DNA of 63,980 bases, counting the filler. It is 6 parts of 6 records of this genome, joined end to end, with 100 filler letters (N's around TTAATTAATTAA, not from the genome) between each part and the next. Parts side by side here need not be neighbours in the genome. Positions count along the whole stretch, not along the records: positions 41,487 to 47,798 come from SRR20825010_2396; 5 more parts are not named here. One strand, 5' to 3'. Under the pieces are notes generated by a model. It had not been told where the DNA came from, ran no database searches, and saw only the letters and a list, made by a program, of their open reading frames with translations. Below, piece after piece: positions 1-63,980 of the stretch (the stretch's first letter is position 1; every line of letters begins with the position of its first letter). Made by a program: the position numbers and the translations under genes.

Positions 1-1
1 G

Positions 2-505
2 GCGATCATGAACGCACTCGGCATGGAAGCCTATCCGCTGGCATTCTCGGAAGTCTATTCCGGTCTGCAGACCGGCGTCATCGACGGCCAGATGAACCCG
101 ATCCCGATCCTGGTCTCGGCCAAGCTCGACGAGGTGCAGCAGTATCTGACGCTGACCAACCACCTCTATTCGCCGTTCACGATGCTGTTCAACAAGGCCT
201 TCTATGACGACCTGACGGAAGACCAGAAGGACCTGATCCACACCGCCGCGCAGTCCTGCGAGAACGCCGCGCGCGGCATCTCGCGGATCATCGAGGCCTC
301 CGACCGCGGTCTCGCCGGGCTTTCCGGCAAGATGACGATCACCGCGCTTTCGCCCGAGGATCGCGCCCAGATGCGTGAGGTCACCGATGTCGCCTTCGAC
401 AAGTACATGGCGGAAAACCATGGCGAGGATGCACTCGCACTGGTCGACCTGCTCAAGGAAGAAAGCCAGAAGGCCAACTCGACCCGCTATTTCGGCGAGG
501 AATGA
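2..505 (+). CDS. dctP: TRAP transporter substrate-binding protein (DctP family), 5'-truncated by window edge
   Basis: Motif 'LAFSEVYSGLQTGVIDGQMNP...LDEVQQYLTLTNHLYSP' is typical of the DctP C-terminal half; the frame is open to the window start. Confidence 0.9.
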   Translation, partial: AIMNALGMEAYPLAFSEVYSGLQTGVIDGQMNPIPILVSAKLDEVQQYLTLTNHLYSPFTMLFNKAFYDDLTEDQKDLIHTAAQSCENAARGISRIIEASDRGLAGLSGKMTITALSPEDRAQMREVTDVAFDKYMAENHGEDALALVDLLKEESQKANSTRYFGEE

Positions 506-594
506 GCCGATCCGAATGCCGGGGGAGGGTGTCTTCCCCCGGAACCGCCGGGCGGAGCCGCCCGACAACCCATCACTCAGTACAGGAATTCAAA

Positions 595-1338
595 ATGCGT
601 TCGAGCCTTGGTGAAACCCGATCGAGCATCAAGCGCTCCCACGCGCTCATCTGCGTGGACAGCCACGAGATCATCAGCCTGCCGCACTGGCCGGGCACCG
701 AAATCATCTCCTATGTGACGCCGGGCCTCGGCGCGGGGTTTTCCCTGTTCCGGATCACCGCGACGCGCGAAACCCGGATACCGCCGCCGCCGCATGACGG
801 CATCCGCTTCATCCTGCTGCGTGCCGGCCGGGTGGACGTCCGCGACGGGGCGGAGGCCCATACCCTTGAGACGGACGAATATGCCTATCTGCCGCAGGCG
901 AGCGGCTTCACGCTGGACATGGCGGACGGTACGGAACTCCTCTGCCTCGAACATGCCTACAAACCGTTGGCCGGTGCAAAGCCGCCCGGGCCGGTCTTCG
1001 GCTCGATAGCGTCTGTCGCTGCCGTTCCGCTGAAGGGAAACGAACAGCTTCATGTCCAGAAACTCCTGCCGGAGGAACCGGGGTTCGACATGGAGGTCAA
1101 CGTGATGACCTTCGCGCCCGGCGGCTCGCTGCCCTATGTGGAAACCCATTTCATGGAGCATGGCCTGGTGATGCTCGACGGCGGCGGCATCTATCGCCTC
1201 GATGACCAGTGGTATCCGGTCGCGCGCGGCGACGCCATCTGGATGGCGCCGTTCTGCCCGCAATGGTTCGGGGCGCTCGGGCGCGGCGATGCGCGCTACC
1301 TGATCTACAAGAACTGGAATCGCGACCCGCTGGTGTGA
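595..1338 (+). CDS. allE: (S)-ureidoglycine aminohydrolase (bicupin, AllE/YlbA family)
   Basis: 'FAPGGSLPYVETHFMEHGLVMLDGGGIYRL...GDAIWMAPFCPQWFGALG...YLIYKNWNR' matches the UGlyAH signature; start reassigned to ATG 595 after AGGAA. Confidence 0.9.
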   Translation: MRSSLGETRSSIKRSHALICVDSHEIISLPHWPGTEIISYVTPGLGAGFSLFRITATRETRIPPPPHDGIRFILLRAGRVDVRDGAEAHTLETDEYAYLPQASGFTLDMADGTELLCLEHAYKPLAGAKPPGPVFGSIASVAAVPLKGNEQLHVQKLLPEEPGFDMEVNVMTFAPGGSLPYVETHFMEHGLVMLDGGGIYRLDDQWYPVARGDAIWMAPFCPQWFGALGRGDARYLIYKNWNRDPLV

Positions 1339-1439
1339 TCCTCCTCGCACCAGGACGGGAAATGCGGCCGGGTCGGCACTCGGTTCAAATCGGAGAAAGT
1401 ATAACCCTTGTGCCCGGCAGCTGGCCCGTCCAGGCGTGG

Positions 1440-2624
1440 TCAGGGCCTCGTCATGCCAAGATGCGCGGCGCAGATGTCGGCTATGGAGGTGAAGGGCATC
1501 AGGCCAAGGGAACATGGCGCAATGCCCGGACCGGCTACCAGCACCGGGACCCGTTCACGGGTGTGATCCGTGCCGGACCAGGTCGGGTCATTGCCGTGGT
1601 CGGCGGTTATGGCAAGCAGATCGCCTTCACTGAGCCGCTGGAGCAGCGACGGCATGCGGGCATCGAAGGCTTCGAGCGCGCGGGCATAGCCGGCCACATC
1701 CCGGCGGTGACCCCACAGACTGTCGAATTCGACGAAGTTGGCGAACACCAGATCGCCGGGGCCTGCCTTGCCCGTCCACTCCAGCAGCCCGTCGAACAGC
1801 GCCATGTCATCCGCGCCCTTGGTGACATCGTCGATGCCGCGATGCGCGAAGATATCGCCGATCTTGCCGACCGCGTGCACTTGCCCGCCGTTTTCGCGGA
1901 CCCGGTCGCACAGCGTTCCATGCGGCGGAGCGATCGCGAAATCACGACGGTTCGCGGTGCGGTGGAAACTCTGCGGGCTTTCGCCCGCAAAAGGACGGGC
2001 GATCACCCGCCCGACATTCATGGGATGGAATATGTTCGCAGCGATGCGGCAGATCTCCAGCAGCCTTTCGAGACCAAATGCCTGCTCATGCGCCGCGATC
2101 TGCACGACGCTGTCGGCGGAGGTGTAGACGATCGGCCATCCTGTTTCGATGTGCTGAAGGCCGAACCGCCTGATGACTTCCGTGCCCGAGGCGTGGCCGT
2201 TGGCAAGCGTGCCGGCGATGCCGGACCGTTCGGCCAGCGCCGTCATCGCCTCCGATGGAAAGGCAGGGACGGTCCGGGGGAAATAGTGCCAGTCCCGCTC
2301 CACGACCTTGCCTGCCAGTTCCCAATGACCGGATTGTGTGTCCTTGCCCTTCGAGCTTTCCTCGGCCGCGCCGAAACGGGCCGGTGCGTCGGCGGCAAGG
2401 CCCGGCGCGATCGCGCCTGAAGCGAGCGTGATTGCGCGCCCGAGACCGAGCGCATCGAGATGGGGAACGCGCAAGGGGCCGGCGCGCCCGCTCTCCGCCC
2501 TGCCGGCGGCGCAAGCCTCGGCGATGTGCAGGAGCGTGTTGGCGCCCTCGTCGCCGTAAAGCGCGGCGTCAGCAGCCCCACCGCAGCCGACGGAATCAAG
2601 AACGCAGAGAAACACCCTCGACAT
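1440..2624 (-). CDS. deoB: Phosphopentomutase
   Basis: 'LDSVGCG', 'GKDTQSGHWE', 'YTSADSV.QIAAHE', 'DSLWGHRRD', 'ADHGNDPT...TDHTRE'. Confidence 0.95.
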   Translation of the reverse strand: MSRVFLCVLDSVGCGGAADAALYGDEGANTLLHIAEACAAGRAESGRAGPLRVPHLDALGLGRAITLASGAIAPGLAADAPARFGAAEESSKGKDTQSGHWELAGKVVERDWHYFPRTVPAFPSEAMTALAERSGIAGTLANGHASGTEVIRRFGLQHIETGWPIVYTSADSVVQIAAHEQAFGLERLLEICRIAANIFHPMNVGRVIARPFAGESPQSFHRTANRRDFAIAPPHGTLCDRVRENGGQVHAVGKIGDIFAHRGIDDVTKGADDMALFDGLLEWTGKAGPGDLVFANFVEFDSLWGHRRDVAGYARALEAFDARMPSLLQRLSEGDLLAITADHGNDPTWSGTDHTRERVPVLVAGPGIAPCSLGLMPFTSIADICAAHLGMTRP

Positions 2625-3367
2625 CAGGAAAGCTGGAAGCGTTCGAGTGCGTGGCGCCGGATGAGGTTAACGACCTCATAGAATCCCCAGCCGATCAGCG
2701 AAAGCAGCAATACGACGCCGATCACCACCGCCGTGTCGCCGTTTTCCTGGCCGGAAGCCAGAAGATAGCCGAGCCCCTTGTTGGCGCCCATGAGTTCGCC
2801 GATGACGGCGGCCGTCATCGCCAGCGTGGTCGCAACCGCCATGCCGGCGAGAACCGACGGCAGCGAGGAGGGCAGTTCGATGCGCCAGAACATCTGCCAC
2901 GGATTGAGCCGCAGCACCTTGGCGAGATCGCGATAGCTGCCTTCGCCATAGCGCAGCCCGCTCACCATGCCGGACATGACCGGGAAGAACGTGACGATCG
3001 CGACCAGCACGATTTTCGGCATGGGGCCAATGCCCAGCCACAAAAGCAGCAGCGGGGCAATGGCGATCTTGGGGGCCGTCTGCAGCAGCAGAATGGCCGG
3101 CGTGGCAAGTCGCTCGACGCGGGGCAGGCGGTCGAAGACGATTCCGGCGAGAACTCCCGCAGTGGTCCCGGCAGCAAAGCCGGCGATGATTTCCTGAAGC
3201 GTTACCCAGGTGTTTTCCATCAGGCCGGCATTCGTGAACAGAAATGCCATCCGCTCGGCAACCGCCACGGGCCCCGGCAGAAGAAACGCCGGGACGCGAA
3301 ACACGTTGACGATCAGGACCCAGATAACCAGGGTTGCGATCAGGCCCGCTATGCCACGCACGAACAT
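2624..3367 (-). CDS. ABC transporter permease (NitT/TauT/SsuC-like)
   Basis: Hydrophobic protein with 'QTAPKIAIAPLLLLWLG' and 'AAVIGELMGANKGLGY'; real start ATG 3367 lies just after the SBP stop. Confidence 0.9.
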   Translation of the reverse strand: MFVRGIAGLIATLVIWVLIVNVFRVPAFLLPGPVAVAERMAFLFTNAGLMENTWVTLQEIIAGFAAGTTAGVLAGIVFDRLPRVERLATPAILLLQTAPKIAIAPLLLLWLGIGPMPKIVLVAIVTFFPVMSGMVSGLRYGEGSYRDLAKVLRLNPWQMFWRIELPSSLPSVLAGMAVATTLAMTAAVIGELMGANKGLGYLLASGQENGDTAVVIGVVLLLSLIGWGFYEVVNLIRRHALERFQLS

Positions 3368-3369
3368 GG

Positions 3370-4374
3370 TTACTTCCCGACCATGGACGGATCGATGACG
3401 AAGTCCTCGGCCTTCGGCGCCTCTTCGATCACGCCATACTCGGCCAGCATATCGGCGTTCTTCTGCCAGCCGGCGAGATCGGCGGCCCCGAGGCCTTTTT
3501 CCTGCGTCAGCGGGCTCTGCCAGACGGAAGGAATGAAGGTCTGTTCGAAGGCCGTCGTCAGCGTATCCTTCTGATCCTTCGGCCATGTCGGGGCATATTT
3601 GTCGAGCGCGATGTCCAGGGCCTCGCTGACATTGCCGTCGATCACCCACTGGTAGGATTCCGTCACGGAATCGTTGAAACGCTTTACCAGGTCGGCATTG
3701 TCGGAAAGGGTCTTCTTGCTGGTGACGACGACATTGCCGAACGAGGGCAGGAAGTCGTTTGAGAGGATCATCGTGACCTCGTCCCCGGCGGCTTCGAGAC
3801 TGTATTTGCGCAATTCGGAGAAGACGATCGCATCGACCTGATCCGCCTGAAGCGCCTGGACGATCGCGCCGGTGGCGATCACCTCGACCTTGACGTCATC
3901 GAGGGTCAGGCCGGCGCTTTTCAGGCCGGCCTGAAGCTGAAGATAGTTCGGGCTTGCAAGACTGGTGACCGCGACGGTCTTGCCCTTCAGATCGGCATAG
4001 GTTTCGATGCCCGCGGACTTCTTGGCAAGCAACGCGCCGATGCCGCGCTGATAGGTGGTGTGCACGACCTCCACCGGCAGGCCGTTTGCGGCCGCGGCAA
4101 CGACGGCATCGCCATTCGGGAAACCGAAATCGACATTGCCGACAGCGATGTTGGTGAGAATATCGGAGGCGCCGGCATAGATGAACTCGACATCGATCCC
4201 GTTCTTGTCGAAGAAGCCCTTTTCGACGCCGGCATAGAGCGGCGCATAGAAAGGCACGGCGGCGCCGTCGATCTGGAACACCACTTCGTCATTGGCAAGG
4301 GCGGTCGACGCGAGGAGTGGGAGGGCGAGCGCGCCAATGAGGATGGCGCCGGATTTCTTGAGGATGCTGGTCAT
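3370..4374 (-). CDS. ABC substrate-binding protein, NMT1/THI5-like family
   Basis: Signal peptide (ALA-N), 'YAGVEKGFFDKNGIDVEF', 'DLKGKTVAV'. Confidence 0.9.
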   Translation of the reverse strand: MTSILKKSGAILIGALALPLLASTALANDEVVFQIDGAAVPFYAPLYAGVEKGFFDKNGIDVEFIYAGASDILTNIAVGNVDFGFPNGDAVVAAAANGLPVEVVHTTYQRGIGALLAKKSAGIETYADLKGKTVAVTSLASPNYLQLQAGLKSAGLTLDDVKVEVIATGAIVQALQADQVDAIVFSELRKYSLEAAGDEVTMILSNDFLPSFGNVVVTSKKTLSDNADLVKRFNDSVTESYQWVIDGNVSEALDIALDKYAPTWPKDQKDTLTTAFEQTFIPSVWQSPLTQEKGLGAADLAGWQKNADMLAEYGVIEEAPKAEDFVIDPSMVGK

Positions 4375-5171
4375 GAGAAGTCTGTTCCCTTCTGGTTGCT
4401 GAGTGAGAATGCCAGCCCTGCAATTCTGAGCAGATTGCGCTGGGTCGGCTCGTAATCATCAAGCCACTGGTCCGTGGCCCGATTTCCATGCACGCCAAGC
4501 AAGGCGGCGCATTTCAGGCCGACGGCAGCGCCGACCGTGAAGGTGGTTTCGCATTCCATCTCGACGCCGATCGCGCCGAGGCCTTGCAATTTTTCGATGA
4601 ACCCGCCGGAGCGATGGTGGTGATCGAGGCGGAAACGCCGGTCCTGGCCGAAATAATAGCTGTCTGTGGAACCCACGATCCCGGTCCTGCACGCAAGCCC
4701 GCAGCGGCCGGCGGCTTCGCCGAGCCTTCCCACCAGCGACGCATCGGCCTCTGCCGTGCCGCCCGCCATCCGGTAGCGGGAGGCCGTGCCGGTGTCGCCG
4801 ACCGCGCGCTCGACCGCGATGAAGCTGCCGACAGGATAGGCCTCGTCGAGCGCGGACATACCGCCGATGCGGATCACCTGGCGTGCGCCGAGCATGGCCA
4901 GTTCCACCAGCGCGATTTCGGTGGATGGGCCGCCGATGCCGGTCGAGCAGATGGTCACGGGCTCGCCCTGATAGCGGCCGGTGATCACCGCATATTCGCG
5001 TTTTCGGCCGAAATCGCGGACATCGCTCAGCATGTCGGCCAGCAGGCGAACGCGGTCCGGATCTCCGGGCGTCAGAACATTCTCGGCGATGTCGCCGGGT
5101 CCGCATGGCAGATGCGGCGGACGGCCGTCCTTCCAGGGAAAGGAAGCGCTGGTTTCAGCCATTGCCTTCAC
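4371..5171 (-). CDS. Uridine-phosphorylase-like nucleoside phosphorylase (NP-I family), divergent
   Basis: 'PGDPDRV', 'KREY', 'STGIGGPS', 'DSYYFGQDR', 'VEME' align with E. coli Udp motifs. Confidence 0.88.
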   Translation of the reverse strand: MKAMAETSASFPWKDGRPPHLPCGPGDIAENVLTPGDPDRVRLLADMLSDVRDFGRKREYAVITGRYQGEPVTICSTGIGGPSTEIALVELAMLGARQVIRIGGMSALDEAYPVGSFIAVERAVGDTGTASRYRMAGGTAEADASLVGRLGEAAGRCGLACRTGIVGSTDSYYFGQDRRFRLDHHHRSGGFIEKLQGLGAIGVEMECETTFTVGAAVGLKCAALLGVHGNRATDQWLDDYEPTQRNLLRIAGLAFSLSNQKGTDFS

Positions 5172-5922
5172 CCTTCCAGGAAAGCAGGCGATGCTCGAGC
5201 GCCGTCACGATCACATGCAGCAGAAGCCCGACGGCAACCGTGAGGCCGACCATCGCAAACAGCAGGCCGGTCTTGTAGGTCGCGGTCGCAAACGTCATCA
5301 GATAGCCGAGCCCCTGCTGGCCCGACATCCATTCGGCCAGTACCGCGCCGACCAGAGCCTGGACGACCCCGATCTTCAGGCCGACGAAGATGTCGGGGAG
5401 CGCCGCCGGCAGCTCGATCTGGCGAAAGGAGGCAAAGCGCCCAAGCCGCAGAAGGCGCGACAGATCCCTCATCTTCGGATCAAGGCCGCGAAAACCCGTC
5501 GTCGCGCCGACAAAGATCGGAAAAAACACCAGCGATACGATCAGGATGATCTTCGATGTGATGCCGGAGCCGAACCAGACGATGAAAAGCGGGGCAAGCG
5601 CGATCTTCGGCGCTGTCTGCAGGATTACCAGCGGCCCGTCGAACCAGGTCGCCAGCCGGGAAAACCGGGTCATGACATAGCCAAGCGCAAGGCCCGCGAC
5701 GCTGCCGGCGACAAGGCCGATGACGATATTTTTCAAGGTGAAGCCAAGGTTGGTCCAAAGCGTGCCGTCGACTGCGATCTTCACCAGGGCATTCCATGTG
5801 CTTGCCGGCGAAGGCATCAGATAGGGCGGCAGTTCGACGATCGCGGTCGCATACCACCACGCGCCGAGCAGCACGAGAACGGCAAGCGCGTAATCGAATG
5901 TTGCGGAGAGACGGCGTTTCAT
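5155..5922 (-). CDS. ABC transporter permease (NitT/TauT/SsuC-like)
   Basis: 'QTAPKIALAPLFIVWFG', 'GAVLAEWMSGQQGLGY'. Confidence 0.9.
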   Translation of the reverse strand: MKRRLSATFDYALAVLVLLGAWWYATAIVELPPYLMPSPASTWNALVKIAVDGTLWTNLGFTLKNIVIGLVAGSVAGLALGYVMTRFSRLATWFDGPLVILQTAPKIALAPLFIVWFGSGITSKIILIVSLVFFPIFVGATTGFRGLDPKMRDLSRLLRLGRFASFRQIELPAALPDIFVGLKIGVVQALVGAVLAEWMSGQQGLGYLMTFATATYKTGLLFAMVGLTVAVGLLLHVIVTALEHRLLSWKGEGNG

Positions 5923-6683
5923 CAGTGAACCCCGCCGCCCGCGCCCGCGGTTTTGAGATCGTGGCGGAGCTTGGCAACGAGGGCATGATAGGCGGGATCC
6001 AGCTTGGTCGCCTCGCCCCGGGGCCGCTCGAGCGCGACATCATGGATGCATTTCAATTTGCCCGGGCGCGCCGTCATGACCAGCACCCGGTCGGCGAGAT
6101 AGGCGGCTTCATCGACGCTGTGGGTGACCAGCAGGATCGTCTTGCCGGTTTCCTGCCAGATGCGCAGCAATTCATCGTTGAGGTTGTCGCGCGTCATCAG
6201 ATCGACGGCCGAAAACGGCTCGTCCATCAGCAGGATTTCGGGGTCGTCCGACAACGCACGGGCGATCGCCGCGCGCTGGCGCATGCCGCCGGAAAGCTGG
6301 CGTGGCAGCGCTTTCTCGAATCCTGACAGGCCGACCATGGCGATCAGGTCCCTGGCCCTGGCGTTGGCGGTGGCGCGGTTCGCGCCAGCGGTATCGAGCG
6401 GGAATCGGACATTGTCGAGAATGTTCTTCCACGGCAGCAGCACCGGCTCCTGAAAGACGAAGCCCACCGGGCGCCGGCGATGCGCCGCGTTGAGTTCTAT
6501 GGTGCCGCCGCTCGGATCATCGAGGCCGGAGATCAGACGCAGCAGCGTCGACTTGCCGCAACCGGACGGCCCGACGATCGAGATGAACTCGCCGTCCTTG
6601 ATATCGACGCTCAGCGGCTCAAGGGCAGTCACCGTGCCGTGGCTTGCCTCGAAGGTTTTATGGACGCCCCTGATCTCAATCAT
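5922..6683 (-). CDS. ABC transporter ATP-binding protein (NitT/TauT family)
   Basis: Walker A GPSGCGKS, LSGGMRQR, Walker B ILLMDEPF. Confidence 0.95.
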   Translation of the reverse strand: MIEIRGVHKTFEASHGTVTALEPLSVDIKDGEFISIVGPSGCGKSTLLRLISGLDDPSGGTIELNAAHRRRPVGFVFQEPVLLPWKNILDNVRFPLDTAGANRATANARARDLIAMVGLSGFEKALPRQLSGGMRQRAAIARALSDDPEILLMDEPFSAVDLMTRDNLNDELLRIWQETGKTILLVTHSVDEAAYLADRVLVMTARPGKLKCIHDVALERPRGEATKLDPAYHALVAKLRHDLKTAGAGGGVH

Positions 6684-6752
6684 TGTGCATATGTCTTTCG
6701 ATGTCGGGAAGGCTCATGGAACGCCTCTCTTCATGTTATATGTGGTAGAATT

Positions 6753-6768
6753 GTCTCATTATTGAGAC
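6753..6768. promoter_or_regulatory. Palindromic operator candidate GTCTCA-N4-TGAGAC upstream of the ABC operon
   Basis: Perfect 6-bp inverted repeat in an AT-rich patch about 70 bp upstream of the ATPase start. Confidence 0.5.
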
Positions 6769-6831
6769 TTCACGGGTCATCTTGACCATACCCTGCCGAT
6801 GCAGGGCAGTCGTTTCGAACGGCGTCGAAAA

Positions 6832-8481
6832 CTATCCGTTACGCCGAACGGCAATCGCGCGGGCGATGTCGGAGAGGGCGTCAAGCTTGGCCTCGCACGA
6901 CCCTTCCGCGTAAACCTTTTCGAGCTTTTCGGCATAGGTCTGCAATTCACGCAGGCAGTCCTCGCCGGCGTGATGGAGCATCGGCGTTTCATAATTGTCA
7001 TCGGCAAAATCGGCAGCGACGATGCCGAGCAGGAGATAGCCCGCCGCCTTTTCGGGCTGTTTCTCCGCCTGCCGGAAGGCCACTTCCGCCGCCTTGCCGA
7101 AGGCTTTCACGGCCACCTTGTTTTCAATCACAAATGCGGGAATATCCTTGAACACTGATACTTCCTTCGTCTGGTTTTCATTCTCGAAGCGCGAATCTCC
7201 GCCAAGGTAATGGCACAGCAATTCGACCGCGCATAGCAGGTCGCCGATCTCCATCGCTTCGTCCGGATTATGCGATCCATGATCATTTCGCACAAAAATC
7301 ATCCCGGCGGAAATGCCTTTGCCGGCAAATACCGCGGCATCGTGTCCGCCGCCCGAGACCATGCGGATCGGCGCGAGCCCGGCATCGTTCCCGGCCCGCT
7401 CCAGATCGGCGATGATTTTCCGCGACAAAGACGCGGGCGCGGTCTTCAGTGGCTCGCCCAGAACGAAGCGGACCTTGCGTGCCGCCTCGATCCGGCTGAC
7501 CTCCCGTTCGAGCAACGTGTGGAAGCGCTCCAGTGTGGCAACATCATCGCTGCGCACATCAAGGCTGAAATGCACGGCGTCCGGTATTCGCGACATCGCA
7601 TGGGTCGCCTCATTGGTGGAAACCACGCCGCTGGTAACCACCAGATCCCGGCCATTGTCGACGGCTTCCTGCCAGGCCTGATCCAGATGCGCCATCAGAT
7701 CGGCCATCGCCAGCACCGGGTCATGGCGGTAGGCGCGCGGGACAGCGCCGGAATGGCCGCTTTCACCGAAACAGGTGATGGATTTGTAGCGGAAATTGCC
7801 CCGGATACCGGTCACCACGGCGACGGGCAGGTCGCGTTCGACCAGAACCGGCCCCTGTTCGATGTGGACCTCGATATACTGCGCGACCGCTTCCGTCCGG
7901 ATCAGCGGCTCGCCGTTGCGCACCTTGCCGATGTCGATGCCGATCGCCTCCATATGCGCGGCGAGCGAATGGCCGTCATCCCTGTGGCGCGCTTCCAGTT
8001 CTTTGTCCGACAGCGTTCCGAGCAGCGCCTTGGAGCCGATGTAGCAGGGGCCGAACCACGCGCTTTCCTCGCCGCGCATCGCAATCACCCTGACCGGCAT
8101 GTGGAACGCGTTCGCCAGACCTTGGCGCACCGCCACCAGACAAAGCATGCCGGCAACGACGCCCGCCAGCCCGTCGAAATTGCCGCCCTGGTCGATGCTG
8201 TCGACATGCGAGCCGACCAGACAATAGCGTTCGGCCGCCGCGTGCTCGGGCAGGCTCATGACCAGATTGCATCCTGCGTCATAACCGGTCGAAAGACCCT
8301 CGGCCTCGGCAACGCCCGCAAGATATTCCAGCACTTCGGTTTCCCTGGCGGAATAGGCCGGGCGGCTGACGCCCGCTTCGGCAGCGCTGATGCGCGCCAC
8401 GTCGTCGAACATACGCGCCGCCAGCGATGCGAGATCGGCCGATACGATGCCGGGAGAAGGTTGAGGTCGGTGGTGCGTCAT
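6832..8481 (-). CDS. Zn-dependent M20 amidohydrolase (hydantoinase/carbamoylase, allantoate amidohydrolase/beta-ureidopropionase family) with a ~110-aa C-terminal extra module
   Basis: GSHVDS, GGNFDG, GEES, EVHIEQGPVL, SGGGHDA, SHNPDE; the enzyme domain ends near aa 428 and the ORF continues to 549 aa. Confidence 0.88.
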   Translation of the reverse strand: MTHHRPQPSPGIVSADLASLAARMFDDVARISAAEAGVSRPAYSARETEVLEYLAGVAEAEGLSTGYDAGCNLVMSLPEHAAAERYCLVGSHVDSIDQGGNFDGLAGVVAGMLCLVAVRQGLANAFHMPVRVIAMRGEESAWFGPCYIGSKALLGTLSDKELEARHRDDGHSLAAHMEAIGIDIGKVRNGEPLIRTEAVAQYIEVHIEQGPVLVERDLPVAVVTGIRGNFRYKSITCFGESGHSGAVPRAYRHDPVLAMADLMAHLDQAWQEAVDNGRDLVVTSGVVSTNEATHAMSRIPDAVHFSLDVRSDDVATLERFHTLLEREVSRIEAARKVRFVLGEPLKTAPASLSRKIIADLERAGNDAGLAPIRMVSGGGHDAAVFAGKGISAGMIFVRNDHGSHNPDEAMEIGDLLCAVELLCHYLGGDSRFENENQTKEVSVFKDIPAFVIENKVAVKAFGKAAEVAFRQAEKQPEKAAGYLLLGIVAADFADDNYETPMLHHAGEDCLRELQTYAEKLEKVYAEGSCEAKLDALSDIARAIAVRRNG

Positions 8482-8661
8482 ATCATCGCCTCCGCAAGTT
8501 CGATATTCCCTTCCGCAGGCAGCGCGGAGCCAATGATTTCCGCGATCGATGCGACGCCCTGGGCCTTGAGCGCAACCGCAAGCTCATCAACGAGCCGCGG
8601 CATGATGGTGGGATCGAGGAAATTTGCCGTGCCGACCTGAACGGCGCTGGCGCCGACCATC
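8478..8661 (-). CDS. Dihydroorotate dehydrogenase (class 1 PyrD-like) C-terminal fragment, truncated by contig end
   Basis: 'GASAVQVGTANFLDP' motif; ATGA overlap with the downstream amidohydrolase. Confidence 0.75.
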
Positions 8662-8761
8662 NNNNNNNNNNNNNNNNNNNNNNNNNNNNNNNNNNNNNNN
8701 NNNNNTTAATTAATTAANNNNNNNNNNNNNNNNNNNNNNNNNNNNNNNNNNNNNNNNNNNN
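8662..8761. other. Artificial contig linker (N44-TTAATTAATTAA-N44)
   Basis: N run with six-frame stop cassette; GC content and taxon change across it. Confidence 0.99.
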
Positions 8762-9288
8762 ACAGAAAAGCAATGCTTTCTAACATGGCTTCTTCTTTGA
8801 TCGCGCACAAGAGAATTTCAACTACTGTAGCGAAGGCAAAGGAACTTAGGAAATATGTTGAGCCTCTTATTACAAAAGCTAAGACAGATACAACCCACTC
8901 AAGAAGGGTAGTATTCTCTTATCTTCAAAATAAAGAGACGGTAACAACACTTTTTAGCGAAATCGCTGAAAAGGTGGCAAACAGACCTGGTGGATATACT
9001 AGAATTATCAAAACTGGAAACAGATTAGGCGATAATGCTGATATGTGTATCATCGAATTAGTAGACTACAACGAATTACTACTTAAAGAAGCAGCTCCTG
9101 CTAAGAAAAGCAGCAGAAGAAGCAGAGGTGGTAAAAAATCTGATGAGACTACTGAATCAACTCCTGTAGCTAAAGCACCTAAGGCAAAGAAGGAAGAAAC
9201 TGTTGAAGCACCAGCTGCTGAAACTGAGGAGACACCTGAAGCAAAGGCTGAAGAAGCAAAAGAAGATGATAAGAAAGACGGAGAATAA
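8762..9288 (+). CDS. rplQ: 50S ribosomal protein L17 with acidic C-terminal tail, 5'-truncated
   Basis: '[21 protein letters not shown]', '[18 protein letters not shown]'. Confidence 0.97.
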
Positions 9289-9313
9289 TTCTACTTTCTT
9301 AAAAATATAGAAT

Positions 9314-9347
9314 AAGGGATTGAGCAAATTTGTTCAATCCCTTTTTT
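9314..9347 (+). terminator. Rho-independent terminator after rplQ
   Basis: AAGGGATTGAGCA-aatt-TGTTCAATCCCTT followed by a T run. Confidence 0.85.
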
Positions 9348-9398
9348 ATTTACTTTTGTACCGAATTAAAGATTTGAATTGCGCACCAATCTATAAAT

Positions 9399-11806
<2,408 letters not shown>

Positions 11807-11826
11807 GCACTTAATAAAATACAAAT

Positions 11827-11860
11827 AAAGACTTCATTCCGTAAGGGGTGAAGTCTTTTT
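11827..11860 (+). terminator. Rho-independent terminator after eno
   Basis: AAAGACTTCATTCC-gtaa-GGGGTGAAGTCTTT followed by T's. Confidence 0.85.
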
Positions 11861-11971
11861 GCTTTTCAAGGGATAAATTCCGTCAGAAATCAAAGCGCTT
11901 AATTTATATGCAGCCAATAGTAAATGGCCATACTTTTGATTTTATGCTAAAAAGTTAGTTACTTTTGTAGC

Positions 11972-12271
11972 ATGAAGGCTTTTAACAAAGTACCTCGTTT
12001 CGCAAAGAGCTTCTATTTTCTCTTCGGAACGTTTTTCGTTATCTGGATGCTATTTGTAGATTCCAATGATTTTGTGACTCAGATCAGACTTAAGTCAAAA
12101 CTGACTAACCTTGAGAATCAGAAGGAATATTACATTGAGAAGAAGGTAGAAGTACTCAAGAACAAGGAGGAGTTGACTACGAACCAAGAGTTGCTTGAGA
12201 AATTCGCAAGAGAAAAATACTTAATGAAGAAACCAACTGAAGATCTATTCGTCATAGTAACGGAAGATTAA
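11972..12271 (+). CDS. ftsB: Septum formation initiator (FtsB/DivIC family)
   Basis: N-terminal TM helix, coiled coil, 'LEKFAREKYLMKK'; located after eno. Confidence 0.85.
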   Translation: MKAFNKVPRFAKSFYFLFGTFFVIWMLFVDSNDFVTQIRLKSKLTNLENQKEYYIEKKVEVLKNKEELTTNQELLEKFAREKYLMKKPTEDLFVIVTED

Positions 12272-12333
12272 CCTTAGAAAAAAAATATTGAATATGAAGT
12301 CCTCTTTTTGAGGACTTTTTCGTTACTAGGACT

Positions 12334-12909
12334 ATGAGAAAATTATTGACCGCTGCAGCCTTCTTTTTAATAAGCTTTTCATCACTGCAAGCTCAAATTT
12401 ACTTCGAGGAAGAACCCCAAGAAGAAGATTCTGTCAGTTTTATGGATAGGGTTTATTTTGGAGGGAATTTTTCGTTCAACATAGGGACGGATTTCACATA
12501 CATTGATGTATCTCCACTGGCCGGCTATATGATCACTCCTGATTTCTCCGCTGGCTTGGGTGCTACCTACCTTTATCTTTCACGAAAGTATATCGTTTTA
12601 CCTTCGCGTAATACATTTAAAGTAAGCAGCAGTGTATATGGCGGACGTACTTTTCTCCGACATAATATCTTTGAGACCTATTTTGCCCATATGGAATTTG
12701 AGACTTTAAGCGTTGAGGTCGCTCCTGATCCATACAGCGAAACCACAAATCGTGAATGGGTACCGGGTCTCTTTATTGGTGGTGGTGCTTTTCAGCCCAT
12801 TTTTAAAAAGGGAGGAATAAACATCACAGTATTGTATAATCTTCTCCATGATGATCTGAGATCACCTTATGGGAGTGCGCTTGTGATTCGGGGTGGAATT
12901 ACCTTTTAA
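12334..12909 (+). CDS. Exported protein, probable outer-membrane beta-barrel
   Basis: Signal peptide, alternating beta-strand pattern, C-terminal Phe. Confidence 0.7.
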   Translation: MRKLLTAAAFFLISFSSLQAQIYFEEEPQEEDSVSFMDRVYFGGNFSFNIGTDFTYIDVSPLAGYMITPDFSAGLGATYLYLSRKYIVLPSRNTFKVSSSVYGGRTFLRHNIFETYFAHMEFETLSVEVAPDPYSETTNREWVPGLFIGGGAFQPIFKKGGINITVLYNLLHDDLRSPYGSALVIRGGITF

Positions 12910-13979
12910 AAAGCGATTTCGAATTTTTTGCCAATTTCTTTCAAATCTTCCACAACAGGTTGAAGCAACGGGATACCTTGCTCCATTCTTATTTTCTCCA
13001 TTTCACGTTCTGGATCACCAGGGATAAGCACAGGTTGTCCAGGGTCAACGGGTGTTGAATTTCTAAAACGCTGAATCCAGTTGTCCATGTGTTCTTTAAA
13101 TTCAGTTGCTGGGCGGAAAGCATCGACCCGCATAGCGCCAAAAAAATGCCCTAAACCCTCGCCTACCGGATCACTCACGGGATCCATAAAGCTTACGAAT
13201 GGAGGAGCCCAAGGGCCATAATTGGCACCAGAAAGCACAGCTGAGAAAATATCCACCACAGAACCCATAATGTAGCCCTTATGACTTCCATGCAACCTAC
13301 TTCCACCTAAAGGACGCAAAGCGCCTCCGTCCTTTACACCAAATGCATTGGTGGTGTCCATGCCATCTTTGTCTTGCACCCAACCTTGAGGTACAGGTTC
13401 TCCTTTTCTTTGAAGAATCTCTAGTTTACCATTAGCAGCAGTGGTGGTAGCAAAGTCGCCTAAAAAGGGAGGTTCATTCCCAGCAGGTATGGCGATGGCA
13501 ATCGGATTAGTACCTAAAAGTCTTTCTTTAGAAAAAGTAGGAGAAACCAAAGGACTAGCATTGGTCATTGAAATACCAATCATGTCATTCTGTGCAGCCA
13601 ATAATGAATGGAAGCCAGCAATGCCATAATGATTAGAGTTTTTTACCGAAACCCAACCTGTTCCAACGTTCTTTGCTTTTTCAATCGCTACGCGCATAGC
13701 GAAAGGGGCAACAACCAAGCCGAGCCCAGCATCACCGTCTACAACAGCGGTGCTTGGAGTTTCATAAGTGACCTTGATGTTTGGAGTAGCATTTATCCTT
13801 CCCTTTTCCCAAAGCCTTACATAACCCTTGAGTCTAGCGACACCATGCGAATCAATACCTCTTAGGTCGGCAGAAAGAAGGGTTTCGCAAGCTTGAGTGG
13901 CGTCTGCTTCTGGGCAGCCCATTTTAATAAAAATAGAATGAGAAAACTGATATAAATCTTGGTAAGAATAATTCGACAT
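12906..13979 (-). CDS. Ldh2 family oxidoreductase (malate/L-lactate/ureidoglycolate dehydrogenase family)
   Basis: 'ADLRGIDSHGV', 'NSNHYG', 'GTNPIA', 'HKGY'. Confidence 0.92.
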   Translation of the reverse strand: MSNYSYQDLYQFSHSIFIKMGCPEADATQACETLLSADLRGIDSHGVARLKGYVRLWEKGRINATPNIKVTYETPSTAVVDGDAGLGLVVAPFAMRVAIEKAKNVGTGWVSVKNSNHYGIAGFHSLLAAQNDMIGISMTNASPLVSPTFSKERLLGTNPIAIAIPAGNEPPFLGDFATTTAANGKLEILQRKGEPVPQGWVQDKDGMDTTNAFGVKDGGALRPLGGSRLHGSHKGYIMGSVVDIFSAVLSGANYGPWAPPFVSFMDPVSDPVGEGLGHFFGAMRVDAFRPATEFKEHMDNWIQRFRNSTPVDPGQPVLIPGDPEREMEKIRMEQGIPLLQPVVEDLKEIGKKFEIAF

Positions 13980-13990
13980 TTGCGTAATTT

Positions 13991-14947
13991 TTAGTTCGAA
14001 GTGTTTTTCTCCGATATCTTAATATGCGAAAACGATGTATACAAAAGCCCTTCTTTCAACGCATAAGCACAGGCAGTAATGTTTTCGGTAGTCATATGTT
14101 TTAAAACGAACTGAATTAAGCAACTGGCTACAACAATCATATCCACTCGCATAGTCACCATACCCGGAATATGCATTCGTTGCTTTTTGTTTTTTGTAAT
14201 CAGCTCTTTATAAATAATGTTATTGGCTTCAATAGGAAACTGGAAAGTCAAACTATTTGGTGTTCTCTCAACTCCGTTTTCCTTCATATAAATTTCAGAA
14301 AGCGTATCAAAAGTGCCAGAGCAACCTATTAATCCTTGGGGCTTGAACTCCTCAATGGCGCTTACCAAACTGGAAAGTTCAGTTTCAAGCCAAGTATCCA
14401 TTTCTTCAATGCTTGCTTGAGGCATTGGGTCTTCCTTATGGAATTTGTCCAAGAGCCTTTGTGCACCTATTTCGAAGCTTTGCTTCCAAAAAATTTCCTG
14501 GTTGTTACCAATGATAAACTCAACACTTCCACCGCCAATATCCATAACTAGCTGAGGAGACTCGGTTAATTGCAAAGTAGACTTCACTCCATAGAAAATG
14601 AGTTCAGCCTCACGGTCGCCTGAAATGATTTTAATGTCAATGGAGGTTTTTTCTTTGATCTCGTCCAGCAATTGTTGACCATTTTTCGCAGATCGGATGG
14701 CGCTTGTTGCAACTCCAGTCACGGTTTTGACCTCGAATTGGTCAATTATGGTCTTGAAAACCTGAAGGGTGTGAAGTGCCCTTTTTTTTGCATCAGCTGA
14801 GATTCTTCCTTTGCTAATGCCGTTCTTGCCAATTTTTACGGCTATTTTCTCTCTGTATAGCGTTTTAATTTCGCGCTTACTCACCTCCACTATAAACAAG
14901 TGGAAGGTATTAGTGCCCAAATCAATAACTGCTATTCTCTCTTTCAT
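13991..14947 (-). CDS. ppx: Ppx/GppA family phosphatase
   Basis: 'IDLGTNTFHL', 'ATSAIRSAKN', 'DIGGGSVE'; start reassigned to ATG 14947. Confidence 0.9.
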   Translation of the reverse strand: MKERIAVIDLGTNTFHLFIVEVSKREIKTLYREKIAVKIGKNGISKGRISADAKKRALHTLQVFKTIIDQFEVKTVTGVATSAIRSAKNGQQLLDEIKEKTSIDIKIISGDREAELIFYGVKSTLQLTESPQLVMDIGGGSVEFIIGNNQEIFWKQSFEIGAQRLLDKFHKEDPMPQASIEEMDTWLETELSSLVSAIEEFKPQGLIGCSGTFDTLSEIYMKENGVERTPNSLTFQFPIEANNIIYKELITKNKKQRMHIPGMVTMRVDMIVVASCLIQFVLKHMTTENITACAYALKEGLLYTSFSHIKISEKNTSN

Positions 14948-15081
14948 GCCCCTCTGCAAAGATGGGCGAATATAAGGCATTCTATTAAAATATGGGTGTT
15001 CATCGAAAGGTAATAGATGGCGATTATGTTCTTTTTTTGTACGGACCTGTATATCTTTGACGAGGATATAAAACCACACCT

Positions 15082-16662
15082 ATGGCTAAGAATACCCCGA
15101 TTAAAAAGCACAAAACCAAAGCAGAAAAACTTGAATGGCTGGAGCAGAAAAATGCAGAAGCTTTATTGGGTGGAGGTCAGAAACGAATTGATTCTCAACA
15201 CAAAAGAGGAAAACTCACGGCTAGAGAGCGCCTTGAGTTATTGTTAGACGAAGGTAGTTTTGAAGAAATTGGCAAGTTCGTGGAACACAGGGCTACGGAT
15301 TTCGGTCTGGAGAAGGAAATCTACTTAGGCGATGGGGTAGTAACAGGCTACGGAACGGTTCATGGCCGTTTGGTATATGTGTACTCACAGGATTTTACGG
15401 TTTTTGGAGGTTCGCTTTCCGAAACTCATGCTGAGAAAATAGTGAAGATCATGGATTTGGCCATGAAGAACGGTGCGCCAGTAATTGGCCTGAACGATTC
15501 TGGTGGGGCTCGAATCCAAGAAGGGGTGGTGTCGCTTGGAGGTTATGCCGACATCTTCTATCGCAATACTTTGGCTTCAGGGGTAGTACCTCAAATTTCT
15601 GCCATCATGGGGCCATGCGCGGGTGGTGCGGTGTATTCACCAGCCATTACTGATTTCATCTTTATGGTTGAAAACACTTCTTATATGTTTGTTACCGGCC
15701 CCAATGTGGTGAAAACCGTAACACAAGAGGAAGTGACCTCTGAAGAATTAGGAGGCGCCAGCACACACAGCACAAAAAGTGGAGTAACGCATTTTGCATC
15801 TGCCAACGAGGTGCAGTGCATTAATGAGATCAAACAACTGTTGTCATATATCCCGCAGAACTGCGAAGATACAGCGCCAGTATATGAATATGATTTAGAG
15901 GAAGATGCGGTAAGAACCGTGTTGAACGATATTATTCCAGAAAACCCGAACCAACCTTACGATATGCGTGAGGTGATTCAAGGTTTGGTAGACGAAGATT
16001 CTTTCTTCGAAGTACATAAAAACTATGCTGAAAACATAGTAGTAGGTTTTGCTCGTATTGGCGGAAGAAGTATAGGTATTGTTGGAAACCAGCCTGCTTC
16101 TATGGCCGGAGTTTTGGATATTGATGCAAGTGTAAAGGGCGCTCGTTTTGTGCGTTTCTGCGACTGTTTCAATGTGCCTTTGTTGGTGTTGGAAGATGTG
16201 CCCGGTTTCTTGCCAGGCACAGATCAAGAGTGGAACGCCATCATCACCAACGGAGCGAAATTGCTTTATGCATTCTCGGAAGCTACAGTGCCTAGAATTA
16301 CCGTAATCACCAGAAAAGCTTACGGTGGAGCCTATGATGTAATGAACTCCAAGCACATTGGGGCGGATATGAACTACGCTTGGCCTTCGGCCGAAATTGC
16401 GGTTATGGGAGCAAAGGGTGCCGCAGAAATTATCTTTAAAAGAGAAATTGCTGCTGCTGATGATCCTGAGGCGAAATTGGAAGAGAAAGTAGAAGAATAC
16501 ACTGAAAAGTTTGCTAACCCATATCGTGCTGCACGAAGAGGTTATGTGGATGAAGTAATCTTGCCTCAAGATACCCGCAAGAAACTTATTAGGGCCTTTA
16601 AAATGTTGGAAAACAAAGTGGCTACGCTGCCTAAAAAGAAACATGGGAACATTCCTTTGTAA
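15082..16662 (+). CDS. pccB: Acyl-CoA (propionyl-CoA) carboxylase beta subunit
   Basis: 'GKLTARER', 'SGGARIQEG', '[12 protein letters not shown]', C-terminal 'KKHGNIPL'. Confidence 0.93.
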
Positions 16663-16739
16663 CAAGGGTTTCAACCGTACTGAATTAAATTATAGAACTG
16701 GCCTTGGCCAGTTTTTTAGCATTTAGAATACCGAAAATT

Positions 16740-17810
16740 ATGAATAAGAAGAGTCAGGAATTCCTTACCAAATATTTAAACAATGCTTCGCCAACTGGTT
16801 TCGAAGCTTCTGGTCAACAAATCTGGTTAGATTATATCAAGCCTTATACGGATAGCTATTTCACGGATAAGTACGGAACAGCAGTAGGGGTGATTAATCC
16901 TGATGCAAAGTTCAAAGTCGTTATCGAAGCCCATGCCGATGAGATCAGTTGGTTCGTAAATTACATTGACGACAATGGCTACATCTATGTAGTTAGAAAT
17001 GGTGGTTCTGATCATCAAATAGCGCCTTCTAAGAGGGTGAACATTCATACCGAAAAAGGAATTGTGAAAGGTGTTTTCGGCTGGCCAGCCATTCACGTGC
17101 GTGATAAAGCTTCTGAAAAATCACCGTCATTAAGAAATATCTTCATCGATGTAGGAGCAGAGTCAAAGCAGGAAGTGCTCGATATGGGTGTTCATGTAGG
17201 AACCGTAATCACTTTTGATGATGAAGTTTTTAAACTGAATAAGAAATTCTGGTGTGGTCGTGCGCTCGATAACCGTATTGGTGGTTTTATGATTGCCGAA
17301 GTAGCCAGAAGACTTCATGAAGAAGGTAAGAAACTTCCTTTTGGCCTTTATGTGGTCAATTCGGTACAGGAAGAAATTGGCTTGCGTGGAGCAGAAATGA
17401 TTGCCGCCAGAATTAAGCCTGATGTAGCCATTATTACAGATGTTTGTCACGATACTGCTTCGCCAATGTATGAAAAGCAATTGCAAGGCGATCAGAAATG
17501 TGGTTTAGGACCTGTGTTGGCTTATGGCCCTGCGGTGCATAACAATGTATTGAAAATGCTGATTGATGTAGCTGAGAAGAATAAGATCGACTTCCAGCGT
17601 CATGCAAGTTCAAGATCAACGGGTACAGATACCGATGCTTTTGCTTATTCAAACGAAGGTGTGCCTTCTGCCTTGATTTCTTTGGCTTTGAAGTACATGC
17701 ACACTACAGTAGAAACTGCACATGAGAGCGATATCGAGAAGGTAATTGAACTGATGTATCAGTTTATCCTTCATTTGCCAGCCGATCATGATTTCAGCTA
17801 TTTAAAATAA
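16740..17810 (+). CDS. M42 family metallopeptidase
   Basis: 'EAHADEI', 'ALDNRIG', 'QEEIGLRGA', 'YMHT'. Confidence 0.92.
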   Translation: MNKKSQEFLTKYLNNASPTGFEASGQQIWLDYIKPYTDSYFTDKYGTAVGVINPDAKFKVVIEAHADEISWFVNYIDDNGYIYVVRNGGSDHQIAPSKRVNIHTEKGIVKGVFGWPAIHVRDKASEKSPSLRNIFIDVGAESKQEVLDMGVHVGTVITFDDEVFKLNKKFWCGRALDNRIGGFMIAEVARRLHEEGKKLPFGLYVVNSVQEEIGLRGAEMIAARIKPDVAIITDVCHDTASPMYEKQLQGDQKCGLGPVLAYGPAVHNNVLKMLIDVAEKNKIDFQRHASSRSTGTDTDAFAYSNEGVPSALISLALKYMHTTVETAHESDIEKVIELMYQFILHLPADHDFSYLK

Positions 17811-17815
17811 TTGGT

Positions 17816-18595
17816 TTGGAAGGGAGTGTAAGAGTGGTGTTGGATCAAATGGGGCGGAAGGTAGAAGTGCCTAGTTCGCCTCAACGCATTGTTTCTTTAG
17901 TGCCTTCACAAACAGAATTATTATATGATTTAGGACTTGGTGATCGCGTTGTCGGGGTCACCAAGTTTTGTATTCACCCAAGTGAATGGCATCAGTCCAA
18001 AACCTTTGTGGGTGGTACCAAGCAGTTTAAGTTCGATGTGATTGATAAGCTCAAACCTGACCTAATTATCGGGAATAAAGAGGAAAATTACATTGAAGGC
18101 ATAGAGGAACTGGCTAAGAAATATCCGGTTTGGATGAGCGATATTCTTGGGCTAGACCAAGCTTTCGATATGATATTGGCCATCGGTAATTTGGTAGACG
18201 AGAGGGCTAAATCTATCTCTATTGTTGAAAAGGTGAAGGAGGGTTTTGCTTCACTTCCTTATAAGTCGAGAAAAAAAGCGCTGTATCTTATTTGGAAAAA
18301 ACCGTATATGGCAGCAGGCAGAGAAACCTTTATTGATGAAATGATGGATTTCGCTGGCTTAGAAAACGTACTTTCTGAAAGCCGTTACCCAGAACTTACG
18401 CTAGAGGCTATCCATGAATTAGCGCCTGAAGCTATTCTTCTCTCTTCGGAACCTTATCCCTTTAAGGAAAAACACATTACCGAGCTAAAGGCTATTCTGC
18501 CCAATTGCGACATTCGCTTGGTGGATGGTGAAATGTTCAGTTGGTACGGAAGTAGGTTAATGCAGGCTCCTTCTTATTTTGCAAGTCTGAAATAA
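17816..18595 (+). CDS. Helical-backbone metal receptor (BtuF/FhuD-like binding protein)
   Basis: 'PQRIVSLVPSQTELL', 'VGVTKFCIHP', 'VDGEMFSWYGSR'. Confidence 0.85.
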   Translation: MEGSVRVVLDQMGRKVEVPSSPQRIVSLVPSQTELLYDLGLGDRVVGVTKFCIHPSEWHQSKTFVGGTKQFKFDVIDKLKPDLIIGNKEENYIEGIEELAKKYPVWMSDILGLDQAFDMILAIGNLVDERAKSISIVEKVKEGFASLPYKSRKKALYLIWKKPYMAAGRETFIDEMMDFAGLENVLSESRYPELTLEAIHELAPEAILLSSEPYPFKEKHITELKAILPNCDIRLVDGEMFSWYGSRLMQAPSYFASLK

Positions 18596-18621
18596 AAAGA
18601 GGAAGCTCCAGCAGCTTCCTC
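18594..18621 (-). terminator. Terminator between convergent genes
   Basis: GAGGAAGCT-ccagc-AGCTTCCTC with an A tract on the + strand side. Confidence 0.65.
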
Positions 18622-18629
18622 AAACAGGG

Positions 18630-19131
18630 TTACCTTAACACAGCAATTTCGTTGCACGCGTCTGTATTGTAACACTCCCAAATTTCTTGTCGCTTAAAGC
18701 CGACTTTGTTTTTAGCGCCTTCTTTTAAAGAGAACTTATAATCTCTTTCCCAAACTTTCTTTTTCGATTTGTACTGAGAAGTAGCGTAATAGAAATAGGT
18801 TTGCTCATCAGAGAGTCCCATTAATTTCTTTTCTTTGGGTTTTATGGACTGAAAGTCGGATGTAATCCATTCCCCATTGTATTGTTTGTAATGAATTGCT
18901 ACTTCTATTTTTTCTTTGGAGCGATTCTCAAAAAAGATATGGTACTGTTTTCTTTTGTGCCGTATCTAGGATTAACAATGTGGTGTCTGAGGTATAAAAA
19001 TCAACTGTACCCTCGATATATGCGAGTATTGGTCTGTAGTTAGATCCAGTAGCTTTTTCGGCACGCGCTGTACTGAGAAAAGCCACCAGGCTCGTGCAAA
19101 GCACGAGCACTGAAAAGGTGACAGTTTTCAT
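18630..19131 (-). pseudogene. Secreted protein gene (DUF1036-like) split by a +1 frameshift near 18930-18955
   Basis: The signal-peptide ORF 19131-18928 ends at CTT TTT TGA; the +1 frame reads KQYHIFFENRSKEKIEVAIHYKQYNGEWITSDFQSIKPKEKKL and is contiguous with ORF 18821-18630. Confidence 0.7.
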
Positions 19132-19460
19132 ATAACGTTTAGGTGAAACGGACTTAAAGATGAAGTATTAATATGAAATATTCAACATATTTACATAAAA
19201 CTTTTTTAAGCTTAAGATTTAGTTTATTAAAGTGGCTCTTTGAGTAACTATGGAGGTTCAGTAATAAGGCATTCTACTCAAGATAACTCAAAGGGTAGGA
19301 TACTTCGACCTTTACTTATTTTATAGAGGCTATTTTCTGATGTATTTCTTTGGGTCTAACTCTATGATTTGTATGGGATAATTCGTAATACGACATTTTT
19401 TTTTAAAAATAATTCATTTTCATGGGTGAATTTTCGGTGTTTAAATCATATATAAGTATA

Positions 19461-19560
19461 NNNNNNNNNNNNNNNNNNNNNNNNNNNNNNNNNNNNNNNN
19501 NNNNTTAATTAATTAANNNNNNNNNNNNNNNNNNNNNNNNNNNNNNNNNNNNNNNNNNNN
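19461..19560. other. Artificial contig linker
   Basis: N run with TTAATTAATTAA. Confidence 0.99.
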
Positions 19561-20038
19561 TACATTTTTAAACGGTGCTGTGTTAGGAGATGTGAATGAT
19601 GACGGCATGTTAGACCTTACTGCAAATAGTTATACTCAAACCTTTGGTGGCGGTGTAGACTCTACGTATGTAAGCCTATATAACCTAAACGTACCCTACA
19701 ATCCTGCAACTATAAAACGTAATGGCTATAAAGGCGAAAACACACGTTCTGGTTATGTAAAGCTTGATGATGTGGCTGGTATTACCGAAAACACCCAACT
19801 AAATCTAATAAACATTGCTCCCAATCCTTCAAATGGAATGCTAACCTTTACAGTTCCAGCTGCAATACAAAAAGCTACCGTAAAAATATTCGGGATAGAT
19901 GGGAAAGTAATGCTTTCAGAAGAAACAAATCTTGAAGCTACTTCAAGCTTTAATTTAAAGCATCTTAAAAGCGGTATCTATTTCGTAACCATTTCCGACG
20001 GAAAAAATACTTCAACAGCAAAGTGGATTAAAAACTAA
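19561..20038 (+). CDS. T9SS type-A sorting-domain protein with FG-GAP/VCBS-like repeat, 5'-truncated
   Basis: 'GDVNDDGMLDL'; C-terminal 'IAPNPSNG...LKSGIYFVTISDG...KWIKN'. Confidence 0.85.
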
Positions 20039-20061
20039 GCAACTTGTTATTCTAAAACAAC

Positions 20062-20097
20062 AAAAATCCCTTTCCGTAATTGGAAAGGGATTTTTTT
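20062..20097. terminator. Bidirectional terminator
   Basis: AAAAATCCCTTTCC-gtaatt-GGAAAGGGATTTTTTT between convergent genes. Confidence 0.85.
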
Positions 20098-20141
20098 ATA
20101 TTCCACCTTCTTGAAGTTAAGAATTACAGAAGTAGATAATC

Positions 20142-21188
20142 TTACTCTATAACATTTTGCGAATAACTACGCCATTTATCTAAACAGGCTTCCATATCAT
20201 CAGGGATAGCACATTCAAAACGCATAAACTCTTTCGTAACTGGATGCACAAATCCTAATGTTCGCGCATGAAGTGCTTGGCGTGGCAATACTTTAAAACA
20301 GTTTTCTACAAACTGCTTGTATTTGCTAAACGTTGTTCCTTTTAAAATTCTTTCACCTCCATAACGCTCATCGTTGAAGAGTGTATGCCCTATGTATTTA
20401 AGATGCACTCTAATTTGGTGTGTTCTTCCAGTTTCCAGCCTACAAGAAACAAAAGTAACATATCCCAAACGCTCTAAAACTTTATAGTGCGTAACGGCTG
20501 GTTTTCCTTTTTCTTCTTCATCATTTTCGTAAACAGTGTTCTGTAAACGGTTTTTTGGATGACGACCAATATTACCTTCAATTGTACCTTCTTCATCTTC
20601 CATATTTCCCCAAACTAAAGCCACATATTCACGCTCTGTTGTTTTATCAAAAAACTGCTTGGCAAGAAATGTCATTGCTTCTTCCGTCTTTGCAACTACC
20701 AACAAGCCACTAGTATCCTTATCAATTCTATGAACTAATCCAGGTCTATTACTGGAATTATTGGGAAGGTTTTCAAAATGATATGTCAGCGCATTTATTA
20801 GCGTTCCACTATAATTACCATGACCAGGATGCACCACCATTCCAGCGGGTTTATTAACCACCAGAACAGCATCGTCTTCATACACAATATCTAAAGGAAT
20901 ATTTTCAGGCACTAACAAAAACTCATAAGGTGGATGTTCAAAAAGAACCGTAACCACATCATTCCCTTTTACCTTGTAGTTAGATTTTACAGGAATTCCG
21001 TTTACGTGTATATTACCCGCAACAGCAGCTTTTTGAATTTTATTACGAGTCGCTTTTTCAATCAGGTTCATCAAGTATTTATCTACTCGAAGTGCGCCCT
21101 GCCCCTTGTCTGCCTTAAAACGGTAATGTTCATAAAGGTCATCATTACCATCCGTTTCATCAATTTCCGCTTCGTTAAAATTCGCCAT
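20142..21188 (-). CDS. rluD: RluA family pseudouridine synthase (RluD)
   Basis: S4 domain, 'NKPAGMVVHP', 'HRIDKDTSG', 'GRTHQIRVH'. Confidence 0.92.
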   Translation of the reverse strand: MANFNEAEIDETDGNDDLYEHYRFKADKGQGALRVDKYLMNLIEKATRNKIQKAAVAGNIHVNGIPVKSNYKVKGNDVVTVLFEHPPYEFLLVPENIPLDIVYEDDAVLVVNKPAGMVVHPGHGNYSGTLINALTYHFENLPNNSSNRPGLVHRIDKDTSGLLVVAKTEEAMTFLAKQFFDKTTEREYVALVWGNMEDEEGTIEGNIGRHPKNRLQNTVYENDEEEKGKPAVTHYKVLERLGYVTFVSCRLETGRTHQIRVHLKYIGHTLFNDERYGGERILKGTTFSKYKQFVENCFKVLPRQALHARTLGFVHPVTKEFMRFECAIPDDMEACLDKWRSYSQNVIE

Positions 21189-21807
21189 TATCGTTTTCTA
21201 TGTTTTCTGTTGACGCATCTGGACTTTCTTCCGAAGAATCATCATTAGATTGTATTCTATTTAAAGATTGATCGCCAACTATCAAGTCTATCACAGCTGT
21301 TTTTTCAATTGGGGTTCCTGGATCAAGCTTTTCACCCTTATAGCGCATTTCCAGCACATTATCACTTATATGTGGTCTATAACTTACTTTTCCAACCACA
21401 AAACCCATCGCCAAAAGTGTAGGTTCTGCTTGTCTGCGTGTGCGCCCTAAAACATTTGGAACATCAATTTTTCTGTATCCTGAAGGGTTTAGCGTTAAAT
21501 ATAGCTTTCTATCTTCCTTTACAAATTTTCCTGGCTTTGGAATCTGTTCAATAACTGAATATCGCGGGTAATCTGGATTGTAGTTTGCAGAATCTAAGAT
21601 TTCATAACGCAAATCCATTTCATTTAATGTTTCTTCAACTTTATCTAACGACATTTTGGCCAAATTAGGCACTTCAATCTTTTCATTGTGATTCGTGCTA
21701 ATTCGCAACCACCATAATATTAAAAATGCTAAAATAAGTAGCGCTACTAATGCCAAAAGCAATTGTTTAAAAAATGCTTTGGTTAATACAAACTGGAAAA
21801 AATTCAT
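21175..21807 (-). CDS. PASTA domain membrane protein
   Basis: N-terminal TM helix, 'IEVPNL', 'VIEQIPKPG', 'DVPNVLG'. Confidence 0.88.
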   Translation of the reverse strand: MNFFQFVLTKAFFKQLLLALVALLILAFLILWWLRISTNHNEKIEVPNLAKMSLDKVEETLNEMDLRYEILDSANYNPDYPRYSVIEQIPKPGKFVKEDRKLYLTLNPSGYRKIDVPNVLGRTRRQAEPTLLAMGFVVGKVSYRPHISDNVLEMRYKGEKLDPGTPIEKTAVIDLIVGDQSLNRIQSNDDSSEESPDASTENIENDNGEF

Positions 21808-22064
21808 ACGTTTCTTTGTTAATGCACAAAAATATAAAACCCAAAGGTAGTATCTTTTGTTGAGTTTGAAATTTTAATGAAACTTTAATTGCTACTCACA
21901 AACATATTAAAGCCTTGATTGCTTCCGTTAGTTTGTAAGCTAGCGTCATTCATTATTTTAAAAAGATGTCAAGTAGTTTAATTAAGTGTGCAACTTTAAA
22001 TTTAAACCATCCTACAGACCTTTATTTTTAATACTTTTGTAAACGCAGATTTTAAGCATTTGTT

Positions 22065-23042
22065 ATGGGGAAAAAACATATAGCCGTTGCCATGGGCGGA
22101 TATTCCAGCGAGTACAAAATTTCGTTGAACAGCGGCGAAATTGTTTGCAATGCACTCGACAAAAATAAATATGAAGTATATCCTATCCATATTTTGGAGG
22201 AAGGATGGCACTATGTTTCAAAAGAGGGAACAAAATACCCTATAAATAAAGCTGATTTCAGTTTTAAAAATGGCAGTGAAACCATCCATCCAGATGCAGT
22301 TTTCAATACCATTCATGGTACTCCTGGTGAAGACGGATACCTACAAGCCTATTGGGAATTACTGAAAATTCCGCATACTAGTACCGATTATTATCAAGCT
22401 GCACTTAGCTTTAACAAGCGCGATTGCCTTTCGGTTTTGAAAAACTTTGGCGTTCGGGCAGCTAATTCGTATTATGTAAATGAAGGCACAGAAATTAATA
22501 TTGAAGAAATAATTAAGAAAACCGGCTTGCCGTGTTTTGTAAAACCAAATCGTTCTGGCTCCAGTTTTGGGATAAGTAAAGTGAATGAAATGGATGAAAT
22601 AATGCCAGCCATTAAAAATGCATTTACTGAAGATTCTGAAATAATAATTGAAACCGCTTTGGTGGGCACAGAAGTTTCCGTTGGCGTGTATAATAATGGA
22701 GATGAAATTATTGCGCTGCCCGTAACTGAAATTGTTTCAGAAAATGAATTCTTTGATTATGAAGCGAAATACCTAGGGAAATCTGAAGAAATTACCCCAG
22801 CACGTATTTCAACAGAAGAAACTGAAATGGTGCAAAAAGAGGCTGTTAGAATCTATAAATTATTGAATATGAAAGGTATTTCTCGTAGTGAATTCATCAT
22901 TGAAAATGGAAAGCCTTATTTTCTTGAAATAAACACCAACCCAGGACTTTCAACTGAAAGTATCATCCCTAAACAAGCGCGTGAAGCTGGAATGACATTG
23001 ACACATTTTTTTGACATTCTACTACAAAATATTCTAAAATAG
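22065..23042 (+). CDS. ddl: D-alanine--D-alanine ligase
   Basis: 'GGYSSE', 'HGTPGEDG', 'KPNRSGSSFG', 'LEINTNPG'. Confidence 0.95.
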   Translation: MGKKHIAVAMGGYSSEYKISLNSGEIVCNALDKNKYEVYPIHILEEGWHYVSKEGTKYPINKADFSFKNGSETIHPDAVFNTIHGTPGEDGYLQAYWELLKIPHTSTDYYQAALSFNKRDCLSVLKNFGVRAANSYYVNEGTEINIEEIIKKTGLPCFVKPNRSGSSFGISKVNEMDEIMPAIKNAFTEDSEIIIETALVGTEVSVGVYNNGDEIIALPVTEIVSENEFFDYEAKYLGKSEEITPARISTEETEMVQKEAVRIYKLLNMKGISRSEFIIENGKPYFLEINTNPGLSTESIIPKQAREAGMTLTHFFDILLQNILK

Positions 23043-23082
23043 TTTTAAGCTTGAAAGGTTTTAAACTTTTAATTTTTAATAA

Positions 23083-24201
23083 ATGAAATATTACCTCATA
23101 GCAGGCGAAGCATCTGGAGATTTACACGGTGCTAATTTAATTAAAGCTTTAAAGAAGGAAGATGCCGAGGCAGATTTTCGTTTTTGGGGTGGCGATTTAA
23201 TGAAAGCTGCTGGCGGAACTGAAGTTAAACATTACCGCGATTTAGCTTTTATGGGTTTTGCCGAAGTAATAATGAACCTTGGCACCATTTTAAAGAATAT
23301 TAAATTCTGTAAAAAAGACATCGAAAACTACAATCCCGATGTAATTATCTTTATTGATTATCCAGGTTTCAACCTTCGTATTGCCAAATGGGCTCGACAA
23401 AAAGGCTATAAAACACATTATTATATTTCTCCACAAATCTGGGCTTGGAAAGAAGGACGCATCAAAGAAATAAAGCGAGATATAGATGAAATGTACGTAA
23501 TTCTACCTTTTGAAAAAGAGTTTTACGAAGCGAAACACGAGTTTCCTGTTCATTTTGTAGGTCACCCTTTAATTGATGCAATACATAACAGAACACAAGT
23601 AATTCCGAAGAAATTTAAAGAAGAAAATGGGTTAGACGAACGCCCAATTATTGCACTCCTTCCTGGAAGTAGAAAACAGGAAATAAAAAAAATGCTAGAG
23701 ATTATGATTTCTGTAGCAAAGGATTTTAAAGAATATCAGTTTGTTATTGCAGGCGCTCCTAGTCAGGAAAAATCATTTTACGAAACATTTCTTAGCACTA
23801 AAAATGTACATTTTGTAGCAAACAAAACCTATGATCTTTTAAGTATTTCAGAAGCAGCATTGGTAACTTCGGGTACAGCAACTTTAGAGACTGCATTGTT
23901 TAAAGTACCGCAAGTAGTTTGTTATAAAGGAAACCAGATTTCGTATGAAATTGCCAAACGTGTTATTAAACTGGAATATATTTCATTGGTAAACCTCATT
24001 TTAAATAAAACTGTGGTTACCGAGTTAATTCAATCAGACTTCAATAAAAAGAGGTTAAAAGAAGAACTTTCAGCTATTCTTGATTCCAAAAAACGTGAAA
24101 CAATGTTTGTGGAATACTTCAATCTTGAAAAAGCTCTTGGCGGCCGAGGAGCAAGTGAAAATACAGCCAAACTTATCCATTCTGCAATCAAGGTAAAATA
24201 G
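23083..24201 (+). CDS. lpxB: Lipid-A-disaccharide synthase
   Basis: 'AGEASGDLHG', 'IDYPGFN', 'LLPGSR', 'SGTATLE'. Confidence 0.96.
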   Translation: MKYYLIAGEASGDLHGANLIKALKKEDAEADFRFWGGDLMKAAGGTEVKHYRDLAFMGFAEVIMNLGTILKNIKFCKKDIENYNPDVIIFIDYPGFNLRIAKWARQKGYKTHYYISPQIWAWKEGRIKEIKRDIDEMYVILPFEKEFYEAKHEFPVHFVGHPLIDAIHNRTQVIPKKFKEENGLDERPIIALLPGSRKQEIKKMLEIMISVAKDFKEYQFVIAGAPSQEKSFYETFLSTKNVHFVANKTYDLLSISEAALVTSGTATLETALFKVPQVVCYKGNQISYEIAKRVIKLEYISLVNLILNKTVVTELIQSDFNKKRLKEELSAILDSKKRETMFVEYFNLEKALGGRGASENTAKLIHSAIKVK

Positions 24202-24245
24202 ATAAAGTTTTATATATTTAGGCAATTAACCGCTATTCCCTATTG

Positions 24246-24821
24246 ATGAGAAAACTACTTTTACTTTCCTTTTTTTCTATAGTTCTTATTTCTTGCGGAA
24301 GCACGAAAAACACAGGTAAAATACCTAAAGAAATTATTGGCAAAAACGAGTCAAACACAACACCAATTAAAACAGTAAGCCCTAATAAAAACAATAGCGT
24401 AACCAAGAAAGTAGAAAAAGAAAACGAAGAAAGTCCGAAGGAAGTAAAGCAAGAAATCATTGATTACGCCAAGACTTTTCAAGGCACACGTTATAAATAT
24501 GGAGGAACTACCGCCTCTGGAATGGATTGCTCTGGCTTGGTTTACACCGCATTTTTAAAAGAAAACATTGCTTTACCCCGCGTATCGCGCGATATGGCTA
24601 CAAAAGGAATTCTTATTTCCTTTAAAGATATTGAGAAAGGCGATTTAGTGTTTTTTAAAACCAGCAAAAAAAACACGATTACACATGTTGGTTTGGTTGT
24701 AGAAGCAAAACGAGGTGAAGTTAAGTTTATCCATTCTACCACGAGAGCTGGGGTTATTATTTCATCTCTTGATGAAGCCTATTGGAAAAAAGCGTTTGCA
24801 GAAGTGCGTCGAATAATATAA
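24246..24821 (+). CDS. NlpC/P60 (C40) peptidase lipoprotein
   Basis: Lipobox 'LISC', 'YKYGG...MDCSG', 'HVG', 'FIHS'. Confidence 0.92.
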   Translation: MRKLLLLSFFSIVLISCGSTKNTGKIPKEIIGKNESNTTPIKTVSPNKNNSVTKKVEKENEESPKEVKQEIIDYAKTFQGTRYKYGGTTASGMDCSGLVYTAFLKENIALPRVSRDMATKGILISFKDIEKGDLVFFKTSKKNTITHVGLVVEAKRGEVKFIHSTTRAGVIISSLDEAYWKKAFAEVRRII

Positions 24822-24926
24822 CCACTTAATTAATAGTTGATTAAAGTTGTTTTCTTGAGTAAAATTCGTTACTTTTAAGAACCTCCTCCCCAAAAAATTT
24901 TAAGTATCAACTTAAATTATTTGGGT

Positions 24927-26948
24927 ATGAAATTCATAAACTTTATAATAGTAAAGTTTTCTGTATTCATGGTGCTGGGGATTCTCTTCGCGCACTTCTT
25001 CCCTATTTCTGCCTTATTACTTAATTTTCTTTTAGTACTGTTCCTTATTGTTTTTGCCTTGTGGTTTTGGGCGAAAAAGCAATTTATCCAAACCATTTAC
25101 TTCGGAATTTCTTGCTATCTCTGTTTTTTCACTATTGGATATTTTAGTTATCAACTACGTTTACCACAATTTCAGCCCACACATTATTCGCTTAAAACAA
25201 CTACAAACCCTGAATTAATTCAACTTAAAATTAGTCAGCCATTAAAGCCAGACAAGTTCAACCATAAATACATTGCCAATGTGAATGCTATAAACGGTAT
25301 TTCTTCGAGAGGGAAAATACTGTTGAATATTTCTAAGGATTCATTGATGAATTCCTTTTCTGCAGATGAAGTTTTATTGGTGAATGCAAGTATTTCTGAA
25401 ATTCCAAAACCGCTAAATCCCCACCAATTTGATTATTCAGAATATATGAAATCACTGGGAGTGTATGGTCAATTACGTATTTCGGAAAAAGTTATTATAA
25501 AAACCCGAAAAGGAAATAAAACCCTCCTTGGGATTGCACAAAATTTTAGAGCAAGCATTGTTGAAAAACTTCAAAAAACAAAATTAAAAACTGATGAGCG
25601 TGCCATTGTTCAAGCACTCATTTTAGGAGAAAAAAAAGATATTGATAAAACGCTTTACACAGCATACGCAGCTGCGGGAGCAGTACATATTTTAGCTGTT
25701 TCTGGACTTCATGTAGGTATTTTATATCTTATTCTTGCTTTTATATTCAAACCCTTAGCACGGATAAAACAGGGTGTGATAGTAAGTTCAATTATAATTA
25801 TCATTCTTTTATGGGGTTTTGCAATGCTATCTGGTTTATCGCCATCTGTAACTCGTGCAGTAACAATGTTTAGCTTTTTTGCAGCAGCAAAACTTTTTAA
25901 TAGAGATACAAATGCTATAAACACACTCTTTCTTTCCTTTTTAACACTATTAATTATCAACCCTTTATGGCTTTTTCAAATCGGGTTTCAGCTGAGTTAT
26001 TTGGCGGTGTTTTTTATAGTATGGTTGCAGCCTATTTTTTACAAAATTGGGTATTCAAAACATTGGTTAATTCGTAAAGTATGGTCAATTGTAACGGTTA
26101 CGCTTTGTGCGCAAATTGGCGTTTTACCTTTAAGCTTGTATTATTTTCATCAATTTCCCGGCTTATTTTTAATTACCAATATTGTGGTGCTCCCCTTTTT
26201 AACAATCTTAATGTGTGGTGGGTTATTAATTGTTTTTTTAGCGACAATAAACGCCTTACCAGATTGGATTGCAGAAAGCTATAATTTTTTAATTGAAGGG
26301 CTCAATGGTTTTATTCATTGGGTGGCAATGCAGGAGGATTTTTTATTTAAAGACATTCATTTTTCTGCTTTAAAAGTATTGGGAAGTTATCTATTGATTA
26401 TTGTAGTTGCATTGTTATTCCAGAAAATGAATTATAGAAGAATAATGACTTCTTTACTTGCTTTTTCAATATTGCTATTGATTTATTGCTATGATGCATA
26501 TAAGGTTTCTTCAAACCAATTTATCGTTTTTCAGAAGAGCAAACAGACCCTTATCGGTTATAAAAACGGAACCGATTTTATTGTATTCAGCAATGATACA
26601 ACAAAGAATTATTTGGAAAACTACCCTATTAAGTCCTTTAAAACAGCAGTCAACATTAAAAATTATTCTAAAGAAAAGATTCCTGGAATATTTGAATATA
26701 AACTTAAAAATGTATTGGTATTAGATAGTTTAGGAGTATTTCCGAAGCACAAAAACATACACACTTTAATCCTTACAAATAGTCCAAAAATGAATTTAAA
26801 CCGATTGATTGATAGTTTGAAGCCAAAACAAATTCTTGCGGATGGAAGTAATTATTTTAGTTATGTAGCACGTTGGGAAAAAACCTGTAAAATAAAAAAG
26901 CTCCCGTTTAGTCATACTGCTAAACAAGGAGCTTTCTCATTAGAATAG
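24927..26948 (+). CDS. comEC: ComEC/Rec2 family competence protein
   Basis: 'HILAVSGLHVG', 'SVTRA', 'GFQLSY'. Confidence 0.92.
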   Translation: MKFINFIIVKFSVFMVLGILFAHFFPISALLLNFLLVLFLIVFALWFWAKKQFIQTIYFGISCYLCFFTIGYFSYQLRLPQFQPTHYSLKTTTNPELIQLKISQPLKPDKFNHKYIANVNAINGISSRGKILLNISKDSLMNSFSADEVLLVNASISEIPKPLNPHQFDYSEYMKSLGVYGQLRISEKVIIKTRKGNKTLLGIAQNFRASIVEKLQKTKLKTDERAIVQALILGEKKDIDKTLYTAYAAAGAVHILAVSGLHVGILYLILAFIFKPLARIKQGVIVSSIIIIILLWGFAMLSGLSPSVTRAVTMFSFFAAAKLFNRDTNAINTLFLSFLTLLIINPLWLFQIGFQLSYLAVFFIVWLQPIFYKIGYSKHWLIRKVWSIVTVTLCAQIGVLPLSLYYFHQFPGLFLITNIVVLPFLTILMCGGLLIVFLATINALPDWIAESYNFLIEGLNGFIHWVAMQEDFLFKDIHFSALKVLGSYLLIIVVALLFQKMNYRRIMTSLLAFSILLLIYCYDAYKVSSNQFIVFQKSKQTLIGYKNGTDFIVFSNDTTKNYLENYPIKSFKTAVNIKNYSKEKIPGIFEYKLKNVLVLDSLGVFPKHKNIHTLILTNSPKMNLNRLIDSLKPKQILADGSNYFSYVARWEKTCKIKKLPFSHTAKQGAFSLE

Positions 26949-26975
26949 CTCGAATATGAAACCGAAAATGCTACT

Positions 26976-27509
26976 CTAAAATGTAGGTTTAAATTTTTTC
27001 TGATAATCTTCCCATGCTGCAGTTGTTGTTATCTTTAAATAATCGTCACTATGTATCATTTTAAGGAAAATTTCAAGTTGTGGAGGTGTTCTATAACCTG
27101 GAACGGATTGAATAAGGTCTCCATTTTCTTTAAAAAATACAATACTTGGATATGCATTTACTTTTAATGCGTGCGCAAAAAGATGTTGCGAATTTCTTCC
27201 CTTTCTATTTGGATCATAATTAGGGTTTGTATAAACAAAATCCTGATAATTAACTTCTTCAGTACCTTCAGCATTGAACTTTACAGCATAATAATTTTCG
27301 TTTACATACTCAATAACCTCTTTGTCGCTAAATGTGTTTTTATCTAACATTTTGCATGGCCCACACCAAGTAGTATAAACATCCATAAAAATTTTCTTGG
27401 GCTCTTTTTTTTGTGCTTCTAAAGCTTCATTCATCGTCATCCAATTAATTTTTTGGGCGTTGATGGTGCCTGCAGACAAAATAAGGAATAGTAGTAAAAA
27501 ATATTTCAT
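26976..27509 (-). CDS. Exported thioredoxin-family protein
   Basis: Signal peptide and WCGPC motif. Confidence 0.9.
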   Translation of the reverse strand: MKYFLLLFLILSAGTINAQKINWMTMNEALEAQKKEPKKIFMDVYTTWCGPCKMLDKNTFSDKEVIEYVNENYYAVKFNAEGTEEVNYQDFVYTNPNYDPNRKGRNSQHLFAHALKVNAYPSIVFFKENGDLIQSVPGYRTPPQLEIFLKMIHSDDYLKITTTAAWEDYQKKFKPTF

Positions 27510-27595
27510 TGTATAAGCTATTTAAGATTCCGGGTTTTTAAAACAAAAAGCGTTCCATAAAAAAGGAACGCTCATTGTGTAAAAAGTATTGTGTA

Positions 27596-29386
27596 TTAAC
27601 GAATTCCGTGCATTAATTTTTTTAGAACAGGGTTAAGGATCATTGCAAGTACACCAGCGCCAATTGGAATTAATGTAAATATCAAAAAGAAAATTCCAAG
27701 GGAATATTCTGCCGAAATTTTATCAATCATTCCTCCCATTGTATTTGCAGCTTTTTGCCCAACAGCAATAGCAAGGTACCAAACACCAAACATAAAGCCG
27801 ATCATTCGTGCTGGCACTAATTTACTTAAATATGAAAGACCAACAGGAGAAATGCATAGTTCGCCCATGGTATGAAATAAATAAGCCACTATTAAGAAAA
27901 TCATACTCACTTTAGCAGTCATTGCGCCTTGAGGGATATCATAAGCTCCATAAGAAAGTACTGCAAAACCAAGTCCTAGAAGTATTAAACCTATACCATA
28001 CTTCATACCCGCACTTGGATTGTATTTACTTTCCCACCATTTGGAGAAAAGCGGCGCCAAAGTAATTATAAAGAATGAGTTTAATATTCCGAACCAAGTA
28101 GCATCTACTTCGTTACCTTCTTGTGAGAATTTATCGTACAATCTATAAATAACAAGCGCCCATACACCTATGAAAGCAATAGCTAGTATGATGTTTGAAA
28201 ATCCAATTCTATTAAAAGTTTTCTTGAAGAGTAAAAAGATTACCCAAGTAATTATTACAAGAGGTACTGTTGTTAGTAATGCATCAACAATTTTAAAAAT
28301 CATTGCAGAATCTCCAACTAAAGTTCTGTCAGTATAATCTCTTGCAAAAATTGTCATTGAACCAAGCGATTGTTCAAAGAACGAAAAGAAAAATACTGTA
28401 AAAAGGCCAAATATGGAAACAGCAATAATTCGATCGCGCACTATTGGCAAATATCTTGTAATACGTACAATTAATAGAATTAAAAACAAGACCAAAGCAG
28501 TTAAAACTACTATGTTCGTTCCACTAAGACCAAACATTTCAAAAGGAACTAAAGAGGTTCCTCCTATTTTCTCCAAGGGATCATTAAAAAGATATAGCAA
28601 ACCTCCAACAGATGAAAGAACTACTAACACTTTATCGAACATTGTAAATGGATTCAATTTGATTGGTACTACTTCTGCCTTTTCATCTCGCAACTCAGGG
28701 CTTTCCTCGTTTATATTCTGTGGAATTTCAACTTCGTGAACTTTTGAAGGTTTTCCTCCAATATCTCCAAAGAGTTTTTTAGCTAAAAGGAACTGTAACA
28801 TTCCGAAGAACATAAAAATCCCTGCTAGACCAAAGCCCCAAGACCATCCATAGTTTTCAGCTAAATACCCGCAAAGCATCATTCCAAAAAATGCTCCAGC
28901 ATTTACCCCCATATAGAAAATGGTATATGCACCGTCTTTTTTAGATTCTTTGCCTTTATACATTTCAGAAATGATAGAAGTAATATTCGGCTTAAAAAAA
29001 CCTGTTCCTATCACCAATAAAGCCAACCCTATGTAAAATGAAGTTGTTGTTTCTAATGCCATAGAAGCGTGACCAAGTGTCATAATTACACATCCTAAAA
29101 CTACTGCCATTCTATATCCAGTAATTTTATCTGCAATCCATCCTCCAATAATTGGGGTTAGGTAAAGCAACGATGCATAGGTTCCAATTAAGGCTAATGC
29201 ATGTTCTCTAGGCCATTCCCATCCTGGGTTATCACTTAGTAATGGTGCTGTTAAAAAAAGCACTAAAAGAATTCGCATTCCATAGAAGGAAAAACGTTCC
29301 CACATTTCGGTAAAGAAAAGGATAAAAAGTCCCGCAGGGTGTCCTAAAACTTTGTCTTTAAATAGATTTTCTATATCGGTATTCAT
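27596..29386 (-). CDS. Proton-dependent oligopeptide transporter (POT/PTR MFS)
   Basis: 'FFTEMWERFSFYGMR', 'FFKPNI', 'GELCISPVG'. Confidence 0.93.
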   Translation of the reverse strand: MNTDIENLFKDKVLGHPAGLFILFFTEMWERFSFYGMRILLVLFLTAPLLSDNPGWEWPREHALALIGTYASLLYLTPIIGGWIADKITGYRMAVVLGCVIMTLGHASMALETTTSFYIGLALLVIGTGFFKPNITSIISEMYKGKESKKDGAYTIFYMGVNAGAFFGMMLCGYLAENYGWSWGFGLAGIFMFFGMLQFLLAKKLFGDIGGKPSKVHEVEIPQNINEESPELRDEKAEVVPIKLNPFTMFDKVLVVLSSVGGLLYLFNDPLEKIGGTSLVPFEMFGLSGTNIVVLTALVLFLILLIVRITRYLPIVRDRIIAVSIFGLFTVFFFSFFEQSLGSMTIFARDYTDRTLVGDSAMIFKIVDALLTTVPLVIITWVIFLLFKKTFNRIGFSNIILAIAFIGVWALVIYRLYDKFSQEGNEVDATWFGILNSFFIITLAPLFSKWWESKYNPSAGMKYGIGLILLGLGFAVLSYGAYDIPQGAMTAKVSMIFLIVAYLFHTMGELCISPVGLSYLSKLVPARMIGFMFGVWYLAIAVGQKAANTMGGMIDKISAEYSLGIFFLIFTLIPIGAGVLAMILNPVLKKLMHGIR

Positions 29387-29418
29387 AGGCTTATGCTTTG
29401 ATTAAACGTTTAAATAAA

Positions 29419-30825
29419 TTAATTGGCTTTATTAAAATCTGGATCTGCCAATTCGTATGGTTCATTGTCATCCTTTATTTTACGTTCGTTATCTTCAGCA
29501 CCGTGAGTAAGATTTTCCAGTTTCTTTCTTATTAATAGAACTAGTAATCCAAAAACCACACAGAAAACTGCAATACCAGTAAATACAGTATATTCACCTA
29601 AATCTGATGCAGATTCTCCTAAAAGTCCTGCCAGTTTATTTCCAAATCCGGTCATTGCAAAATAAACACCCATCATAAGTGAAGCATATTTTAATGGAGC
29701 TAATTTCGTTATATAAGAAAGTGCAACTGGTGACAAACATAATTCCCCAACTGTGTGGAATAAGTATGCCAATACTAACCAGTACATAGCTGAAGCACCA
29801 TCACTACTAAATTCAGCAGCAGCAGCAGTCATAAAAAAGAAGCCCATCCCCATAATTATCAAACCAAGACACATTTTAAAAAGTGAAGTAGAAACTTTCC
29901 CTTTTAACTTTCTTTTGGCCCAAAAAGCAGCAACCGCTGTTCCAAGTATAATTATAAACATTGCATTTAATGACTGAAACCAAGAGGCAGGGACTTCCCA
30001 GCCCATTAGCATCCTATCGGTTTTTTCTGATGCATAAATATTCATTAAACCTCCAGCTTGTTCAAATGCTCCCCAGAATACAATTACCAAAATAAAAGAT
30101 ATGAAAAGTACTACTACTCTATCTTTTTCAATTTTGGTTAATGGTCTTTTCATTGCAGCTTTCTCTTCTGGATCCATAGAATTGTTAGTATTATTACCAA
30201 CATACTTTAAGTGTTTTTGACCCAGCAAATATTGAAGTAATCCTAAAAGCATACCTATTGCAGCTAGGCCAAACCCATAATGCCATCCATATACTTCACC
30301 AACATAACCAACAATTAAACTAGAAAGGAAAGCACCTATATTTATTCCTATATAAAAAATAGTAAACCCTTTATCTCTTCTAATGTCTCCAGCTTTATAA
30401 AGGCCACCTACCATTGTAGAAATATTTGGTTTCAACATCCCTACACCAGCTATAATTAATCCCAAACCGGTATAAAAAGCCCACATTTCCTCTATTGATA
30501 GAATACCATGACCTGCTACTAGTAAAATTCCTCCTACAAGTACAGATTGTTTTTGCCCTAAAAACTTATCAGCTATCCAACCTCCTGGAATTGATGCTAC
30601 ATATACTAACATTGTATAAGTACCATATAGCGATAAAGCTTCTGCATTAGTCCACCCTAAACCAGGGTTTCCACTAGTTGCTTCTGCTACTAAATATAGC
30701 ACCAAAATGGCACGCATTCCATAATAAGAAAAACGTTCCCACATTTCGGTAAAAAACAGTATATACAGACCAACTGGGTGGCCGAATAATTCTTTTTGCT
30801 TTTGATATTGAATTGCGTCTGACAT
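29419..30825 (-). CDS. Proton-dependent oligopeptide transporter (POT/PTR MFS)
   Basis: 'EMWERFSYYGMR', 'LKPNISTMVG', 'GELCLSP'. Confidence 0.93.
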   Translation of the reverse strand: MSDAIQYQKQKELFGHPVGLYILFFTEMWERFSYYGMRAILVLYLVAEATSGNPGLGWTNAEALSLYGTYTMLVYVASIPGGWIADKFLGQKQSVLVGGILLVAGHGILSIEEMWAFYTGLGLIIAGVGMLKPNISTMVGGLYKAGDIRRDKGFTIFYIGINIGAFLSSLIVGYVGEVYGWHYGFGLAAIGMLLGLLQYLLGQKHLKYVGNNTNNSMDPEEKAAMKRPLTKIEKDRVVVLFISFILVIVFWGAFEQAGGLMNIYASEKTDRMLMGWEVPASWFQSLNAMFIIILGTAVAAFWAKRKLKGKVSTSLFKMCLGLIIMGMGFFFMTAAAAEFSSDGASAMYWLVLAYLFHTVGELCLSPVALSYITKLAPLKYASLMMGVYFAMTGFGNKLAGLLGESASDLGEYTVFTGIAVFCVVFGLLVLLIRKKLENLTHGAEDNERKIKDDNEPYELADPDFNKAN

Positions 30826-30853
30826 ATAATTTTAGATTAGTTAGTTTTAATTT

Positions 30854-33031
30854 TTATAAATTTTTCTTGATAAAATCGGTCATTAAAGTATATAAGTGTA
30901 AACGAGTATTGCCGCCATAAATACCATGATTTTTATCAGGGTAAATACGCCAATCAAATGGTTTGTTAGCTTGCACCAACGCTTCAATTAATCGCATACT
31001 ATTTTGAACATGAACATTGTCGTCTGCTGTTCCGTGAACCAATAAATATTTTCCTTTTAGTTTATCTACGTGTGAAAGTGGCGAATTTTCGTCATACCCA
31101 GAAGCATTTTCTTGTGGAGTCTGCATATAGCGCTCGGTATAAATGCTATCATAAAACCTCCAGCTGGTTACAGGCGCAACGGCTATAGCCATTTCAAAAG
31201 TATCAGCTCCTTGAAACAAACAATTTGAAGACATAAAACCACCATAACTCCAGCCCCAAATTCCAGTGCGAGAGGCATCTATATAAGGCAAATCACTTAA
31301 TTTTTTAGCGGCTGCTATTTGGTCTTCAACTTCATATTTACCCAATTCTTTTTGAGTCATTTTCTTGAACTTTCTTCCTTTATAACCCGTTCCTCGGCCA
31401 TCTACACAAACAACAATATATCCATCCTGTGCAAGCATTTGGTGCCAATAATCATTACTTCCCATCCAACGGTTTGCTACCTGCTGAGAGCCTGGACCTG
31501 AGTATTGAAACATAAAAAGCGGATATTGCTTTGTTTCATCAAAATCTAAGGGCTTAATCATATACATATTCAAATCTTCGCCATTGATGTTTATTGTTGA
31601 AAACTCTTTTGGTGAAATTTTATAGGAAGCCAATCGATTTTTTAAATCGTTGTTATTTTTTATTTCACGAAGTACTTTTCCTGTTTTAGCTTCATTAAGT
31701 GTAAAAACATAGGGAGTAGTTGCATCTGAAAAGGAACCAATAAAATACGTGTAATCTGCACTGAAATCAGCATCGTTTGTTCCTGTTTGTTGCGTTAAAC
31801 GCACTTTATTTTTTCCTGAAGGCAGAATAGAATAAACATCGCGATTTATACTTTCGCTTTCTGCGCTTTGGTAATATACTCTTCCTGTATTTTGATCAAA
31901 ACCATAATATTCAGTCACTTCCCAAGAACCATTTGTAACTTGGTTTAACAATTTTCCATCCTTATCGTATTGATAAATATGATTCCAACCATCTTTTTCA
32001 CTGGTCCAAAAGAAACTGTTATTATTTAAAAAAGTAAGATTGTCTGTGATGTCTACATAGGCTTCATCTTTCTCTTGTAAAATCAATTTTGAAGTATTAT
32101 TAGTAGCATCAACAAAAATTAAATCAAGCACATTTTGATGACGGTTGGTCAATTGTACGCTTAAATAATTGTTGTCTTTAGTCCAAAGCAATCGCGGAAT
32201 GTAGTAACTGTTGTAATCTGAAATATTTACTTCTGAAGTATTTCCACTAGAAAGATCATAAAGATGCAATGAAACTTTAGAGTTATTTTCACCTGCTTTT
32301 GGATATTTAAAGGTATCTGCTGTAGGGTACAACTCATTACCGTAAACATCCATATTAAATTGTGGCACTTCAGTTTCGTCAAATTTGATGTAAGCAAGTT
32401 TATCGCCATTTGTGCTCCATTCAAAAGCACGTACAAAGGCAAATTCTTCTTCATAAACCCAATCTGTAATACCGTTTATGGTACTATTCTTTTTTCCGTC
32501 TGAAGTAATTTGTTTGGTATTTCCCGAATTTAAATCTTTAATATAAAGATTGTTTTCAAAGCCATATGCGATCTTAGAACCATCATTACTAAAAGTGGGC
32601 TCTTGAATTTTATTAGTAGAAACAAGGCTGAAATCTTTTGTTTTTACATCGTACACATAATATGTTCCGAGAGTAGAATGACGGTAAACTTGTTGTAATT
32701 CTGTTGAAAATAGAATTTTTGATTCGTCTTTATTAAACTCATAAGAGATTACATAGTTAATTCCTTTTAAATCGTTTGAGTTTAAGAGCGTTCGTGCTTT
32801 CTTCCCACTTTTATAATCGTACACATCTACGGTTGAGACTTTGTTTTGCCTATCAAAATTAAGCACGGCATATTCTTTACCGTTCTTTAATGAGCGAAGT
32901 ACATCTAGATGTTGTGTTCTAAATTCGCCACCCCAAATTTCTTCAAGAGTAGCGTTCTTTTGCTGTGCAGTAAATGGGGAAAACGCTGTTAAAAACAGCA
33001 ATAAAAAAGTTAGGGAGAGTATTTTCTTCAA
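30854..33031 (-). CDS. Dipeptidyl-peptidase IV (S9B)
   Basis: 'DWVYEEE', 'GWSYGG', 'HGTADDNVH', 'NHGI'. Confidence 0.95.
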   Translation of the reverse strand: MKKILSLTFLLLFLTAFSPFTAQQKNATLEEIWGGEFRTQHLDVLRSLKNGKEYAVLNFDRQNKVSTVDVYDYKSGKKARTLLNSNDLKGINYVISYEFNKDESKILFSTELQQVYRHSTLGTYYVYDVKTKDFSLVSTNKIQEPTFSNDGSKIAYGFENNLYIKDLNSGNTKQITSDGKKNSTINGITDWVYEEEFAFVRAFEWSTNGDKLAYIKFDETEVPQFNMDVYGNELYPTADTFKYPKAGENNSKVSLHLYDLSSGNTSEVNISDYNSYYIPRLLWTKDNNYLSVQLTNRHQNVLDLIFVDATNNTSKLILQEKDEAYVDITDNLTFLNNNSFFWTSEKDGWNHIYQYDKDGKLLNQVTNGSWEVTEYYGFDQNTGRVYYQSAESESINRDVYSILPSGKNKVRLTQQTGTNDADFSADYTYFIGSFSDATTPYVFTLNEAKTGKVLREIKNNNDLKNRLASYKISPKEFSTININGEDLNMYMIKPLDFDETKQYPLFMFQYSGPGSQQVANRWMGSNDYWHQMLAQDGYIVVCVDGRGTGYKGRKFKKMTQKELGKYEVEDQIAAAKKLSDLPYIDASRTGIWGWSYGGFMSSNCLFQGADTFEMAIAVAPVTSWRFYDSIYTERYMQTPQENASGYDENSPLSHVDKLKGKYLLVHGTADDNVHVQNSMRLIEALVQANKPFDWRIYPDKNHGIYGGNTRLHLYTLMTDFIKKNL

Positions 33032-33148
33032 AGTGTTAAAATTTTAATATGCCAAGTTTACTAAAATTTTGTGAAATAGGGGTTGATTTTTCTGTTAAAT
33101 AACCCTTGAAGACGTTATTTAGCGCGAATTACAAATAGTTACAAGTAC

Positions 33149-33949
33149 TTACAAATTGTACACTATTGATAAACCGTATGAAGGTCCTTGAAAGCTGTTT
33201 CGACCTTGCAAGATATAAGAGAGATTTATAGCCGTTCCGAAGTTCTCTGTAAAAGATTTATACAATGTTCCACCAACTTTATGATACGTTACGCCAAGTT
33301 CCTTAAAATTTTGTGGTCTCGGTGTTCCACGATAGTCTATACCGCCTAAGGAATGCTGGTAATCATAAAACACATCGTAATACCAATTACCAGCAGCTTT
33401 ACCTGTTTTAAAAGTAATAGGAATACTATTGGGAGTTTCTTTAAATTTAAATGAAAAACCACTCTGCAACGTGATAAACCATCCTTCATTCCATTTATAG
33501 TGAGCCATTGCACGTGTTTCAACTACCGTAGCCAGTTGACCAATATCATTCAAACCTCCTACATTATAATTAGAAACAGGAGTTGAAAAACCTACACCAA
33601 AACTGAAATCTAAATTACCTTTTTCAGAAGTAGATTGAAAAAAACGATGTTTAAAAAAAATTGAAATATCTTGAAAACCACTTTGCTTATTACTGCTTAA
33701 ATAGGGCAAGGAGACATTTACATCCAGATTATCTGTTATTCCGTATGCCGAAAAAAAAGCGACATAATATAAATTTCTTCCTAGATCTAATTTTTCGTTG
33801 CCTGCAAAATAATTTTTAGGGTCTTCGAAACCTAGTCCTAAAACTATCGCCCCATTATTTTTTCCTTTATAGAACCCATCTATTTTGCCTTGTGAAAAGC
33901 CTTCAGGAAAAATAAATAACAAAAAAATGAGAGAGGAGAAAATTTTCAT
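33149..33949 (-). CDS. Exported protein, probable outer-membrane beta-barrel
   Basis: Signal peptide and amphipathic beta-strands; no recognisable catalytic motif. Confidence 0.65.
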   Translation of the reverse strand: MKIFSSLIFLLFIFPEGFSQGKIDGFYKGKNNGAIVLGLGFEDPKNYFAGNEKLDLGRNLYYVAFFSAYGITDNLDVNVSLPYLSSNKQSGFQDISIFFKHRFFQSTSEKGNLDFSFGVGFSTPVSNYNVGGLNDIGQLATVVETRAMAHYKWNEGWFITLQSGFSFKFKETPNSIPITFKTGKAAGNWYYDVFYDYQHSLGGIDYRGTPRPQNFKELGVTYHKVGGTLYKSFTENFGTAINLSYILQGRNSFQGPSYGLSIVYNL

Positions 33950-34019
33950 CGGTAGGTTTTAAAAGGATTACTTACAGTATATACGTAAATAATAAACTTC
34001 TAGTTGACCAAAAAAAAAA

Positions 34020-34934
34020 TTAATCACGAATAAGGGGCATCGTAGAACAACGAAGTAATCCTTCTTGTTTTGAAATTTCAGAATATGGCACTTCTTCTAC
34101 AGTAAATCCTTGTTCGCGTAGCCAAGTATTAAGCCGTATAAAGTTTTTTTCTGAAATCACCACTTCGGGTGAAATTGAAAAAACATTACTATTCATGGCA
34201 TACATTTCCTGTTTGGTGATGTGAAAACAATTTTCTTTTCCGAAGAAATCTACCAGCCAATTATACTCTTCTTCTATCAAAAAACCTTCTTTATGAATAA
34301 TTGCTTTTCCTTTGCCTAAAGGCTGAAAACAACAATCTAAATGTAGTGCGTTTTCATCTGCTATTGTATTGCTTTTTTTAAGGTTAAAAGATTTTACTAT
34401 TTTGTGAGGGAACAACTTTTGAAGGTGTTTAACAGCATTCATATTTGTGCGTGCCGTTATAAAGCTTGGATAGTCTTCACCATAATAAGTTCCAACAAAA
34501 ATATAGTCTCCCCACGGCATTACATCGCCCCCTTCAATATGGGCGTTCTCTGGAAATTCAATAATTTTAGAAGGATCAATTTTATTAATTACATTTTCAA
34601 TGGCATCAATCTCCTTGGAACGATCTTCTAGAATATTAGCGATTATCAATTTATCTTCAATTACAAAAGCGATATCGCGGGAGAAAATTTGATTGTAGTC
34701 CTTTATACATACTGGCCTATATACTTCTACGCCATATTTTTTAAAAACTGCTGCTACGGCTTCCATTTCTAGAACCATATCCTCATCTTTCGGATAGGTT
34801 CCTGCTTTAATATGTTCTGCAGATTTAGGGTCGTATGCGTCTTCTAACTTGGGAACAGGCCCATTACTATCTGCACGTCCTAAAACTACGGCGCGCAATT
34901 TTGAGATCTCGTCGTTGATGTTAAGTTTAATCAT
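34020..34934 (-). CDS. Amidinotransferase/arginine deiminase/DDAH superfamily protein
   Basis: 'FSRD', 'IEGGD', 'LHLDC', 'GLLRCST'. Confidence 0.88.
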   Translation of the reverse strand: MIKLNINDEISKLRAVVLGRADSNGPVPKLEDAYDPKSAEHIKAGTYPKDEDMVLEMEAVAAVFKKYGVEVYRPVCIKDYNQIFSRDIAFVIEDKLIIANILEDRSKEIDAIENVINKIDPSKIIEFPENAHIEGGDVMPWGDYIFVGTYYGEDYPSFITARTNMNAVKHLQKLFPHKIVKSFNLKKSNTIADENALHLDCCFQPLGKGKAIIHKEGFLIEEEYNWLVDFFGKENCFHITKQEMYAMNSNVFSISPEVVISEKNFIRLNTWLREQGFTVEEVPYSEISKQEGLLRCSTMPLIRD

Positions 34935-34945
34935 ATAACAAATAT

Positions 34946-34975
34946 AAAAAAAAGCACTTCTGTAGGAAGTGCTTT
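34946..34975 (-). terminator. Terminator after gltA
   Basis: AAAGCACTTC-tgtag-GAAGTGCTTT with a U tract on the minus strand. Confidence 0.75.
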
Positions 34976-35000
34976 CAAAATTTATAATTTTTTTTTGATT

Positions 35001-36287
35001 CTATCTTTTATCTACAGGTTTAAAATCTCGAAGGGTTTCACCTGTGTATATTTGACGTGGTCTTCCTATAGGCTCTTTGTGTAAACGCATTTCTCTCCAT
35101 TGTGCAATCCATCCTGGCAAACGACCTAATGCAAACATTGGAGTAAACATTTCTACTGGAATACCTAAAGCACGGTAAATAATCCCTGAATAGAAATCTA
35201 CGTTTGGATATAGTTTTCTATCAACAAAGTATGGATCTTCCAATGCTTCTTTTTCTAAAGCTTTCGCTATATCAAGAATATCATCTTCAATTCCAAGGTT
35301 ATCTAAAACGTTGTCTGCAGCTCTTTTAATTATTTTTGCACGAGGGTCAAAGTTTTTATAAACTCTATGCCCAAAGCCCATTAATCTAAACGGATCATTT
35401 TTATCTTTTGCTTTGGCCATAAACTTTTTGGTATCCCCACCATCTGCCTTAATTGCTTCAAGCATTTCTATAACAGCTTGGTTTGCACCTCCATGGAGTG
35501 GCCCCCAAAGTGCTGCAATTCCTGCTGAAATTGAAACAAAAAGACCAGCATGTGATGAACCTACAATACGTACAGTTGAAGTAGAACAGTTTTGTTCATG
35601 ATCTGCATGAAGAATTAGCAATTTATCCAATGCTTCTAAAACAATATCATTGGTTGTATACTCGCCACTTGGCTTTTTGAACATCATTTTAAGAAAGTTG
35701 TCCACATATCCCAATGAATCTCCTCCGTAATCTAATGGAAGCCCCATTCGTTTTCTATACGTCCATGCAGTTAATACTGGAAATTTCCCAAGAATTTTTA
35801 CGATGGCTTTATACATATCTTCCTCACTATCTACATTTACAGAGGAAGGGTTAAAAGCAACCAAAGCGGAAGTTAATGAAGACAATACACCCATTGGGTG
35901 AGCTGCTTTTGGAAAGCCGTCTAATATACGCTTAACGTCCTCATCTACATGAGATTGTGCTTTTATATCTGTATGAAATTTATTAAGCTGTGCTTCTGTT
36001 GGAAGTTCCCCGAAAATAAGTAGGTAACAAACTTCTAAGAAATGTGCTTTTTCAGCAAGCTCCTCAATTGAGTATCCACGATATCTTAAAACACCTTTTT
36101 CTCCATCCAAAAACGTTATTGCACTCTCGCAAGCACCCGTGTTTTTGTATCCAGGATCTAAGGTCACAACACCGTTAGTGTCTGACCGTAGGCTCTTTAT
36201 ATCTATTCCTAATTCATTCTCCGTTCCTTCTACAATTGGAAACTCGTATTTTTTACCTTCTATCTCGAGGGTCGCCATTTTTGCCAT
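35001..36287 (-). CDS. gltA: Citrate synthase
   Basis: 'LHADHEQNCST', 'GPLHGGAN', 'GFGHRVYK', 'PNVDFYSG'. Confidence 0.97.
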   Translation of the reverse strand: MAKMATLEIEGKKYEFPIVEGTENELGIDIKSLRSDTNGVVTLDPGYKNTGACESAITFLDGEKGVLRYRGYSIEELAEKAHFLEVCYLLIFGELPTEAQLNKFHTDIKAQSHVDEDVKRILDGFPKAAHPMGVLSSLTSALVAFNPSSVNVDSEEDMYKAIVKILGKFPVLTAWTYRKRMGLPLDYGGDSLGYVDNFLKMMFKKPSGEYTTNDIVLEALDKLLILHADHEQNCSTSTVRIVGSSHAGLFVSISAGIAALWGPLHGGANQAVIEMLEAIKADGGDTKKFMAKAKDKNDPFRLMGFGHRVYKNFDPRAKIIKRAADNVLDNLGIEDDILDIAKALEKEALEDPYFVDRKLYPNVDFYSGIIYRALGIPVEMFTPMFALGRLPGWIAQWREMRLHKEPIGRPRQIYTGETLRDFKPVDKR

Positions 36288-36539
36288 AAAAATATTGTGT
36301 ATTTTTTTAATTTATTCAGAAATGCTAAATTACAAAATTCCAAGCGATTTTTTTAACATTCCTACGCTTTGTTAGGTTAAATAATACTTAAAAAATTGTT
36401 TTCAAATCAATCTTCGATTAAATGCTTTTTTAAATCAATAAACTGCATTTTTTAACGCAATTAAATGTACATCAACGATTTAAAGTCGATTAATTCATAA
36501 AAAATAAGAAGTCAATCACATAAATCACTATCTTGTATA

Positions 36540-39050
36540 TTGATTTTCAATCATTCACTTATAGCAAAAGGTATGATTTTTAAATTTTTAACCTCACGAA
36601 ACTTATTCAGTTTTAAAAAAAACATCAAAAAAGTTTTTCTGGTGCTTTTTTTAACTTCTGCAGTAAGTAGTGCTCAAAATAAGGAAATAGATAGTTTAAA
36701 TGTACTATTAACCAATGCCAAAACTCGCATTGATTCTATTAAAACATACAGCATTCTTGCCAGTAAGCTTACAGTTGTAAATCCAAATGAATCCATACTT
36801 CTTTCACAAAAACTTCTAAAGCTCTCTAAACAGGAAAAAAATATTTTAGGATTTATTGATGCATATATAAGCATGGGTGAAGCAAATATTCATCTAGCAA
36901 ATTATACAAATTCAATAAAACAATTTGATTCTGCGCTTGCACTTGCAGAAAAAAACAACTTAACGTCTCAAATAGCAAATATCTATAAAAACAAGGGCCG
37001 TGCTTATACCTATATGAGCAATTATAAAACTGCCATAATGCATTATAATAAATCACTTGCATTGTATAGAAAAATTGGCGACAATAATTCAATTGCAGAC
37101 AATCTAGTATCACTTAGCGCTGTAGCTACAGAAACAAAAGATTTTGACAATTCAGAATCTTTTTTAAATGAAGCTCTAAAATTATATAAGACCGAGAACA
37201 ATATAGATGGCATTATTAAATCAAAGAAGAATATGGCAATCGTTATTGCCTTTCAAGGTAATAATAAAAAAGCATTAGAGCTATTGATGGAAGTCGCTAA
37301 AATAGAGGAAGAGTTTTCTGATAATGAAATTCAAAAAATAGCGACACTACTTAACATTGCAGCTATATATTACAATCTAGAAAATTATATAGCATCCAAA
37401 AAATACTATTTACAGACCCTAGTTAAATTGCAAAAAATAGATAATAAGATGTTGAGGGCAAAATGTACTTATCATTTAGCATTAATTGAACATCAAAACT
37501 TGAATAGCACACAAGCTCTTGAATATGCTTTGGAGTCATATAAATTATCTAAAGAAACTAGCAACCTTAAAACCCTTGCACAATCTTCTAAACTTTTAGC
37601 CATAATATATATAGAAAAAAACAACAAAAAAGAAGCAATAAAATATGTCGAATTAACAAGTGACTATAACGACAGCCTTAGAACTCAAAATGTTCAAGGA
37701 GCACTTTTTGATGAAAGAATAAAGTTTGAAACGAAAGAACTAGCCTTAAAAAAAGAGCACGAATTAAAGCAATTAGCTTTAAAAAAGGACAAAGAATTCC
37801 AAGAAATAAATAATCGTCGTAATATTTATATTTTTTTAGGTTCTATTTTATTTTTCACTTTATTATATGGAATCATGTACCTAAACAAGGTAAAGTTGAA
37901 AAACATAAACAAGAAACTAACTATTTCCAATGAAACAAAATCAAACTTCTTAACTAAAATGAGTCATGAAATTAAAACTCCTCTAAATGCAATTATTGGT
38001 TATACTGATTTACTTTTTAAAACTACACAACTAACAATAGAGCAATCTAAATTTATAAGTATTATTGAAAATTCAAGTAAGTCATTATTAACTATGACTG
38101 AAGATATTTTTGACTTTAACAAGTATAACAAGGATAAACTCCAACTCCATTATACACCTACTCATATTAAGAGAACTGCAGAAGAAGTTTTTGATTTAAT
38201 GAAAATAAAAGCAGACAATAAAAAAATAAAAACACTATTTAGTTTTGATGAAAATATACCCGAAACCTTAATAATTGACGAACTAAAATTACGCCGCGTT
38301 TTATATAATCTTCTAAATAATGCCATAAAATTTACATCAGAAGGTACAATAACACTCAGCATTAATGCAGCAAGCAAATCTGAAAACTTTACCGAATTGC
38401 TAATAGCCGTAAAAGATACAGGAAAAGGGATAGACGCTAAAAACAGGTATAAAATATTTCATGAATTTTTTCAAGAGGAATCAGATTATACCCGTGAACA
38501 TGGTGGCATTGGATTAGGGTTATCTATTGCAAAAAAAATAATAAATAAAATGGGTGGAAAACTAGAGTTTACTAGTGAATTAGGTAAAGGAAGCACCTTT
38601 TTTTTTAAACTTAAGTTGAAAAATGGAATAACCCAAAAAACTACCAACACAACTATTGAAGATATTCCAAAAAAAGATAATTTCTTTAAGTTCTTAATAG
38701 TTGAAGACAACAAAATCAATCTTTTACTAACAAAAAAAATACTCATCACTCTTCATAAGGACGCTGTAATTTTAGAAGCTTATAATGGCAAAGAAGGTGT
38801 TGAACTGTACAAAAAAGAAAAACCAGATTTAATTTTAATGGATATTCAAATGCCAGTTATGAATGGTTTTGAGGCTTCCCTTATAATTCGAAAATCGGAT
38901 CCTAATGTTTCAATATTAGCGTTGAGCGCAGGAAGCGCAGAAGAAAACGAAGAAAAAAGTATCGCAGCTGGAATTAATGAATATATAGAAAAACCAATTA
39001 CAATTACAAAATTAAAAGAGGTGTTAAACAAACACCTCTTTGTATCTTAA
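36540..39050 (+). CDS. TPR-sensor hybrid histidine kinase/response regulator
   Basis: TPR-like helices, one TM helix, 'MSHEIKTPLN', 'NLLNNAIKFT', 'DTGKGI', 'GIGLGL', receiver 'LMDIQMPVMNG'; start codon uncertain. Confidence 0.9.
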   Translation: MIFNHSLIAKGMIFKFLTSRNLFSFKKNIKKVFLVLFLTSAVSSAQNKEIDSLNVLLTNAKTRIDSIKTYSILASKLTVVNPNESILLSQKLLKLSKQEKNILGFIDAYISMGEANIHLANYTNSIKQFDSALALAEKNNLTSQIANIYKNKGRAYTYMSNYKTAIMHYNKSLALYRKIGDNNSIADNLVSLSAVATETKDFDNSESFLNEALKLYKTENNIDGIIKSKKNMAIVIAFQGNNKKALELLMEVAKIEEEFSDNEIQKIATLLNIAAIYYNLENYIASKKYYLQTLVKLQKIDNKMLRAKCTYHLALIEHQNLNSTQALEYALESYKLSKETSNLKTLAQSSKLLAIIYIEKNNKKEAIKYVELTSDYNDSLRTQNVQGALFDERIKFETKELALKKEHELKQLALKKDKEFQEINNRRNIYIFLGSILFFTLLYGIMYLNKVKLKNINKKLTISNETKSNFLTKMSHEIKTPLNAIIGYTDLLFKTTQLTIEQSKFISIIENSSKSLLTMTEDIFDFNKYNKDKLQLHYTPTHIKRTAEEVFDLMKIKADNKKIKTLFSFDENIPETLIIDELKLRRVLYNLLNNAIKFTSEGTITLSINAASKSENFTELLIAVKDTGKGIDAKNRYKIFHEFFQEESDYTREHGGIGLGLSIAKKIINKMGGKLEFTSELGKGSTFFFKLKLKNGITQKTTNTTIEDIPKKDNFFKFLIVEDNKINLLLTKKILITLHKDAVILEAYNGKEGVELYKKEKPDLILMDIQMPVMNGFEASLIIRKSDPNVSILALSAGSAEENEEKSIAAGINEYIEKPITITKLKEVLNKHLFVS

Positions 39051-39074
39051 TAAAATATATAAAAGGTTTGAAGT

Positions 39075-40358
39075 TTATTTAAAAGCCTTTTCACCTGGAA
39101 AATAGGCAACATCACCTAACTGCTCTTCAATTCTAATCAATTGATTGTATTTAGACATTCTATCACTTCTAGAAGCAGAACCAGTTTTTATCTGACCACA
39201 ATTTAGAGCGACAGCCAAATCTGCAATTGTATAATCTTCTGTTTCACCACTTCTGTGAGACATTACTGAAGTATAGCCTGCATTATGCGCCATATTTACA
39301 GCTGCAATTGTTTCAGTTAAAGTACCTATTTGGTTTACTTTTATAAGAATTGAATTCGCAATATTTTCGTCAATTCCACGAGAAAGTCTTTCAACATTTG
39401 TTACAAAAAGGTCATCGCCAACCAACTGAACTTTGTCGCCAATCTTTTCTGTTAAATATTTCCAACCTTCCCAATCATTTTCATCCATTCCATCTTCGAT
39501 TGAAATAATTGGATATTTTTCACATAATTCAGCCAAATAATCCGCCTGTTCTTTTGAAGTACGTACTTTTCCTTTATCGCCTTCAAATTTTGTGTAATCG
39601 TACTTTTCATTTACGTAGAATTCCGCAGCTGCACAATCTAAAGCAATCATTACATCGTCACCCAATTTGTAGCCAGCTTTTTCAGTTGCTTTTGCAATGG
39701 TATCTAAAGCGTCTTCTGTTCCATTTAAAGTTGGTGCAAAGCCTCCTTCGTCACCAACTGCAGTACTTAATCCACGGTCGTGCAATACTTTTTTAAGGTT
39801 ATGAAAAATTTCAGAACCCATTTGCATAGCATGCGTAAAGTTTTTTGCTTTTACAGGCATCACCATAAATTCTTGAAAAGCAATAGGAGCATCACTGTGT
39901 GAACCTCCATTAATAATATTCATCATTGGCACCGGAAGTGTTTTAGCACTTACGCCACCTACATATCTATACAACGGCATCCCCAATTCGTTGGCAGCAG
40001 CTTTTGCACATGCTAAAGAAACTCCTAACATTGCATTTGCACCAAGTTTCGATTTGTTTTTACTACCATCAAGATCAATCATTGTTTTATCGATCAATTC
40101 CTGCTCAAAAACAGAAATACCCAGAAGTGTACCTGCTATTCTTCCAGTTACATTCTCAACTGCTTGTAAAACACCTTTGCCCATATAATCCTTTCCACCA
40201 TCACGAAGTTCAACAGCTTCATGTTCTCCTGTTGAAGCTCCTGAAGGAACAGCAGCACGACCCATAAAACCATTTTCTGTAATTACATCAACTTCTACAG
40301 TTGGGTTACCTCTTGAATCAAATATTTGGCGTGCGATGATGTCAATAATGATACTCAT
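39075..40358 (-). CDS. eno: Enolase
   Basis: 'DSRGNPTVE', 'SHRSGETED'. Confidence 0.98.
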
Positions 40359-40392
40359 AGTGCTAATTTATAGGGTTATTTCTTATTTTAAT

Positions 40393-41386
40393 TTAAACCG
40401 TTTGTAATTTATAATTTTCAATAGTTTCGATGAATTGATCAAAAAGATACGTTGCATCGTGTGGTCCTGGACTTGCTTCAGGATGATACTGTACAGAAAA
40501 AGCTGGTTTGTTTTTAAGCCTTATTCCACTTGCAGTATAATCATTTAAATGCTCGTGAGTAATTTCGATATTTGGGTTCGCTTCTGCTTCTTCTCTATTA
40601 ATTGCAAAACCGTGATTTTGTGACGTAATTTCACCCTTACCGGTAACTAAATTCATAATTGGGTGGTTTATTCCGCGGTGACCGTTGTGCATTTTATAAG
40701 TTGATATTCCATTTGCTAATGCCAATACTTGATGCCCTAAACATATTCCGAACATTGGTAATTCCTTTTCCAAAATATTTTTTACAACTTCAATTGCGCT
40801 ATGAAGTGGTTCTGGATCTCCAGGACCGTTAGAGATAAAATACCCATCTGGATTAAAGGATTCCATTTCAGAAAAAGAAGCATTGTATGGAAATACTTTT
40901 ATATAGCAATCGCGTTCAGCAAGCCTACGCAGAATGTTTTTCTTTATTCCTAAATCCAATGCGGAAATTTTGTATTTAGCGTTTTCTTTTCCGAAGAAAT
41001 AAGGCTCTTTAGTTGAAACTTTTGAAGCGAGTTCCAATCCATTCATATTTGGAACTTCTGCTAGCTGTTTTTTAAGACCTTCTATATTATCAACTTCTGT
41101 TGAAATAACTGCGTTCATAGCACCGTTATCACGGATATAACTAACCAAAGCTCGGGTATCTACATCACTAATGGCAAGTAAATTATTTTTATTTAGAAAT
41201 TCCTCCAATGAATCATCTGCGGCATCACGTGAATAATGATAGCTAAAATTACGGACTACCAAACCTGCAATTTTAATCCCTTCGGATTCTACTTCATCTC
41301 TATTAGTACCATAATTACCGATATGTGCGTTTGTAGCAACCATAATCTGGCCAAAATAAGATGGATCTGTAAAAATTTCTTGATAG
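40393..41386 (-). CDS. carA: Carbamoyl-phosphate synthase small subunit, 5'-truncated
   Basis: Frame open to the contig end (YQEIFTDPSYFGQIM); 'SNGPGDP', 'GICLGHQ'. Confidence 0.96.
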
Positions 41387-41486
41387 NNNNNNNNNNNNNN
41401 NNNNNNNNNNNNNNNNNNNNNNNNNNNNNNTTAATTAATTAANNNNNNNNNNNNNNNNNNNNNNNNNNNNNNNNNNNNNNNNNNNN
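41387..41486. other. Artificial contig linker
   Basis: N run with TTAATTAATTAA. Confidence 0.99.
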
Positions 41487-41735
41487 AGCCAATTGCGCTT
41501 TCAATTGCTTCCACTGTCGCCAGGTGTGGCCAATACCCAACTTGCGCCATTTGCGCAAATCAACAGACACCACTTCATTCACGTGGCGGTTGCCACGCAC
41601 CAGGTCTGCAAACGGCTCTTCCACCATCCAGTCAATCTGGACGTTTGGATTGTGGGCATGAATGTCATTCAAAACCGGCAAGGCATGAATGACATCGCCC
41701 ATCGATGTAGTCTTAACAATTAAGATACGCTTCAT
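41487..41735 (-). CDS. waaC: Lipopolysaccharide heptosyltransferase I, 3'-truncated
   Basis: 'ILIVKTTSMGDVIHALP...IDWMVEEPF'. Confidence 0.9.
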
Positions 41736-41820
41736 GTAGCGCTTGAGTTGGTCGCAATCGCATCATTGTAAGCAGAAGCGAGCAATCATTCTGAACCGGG
41801 TCAGCCAAGGAACAATAAAT

Positions 41821-42627
41821 TTGAATAACCCTGCCAACAACCCCATTGCTTTGTCTGCAGTCTTGATTACCTTGAACGCAGAAAAACAGCTTGTGCCTGC
41901 GCTTGAAAGCCTGAGGTTTTGCGATGAAATTGTGGTGGTCGACACCAACAGCAGCGACAACACCGTGGCCGTGGCTGAACAAAATGGCGCGCGCGTGGTG
42001 CAACAAAACTGGCTGGGCTTCGGCCCGCAAAAACAGTTTGCCGTTGCACAAGCCCAAAACAACTGGGTATTGTGCCTGGATGCTGACGAACGGATAACAC
42101 CCGAGCTTGAGAAAAACATACGCGCGGTGATGACCCAAGCCAGGCAAGGCCTGTTACCCAAAGACGTGGTGGGTTTTGACATGCCACGCTGTAACTTCTT
42201 TTTAGGGCGCTACCTTCGCCACGGCGAAGGCTACCCGGATTATTCTCGCCGCCTGTTCAATCGGCAACACGCCAACTGGAGCGACGACGCCGTTCACGAG
42301 AAAGTACAAAGCAAAAAAACAGGCGCGCGTTTTGAGAAACTGCAGGGCGATTTGCTGCATGAATCGGCAGAAAACCTGGAAAGTTATTTGCAGAAACAGA
42401 ACCGCTACACCAGCATACAGGCGCAGGCTTTGGCTGCCCGCGGCAAATGGCCTGGGTCTGGAAAGCTGGTGTTGTCGCCGGTGGTTCGGTTCATCAAGTT
42501 TTATGTGGTGCGCAAAGGTTTTCTGGACGGATGGCCGGGCTTGGTACACATTGCGATCGGGTGCTTCAACAGCTTCATGAAATACGCGAAAACACGGGAG
42601 TTGATGCAGCAAAATCGCGAGCGATGA
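41821..42627 (+). CDS. GT2 glycosyltransferase (WaaE/KdtX-like)
   Basis: 'SAVLITLNAE', 'WLGFGPQKQ', 'LDADE', 'VHE'; TTG start after AAGGA. Confidence 0.88.
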   Translation: MNNPANNPIALSAVLITLNAEKQLVPALESLRFCDEIVVVDTNSSDNTVAVAEQNGARVVQQNWLGFGPQKQFAVAQAQNNWVLCLDADERITPELEKNIRAVMTQARQGLLPKDVVGFDMPRCNFFLGRYLRHGEGYPDYSRRLFNRQHANWSDDAVHEKVQSKKTGARFEKLQGDLLHESAENLESYLQKQNRYTSIQAQALAARGKWPGSGKLVLSPVVRFIKFYVVRKGFLDGWPGLVHIAIGCFNSFMKYAKTRELMQQNRER

Positions 42628-42672
42628 ATTGCGTGCGGCGTGCGTAAATATCATCCAAGCCCATGAACCTTG

Positions 42673-43131
42673 CAAGCCCCGTTTGCTTGAAGGCCCAAAT
42701 AAAAAGGGTCACCCCTTGCTTTGGGAACCGGAGGAGCATCCCAAAGCGGCGGGTTGAAGAAGATGTGGGCCTTCTTGAATCGCAAACTGTGGCCTGCGAA
42801 GATTCAGGTGCTTTGACTGAGATGCCGTGCCAGCAAAGCGTTGTGCCGCTGGTTCAACAATGGGTCACTGCTGCTTCAACGCTGATAAATCACCGATGCA
42901 GCACAAGCTGGCATATCGCTGGCGCTCGAAGAATTCCTACCCAGCTGAGCTTGCACAACAGTCACGTCTCGCCCGCCGTTCCCCCATCTGGAATGGATTA
43001 GGCGCGAAGCGGCTCCGCAAGGCGCCATTGCGCTTGCGGCATCCATTTCAGTTGGGAAAAGAAACGGCCACAGCCGCGCACATCACTTTGGGCGAGGCGG
43101 TTGGGCAAGCTTGGCTGGGTGGGAGTTCTTC
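42673..43131 (+). ncRNA. Candidate large structured non-coding RNA of unknown family
   Basis: About ten nested helices found by eye, including 42928-42959/43100-43131 (32 bp, 4 G-U pairs, 1 mismatch); G-U pairs favour the + strand. Confidence 0.6.
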
Positions 43132-43193
43132 ACGATCTGCCTGAATAAACAGACAAGTGAGTTTACTAAAGCGCCAACATCTAGAGGTAACAA

Positions 43194-43228
43194 TGTGCTG
43201 CTGCCGAAGCCCCTGCCCCGGCAGCACA
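43194..43228. terminator. Hairpin just downstream of gltL, possible terminator
   Basis: TGTGCTGC...GCAGCACA inverted repeat; no clear U tract. Confidence 0.4.
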
Positions 43229-43238
43229 GAACCCTGGA

Positions 43239-43967
43239 TCAGTGACCCAGAATTTTCGAGAGGAACAACTGCGCACGCTCAGAACGTGGCGTACCAAAAA
43301 AATCATCTTTGGTACAGTCTTCAACAATATTGCCCTGATCCATGAAAATAACCCGATCGGCAACTTTGCGTGCAAAACCCATTTCGTGGGTAACGCACAT
43401 CATGGTCATGCCTTCCTGGGCCAGTTCAACCATCACATCGAGCACCTCATTGACCATTTCAGGATCAAGTGCAGAAGTGGGTTCATCAAACAGCATGCAG
43501 ATGGGGTCCATCGACAAGGCACGTGCAATGGCCACGCGCTGCTGCTGCCCACCCGACAATTGGCCCGGAAACTTAGCTGCTTGCGCTTTCAAGCCCACGC
43601 GATCCAGAAGACCCAAGCCCTTGGCCATGGCCTCTTCCTTGGAGCGTCCCAACACTTTGATTTGTGCAAGGGTCAGGTTCTCGGTAATGGTAAGGTGCGG
43701 GAACAACTCAAAGTTCTGAAACACCATGCCCACGCGTGAACGCAGCTTGGGCAGATCCGTGCCCTTGGCACCTACGGAAAGACCATCAACCGTGATGACA
43801 CCTTCCTGAAAAGGCTCCAACATGTTCACGGTTTTAATCAAGGTGGACTTGCCTGAACCAGAGGGACCACACACCACCACAACTTCGCCTTTCTTGACCG
43901 ATGTTGTGCAATTGGTGAGCACCTGAAAACTTCCGTACCACTTACTTACTTTATTGATTTCAATCAC
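43239..43967 (-). CDS. gltL: Glutamate/aspartate ABC transporter ATP-binding protein
   Basis: '[19 protein letters not shown]', LSGGQQQR, '[12 protein letters not shown]'. Confidence 0.93.
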
Positions 43968-43979
43968 AGTGCTCTCCTG

Positions 43980-44666
43980 CTATCGAATGATTTGAGTTTT
44001 CTTCTGAAGCGCCTTGACCAACATTGACAAGCTGAAGCAAATCGCCAGATAAACCAGGGCCACAAAGGTGTACATCTCAACCAGCGAACTGTCGCGCTGC
44101 GCAATTTTCGACGCGGCACCCAGGAAATCGGTTACAGACAATACGTACACCAGGGATGTGTCCTGGAACAAAATAATGGTTTGGGTCAACAAAACTGGCA
44201 GCATGTTGCGGAAGGCCTGCGGCAGAATGATCAACCACATGGACTGACGGTAATTCAAGCCCAAGGCTTGGGCCGCACTGACCTGTCCCCTTGAAATACT
44301 TTGAATACCTGCCCGCATGATCTCGCAGAAAAACGCCGCTTCAAACATGATGAAAGTGATGTACGCCGAGCGATCTGGACCCACCTGCGGTGGACGCTCA
44401 TAACCCATGACAGACTGAAGAACAACTGGCACCAGAAAGTAGAACCAGAAAATCACGAGAATCAGGGGAATGGAACGCATCAGGTTCACATAACCCGCGG
44501 CAATCATGGCCAAGGGTTTGATGCTCGACAAACGTGCCAACGCCAGCAGGGTGCCAAAGAAAATACCACCCAAACATGCCACAACAGTTAGTTTTGCGGT
44601 GTAACCCAAACCCTGCATCAGGTAGGGCAGCGACGTCATGATTGCGCTGAAGTCAAAATCGTTCAT
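43980..44666 (-). CDS. gltK: Glutamate/aspartate ABC permease
   Basis: 'MRSIPL', 'EIMRAGIQSI', 'LTQTIILFQDTSLV'. Confidence 0.9.
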   Translation of the reverse strand: MNDFDFSAIMTSLPYLMQGLGYTAKLTVVACLGGIFFGTLLALARLSSIKPLAMIAAGYVNLMRSIPLILVIFWFYFLVPVVLQSVMGYERPPQVGPDRSAYITFIMFEAAFFCEIMRAGIQSISRGQVSAAQALGLNYRQSMWLIILPQAFRNMLPVLLTQTIILFQDTSLVYVLSVTDFLGAASKIAQRDSSLVEMYTFVALVYLAICFSLSMLVKALQKKTQIIR

Positions 44667-45406
44667 TATTTGCCTCCCGCAATGAAACCAGGCACAGATG
44701 TGCGCCGTTCAATCAAGGCCATCACCCTGTTCACCGTCATCGCCACGATCACGTACAACACAGTGGCCGCAATGTAAGCCTCGAAAAAAGCAAAGGTTAC
44801 TTCACCCATTTCTCGGGTACGGAATGTCAATTCCGTCAAACCGATGGTCAAGGCCACAGACGTATTTTTAATCAGGTTCATCGCCTCCGATGTCATCGGA
44901 GGAACAATGATTCGATACGCCATGGGCAACAGCACGAAACGGTAAGTTTGTGGTTCACTCAGGCCCAATGCGTAACCCGCAGCACGTTGACCACGCGACA
45001 GGGACAAAATACCCGACTTCACTTGCTCGGCCACGCGTGACGCAGTGAACAAACCCAGACACACCACAGAAGCCAGAAACTGGACGAATGTCGGATCTTG
45101 TTCGATCGACCATTCTTTCAAGGCGGGGATAAATTCAGGCACCACAAAGTACCAGAGAAAAAACTGGACGATCAGTGGAATGTTACGAAAAATTTCTACA
45201 TACACATTGCCAAGCATGGCCAATGGTTTGCTGGATGCGGTGCGTAACACACCCATCAAGGAACCCACAGTGAAGGCTATTACACCCGCAACTGAGGCAG
45301 TGGCAAGGGTCCACAGCAGGCCGGAAAACAACATTTCCCACCACACCAGGGTTTCACCTTCCACGATCGGCTGGAAAAACAACAGCCAATTTAAGTCGCT
45401 ATTCAT
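44666..45406 (-). CDS. gltJ: Glutamate/aspartate ABC permease
   Basis: 'YVEIFRNIPLIVQFFLWYF', 'LLPMAYRIIVPPMTSE'; ATG 45406 after GGGAG. Confidence 0.9.
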   Translation of the reverse strand: MNSDLNWLLFFQPIVEGETLVWWEMLFSGLLWTLATASVAGVIAFTVGSLMGVLRTASSKPLAMLGNVYVEIFRNIPLIVQFFLWYFVVPEFIPALKEWSIEQDPTFVQFLASVVCLGLFTASRVAEQVKSGILSLSRGQRAAGYALGLSEPQTYRFVLLPMAYRIIVPPMTSEAMNLIKNTSVALTIGLTELTFRTREMGEVTFAFFEAYIAATVLYVIVAMTVNRVMALIERRTSVPGFIAGGK

Positions 45407-45502
45407 TTTGGATACTCCCGAGTCAGGATTCTCGGCCAATACAAGGAAAAGGCCGGCTTACGTGTGCAAACGCGCAGCCGGCCTGTGACTGACCAAGGCG
45501 TA

Positions 45503-46402
45503 TTATTTAACGCCCTTGTCGTTTGGATTTGCAAATGCTTCCTTCAATAGCGGAGACATCGGGAAATTCAGGTTCACGTTCTTCGGTGGAATGTTGCTCA
45601 TGAACCACTTGGTGTACAGCTTCTCTGCTTCACCAGACTTGATCATGCCATTGACGCTTTCGTCCAGCAGTGCTTTGAACTGGGGGTCATCCTTGCGCAA
45701 CATGATGCCGTAAGGTTCTGTGCGCAGAATTTCTGGCAGGAACATGAACTCATCGGGGTTCTTGCTTTGGGCAACCAAACCAGCGATCAGGATGTCGTCC
45801 ATCACGAAAGCTTTTGCACGGTCATTGGCCACCAACAGGAAGCTTTCAGCGTGGTCTTTGCCGTAAATTTCCTTGAAATTGATGTTCGCGCCTTTTTCGT
45901 TTTGCTTGATCAGCTGAACAGAGGTGGTACCGGATGTGGTGGCAATCGGTTGACCATCAAGGTCAGCCAGGTTTTTGATGCCGCTGCTTTTCTTCACAAC
46001 CACTTTAACGCTGGTAATAAAGGTGCTATTGGCAAAGGAAACCTGTTCCTGACGAGCCACGGAATTGGTGGTCGAACCACATTCCATGTCAACGGTGCCG
46101 TTTTGCAGCAAAGGAATACGGTTGGCGGAAGTTACGGGCTGCAACTCAACTTTCAGGTTGGGCATCTTCAGCTTGGCTTTCACCGCGTCAACAACCTTGT
46201 TACACATGTCCATGTGATAACCGATGGGCTTTTGATTGTTGTCCAGGTATGAAAATGGAACAGACGACTCACGGAACCCGACCACGATTGTTTTGGTGTC
46301 GGAGATTTTTTTCAAAGTACCCGTAAGATCTTGGGCAACTGCGGGCTGTACAGCGGCGACACTGGCCACGGCCAACGCTGCTGCGAATAGATTCCTTTTC
46401 AT
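45503..46402 (-). CDS. gltI: Glutamate/aspartate-binding periplasmic protein
   Basis: 'RESSVPFSY', 'VTSANRIPLLQNGTVDMECGSTTN', 'MDDILIAG'; ATG 46402 after AAGGAG. Confidence 0.93.
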   Translation of the reverse strand: MKRNLFAAALAVASVAAVQPAVAQDLTGTLKKISDTKTIVVGFRESSVPFSYLDNNQKPIGYHMDMCNKVVDAVKAKLKMPNLKVELQPVTSANRIPLLQNGTVDMECGSTTNSVARQEQVSFANSTFITSVKVVVKKSSGIKNLADLDGQPIATTSGTTSVQLIKQNEKGANINFKEIYGKDHAESFLLVANDRAKAFVMDDILIAGLVAQSKNPDEFMFLPEILRTEPYGIMLRKDDPQFKALLDESVNGMIKSGEAEKLYTKWFMSNIPPKNVNLNFPMSPLLKEAFANPNDKGVK

Positions 46403-46478
46403 TTTTGCTCCTTGAATGAAAAAAATTAAGCACAAACTGTGCGCACACCCTCCGAAACGCAAACAACGCGCAGCGGTA

Positions 46479-47798
46479 TTAGAGTTTTATTCTCCGAGGA
46501 CGGGTGAGAACCTCGGGCCTGAGGATTTCATTCAACTGCTGCTCTGACAGTAAGCCTTTTTCGAGAACCAGATCAGAAACTTTCCGACCGGTTTTCAATG
46601 CAGTTTTTGCAATCTCAGATGCTTGATCATAGCCTATGTAGGGGTTGAGTGATGTGGCCAAACTGGCCGATTCCTCGACCCTTTGACGCAAAAGTGACTC
46701 ATTTGCGGTAATCCCTAATACGCAATTCTTGCTCAGGGTTTTGCACGCAGCAGTCAGGTGGTAAATGCTTTTGAAAAGACTCCATGCAATGATGGGCTCA
46801 AAGGCATTCAATTGCAGCTGACCGGCTTCGGCCGCCATGGTCACAGTGACATCGTTGCCGATCACCTCGAACGCCACCTGGTTCACCACTTCCGGAATGA
46901 CGGGGTTGACCTTGCCTGGCATGATGGAAGATCCAGCTGCGCGCGGTGGCAGATTGATTTCATTCAGGCCGGCTTGCGGGCCTGACGACAGCAAACGCAA
47001 GTCGTTGCACATTTTGGAAAGCTTGACCGCCACACGCTTGAGCACACCGGAAAGCTGCACGAACGAACCTGTGTCTTGCGTGGCTTCCACCAAATCAGCG
47101 GCGGTGACCAAACCCAGTTGTGTAATTTCTTCCAGGTAATGGCGTGCGCGCGCTGCGTATTCCGGGTCGGTATTGATACCTGTGCCAATGGCTGTGGCGC
47201 CTAGGTTGATTTCGGATATCAGGCTGGTGGCTTCGCGCAAGCGGGCCATGTCTTCACCCAGCATCACTGAAAATGTGGCGAATTCCTGCCCCAGGGTCAT
47301 GGGCACGGCATCTTGCAACTGGGTGCGACCGATCTTCAATATTTTCCGGAACTCGAAGGCTTTTTCGCCAAAGGCCTCTTTCAGGTCTTCCATGGCAATC
47401 AGCAGCCCCGAAATGGCGTTGATCAAACCAATTTTCACGGCGGTGGGATAAACATCATTGGTGCTTTGCGAGGCATTCACATGCTCGATGGGATGCACCA
47501 TTTTGTAATCGCCTTTTTTGCCGCCCATAATTTCAATGGCACGGTTGGCAATTACCTCGTTGGCATTCATGTTGGTGGACGTACCCGCACCGCCTTGAAT
47601 GACATCGACCACAAACTGATCGTGCAACTTGCCAGTGCGAATTTCTTTGCAGGCTTGGGTAATGGCTTTTGCCAGTTCGGGAGAAACCGTGTCCAGGTCA
47701 GCATTGGCCTTGGTTGCCGCCCACTTGACGGCGGCAAGGGCATTGATCAGCTCGGGCGCATGGTAGAGAGGAAACCCGGTGATTTGGTAATTGTCCAG
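46479..47798 (-). CDS. aspA: Aspartate ammonia-lyase, 5'-truncated
   Basis: 'QGGAGTSTNMNANE', 'GSSIMPGKVNPVIPE', 'AEAGQLQLN'. Confidence 0.93.
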   Translation of the reverse strand: MDNYQITGFPLYHAPELINALAAVKWAATKANADLDTVSPELAKAITQACKEIRTGKLHDQFVVDVIQGGAGTSTNMNANEVIANRAIEIMGGKKGDYKMVHPIEHVNASQSTNDVYPTAVKIGLINAISGLLIAMEDLKEAFGEKAFEFRKILKIGRTQLQDAVPMTLGQEFATFSVMLGEDMARLREATSLISEINLGATAIGTGINTDPEYAARARHYLEEITQLGLVTAADLVEATQDTGSFVQLSGVLKRVAVKLSKMCNDLRLLSSGPQAGLNEINLPPRAAGSSIMPGKVNPVIPEVVNQVAFEVIGNDVTVTMAAEAGQLQLNAFEPIIAWSLFKSIYHLTAACKTLSKNCVLGITANESLLRQRVEESASLATSLNPYIGYDQASEIAKTALKTGRKVSDLVLEKGLLSEQQLNEILRPEVLTRPRRIKL

Positions 47799-47898
47799 NN
47801 NNNNNNNNNNNNNNNNNNNNNNNNNNNNNNNNNNNNNNNNNNTTAATTAATTAANNNNNNNNNNNNNNNNNNNNNNNNNNNNNNNNNNNNNNNNNNNN
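47799..47898. other. Artificial contig linker
   Basis: N run with TTAATTAATTAA. Confidence 0.99.
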
Positions 47899-47901
47899 CA
47901 A

Positions 47902-48023
47902 GAAAACCTGCCCGTTTGAATTCACACGTCGCGTTCAGCCAAAGGCTGACAATCCGATCGACCATCTGTTTTGTCGAACGGATTGAGCCAGTGTGAACTT
48001 CAAAAAGGGATGTACAGGTTTTC
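47902..48023. ncRNA. Structured non-coding element (long stem topped by a three-way junction), possibly truncated by the contig start
   Basis: GAAAACCTG/CAGGTTTTC, TTTGAA/TTCAAA, TTCACAC/GTGTGAA, TCAGCC/GGCTGA, CAATCCG/CGGATTG, TCGAC/GTCGA. Confidence 0.5.
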
Positions 48024-48094
48024 AGGGGAATGATTGGGATTCGCGCCGAGCGGGAGGTTGAATAAAAACGGACAAATCACCGAACTCGCACTTT

Positions 48095-49075
48095 CTAAAC
48101 CATCGCGTGTTTTGCCATCTTCGCCAGCGCGTCTTCAACAACCTGCCAACTGTTGGCTTTCAACAGGGTTGAATCGGACAGCACTTGCCGGTAAAGCCGC
48201 CCACCAGGCTGCCCGTGAAACAAACCCAACCACGATTTTGTGATGTTGCGAATCGATTCGCCTTTGGCCAATTCCTGATCGGCATAAGCACGCAACTCGT
48301 CGATTACATCAAAGCGGGTTTTCAAACTTGTCGGTTTACCAACAAGCGCATCGAACCCTGCCATCAGCCAAGGGTTGGAATAGGCTTCGCGGCCAATCAT
48401 GCAGCCATCTGCCCACTGCAAATGGCTTTGAATTTCTTCAATGGTTTTAATGCCACCATTCAAGATGAATTGAAGATGCGGGAAGTGTTGCTTCAAGCGC
48501 TTCACCACCTCATAACGCAGAGGGGGAATATCGCGGTTTTCTTTCGGTGACAGCCCCTTCAACACTGCATTGCGGGCATGCACAATAAAGGTTTGGCAGC
48601 CTGCTTCGCTAACCTTGCCGACAAATTCATACAGCATGGTTTCGCTTTCATCGTAATCAAGCCCAATTCGGTGCTTGACAGTCACATCGATTGAGCAAGC
48701 ATCCCGCATGGCTTTCACGCAATCGGCAACCAGATCAGGTTCCGCCATCAGGCAGGCACCAAACGCGCCTTTTTGTACGCGTTCCGAAGGGCAGCCCACA
48801 TTCAGGTTTAATTCATCGTAGCCGGCGGCTTCAATCCATTTTGCACAGGCTGCAAGATGTTCCGGGTCGCTGCCGCCAATTTGAAAAGCAAGCGGATGCT
48901 CTTCTTCATTGAAAGCCAGAAAACGTTTCCTGTCGCCAAACACCAGCGCACCGGTGGTAATCATCTCGGTGTACAGCCAGGTGTGCTGGCTAATGGCGCG
49001 ATGAAACCTGCGGCAATGCCGGTCGGTCCAGTCGATCATTGGGGCAACAGATAGAGTTCTGGATTTGAATGTCAT
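48095..49075 (-). CDS. dusA: tRNA dihydrouridine(20/20a) synthase
   Basis: 'VAPMIDWTDRHCR', 'NLNVGCPSERVQKGAFGACLM', 'GLSPKENRDIPPL'. Confidence 0.95.
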   Translation of the reverse strand: MTFKSRTLSVAPMIDWTDRHCRRFHRAISQHTWLYTEMITTGALVFGDRKRFLAFNEEEHPLAFQIGGSDPEHLAACAKWIEAAGYDELNLNVGCPSERVQKGAFGACLMAEPDLVADCVKAMRDACSIDVTVKHRIGLDYDESETMLYEFVGKVSEAGCQTFIVHARNAVLKGLSPKENRDIPPLRYEVVKRLKQHFPHLQFILNGGIKTIEEIQSHLQWADGCMIGREAYSNPWLMAGFDALVGKPTSLKTRFDVIDELRAYADQELAKGESIRNITKSWLGLFHGQPGGRLYRQVLSDSTLLKANSWQVVEDALAKMAKHAMV

Positions 49076-49093
49076 AATTTGAATTTTACAAAC

Positions 49094-49127
49094 AAAAAAA
49101 GGGCGAAGCCAAAGCCACGCCCCTTTT
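49094..49127 (-). terminator. Terminator after typA
   Basis: GGGCG...CGCCC stem with a U tract on the minus strand. Confidence 0.65.
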
Positions 49128-49147
49128 GCAATGCAGCCAAATGCAGC

Positions 49148-50968
49148 TTACGCTGCGTCGCGGCTTGCGCGCTTGCGCTCGTGTTCCTTCAGGAAACGCT
49201 TGCGAATGCGAATATTCTTCGGTGTAATTTCCACCAATTCGTCTTCTGCAATGAATTCCACTGCGTATTCCAGGTTCATCTGGATGGGAGGCACCAGGCG
49301 AACGGCTTCATCCGTACCGGAAGAACGAACGTTGGTCAGCTGCTTGCCCTTGATGGGGTTAACAACCAAATCGTTGTCGCGGCTGTGAATACCGATCACC
49401 ATGCCTTCGTACAGGGCTTCACCGGGAGACACGAACATGCGGCCACGGTCTTGCAGTTTCCACAAGGCATAGGCCACTGCATCGCCATCGTCCTGGGAAA
49501 TCAGCACACCGTTGTGACGCTCGGCAGAACCGCCGTCGCGAACCGGGGCATATTCGTCAAACACATGGCTGATCAAACCGGTACCGCGTGTCAGGGTCAT
49601 GAAATCGCCCTGAAAACCAATCAAGCCACGGGCTGGAATTTTGTATTCCAGACGAACGCGACCTTTGCCATCAGGCGACATATCCAGCAAGTCACCTTTG
49701 CGACGGCCCAGTTCTTCCATCACGCCACCCTGGTGTGAATCTTCCACATCCACGGTCAGCATTTCGTAAGGCTCGCACTTCACGCCGTCTATTTCCTTGA
49801 ACACAACGCGTGGGCGCGAAACAGCCAACTCATAGCCTTCACGGCGCATGTTTTCCAGCAAAATGGTCAGGTGCAATTCACCGCGACCTGAAACCTCAAA
49901 GATGGTGTCGTCGTCGGTGTCTTTTACGCGCAAGGCCACGTTGGCTTTCAATTCACGCTGCAAACGGTCACGCAACTGGCGGCTGGTTACAAACTTGCCT
50001 TCGCGGCCAGCCAATGGCGATGTATTTACCATGAAGTTCATGGTCAATGTGGGCTCATCAATCGCCGGAATTTCCAGACCTTCCACTGCGTCAGTTGCGC
50101 AAATGGTGGTGCCAATGCCAATTTCTTCAATGCCGTTGATCAGGCAAATGTCGCCAGCCTGCGCTTGCTCTTCCTGAACACGCTCCAGGCCACGGAATTT
50201 CAACACCTGGTTAATGCGACCGTTGAACGGTGTGCCGTCCGGGCCATTGATGCAGGTCACCTGCTGACCAACACGCACGGTGCCGCGCTTGATACGGCCA
50301 ATGCCGATCTTGCCCACGTAGCTGTTGTAGTCCAGTGATGTGATCTGGAACTGCAAGGGGCCGTTCGGGTCATCATCACGCACGGGCACGTACTTCAAAA
50401 TGGCTTCAAACAAGGGGCGCATGGTGCCTTCGCGCACATCCGGTGTTTCACCAGCGTAGCCGTTCAGGCCAGACGCATAAACAATCGGGAAATCCAGCTG
50501 TTCATCGGTTGCACCCAACTTGTCGAACAAGTCGAAAGTTTGATCAATAACCCATTCAACGCGCGCACCGGGGCGGTCTACCTTGTTGACCACCACAATG
50601 GGCTTCAAACCCAGGGCCAGCGCCTTGCGTGTTACGAAACGAGTCTGGGGCATTGGGCCCTCAACTGCGTCTACCAGCAACAGCACGGAATCAACCATCG
50701 ACAAAACACGTTCCACTTCACCGCCGAAGTCGGCGTGTCCTGGGGTATCAACGATGTTGATGTGGGTGCCTTCATATTCAACCGCGCAATTCTTGGCAAG
50801 AATCGTGATGCCACGTTCTTTTTCAATGTCGTTGCTGTCCATCACGCGTTCTTCGAGTTTTTCATTCTCGCGGAAGGTGCCAGACTGGCGAAGTAGTTGG
50901 TCAACCAGCGTGGTTTTACCGTGGTCCACGTGGGCGATAATTGCAACGTTACGTAATGCGCGTGTCAT
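49148..50968 (-). CDS. typA: Translational GTPase TypA/BipA
   Basis: '[10 protein letters not shown]', '[10 protein letters not shown]', 'GRGELHL'. Confidence 0.98.
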
Positions 50969-51990
50969 AGATTTACCTGAATCAATCTGTCGGGTCGAAG
51001 CAAGGCGCCCTTCCCATCCGTTTCTAAAATGCCTGTTCCCATGAATAGGGAATTGCCTTTGAAGGCCGTATTATTTACATCGGTGCTCACATCCTGCGCG
51101 GGGGCTTCTCCGTACACCCGCACTCGCCCTGGTTTGGCATCCGCCAATTCCAGTGGCAACCGTTGCCCGTGCGAAAAACGCCGCGCAAACTCATTGTTCA
51201 ATTCAACTTTGCCCAGGCTGCCCAACAGGGCATCAACCGGGAAAAGCGCTGCATCCAAAGCCTCAAATGGATTTTCCGATTCACCTAGCACTTTGAGTGC
51301 ATCCAGGGTGTATGCGCGTTCCACTTTCAAGTCACCAATTGCAGTTCGTCGCAACTTGGTGAGGTAACCCGCCGTGCCCAAGGCCTTGGCGATGTCTTCG
51401 CCCAAGGTGCGCACGTAGGTGCCTTTGCTGCAATTTACGTCCAGTTCAATGGTGCAACTACGTTCACCATTAACATCATTGTGCTCCAGCTTGATGACAT
51501 CCAATTGATGGATCAAGATGGTTCGGGCTGCTCTGTCCAATTCAATGCCTTCGCGAGCATACTCGTACAAAGGCTTCCCGTCTTTCTTTAATGCAGAAAA
51601 CATCGGTGGGATCTGTTGAATTTCACCAACAAACTGCGCGCACACCTGTTTCACCTCTTCATCGGTAATGCTTTCAAGGGCGCGCTTACTGACTTGCGTC
51701 AAATCGCCCTCGGCATCGCCGGTGCTGCTGGCATAACCCAACCTGATGGTGGTTCGGTAGGTTTTGCTGGCATCGATCAAATCGGCCGCAAACTTGGTGG
51801 CCTCGCCAAACATCAGCGGCAACAAGCCACTGGCCAAGGGGTCAAGCGTGCCCGTGTGGCCGGTTTTTTCCGCACGGTACAGACGTTTCACGATCTGCAA
51901 AGCCTGATTGGATGAAAACCCCATTGATTTGTCGAATAACAGCACGCCCGACAAAGACCGTTTCTGGTTTTTAATCGCCACCACCGTCAC
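50965..51990 (-). CDS. truB: tRNA pseudouridine(55) synthase
   Basis: '[12 protein letters not shown]', 'PPMFSALK', 'CSKGTYVR'. Confidence 0.97.
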
Positions 51991-52345
51991 CCTCGCCCTT
52001 TAAGGCGCGGTCAATGATCTGGGACATTTCAGCCCCACGTTCCACAGATTGGTCATGCTTGAACCGCAAAGTGGGCACAGTGTGAATGTGCAATTTCTTG
52101 AAAATCAAGTTGCGCAAATAACCCGACGAATCGTTCAAAGCTTCTTCGGTTGTTTCGGCTGAGCCGGTCAACACCGAAAAATAAACGGTCGCATAAGCGT
52201 AGTCGGGTGTCAATTCCACATCGGTGATCGTGACAAAACCTAGCCGTGGGTCTCGCAACTCACGGGGGATCAGCTCAGCCAGGTCTTTCTGGATTTGCTC
52301 GGCAACCCGAATGCCTCTGGCTGGTGCTTTTTTCTTGTGACGCAT
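51971..52345 (-). CDS. rbfA: Ribosome-binding factor A
   Basis: 'RVAEQIQKDL', 'RDPRLG', 'VPTLRF'; lies between infB and truB. Confidence 0.95.
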   Translation of the reverse strand: MRHKKKAPARGIRVAEQIQKDLAELIPRELRDPRLGFVTITDVELTPDYAYATVYFSVLTGSAETTEEALNDSSGYLRNLIFKKLHIHTVPTLRFKHDQSVERGAEMSQIIDRALKGEGDGGGD

Positions 52346-52378
52346 ACTTTCCTTTTCAAACCCCACGCTGCAATTGAA

Positions 52379-55198
52379 TTACAGCGTACGGGCCACTTCC
52401 TTCACTTCAAATGCTTCCAGGATGTCGCCAACCTGAATGTCGTCGTAATTGTGCAGCTGCAAGCCACATTCAAAGTTTTGACGCACTTCTTTGGCGTCGT
52501 CTTTGAAGCGTTTGAGCGAGGCCAGTTGACCTGACCACACCACCACGTTGTCACGCAGCAAACGAATACCGGCACCACGACGAATAACACCATCGGTGAC
52601 CATACAACCCGCAACAGAACCCACTTTGGAGATTTTGTATACTTCGCGGATTTCAACGTTGCCGATGATTTCCTCTTTCTTGTCAGGCGTCAGCATGCCG
52701 GTCATGGCTGCCTTGATTTCGTCTACGGCATCGTAAATGATGTTGTAGTAGCGAATGTCCACGCCATTGTTCTCGGCGGTTTTGCGGGCGCCCTGGTCGG
52801 CACGCACGTTAAAGCCGATGATCACGGCCTTGGAGGCTACGGCCAAGTTCACATCCGATTCACTGATACCACCCACAGCGGCGTGTACAACCTGTACTTT
52901 CACTTCGTCGGTCGACAACTTCTGCAAAGCATGCGACAAAGCTTCTTGTGAACCCTGTACATCTGCTTTCAGAATAACCGGCAGGTGCTTGACCTCGCCC
53001 TCGGCCATTTGTTCGAACATGTTTTCAAGCTTGGCAGCCTGTTGTCTTGCCAGCTTCACGTCGCGGAACTTGCCTTGACGGAACAATGCGATTTCACGGG
53101 CCTTGCGTTCATCTGGCAACACAATTACTTCTTCACCAGCGGCGGGTACGTCGCTCAAACCCTGAATTTCAACAGGAATTGATGGGCCAGCTGAGTCGAT
53201 GGAGCGACCGGTTTCGTCCACCATGGCACGTACACGGCCAAATGCTGAACCCGCCAGTACCACATCACCTTTCTTCAAAGTACCACTTTGTACCAGCACG
53301 GTGGCAACGGGGCCACGGCCCTTGTCCAGGCGGGATTCAACCACCAGGCCTTTGGCTGGCGCATCAATTTGCGCTTTCAATTCCATGACTTCGGCCTGCA
53401 ACAACACCTGTTCCAGCAAGTCGTCAATGCCTTTACCAGTTTTGGCAGACACGGGCACCATGGGTGAATCGCCACCGTATTCTTCCGGCACCACGGAATG
53501 TGAAATCAATTCCTGTTTCACACGGTCGGGGTTGGCTTCAGGTTTGTCAATTTTGTTGATTGCAACCACCAGGGGTACATTGGCTGCCTTGGCATGGTGA
53601 ATCGCTTCAATTGTTTGTGGCATCACGCCATCATCGGCGGACACTACAAGAATAACGATGTCAGTTGCCTTGGCACCGCGGGCACGCATGGCGGTAAACG
53701 CCTCGTGGCCCGGTGTATCCAGGAAGGTAATCATGCCGCGCTCGGTTTGTACGTGGTACGCGCCGATGTGCTGGGTAATGCCGCCGGCTTCGCCAGACGC
53801 CACTTTCGCACTGCGGATGTAATCCAGCAAAGACGTTTTACCATGGTCAACGTGGCCCATCACGGTGACCACTGGCGCACGGGGCACTGCAGGCGCTTCG
53901 GACAGTACAACACCTGCTTGCTCGATCATGGCTTCGGGATCATCAAGCTTGGCAGCAATCGCCTTGTGACCCAGTTCTTCGGTCACGATCATTGCGGTGT
54001 CTTGGTCCAGAACCTGGTTGATGGTGACCATTTGGCCCATCTTCATCAGGCACTTGATAACTTCAGCAGCTTTCACGGACATTTTGTGCGCCAATTCAGC
54101 CACAGTAATGGTTTCAGGCACATGCACGTCACGAACCACAGGCTCAGTGGGCTGGTTGAAATTGCTTTGTTCATGGCTGTGGCGGCTGTTTTTGCCCTTG
54201 GGGCCTTTCCAGCCACCTGCGCCAGTGCGGCCCAAACCTGTTTCACCACGGGTTTTCAATCCACCACGGCGACGGCCTGGTTCATCTTTCGCGCCTACTA
54301 CGGCACGAACGCCTTTGCGACCGCGTTCTGCCGCCTCTTCTTCAGCGGGTGTGGCCAATTTTTCGGGTTTTTTGAGGACGGCTTTCGGCGGTTCAACAGG
54401 CTCTTCTGCCTTCATGACCTTGGAAGGCTGAGACATCATTCTGTTGATCGCGGCCACCTCGGCTTCCGCAACCTTGCGGGCACGCTCCTGATTGGCGCTA
54501 GCCTTGGCAGCGTCTTCAGCAGCCTTCTTGGCTTTTTGTTCAGCTTTCAACGCATCGGCTGCACGCTGTTCGCGGGCCTTTGTTTCTTCGGCGCGGGCGG
54601 CTTTCGCTGCTTCGTCTTTGGAATCGGTTTCTTCATCGGCTTTCGACGGCGCGGCACTTTCGGCTTTGGCCTGCTCAACAGCTTCATGCGCCAAGCGTTC
54701 TTCTTCAGCGCGCTGGCGGGCTTCTTCCTGAAGCTTCAGCTCACGCTCACGCTCCTGCTCCAGCTTGGCCTGCTTTTCTTTCAGCTCAGCTTCCTGGCGG
54801 GTTTTCAGCTCAACCTGGCGCTGTGCTTCCGCATCACGGCGGGCCTGCTCAGCTGGCTCAAGCTGGGCTTCCATCACGGGTTCGCTTTCGCCTGCTTTCT
54901 CGGCACGCTGAACAAACACACGCTTCTTGCGCACTTCAACCTGAACGGTGCGCGCACGCCCACCGGGGCCTGCCTGCTTGATTTCGCTGGTCTGCTTGCG
55001 GGTGAGGGTAATTTTCTTTTGACCACTTTCAGATCCGTGTGCCTTGCGCAGGCTTTCCAAAAGCTTTCCCTTGTCCGCTTCAGTAACTGCATCTGCCTCA
55101 GAAGTTTTGCTTACGCCAGCAGACTTCAACTGCTCCAAAAGTACATCGGCGGGCATTTTCAACTCTGCTGCAAACTGTGCGACTGTGGTACTGGTCAT
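52379..55198 (-). CDS. infB: Translation initiation factor IF-2
   Basis: '[13 protein letters not shown]', '[12 protein letters not shown]', 'DTPGHEAF'. Confidence 0.98.
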
Positions 55199-55272
55199 CT
55201 ACTATTCCTTCAAATTCCCTTGCTGACCGGGCCACGTGGCCCGATTCGACTCAACTCAATCTGGCTCGAACT

Positions 55273-56742
55273 TTATTCGAACCAGTGTGCACGCGCCTTC
55301 ATAATGATGTCGCGCGCGCGATCTTCTTCAATGCCTGCGATCTCAACCAATTCGTCAACCGCCAATTCTGCCAACCCTTCACGCTCCGAAATATCGGCAG
55401 CAGCAAGTTTGGACACCAAATCGGCGTCTACGCCTTCAATTGACATCAAATCACCGGCGCCCTCGACCATTTCTTCGTGGGCAATTGCCTCGGTCAACAA
55501 TGCGTTGCGGGCGCGGGTGCGTAGCAATTCAACAGTTTCATCGTCAAATGCTTCAATTTCCTGCATTTCAGCCAGTGGTACATAGGCCACTTCTTCAAGT
55601 CCGCTAAAACCTTCCTCAATCAGGATGTTGGCAACTTCTTCGTCGACATCCAGCTTGCTGGTGAACAATTCGCGCAACTTGCCAACTTCCTCTTCAGAGC
55701 GTTTTTCTGACTCTTCCGGGGTCATGATGTTGATTTGCCAACCGGTAAGGTCAGAGGCAAGGCGAACGTTTTGACCACTGCGGCCAATGGCTTGTGCCAA
55801 TTCGGCTTCGTCTACAACCACTTCCATCACGTGCTGGTCTTCATCCACCACAATCGATTGCACCGTGGCGGGTGACAAGGCACCAATCACGAACTGGGCC
55901 GGGTCTTCAGACCACAACACAATGTCTACTCGCTCACCGCCCAATTCCTGGGTAACGGCCTGAACGCGTGAACCACGAACACCTACACAGGTACCGATGG
56001 GATCGATGCGGCGGTCGTGAGCCAATACTGCAATTTTGGCACGCATGCCGGGGTCGCGTGAAGCACCCTTGATTTCCAGATGACCCTGCTCAATTTCGGG
56101 CACTTCCATGGCAAACAAGGCCTTGATGAATTCTGGCGATGTGCGGGAAAGAATGACCTGCTGGCCACGGGCCAAGCGATCAACTTTCCACAGGAAAGCG
56201 CGTACGCGGTCGCCTGGACGCAGGCTTTCACGCGGGATCATTTGATCGCGGGGCAGGCGGGCTTCAATACGGCCACTTTCAATAATGGCGTCGCCACGCT
56301 CCATGCGCTTGACCTGACCGATAACGATTTTGTCGCCACGATCCAGGAAGTCTTGCAAAATTTGCTCACGCTCGGCATCGCGCACGCGCTGCAAAATTAC
56401 CTGCTTGGCGGCCTGTGCGCCAATGCGACCAAACTCGACGGGCTCAAGCTCTTCTTCAATGAAGTCACCCATTTCGGCTTCGGAATCGTGCTGCAAGGCC
56501 TGGTCAAGCACCATTTGGTAGGCAGGATCGTAGAAGTCTTCTTCGGTCACTACTTCCCAGCGGCGGAAAGTGTCGTAGTCGCCAGTGTCGCGGTCGATAG
56601 ACACGCGCACGTCGACTTCTTCATCGAAACGCTTCTTGGTTGCAGAAGCCAATGCCAATTCGAGCGCGCCGAATACAATGTCTTTATCAACATTCTTTTC
56701 ACGCGCCAGCGCATCAACCAATAAAAGCAACTCACGGCTCAT
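55273..56742 (-). CDS. nusA: Transcription termination/antitermination factor NusA
   Basis: '[13 protein letters not shown]', 'DPIGTCVG', '[13 protein letters not shown]'. Confidence 0.98.
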
Positions 56743-56752
56743 TCCAGGGCTC

Positions 56753-57256
56753 CTAAAACTTTAGATGGGGGACCAGACGGGCACCCGCCAAATCAGCTAT
56801 TTCAAAATCAAGCAAGTAAGGCTCGGCATTTTTGCCATCGGGTGTCACCAGGACGCCCCAGGCTTGCTCTTTGCCTTGCTGCAATACACCTTTAAACTGC
56901 TTCTGGTTGTTGATGGGGCGCTTGAACTTCAACGCAACCTCTTCACCCAGAAACTGTTCGAAATCTTTTTTACGACGCAATACACGATCCACGCCCGGCG
57001 AGGAAATTTCGAGCCGGTCGTAGTTGACGTTTTCGACGGTGAACAGATGGGTTAACTGGTGACTTACCCGCTCGCAATCCTCGACTGTGACACCGGCAGG
57101 TGAATCAATCATGATGCGCAACAGGCCATTGCCTTCCCGCTCGATGTCGGCCACTTCAAGACCCAGCGAGACAATCACGGCGTCGGCTTCCGTTACCCAA
57201 GGTTCTGACCACACGCCAGACCATGAATTGCCAACAAATTCTTCAGGATTGATCAC
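56753..57256 (-). CDS. rimP: Ribosome maturation factor RimP
   Basis: 'EDCERVS', '[10 protein letters not shown]'; upstream of nusA. Confidence 0.93.
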
Positions 57257-57301
57257 TTCGCCTCTTTTAACCTTCTCTAGTTCACTTCAAAACCGCCCGC
57301 C

Positions 57302-57404
57302 AAAAAAAAATGGGCCTGTAAGCCCACTTCATTTGAGACACCCTTTTTTTGGAGTGGGTGCTCAGGCAGCCTCAGAGAATAACCGAAACCGCCTTTATTT
57401 TCAA
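57302..57404 (-). promoter_or_regulatory. Sigma70 promoter and attenuator-like leader of rimP-nusA-infB
   Basis: TTGAAA(57404-57399)-N17-TATTCT(57381-57376), followed by terminator GTGGGC-ttacag-GCCCAT-T8. Confidence 0.7.
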
Positions 57405-57422
57405 GCAATTTCAAGCACCGCA

Positions 57423-58841
57423 CTACACGGTGGGGGCCTTTCTGCGTCGCCTTTGCTGGGGCTTCTGCTCGGAAACAGGGCCATTTCCGTGCGCAGGCCC
57501 TCTGCCCGCCGAGGGGCCACCGGTTCGCGCACCACCGGTGCGTTTGCCGGAACCTGCAAATTTTCCAGGATTGCCACCATTTCCCGTGCCAGACGGGCCG
57601 CGGCGTCGCCCATCGTTGCTGCCACCATTACCCGCACCGGCACCACCGCCAGCACCGGCCCTGTTGCCATTGCGTTCACCACCGCGACCATTGCCACCAG
57701 TGCGCGCGGAACCACCGGCCGAAGACAGGTTGTTCTGGTTGCTTAAGGCAGCTGCCGCAGCAGCACCAGAAACCGTTAGGTAGGTTTGCGTGGGCGTAGT
57801 AAACGCCAAACCCGGATCGATCAAGGGCTGACCATTGCGGCGTTTGTTGTTTTTAGAGCCAATGTTTTTCTTGTCGCGGCGAATTGCACCTTCTTGCGCG
57901 GATTCATCGACCTTCAAACCCAAGGACTGCATGTAGGACATGGCTTCAAGGGCTTCCATTTCCATGTGGCGCCCGCGCTTCAAGGTGGATGGCATGAGAA
58001 TATCGCCAAAACGCGTGCGGATCAGGCGGCTAACCGTTAGCTTGCATGCTTCAAACATGCGGCGAACTTCCCGGTTGCGCCCTTCTTTCAAACCCACTTT
58101 GTACCAACGGTTTGCACCTTCGCCACCTGCCGCGTCCACATACAGGAACTTGGCCGGGCCATCGTCAAGCTGAATGCCAGCCAACAACTGCTGGCGCTGT
58201 TCTTCAGAAAGGTCACCCAGAATGCGAACAGCATATTCACGCTGCACTTCGTAACGGGGATGCATCAAACGATTGGCCAAGTCGCCAGACGAGGTGAACA
58301 GCAACAGGCCTTCTGTGTTGAAATCCAGGCGACCTACGGCAATCCACTTCCCATTGGAAATTTTCGGAAGTTTTTGAAACACGGTCGGGCGACCTTGCGG
58401 GTCATCCATGGACACAATTTCACCAGCTGGCTTGTGATAAATGAGTACACGGGGGGGCTTGGATTTGTTTTTGCGCTGAATCAACCTGCCATTGACACGA
58501 ACCTGGTCGGTGGGCAGTACGCGCTGACCCAAGTGAGCAGGCTCCGCATTCACTGAAACACGGCCGGCCACGATCAGTTCTTCCATTTCACGGCGCGAAC
58601 CCATGCCGGAATCTGCAAGCACTTTGTGCAGCTTTGGTGCCAACTCGGGGTCCAGGCGCACATTCAATTTGCTGCGGTTCTTGCTGGCGCTGCCAGCCGC
58701 TTCTGTTTTCAGCCCTTCGACCTGGTCAAGCACCTCGCCCCATTCCATGTCATGGCTTTCGCTGTCGGTGCTAACCGCAACGGGTTCAATGGTGTCTGTT
58801 GTTTCCGGGGTTTCAGTTGCTTTGCGCTTGTTGGTTCTCAT
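57423..58841 (-). CDS. rluB: 23S rRNA pseudouridine(2605) synthase RluB with Gly-rich C-terminal tail
   Basis: '[15 protein letters not shown]', '[11 protein letters not shown]', 'EGRNREVRR'; follows scpB. Confidence 0.92.
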
Positions 58842-59427
58842 CGTTTTCCGCTGTGTCGCTGTCATCCAGGTCAAATGGAATGACTTTCTGTAATTCATCA
58901 GCCAGTTGCTGGTCTTTTTCATCGTCCAGTGCTGGCAAATCGCTCAGGCTGACCAAATTCAGATCAGCCAAAAATTGGGGCGTGGTTGCCCAAAGTGCCG
59001 GACGCCCGGGGGCATCGCGGTGGCCAATGGCCTCGATCCAACCACGGTCCTCAAGGGCCTTCATAACCTGAGAGGACACGGTAACACCACGAATCGATTC
59101 AATATCGCCACGGGTTACTGGCTGTTTGTAGGCAATAATTGCCAATGTTTCCATGGTGGCCCGTGAATATTTCGGTGGCTTTTCCGGATTCATTTGTTCA
59201 AGGTAGCGCTTGACGTCGTCACGGGTCTGAAAGCGCCACCCGGTTTTAACCTGCACCAGTTCCAGACCTTTGTGGGTCCAGTCACGCCGCAAATCTTCAA
59301 GCAAGGTGGTGACGACAGCCGCGTCGATTGAGTCGTCGAACAACCTCATCAGCTCTTTGACAGCGATGGGTTCGACCGAGCACAACAAAGCCGCTTCTAA
59401 TATGTTTTTAGCGCGCTGGGGATCCAT
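58813..59427 (-). CDS. scpB: SMC-Scp complex subunit ScpB
   Basis: '[23 protein letters not shown]', '[10 protein letters not shown]'. Confidence 0.96.
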
Positions 59428-59573
59428 CCAGGCGGACTCTCTTTAAGAAATTCTGGTGTTGATAGGGAATTAGTGCCGATTGGTCCTGCAGGCCGGGATG
59501 GCTGTTGCCAGCGGGGTGCAGGGGCGCAGCGTGTAACTGGCTGCGCGACAGGCATTTTATAAACCGATGGCGC

Positions 59574-59603
59574 ATTGTAACCACGTTATCAGCAGATCGG
59601 CAA
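59574..59603 (-). promoter_or_regulatory. Sigma70 promoter for scpB-rluB
   Basis: TTGCCG-N18-TACAAT on the minus strand. Confidence 0.6.
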
Positions 59604-59627
59604 CCACTTGATCGCACAATCAAATGT

Positions 59628-59690
59628 AAAAAAAACGGCCCACCTAAGCGAGCCGTATCTAAAGTAACCCTTTGAGGGTCGGAGACAAGT
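59628..59690 (-). ncRNA. Small RNA resembling the Betaproteobacteria toxic sRNA family
   Basis: 5' CTTGTCTCC, hairpin ACCCT-caa-AGGGT, terminator ACGGCTCGC-ttag-GTGGGCCGT-T7. Confidence 0.55.
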
Positions 59691-59764
59691 TAATGTTGCA
59701 TGCTATTCACGCACGAAACATCCCCACTGTGGCCTACCCCGTAACCACCCGAGCCTTCTGGAAC

Positions 59765-59810
59765 TTATCCACACTAGACGGGGAAAACCTTCCCTAATCA
59801 CTGTGGATAA
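59765..59810. promoter_or_regulatory. Two perfect DnaA boxes in inverted orientation
   Basis: TTATCCACA (59765-59773) and TGTGGATAA (59802-59810), 28 bp apart. Confidence 0.7.
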
Positions 59811-59897
59811 AATTTTCAGCCTGTTGATTTTTCGGTATTTTTGGTTGGTTGATTAAAAACTGAGCATGCTCTCTAAGTGGCATCAACACCCGCTATT

Positions 59898-60113
59898 TCA
59901 CCTTTCCCAGCGATAGCCAACACCCGCTTGGTGTATGCGATTCCAGACCGCTTCTTTTTCGACATCGCTTTTGAAAAGCCAACCGTCGACTTCATCCATG
60001 GTTCGGCCGCAACCCATGCAAACATCGTCACCAAGATTGGTTGAACAAAAGCCTACACAAGGGGTATCCGCTTCAGGCCAGACAGGCAGGTTTGCGTATT
60101 CGGGTTTGGACAT
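59898..60113 (-). CDS. DUF1289 family small Cys protein
   Basis: 'TPCVGFCS...CMGCGRTMDEV..W'. Confidence 0.85.
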   Translation of the reverse strand: MSKPEYANLPVWPEADTPCVGFCSTNLGDDVCMGCGRTMDEVDGWLFKSDVEKEAVWNRIHQAGVGYRWER

Positions 60114-60123
60114 GGCGCTGCTT

Positions 60124-60618
60124 CTAATTGGAAATTGGACGATGCTGTTTCTTCAGGCGAATATAAAGCACTTTGGTAACACGTGCGACGACAGAACCAT
60201 CTTCATGGGTAATGTCGGCCTCGAAAGTGTGCAGCACCTTTTCTCCTGACGATGCCTTGAGCTTGATCTCCGCTAGCGTTTGATCATCAACTTGATAAAC
60301 GCCTTTGACCAGGGAGATGCCCGGCGACACGAATTGAATACTCGACTCTTGGTCCCAAACCACATACTTGTGGCCCAAGCGTCGGATCAGGATGAGCATG
60401 TAGAAGGGGTCGGCCATGGCGTAGATGGATCCACCAAACTGCGTGCCCATGACATTTTTATTTTTCCGGGTCAAAGGCAAATGCACTTCGATTCGGTCAA
60501 ACGCAGGGCTAACTTGATGCACCTTGATGCCAGCGCCACGCAGCGGTGAATACATATTGATTAACATGCGCACGACTTGCGGCTTGTATTTCAGGTCTTG
60601 AAGAAATTTTTTTAACAT
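60124..60618 (-). CDS. DUF4442/PaaI-like hotdog-fold protein
   Basis: 'NVMGTQFGGSIYAMADPFYM...VVWD'. Confidence 0.85.
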   Translation of the reverse strand: MLKKFLQDLKYKPQVVRMLINMYSPLRGAGIKVHQVSPAFDRIEVHLPLTRKNKNVMGTQFGGSIYAMADPFYMLILIRRLGHKYVVWDQESSIQFVSPGISLVKGVYQVDDQTLAEIKLKASSGEKVLHTFEADITHEDGSVVARVTKVLYIRLKKQHRPISN

Positions 60619-60701
60619 TTTTTACATCGAATTTATCTTGTGGTTTCAGTAGGATAAAGGATTTCCAGACACTTTCCATACCCACACGCAAGTTTGCGCA
60701 C

Positions 60702-60730
60702 TTGCACACAAGACCAAAACCCGCTATAGT
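60702..60730 (+). promoter_or_regulatory. Sigma70 promoter of tRNA-fMet
   Basis: TTGCAC-N17-TATAGT, 15 nt before the tRNA. Confidence 0.75.
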
Positions 60731-60745
60731 TTCGTTCTTACCAGA

Positions 60746-60796
60746 CGCGGGGTGGAGCAGTCTGGCAGCTCGTCGGGCTCATAACCCGAAGGTCGT
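60746..60796 (+). tRNA. Initiator tRNA-Met (CAT), 3'-truncated by contig end
   Basis: CGCGGGGTGGAGCAGTCTGGCAGCTCGTCGGGCTCATAACCCGAAGGTCGT; anticodon stem with GGG/CCC and CAT. Confidence 0.95.
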
Positions 60797-60896
60797 NNNN
60801 NNNNNNNNNNNNNNNNNNNNNNNNNNNNNNNNNNNNNNNNTTAATTAATTAANNNNNNNNNNNNNNNNNNNNNNNNNNNNNNNNNNNNNNNNNNNN
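60797..60896. other. Artificial contig linker
   Basis: N run with TTAATTAATTAA. Confidence 0.99.
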
Positions 60897-61100
60897 CTGG
60901 CTTGGCATGATGGTCGAAATCGCATGCTTGTAGACAAGCTGCGAGTGACCGTCGCGTCTCAACAGGACACAGAAATTGTCAAAAGACGTGACCACACCGG
61001 TCAGCTTCACCCCGTTGATCAGGAAGATCGTCAGGGAAATTTTCTGCTTCCGAACCGTGTTGAGAAAAAGATCCTGCAGGTTTTGTGAACGCTCCGCCAT
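60897..61100 (-). CDS. hfq: RNA chaperone Hfq, 3'-truncated
   Basis: 'QNLQDLFLN...FLINGVKL...[14 protein letters not shown]'. Confidence 0.97.
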
Positions 61101-61482
61101 TGCGCCTTTTCATCCGTCTTTTTCTTGCCCGCTAACCGCAGGTCATTACCGCACTTGTCCGGCCTTGCTGACTATCGCTCTTTTCAAACATGAAAAAAGC
61201 CGCACCGAAGCCACAAAGGCTTACGTTACGTCAAGTCCCGAACATTCCCACTCCCTCTGACAGACAGATATGGTCGTCTTGCCGCTGACAGAAATTCGCT
61301 CGTCCGAACGTGGCACAGAAGACCATTGTTGCGGGGTTTTGTAAACACTTGTTTTTGCGGGCGCCGAACAGCGCGCGATTTGCAATGTCACGCGATGATG
61401 GAATTTTTTGGGCAATACGCGCGAATGCGGCGATTGCCGCGGGTGCCTCCGGTGCGAGCGGCGACCGGCGGGAGACCTGTTT

Positions 61483-62952
61483 CTAGCGGCTCATCCAGTA
61501 CCGGACATTCAGCACGGCAAAGACAATCATCACTTCCAGCCGTCCCAGCGTCATGACCACAATCGCGGTGATCTTGGCGCTATCGGGCATCGCCGCGAAC
61601 TGCGGCCAGACATCGTTTGCGGGTGCGGTGACATAGGAAGGCGGAATCAGCGCTTCATACACCGGTCCTGCATTGGAGAACAGCGCGATGGCCATGGTGA
61701 GCCCGCCTTCGAAGTCGGCGGCGTCGAAAGTCAGCGCCATTGCCGCGATCGCGACAATCAGCAGCGACAGCGAAAAATAGGTCCAGATCGCCCGCATGCT
61801 GGTCTCGTCGATGATCTGCCGGCCGAAATGCAGATTGGTGACACTGCTGGGATAAATCAGCTGGTTGAGTTCGCGGGTCGAATGAACCGCCATCGCGACA
61901 ATCCGGTAGATCTTGAAGCCGCCGGTTGTCGAATAGATGCCGCCGCCCACAAGCACGATCATCAGCACGATGAGATCGGGCCAAAGGGCGATCACGCCGG
62001 GGCGGCTCTCGATGCCGCTGGTGGCGACCAGCGATGTCGAGGCAAGCAGGCTCTCGATGAAGATCGGAACCAGCGGCGCCCCGCCCGAGACGGCCGACAG
62101 GCGAGCCGCATACAGCAGCGCGACGACGATGATGACGACGGCGATCACCACCACCTCGGGATTGCCGGTGAAGAACTGTTTCGGAGCGCGCAGCAGCCGC
62201 CGGCGCCAGAAGACGCTGATCGTGCCCAGCGCCAGGCCGATGGTCAGCACCAGCTGCGCCAGCGGGCCGGCATGGTTTTCCAGCGCCCCTTCGAAGGGCA
62301 GAAACCCGCCGGTGGCAATCACGATCATCGACAGCATCGCCGAATAGGGTCCGCTGACACCGGCCAGCATCAGGCCGACAAAGATGATGAAGGTGATGAG
62401 GACATACTGCCCGAGCACGATGCGGAAATCACCCAGATCGATAGTCATGTTGGCGGCGTTGCCGGTGATGATCCGCCGGTCTCCGGCCGGAAGTCCGCCA
62501 AATCCGCCCGGAGCCAGCACGTGGATGATCGACAACAGCGTGAGGAAGCCGCCATACCACTCGATCGAGGCGCGCCAGAACAGGATCGCCTGCGGCGCGG
62601 TTTCGCGCGACAGAAGCGTTGCCCCGGAGGTGGTCAGCGCCGAGACCGCCTCGAACCAGGCATCAACCCAGCTCAAGCCGGCAAGCGTCTTGAACGAGAC
62701 TGCGGCGATCACCGGGACAAGAACCCACATGGCGACCAGCGCCACATAGCCCGACGCCCGGCCCAGCGGCCGCTTGAAACCGGAAATCGCACCCAGCACC
62801 ATCAATGCGGCGAAGACGCCGAGCGCGCCGACCAGCAGCATCGACAGTGCCAGATCGCGCATGCCGTCGGCGATGGCGAACAGCACCGCCGGAACGATGA
62901 GCGCAAAAAGTCCCGCAACCGCGACTGCCAGAACGTGCAGGACACCAAGCAT
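61483..62952 (-). CDS. trkH: Trk potassium uptake membrane protein
   Basis: Pore motifs 'SALTTSG', 'ATGGF', 'ATSG', 'SNAGP'; 'STTGGFK', 'LGRLE'. Confidence 0.9.
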   Translation of the reverse strand: MLGVLHVLAVAVAGLFALIVPAVLFAIADGMRDLALSMLLVGALGVFAALMVLGAISGFKRPLGRASGYVALVAMWVLVPVIAAVSFKTLAGLSWVDAWFEAVSALTTSGATLLSRETAPQAILFWRASIEWYGGFLTLLSIIHVLAPGGFGGLPAGDRRIITGNAANMTIDLGDFRIVLGQYVLITFIIFVGLMLAGVSGPYSAMLSMIVIATGGFLPFEGALENHAGPLAQLVLTIGLALGTISVFWRRRLLRAPKQFFTGNPEVVVIAVVIIVVALLYAARLSAVSGGAPLVPIFIESLLASTSLVATSGIESRPGVIALWPDLIVLMIVLVGGGIYSTTGGFKIYRIVAMAVHSTRELNQLIYPSSVTNLHFGRQIIDETSMRAIWTYFSLSLLIVAIAAMALTFDAADFEGGLTMAIALFSNAGPVYEALIPPSYVTAPANDVWPQFAAMPDSAKITAIVVMTLGRLEVMIVFAVLNVRYWMSR

Positions 62953-62956
62953 GGGC

Positions 62957-63980
62957 TCAGAAGAACTCGAGGCTTACGCGGAACATCTGCTCGACATGGC
63001 GCACCGATTCGACGGCTGCGAACATCACCACCCGGTCCTTGGCCTTGATCTTGACCGACCCATCCGGGCGCAGCACCTGCTTGTCGCGATAGATGGCGCC
63101 GATGCGCACGCCCTCGGGCAGATCCAGGCTGCGCAGCGGCTTGCCGACAAGCGGCGAGGTTTCGAGCGCCTCGGCCTCGATCACCTCCGCGGCGCCCTTC
63201 TGCACCGAGTAGACGGCGCGGATGCGGCCACGACGGACATGCTGCAGGATTCTGGAGATGGTGACGGCACGCGGATTGATGTGGGCGTCGATCCCCAGCG
63301 TCTTGGTGAAGGTCTGGTAGGACGGGTTGTTGATCAGTGCCAGGTTGGCCTTGCAGCCGAGCCGCTTGGCCATCACCGACGACAGGATATTGACCTGGTC
63401 GTCGTTGGTAAGAGCCACCATCAGGTCGGCGTTCTGGATGTCGGCCTCGACCAGAATGTTCTGATCCAGCGACGATCCGTTGAGAACAACGGTGCGCGAC
63501 AGCGAATCGGCGATCGATACGGCGCGGGTGCGGTCGGCCTCGATGATCTTGACCTTGGTCTTGGGCTGCCGCTCCTCGATGGCAGCTGCGACGTAGTAGC
63601 CGATATTGCCGCCGCCGGCGATGACGATGCGCCCGGCCTCCTGCTCCTCGTGGCCGAACAGGCCAAGCGTGCGCCGGACATGGTCCTTGTCGCACACGAC
63701 ATAGGCCAGGTCGCCGGTCTCCAGCTGATCGGAGGAATGCGGCACGAACAGCTTCTCGTTGCGCCAGACGCCGACCACCGTCGCCATAAGGTCGGGAAAC
63801 AGCTCGCTCAACTGCAACAGCGGCGTGTTGACCACCGGACAGTCCTCGAGGCACTCGATGGCGACCATCGCCACCTTGTCATCGGCAAAGCGAACCGCGT
63901 CGGTGGCGCCTGGCAGGGCAATGCGGCGCAGCACCATCTGTCCGACCTCGACTTCCGGCGAGATGATCACGTCGATGGGC
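62957..63980 (-). CDS. trkA: Trk potassium uptake NAD-binding subunit, 5'-truncated
   Basis: 'IISPEVEV', 'IAGGGNIG', 'LTNDDQVN', 'AEVIEAEALETS'. Confidence 0.93.
   Translation of the reverse strand, partial: PIDVIISPEVEVGQMVLRRIALPGATDAVRFADDKVAMVAIECLEDCPVVNTPLLQLSELFPDLMATVVGVWRNEKLFVPHSSDQLETGDLAYVVCDKDHVRRTLGLFGHEEQEAGRIVIAGGGNIGYYVAAAIEERQPKTKVKIIEADRTRAVSIADSLSRTVVLNGSSLDQNILVEADIQNADLMVALTNDDQVNILSSVMAKRLGCKANLALINNPSYQTFTKTLGIDAHINPRAVTISRILQHVRRGRIRAVYSVQKGAAEVIEAEALETSPLVGKPLRSLDLPEGVRIGAIYRDKQVLRPDGSVKIKAKDRVVMFAAVESVRHVEQMFRVSLEFF

What the first reader, a model, noticed from the sequence alone, without database searches (positions are those of the whole stretch)
42673..43131. 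Candidate ~460-nt multi-domain structured ncRNA between GT2 and gltL
Seen in sequence: the 610-nt gap between convergent genes is almost fully base-paired. 3' domain: a 32-bp helix 42928-42959/43100-43131 (4 G-U, 1 mismatch), continued by 42965-74/43090-99, 42975-80/43063-68, 42983-86/43053-56, 42988-98/43041-51 and an apical stem 43015-21/43033-39. Two unpaired strands are complementary (GCGGCT 43009-14 with AGCCGC 43072-77), which suggests a pseudoknot. 5' domain: a multiloop closed by 42689-97/42766-74 containing hairpins 42704-17 and 42718-47, then hairpins 42776-806, 42810-39 and 42869-903; GTTGAA (42753-58) could pair with TTCAAC (42875-80 or 42853-58). The six G-U pairs in the main helices would be A-C mismatches on the other strand, so selection for folding acts on the + strand. 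I see no RNase P, tmRNA, 6S, SRP, riboswitch or group II domain V signature. Inference: an undescribed large ncRNA, or a non-autonomous mobile element relic such as an IS200/605 omega-RNA-like element, in a Burkholderiales genome.
Basis: partly seen in the sequence, partly recalled or inferred. Interest (0 to 1): 0.82.

Follow-up and report, generated by a model that had tools for sequence, protein, structure and literature searches.

The report
Structured repeat element family in Limnobacter
The strongly folded half of this gene gap is one copy of an undescribed 205-base hairpin-shaped repeat scattered through some Limnobacter genomes, and the other half is unrelated, unstable local sequence, so this is not one large RNA gene.

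Summary
The described helices are real. The main helix has 27 Watson-Crick pairs, 4 G-U pairs and 1 mismatch, and the gap folds far better than shuffles (z -12.1 on +, -7.3 on -). It is not one 460-nt RNA.

**3' domain (42927-43132).** This is one copy of a ~205-nt interspersed structured repeat:
- It occurs in 11 of 26 Limnobacter genomes, with up to 8 strong copies per genome.
- It was found in no non-Limnobacter genome of the 151 family-level genomes searched.
- It has no Rfam match.
- Across 22 copies, 96% of cells pair and 53 of 78 pairs carry compensatory changes.
- The three-way-junction core is more conserved than neighbouring synonymous sites. The closing helix keeps its pairing but not its sequence.
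- Nine of 12 independent loci lie between convergent genes.

**5' domain.** It occurs only at this locus. It folds weakly on the + strand (z -2.4), and part of it is missing in a roughly 99%-identical strain.

**Not supported.** The pseudoknot, the ORFs and an IS200/605 omega-RNA link.

**Best reading.** A REP/ERIC-like structured repeat that works as RNA in read-through transcripts. This mechanism is inferred. No RNA data were available.

The parts
41743..42627 (+). Family-2 glycosyltransferase gene, upstream neighbour on the sense side of the element.
   Evidence: Pfam Glycos_transf_2, E 3.7e-14. 91% aa identity to two Limnobacter-type MAG loci.
42628..42788 (.). It is not part of the repeat family.
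   Evidence: Single copy per genome, only at this locus, in 5 of 26 genomes. The window copy lacks 47 nt present in the 4 orthologs that cover that stretch. Absent in G012, where a clean 12-bp hairpin remains. 42611-42788 are skipped in a contig that differs at 7 of 823 covered letters. Covariation is seen mostly in the outer helix.
42789..42926 (.). Unit Y: poorly conserved spacer holding hairpins 42810-42839 and 42869-42903.
   Evidence: The orthologous gaps are largely unalignable or deleted here. The whole 5' domain has z only -2.4 on the + strand.
42927..43132 (+). One complete copy of the ~205-nt structured interspersed repeat (family 1).
   Evidence: Covariance-model hit of 219.8 bits on + against 62.6 on -. 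It is the only copy in the window.
42928..42959 (+). 5' arm of the closing helix. It pairs with 43100-43131.
   Evidence: 27 Watson-Crick, 4 G-U and 1 mismatch. In helix 1, 29 of 31 pairs have changes on both sides across copies.
42965..43099 (+). Sequence-conserved core: inner helices, a three-way junction (P4 42990-42998/43041-43047; hairpin 43000-43014 with a GCGAAGC triloop motif; bulged-G hairpin 43015-43039) and a 3' internal loop.
   Evidence: Core identity between locus orthologs is 0.87-0.94 in the six pairs with an intact core, against 0.58-0.68 at gltL third codon positions.
43100..43131 (+). 3' arm of the closing helix.
43195..43227 (-). Hairpin directly after the gltL stop codon. 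It is kept in all orthologous gaps, filled or empty, and is probably the gltL transcript-end hairpin.
   Evidence: Read directly from the sequences. My strict scan did not flag it as a canonical terminator.
43239..43967 (-). gltL-like ABC transporter ATPase, the convergent neighbour.
   Evidence: Pfam ABC_tran, E 6.8e-33. 91-98% aa identity in 13 Limnobacter loci.

Best explanation
**What it is (shown).** Window 42927-43132 is one copy of an undescribed ~205-nt non-coding interspersed repeat, found here only in a subclade of Limnobacter. It has no promoter-like site and no terminator-like site of its own.

**Structure (shown).** On its sense strand it folds into a closing helix of about 40 bp, interrupted by a conserved 5-nt bulge and capped by a three-way junction.
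- The helix keeps its pairing but not its sequence.
- The junction core keeps its sequence more tightly than the synonymous sites of the neighbouring gene.

**Setting (shown).** Copies lie mainly in the short gaps between convergent genes. A related and more abundant ~183-nt family with the same architecture exists in the same genomes.

**The 5' domain (shown).**

**How it works (inferred).** The element is transcribed by read-through from a flanking gene and acts as RNA.
- The sequence-free helix serves as an insulating or processing stem. It could be a barrier to 3' exonucleases, a double-strand-specific RNase substrate, or both.
- The conserved junction is a binding site for a host factor.
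- This would make it a portable 3'-end module comparable in role to REP/BIME, ERIC or SPRITE elements.
- How copies spread is not resolved.
For: **Family and copy number.** The model hit 11 of 26 Limnobacter genomes. There are 8 strong copies in G026 and 5 plus contig-end fragments in G014.

**Structure.**
- An independent MAFFT alignment of 23 copies gives 27 of 51 predicted pairs with compensatory changes.
- A model-fitted alignment of 22 copies gives 96.0% of cells paired against 81.3% in shuffles, and 53 of 78 pairs changed on both sides. None of 500 shuffles reached these values. Slid controls paired at 36-42%.

**Strand.** 70 G-U against 20 A-C cells. MFE is -121.9 on the sense strand and -104.9 on the antisense strand.

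**Constraint in place.** In the six ortholog pairs at the GT2/gltL locus with an intact core, core identity is 0.87-0.94 and gltL third-position identity is 0.58-0.68.

**No coding.** No frame stays open across copies.

**Context.**
- Nine convergent, 3 co-directional and 0 divergent among 12 independent loci.
- Gaps to the flanking stop codons are often 18-60 nt.
- My scan found no canonical terminator between the element and the sense-side gene in 7 of 9 loci, or the antisense-side gene in 9 of 9 loci.
- No promoter-like site lies in 42400-43400.

**Superfamily.** A 183-nt family shares the architecture and the hairpin motif.

**Literature (passages read in PMC3184786).** REP elements are biased to convergent gaps and BIMEs affect mRNA stability. 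[quoted passage not shown]
Against: - There is no transcript evidence of any kind. No RNA run holds the stretch.
- The element carries no U-tract after the helix, so it is not a classical intrinsic terminator.
- At the clpB locus one species (G009) has the element inverted relative to its flanks. A strictly gene-specific 3'UTR role would not tolerate that.
- Many genomes have lost or eroded it. The gap is 57-108 nt in 10 of 13 Limnobacter loci, including the two closest relatives, so it is dispensable.
- Long inverted repeats can keep their arms complementary by intrastrand template switching, without selection. This weakens covariation in the outer helix as proof of function.
- Between G026 and G014 the distal arms are only 14 of 40 identical although gltL third positions are 0.757 identical. 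Point-mutation-plus-selection does not explain that.
- G-T wobble pairs would equally favour a single-stranded DNA fold.
Confidence: 0.5

Rival explanations
1. A purely selfish, non-autonomous mobile element (MITE-like). The hairpin with its junction would be the single-stranded or cruciform DNA form recognised by a trans-acting transposase or recombinase, and convergent gaps would simply be harmless landing sites.
For: - Copy number varies from 0 to about 8 among genomes of one genus.
- One subfamily with shared arms has multiplied in G026 and G014.
- Copies sit at contig ends in G014.
- Copies erode through deletions between short direct repeats.
- The hairpin carries GCGAAGC, the motif described as an extraordinarily stable DNA mini-hairpin (abstract of PMC13037366, seen in the listing).
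- In G026, 7 of 8 strong copies have their sense strand on the lagging strand relative to dnaA.
Against: - No target-site duplication or clean filled/empty junction could be defined.
- The arms are not conserved between subfamilies, which is the opposite of transposase-recognised terminal repeats.
- The multiplied copies share up to about 350 nt of extra upstream flank. That looks like segmental spread rather than transposition of a defined unit.
- Within-genome identity is only about 82-92%.
- Resident orthologous cores are more conserved than synonymous sites.
- A Y1 transposase is absent from 4 of 5 carrier genomes.
- The replication-strand bias rests on only 6 independent loci.
Confidence: 0.25
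2. A DNA-level chromosome element, comparable to BIME/REP gyrase or IHF sites. It would sit where convergent transcription accumulates positive supercoils, with the palindrome extruding as a cruciform or binding a nucleoid protein.
For: - The bias to convergent gaps: 9 of 12 independent loci.
- The orientation flip tolerated in G009.
- BIMEs bind IHF, DNA polymerase I and gyrase (passage in PMC3184786).
Against: - The strand asymmetry of wobble pairs (70 against 20) is not expected for duplex-DNA recognition.
- Neither are compensatory changes in 5-bp junction hairpins (helix 6: 5 of 5 pairs changed on both sides).
Confidence: 0.1
3. One reading: the whole of 42673-43131 is one ~460-nt multi-domain ncRNA gene.
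For: - Both halves co-occur in the window and in 5 other genomes.
- The whole gap has z -12.1.
Against: - The domains occur independently of each other.
- The 5' part has z -2.4 on + and folds better on -.
- Positions 42611-42788 are absent in a near-identical strain.
- Large indels differ between orthologs.
- There is no promoter-like site.
- The proposed inter-domain pairings are not conserved.
Confidence: 0.04
4. A relic of an IS200/IS605-type element: an omega-RNA or HEARO-like guide-RNA scaffold left behind after loss of the nuclease gene.
For: Only a general resemblance: a large structured RNA-like fold, multiple copies, and no ORF.
Against: - No Rfam hit, HEARO included, at E<=10 in the window or E<=1 in relatives.
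- No copy examined adjoins a nuclease or transposase gene.
- The Y1_Tnp domain was found in 1 of 5 carrier genomes.
Confidence: 0.02

Closest known systems
ERIC / IRU and Correia (CREE/NEMIS) elements: structured intergenic repeats of Enterobacteriaceae and Neisseria
   Same: They are non-coding imperfect palindromes of roughly 100-160 bp present in many copies in intergenic regions (sizes from Table 1 of PMC3184786). That they are co-transcribed with neighbouring genes, and fold as RNA hairpins able to affect transcript fate, is recalled and comes from no call.
   Different: In those families the terminal inverted repeats are the conserved part, and TA target duplications are seen (passage in PMC3184786). 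Here the arms vary while a central three-way junction is the conserved part, and no duplication was found. The copy number is much lower and the range is a subclade of one genus.
REP / BIME elements (and REPINs with their RAYT transposase)
   Same: Extragenic palindromes with a bias to gaps between convergent genes and effects on mRNA stability (passage in PMC3184786).
   Different: REPs are 20-40-nt G+C-rich stem-loops present in hundreds of copies (size recalled). This element is ~205 nt with a branched core. The Y1 (RAYT-type) transposase domain is absent from 4 of 5 carrier genomes.
[quoted passage not shown]
   Same: [quoted passage not shown]
   Different: SPRITE resembles an intrinsic terminator. 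This element has no U-tract, is twice as long, and has a three-way junction.
bcr1 of the Bacillus cereus group
   Same: An interspersed repeat of about 155 bp for which conserved RNA structure with compensatory changes was reported (recalled; only its table row and a citation were seen).
   Different: It is an unrelated sequence in a different phylum. bcr1 has defined ends and a target duplication (recalled).

Membership tests
Any Rfam family (RNase P, tmRNA, 6S, SRP, riboswitches, group II intron, HEARO, ribozymes) | Covariance-model match at or near the gathering score. | tested here: not met
   0 matches at E<=10 in window 42000-43800. In 14 related loci the only hits were bxd_5 at E 0.64 and mir-3174 at E 0.79, both far below their gathering scores. 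ARAGORN found no tRNA or tmRNA in the contig.
MITE | Small, non-coding, and present in multiple dispersed copies. | tested here: met
   About 205 nt. No frame is shared across copies. Present in 11 of 26 genomes, with up to 8 strong copies.
MITE | Terminal inverted repeats conserved in sequence among copies and shared with an autonomous IS. | tested here: not met
   The arms are inverted repeats, but at least five unrelated arm sequences occur among the 23 copies. No copy with an internal ORF was found by model or BLAST searches. An IS partner was not searched for exhaustively.
MITE | Target-site duplication at filled versus empty sites. | tested here: inconclusive
   Empty orthologous sites exist, but their flanks are too diverged to place junctions. 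Losses occur between short direct repeats.
REP/REPIN-RAYT system | A RAYT (Y1 transposase) gene in the genomes that carry the repeats. | tested here: not met
   PF01797 was found in 1 of 5 carrier genomes and is absent from the single-contig G026, which has 8 strong copies.
IS200/IS605 omega-RNA / HEARO | Adjoins or overlaps an iscB or tnpB gene, and matches the RNA model. | tested here: not met
   The neighbours are GT2 and an ABC ATPase, and housekeeping genes at other loci. There is no Rfam hit.
Integron attC site | Flanks mobile gene cassettes in an array. | tested here: not met
   Three direct pairs flank 1-3 genes. The M23-peptidase pair next to lysS is conserved in other genomes without the elements, and a second pair brackets aconitase. 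No arrays were seen. An integrase was not searched for.
Intrinsic (Rho-independent) terminator | G+C-rich hairpin followed by a U-tract. | tested here: not met
   No T-run follows either end of the helix. The scan reports no terminator-like site that uses the outer helix.

The most novel reading that the evidence does not exclude
The element is a portable, self-insulating ncRNA cassette. Wherever it lands between convergent genes it is transcribed by read-through. The sequence-free ~40-bp stem is cut by a double-strand-specific RNase, which releases a ~140-nt three-way-junction RNA that acts in trans with a dedicated protein. On this reading the arms are rewritten faster than neutral drift by hairpin-templated conversion, which would explain the arm replacement between G026 and G014 and the flip seen in G009.
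Probability: 0.15. Interest if true: 0.7.

Novelty: new variant of a known kind. Interest (0 to 1): 0.42.

Why it matters
Structured intergenic repeats are usually dismissed as selfish DNA. This family has an unusual signature: a branched core that is held more tightly than synonymous sites in copies that have stayed at one locus across species, combined with a closing helix that is free in sequence but fixed in pairing.

That combination is what a working RNA or protein-binding module would show. It makes the family a tractable case for asking whether such repeats are domesticated, for instance as transcript-end modules between convergent genes.

There is also a practical point for genome scans. 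A very strong folding z-score in a long gap can come from one repeat copy sitting next to unrelated sequence.

Tried and rejected
- **Own genome.** None is held for this window. The window is six contigs of different G+C joined by N linkers, so only 41487-47798 belongs to this organism.
- **Plasmid and phage collections.** The gap has no blastn match in either.
- **RNA evidence.** No RNA holder was listed. Two small contigs from runs labelled cDNA, but marked 'probably DNA', cover 43117-43304 only. They come from one study and support no conclusion.
- **Gene-cassette idea.** Rejected. The M23-peptidase pair is conserved in genomes that lack the elements. A TacA/GNAT pair in G007 is flanked by two copies but stands alone as a case.
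- **Arms captured from elsewhere in the genome.** Rejected. The distal arms of the G014 and G026 copies match only their own partner arm; one other match had E 0.02.
- **Arms as pre-existing target hairpins.** Not supported for the repeat family, because the multiplied subfamily carries its arms with it.
- **Occurrence in phages or other Burkholderiales.**
  - The hairpin motif occurs in 16 IMG/VR contigs and as single hits in 3 other genomes. None of these 19 loci matches the model.
  - The reversed-pattern control also gave 4 single hits in the 401 genomes.
- **Filled/empty junctions at a third locus.** The flanks are too diverged to place them.
- **A correction.** An early note said the G026/G014 flanks at this locus were about 97% identical. 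That was wrong: gltL is 90.9% identical.
- **Literature.** 'Limnobacter + repeat + intergenic' returned 6 papers, none relevant by title or abstract.
- **Not used.** The metagenome-contig scan and the third model slot.

Full report
**Setting**

The window is not one molecule. Paired 44-N linkers around TTAATTAATTAA split it into six pieces with G+C from 0.29 to 0.64. The finding lies in the piece 41487-47798.

That piece carries a family-2 glycosyltransferase gene (41743-42627, +), the 611-nt gap, and then a convergent gltL-like ABC ATPase (43239-43967, -) followed by two permease genes. The glycosyltransferase is 91% identical to two Limnobacter-type MAG loci and 79-82% identical to named Limnobacter species. 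No whole genome is held for the window.

**The observation**

All the listed helices exist. The 32-bp helix has 27 Watson-Crick pairs, 4 G-U pairs and 1 mismatch.

| Stretch | Strand | Fold |
|---|---|---|
| whole gap 42628-43238 | + | -272.1 kcal/mol against -217.2 +/- 4.5 in shuffles, z -12.1 |
| whole gap 42628-43238 | - | z -7.3 |
| 3' domain 42927-43132 | + / - | z -9.7 / -6.8 |
| 5' domain 42628-42926 | + / - | z -2.4 / -4.8 |

Splitting the gap shows that the 3' domain carries the signal. Rfam gives nothing at E<=10. The gap has no match in the plasmid or phage collections. There is no promoter-like site in 42400-43400.

**The gap is present in some relatives and absent in others**

GT2 followed by gltL is conserved in 13 Limnobacter loci. 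The gap length varies:
- 57-108 nt in ten of them, including the two closest relatives;
- 611 nt in L. olei P1 (77% identical to the window);
- about 310 nt in one MAG, with internal deletions;
- 178 nt in L. alexandrii, as a remnant.

**The 3' domain is a repeat**

A search of five relatives found the inner 140 nt at a second locus, between a 292-aa gene and clpB. Aligning two copies from each locus showed a conserved core inside a closing helix of entirely different sequence that still pairs. Twenty of 78 pairs are compensatory.

A covariance model built from these four copies gave these results:
- It hit 11 of 26 Limnobacter genomes.
- There are 8 strong copies in the single-contig genome G026, and 5 plus contig-end fragments in G014.
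- Of 151 sampled genomes of the family, the only two hit were Limnobacter.
- The window holds one copy.

**Structure**

An independent MAFFT alignment of 23 copies gives 27 of 51 predicted pairs with compensatory changes. On the model-fitted alignment of 22 copies (21 distinct):
- 96.0% of cells pair, against 81.3% in shuffles;
- 53 of 78 pairs have changes on both sides;
- none of 500 shuffles reaches any of the five measures;
- sliding the partners by 1-3 columns drops pairing to 36-42%.

A fitted alignment leans towards its own model, which is why the MAFFT result is also given.

The fold has these parts:
- an outer helix of about 31 pairs;
- a conserved 5-nt bulge;
- two G+C-rich helices;
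- a helix with GGAATGGAT pairing to ATCCATT;
- a three-way junction bearing a hairpin with a GCGAAGC (GNA-type) triloop and a 10-bp hairpin with a bulged G.

Wobble pairs favour the sense strand, with 70 G-U against 20 A-C cells. No reading frame is open across copies. The proposed pseudoknot is complete in only 3 of 22 copies and shows no compensation.

**Constraint in place**

For orthologous copies at the GT2/gltL locus, in the six pairs with an intact core, core identity is 0.87-0.94 while gltL third codon positions are 0.58-0.68 identical. Copies that have stayed at one locus are therefore under purifying selection on core sequence. Decaying selfish DNA would not show that.

The distal arms behave differently. 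Their identity ranges from 0.33 to 0.86. Between G026 and G014 they are 14 of 40 identical although third positions are 0.757 identical. The arms there have been replaced faster than neutral change. They match nothing else in those genomes except each other. I cannot explain this. Hairpin-templated conversion is a guess.

At the clpB locus the whole element is inverted relative to its flanks in one of five species.

**Context**

Counting orthologs once gives 12 loci: 9 convergent, 3 co-directional and 0 divergent. Gaps to the flanking stop codons are often 18-60 nt. A strict scan of my own found no canonical terminator between the element and the sense-side gene in 7 of 9 loci, or the antisense-side gene in 9 of 9 loci. 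The element is therefore likely to be reached by transcription from both sides.

Three direct pairs of copies bracket 1-3 genes:
- an M23 peptidase pair;
- a TacA/GNAT toxin-antitoxin pair;
- an aconitase operon.

The M23 pair is conserved without elements in other genomes, so these are not cassettes.

In G026, 7 of 8 strong copies have the sense strand on the lagging strand relative to dnaA. This rests on only six independent loci.

**A superfamily**

The improved model also scores 42-60 bits on a ~183-nt repeat with the same architecture and the same hairpin motif. That repeat is abundant in about 13 of the 26 genomes. The shared 23-nt motif occurs 11 times in L. olei. In 401 sampled Burkholderiales genomes it gives only three other single hits, and the reversed control gives four. 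None of those three loci, and none of 16 IMG/VR contigs that hold the motif, matches the model. Neither family matches Rfam.

**The 5' domain**

It is found only at this locus, in 6 of 26 genomes. It has two parts.
- **Unit X (about 42628-42788).**
  - It is a single-copy, well-conserved stretch (86-90% identical among four genomes), and its outer helix covaries.
  - The window copy lacks 47 nt present in the four orthologs that cover that stretch.
  - One genome lacks X and retains a clean 12-bp hairpin.
  - A 64-kb contig that differs at only 7 of the 823 letters it covers skips 42611-42788.
- **Unit Y (42789-42926).** It is poorly conserved.

So the gap is a patchwork of separable hairpin units that erode by deletions between short direct repeats. 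It is not one RNA.

**What it most likely is and does**

Shown: an undescribed family of structured interspersed repeats with a constrained branched core and a helix constrained only in pairing, sitting in convergent gaps.

Inferred: it acts as RNA in read-through transcripts. On this reading the helix is an insulating or processing stem and the junction is a factor-binding site. The role would be comparable to that of REP/BIME, ERIC or SPRITE elements. Convergent-gap bias and effects on mRNA stability for such elements are described in passages of PMC3184786 that I read.

Against this reading:
- there are no transcript data;
- the element is dispensable in many genomes;
- one species tolerates an inversion;
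- the GCGAAGC motif is known as a very stable DNA mini-hairpin (abstract of PMC13037366), so a single-stranded DNA role, and thus a MITE-like life cycle, remains a serious rival.

A RAYT or IS200-type partner is unlikely, because the Y1 domain is found in 1 of 5 carriers.

**Verdict**

The single-large-ncRNA reading is not supported. The 3' domain is a new structured repeat family. It is of moderate interest because of its inverted conservation pattern and the in-place constraint on its core.

Noticed in passing
window 8662-8761, 19461-19560, 41387-41486, 47799-47898, 60797-60896: The window is six unrelated contigs (G+C 0.29-0.64) joined by paired 44-N linkers around TTAATTAATTAA. Features must not be read across these joints. 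The carA-like gene at 40393-41343 is cut by one of them.
   Followed up: partly
L104:5300-5540 (G026) and many sites in about 13 Limnobacter genomes, e.g. L116-L128: A second, more abundant ~183-nt structured repeat has the same long-helix-plus-three-way-junction architecture and a shared hairpin motif. It is often adjacent to copies of the 205-nt family.
   Followed up: partly
L075:1797-1934 (G026), also L054 and L052: A perfect 9-nt tandem array, (GCGGACTTG) with 15 copies in G026, lies next to the clpB-locus copy. Shorter arrays sit at the same locus in other species.
   Followed up: no
L105:2197-3585 (G007): Two divergent copies of the repeat in the same orientation bracket a TacA antitoxin and GNAT-toxin gene pair.
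   Followed up: partly
L060:1496-1703 (G009) against L059, L061, L065, L075: At the clpB locus the whole element is inverted relative to its flanking genes in one of five species. This is as expected from recombination between its own arms.
   Followed up: partly
L070:1501-1704 (G026) against L081:1501-1651 (G014): The distal ~20 bp of both arms are unrelated between these orthologous copies (14 of 40 identical), while the core and gltL third positions are 0.93 and 0.757 identical. The G014 copy also lacks the junction through a ~55-nt deletion.
   Followed up: partly
L063:1151-1183 (G012) against L006:4889-5080 (G001): Two near-identical gaps differ by the presence of unit X. Its absence leaves a perfect 12-bp hairpin, and short TTGCG repeats lie at both edges of X.
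   Followed up: partly
window 42703-42717, - strand: A terminator-like hairpin with a T-run points towards the glycosyltransferase gene, and the 5' domain folds better on the - strand (z -4.8 against -2.4). A minus-strand transcript ending here is possible.
   Followed up: no
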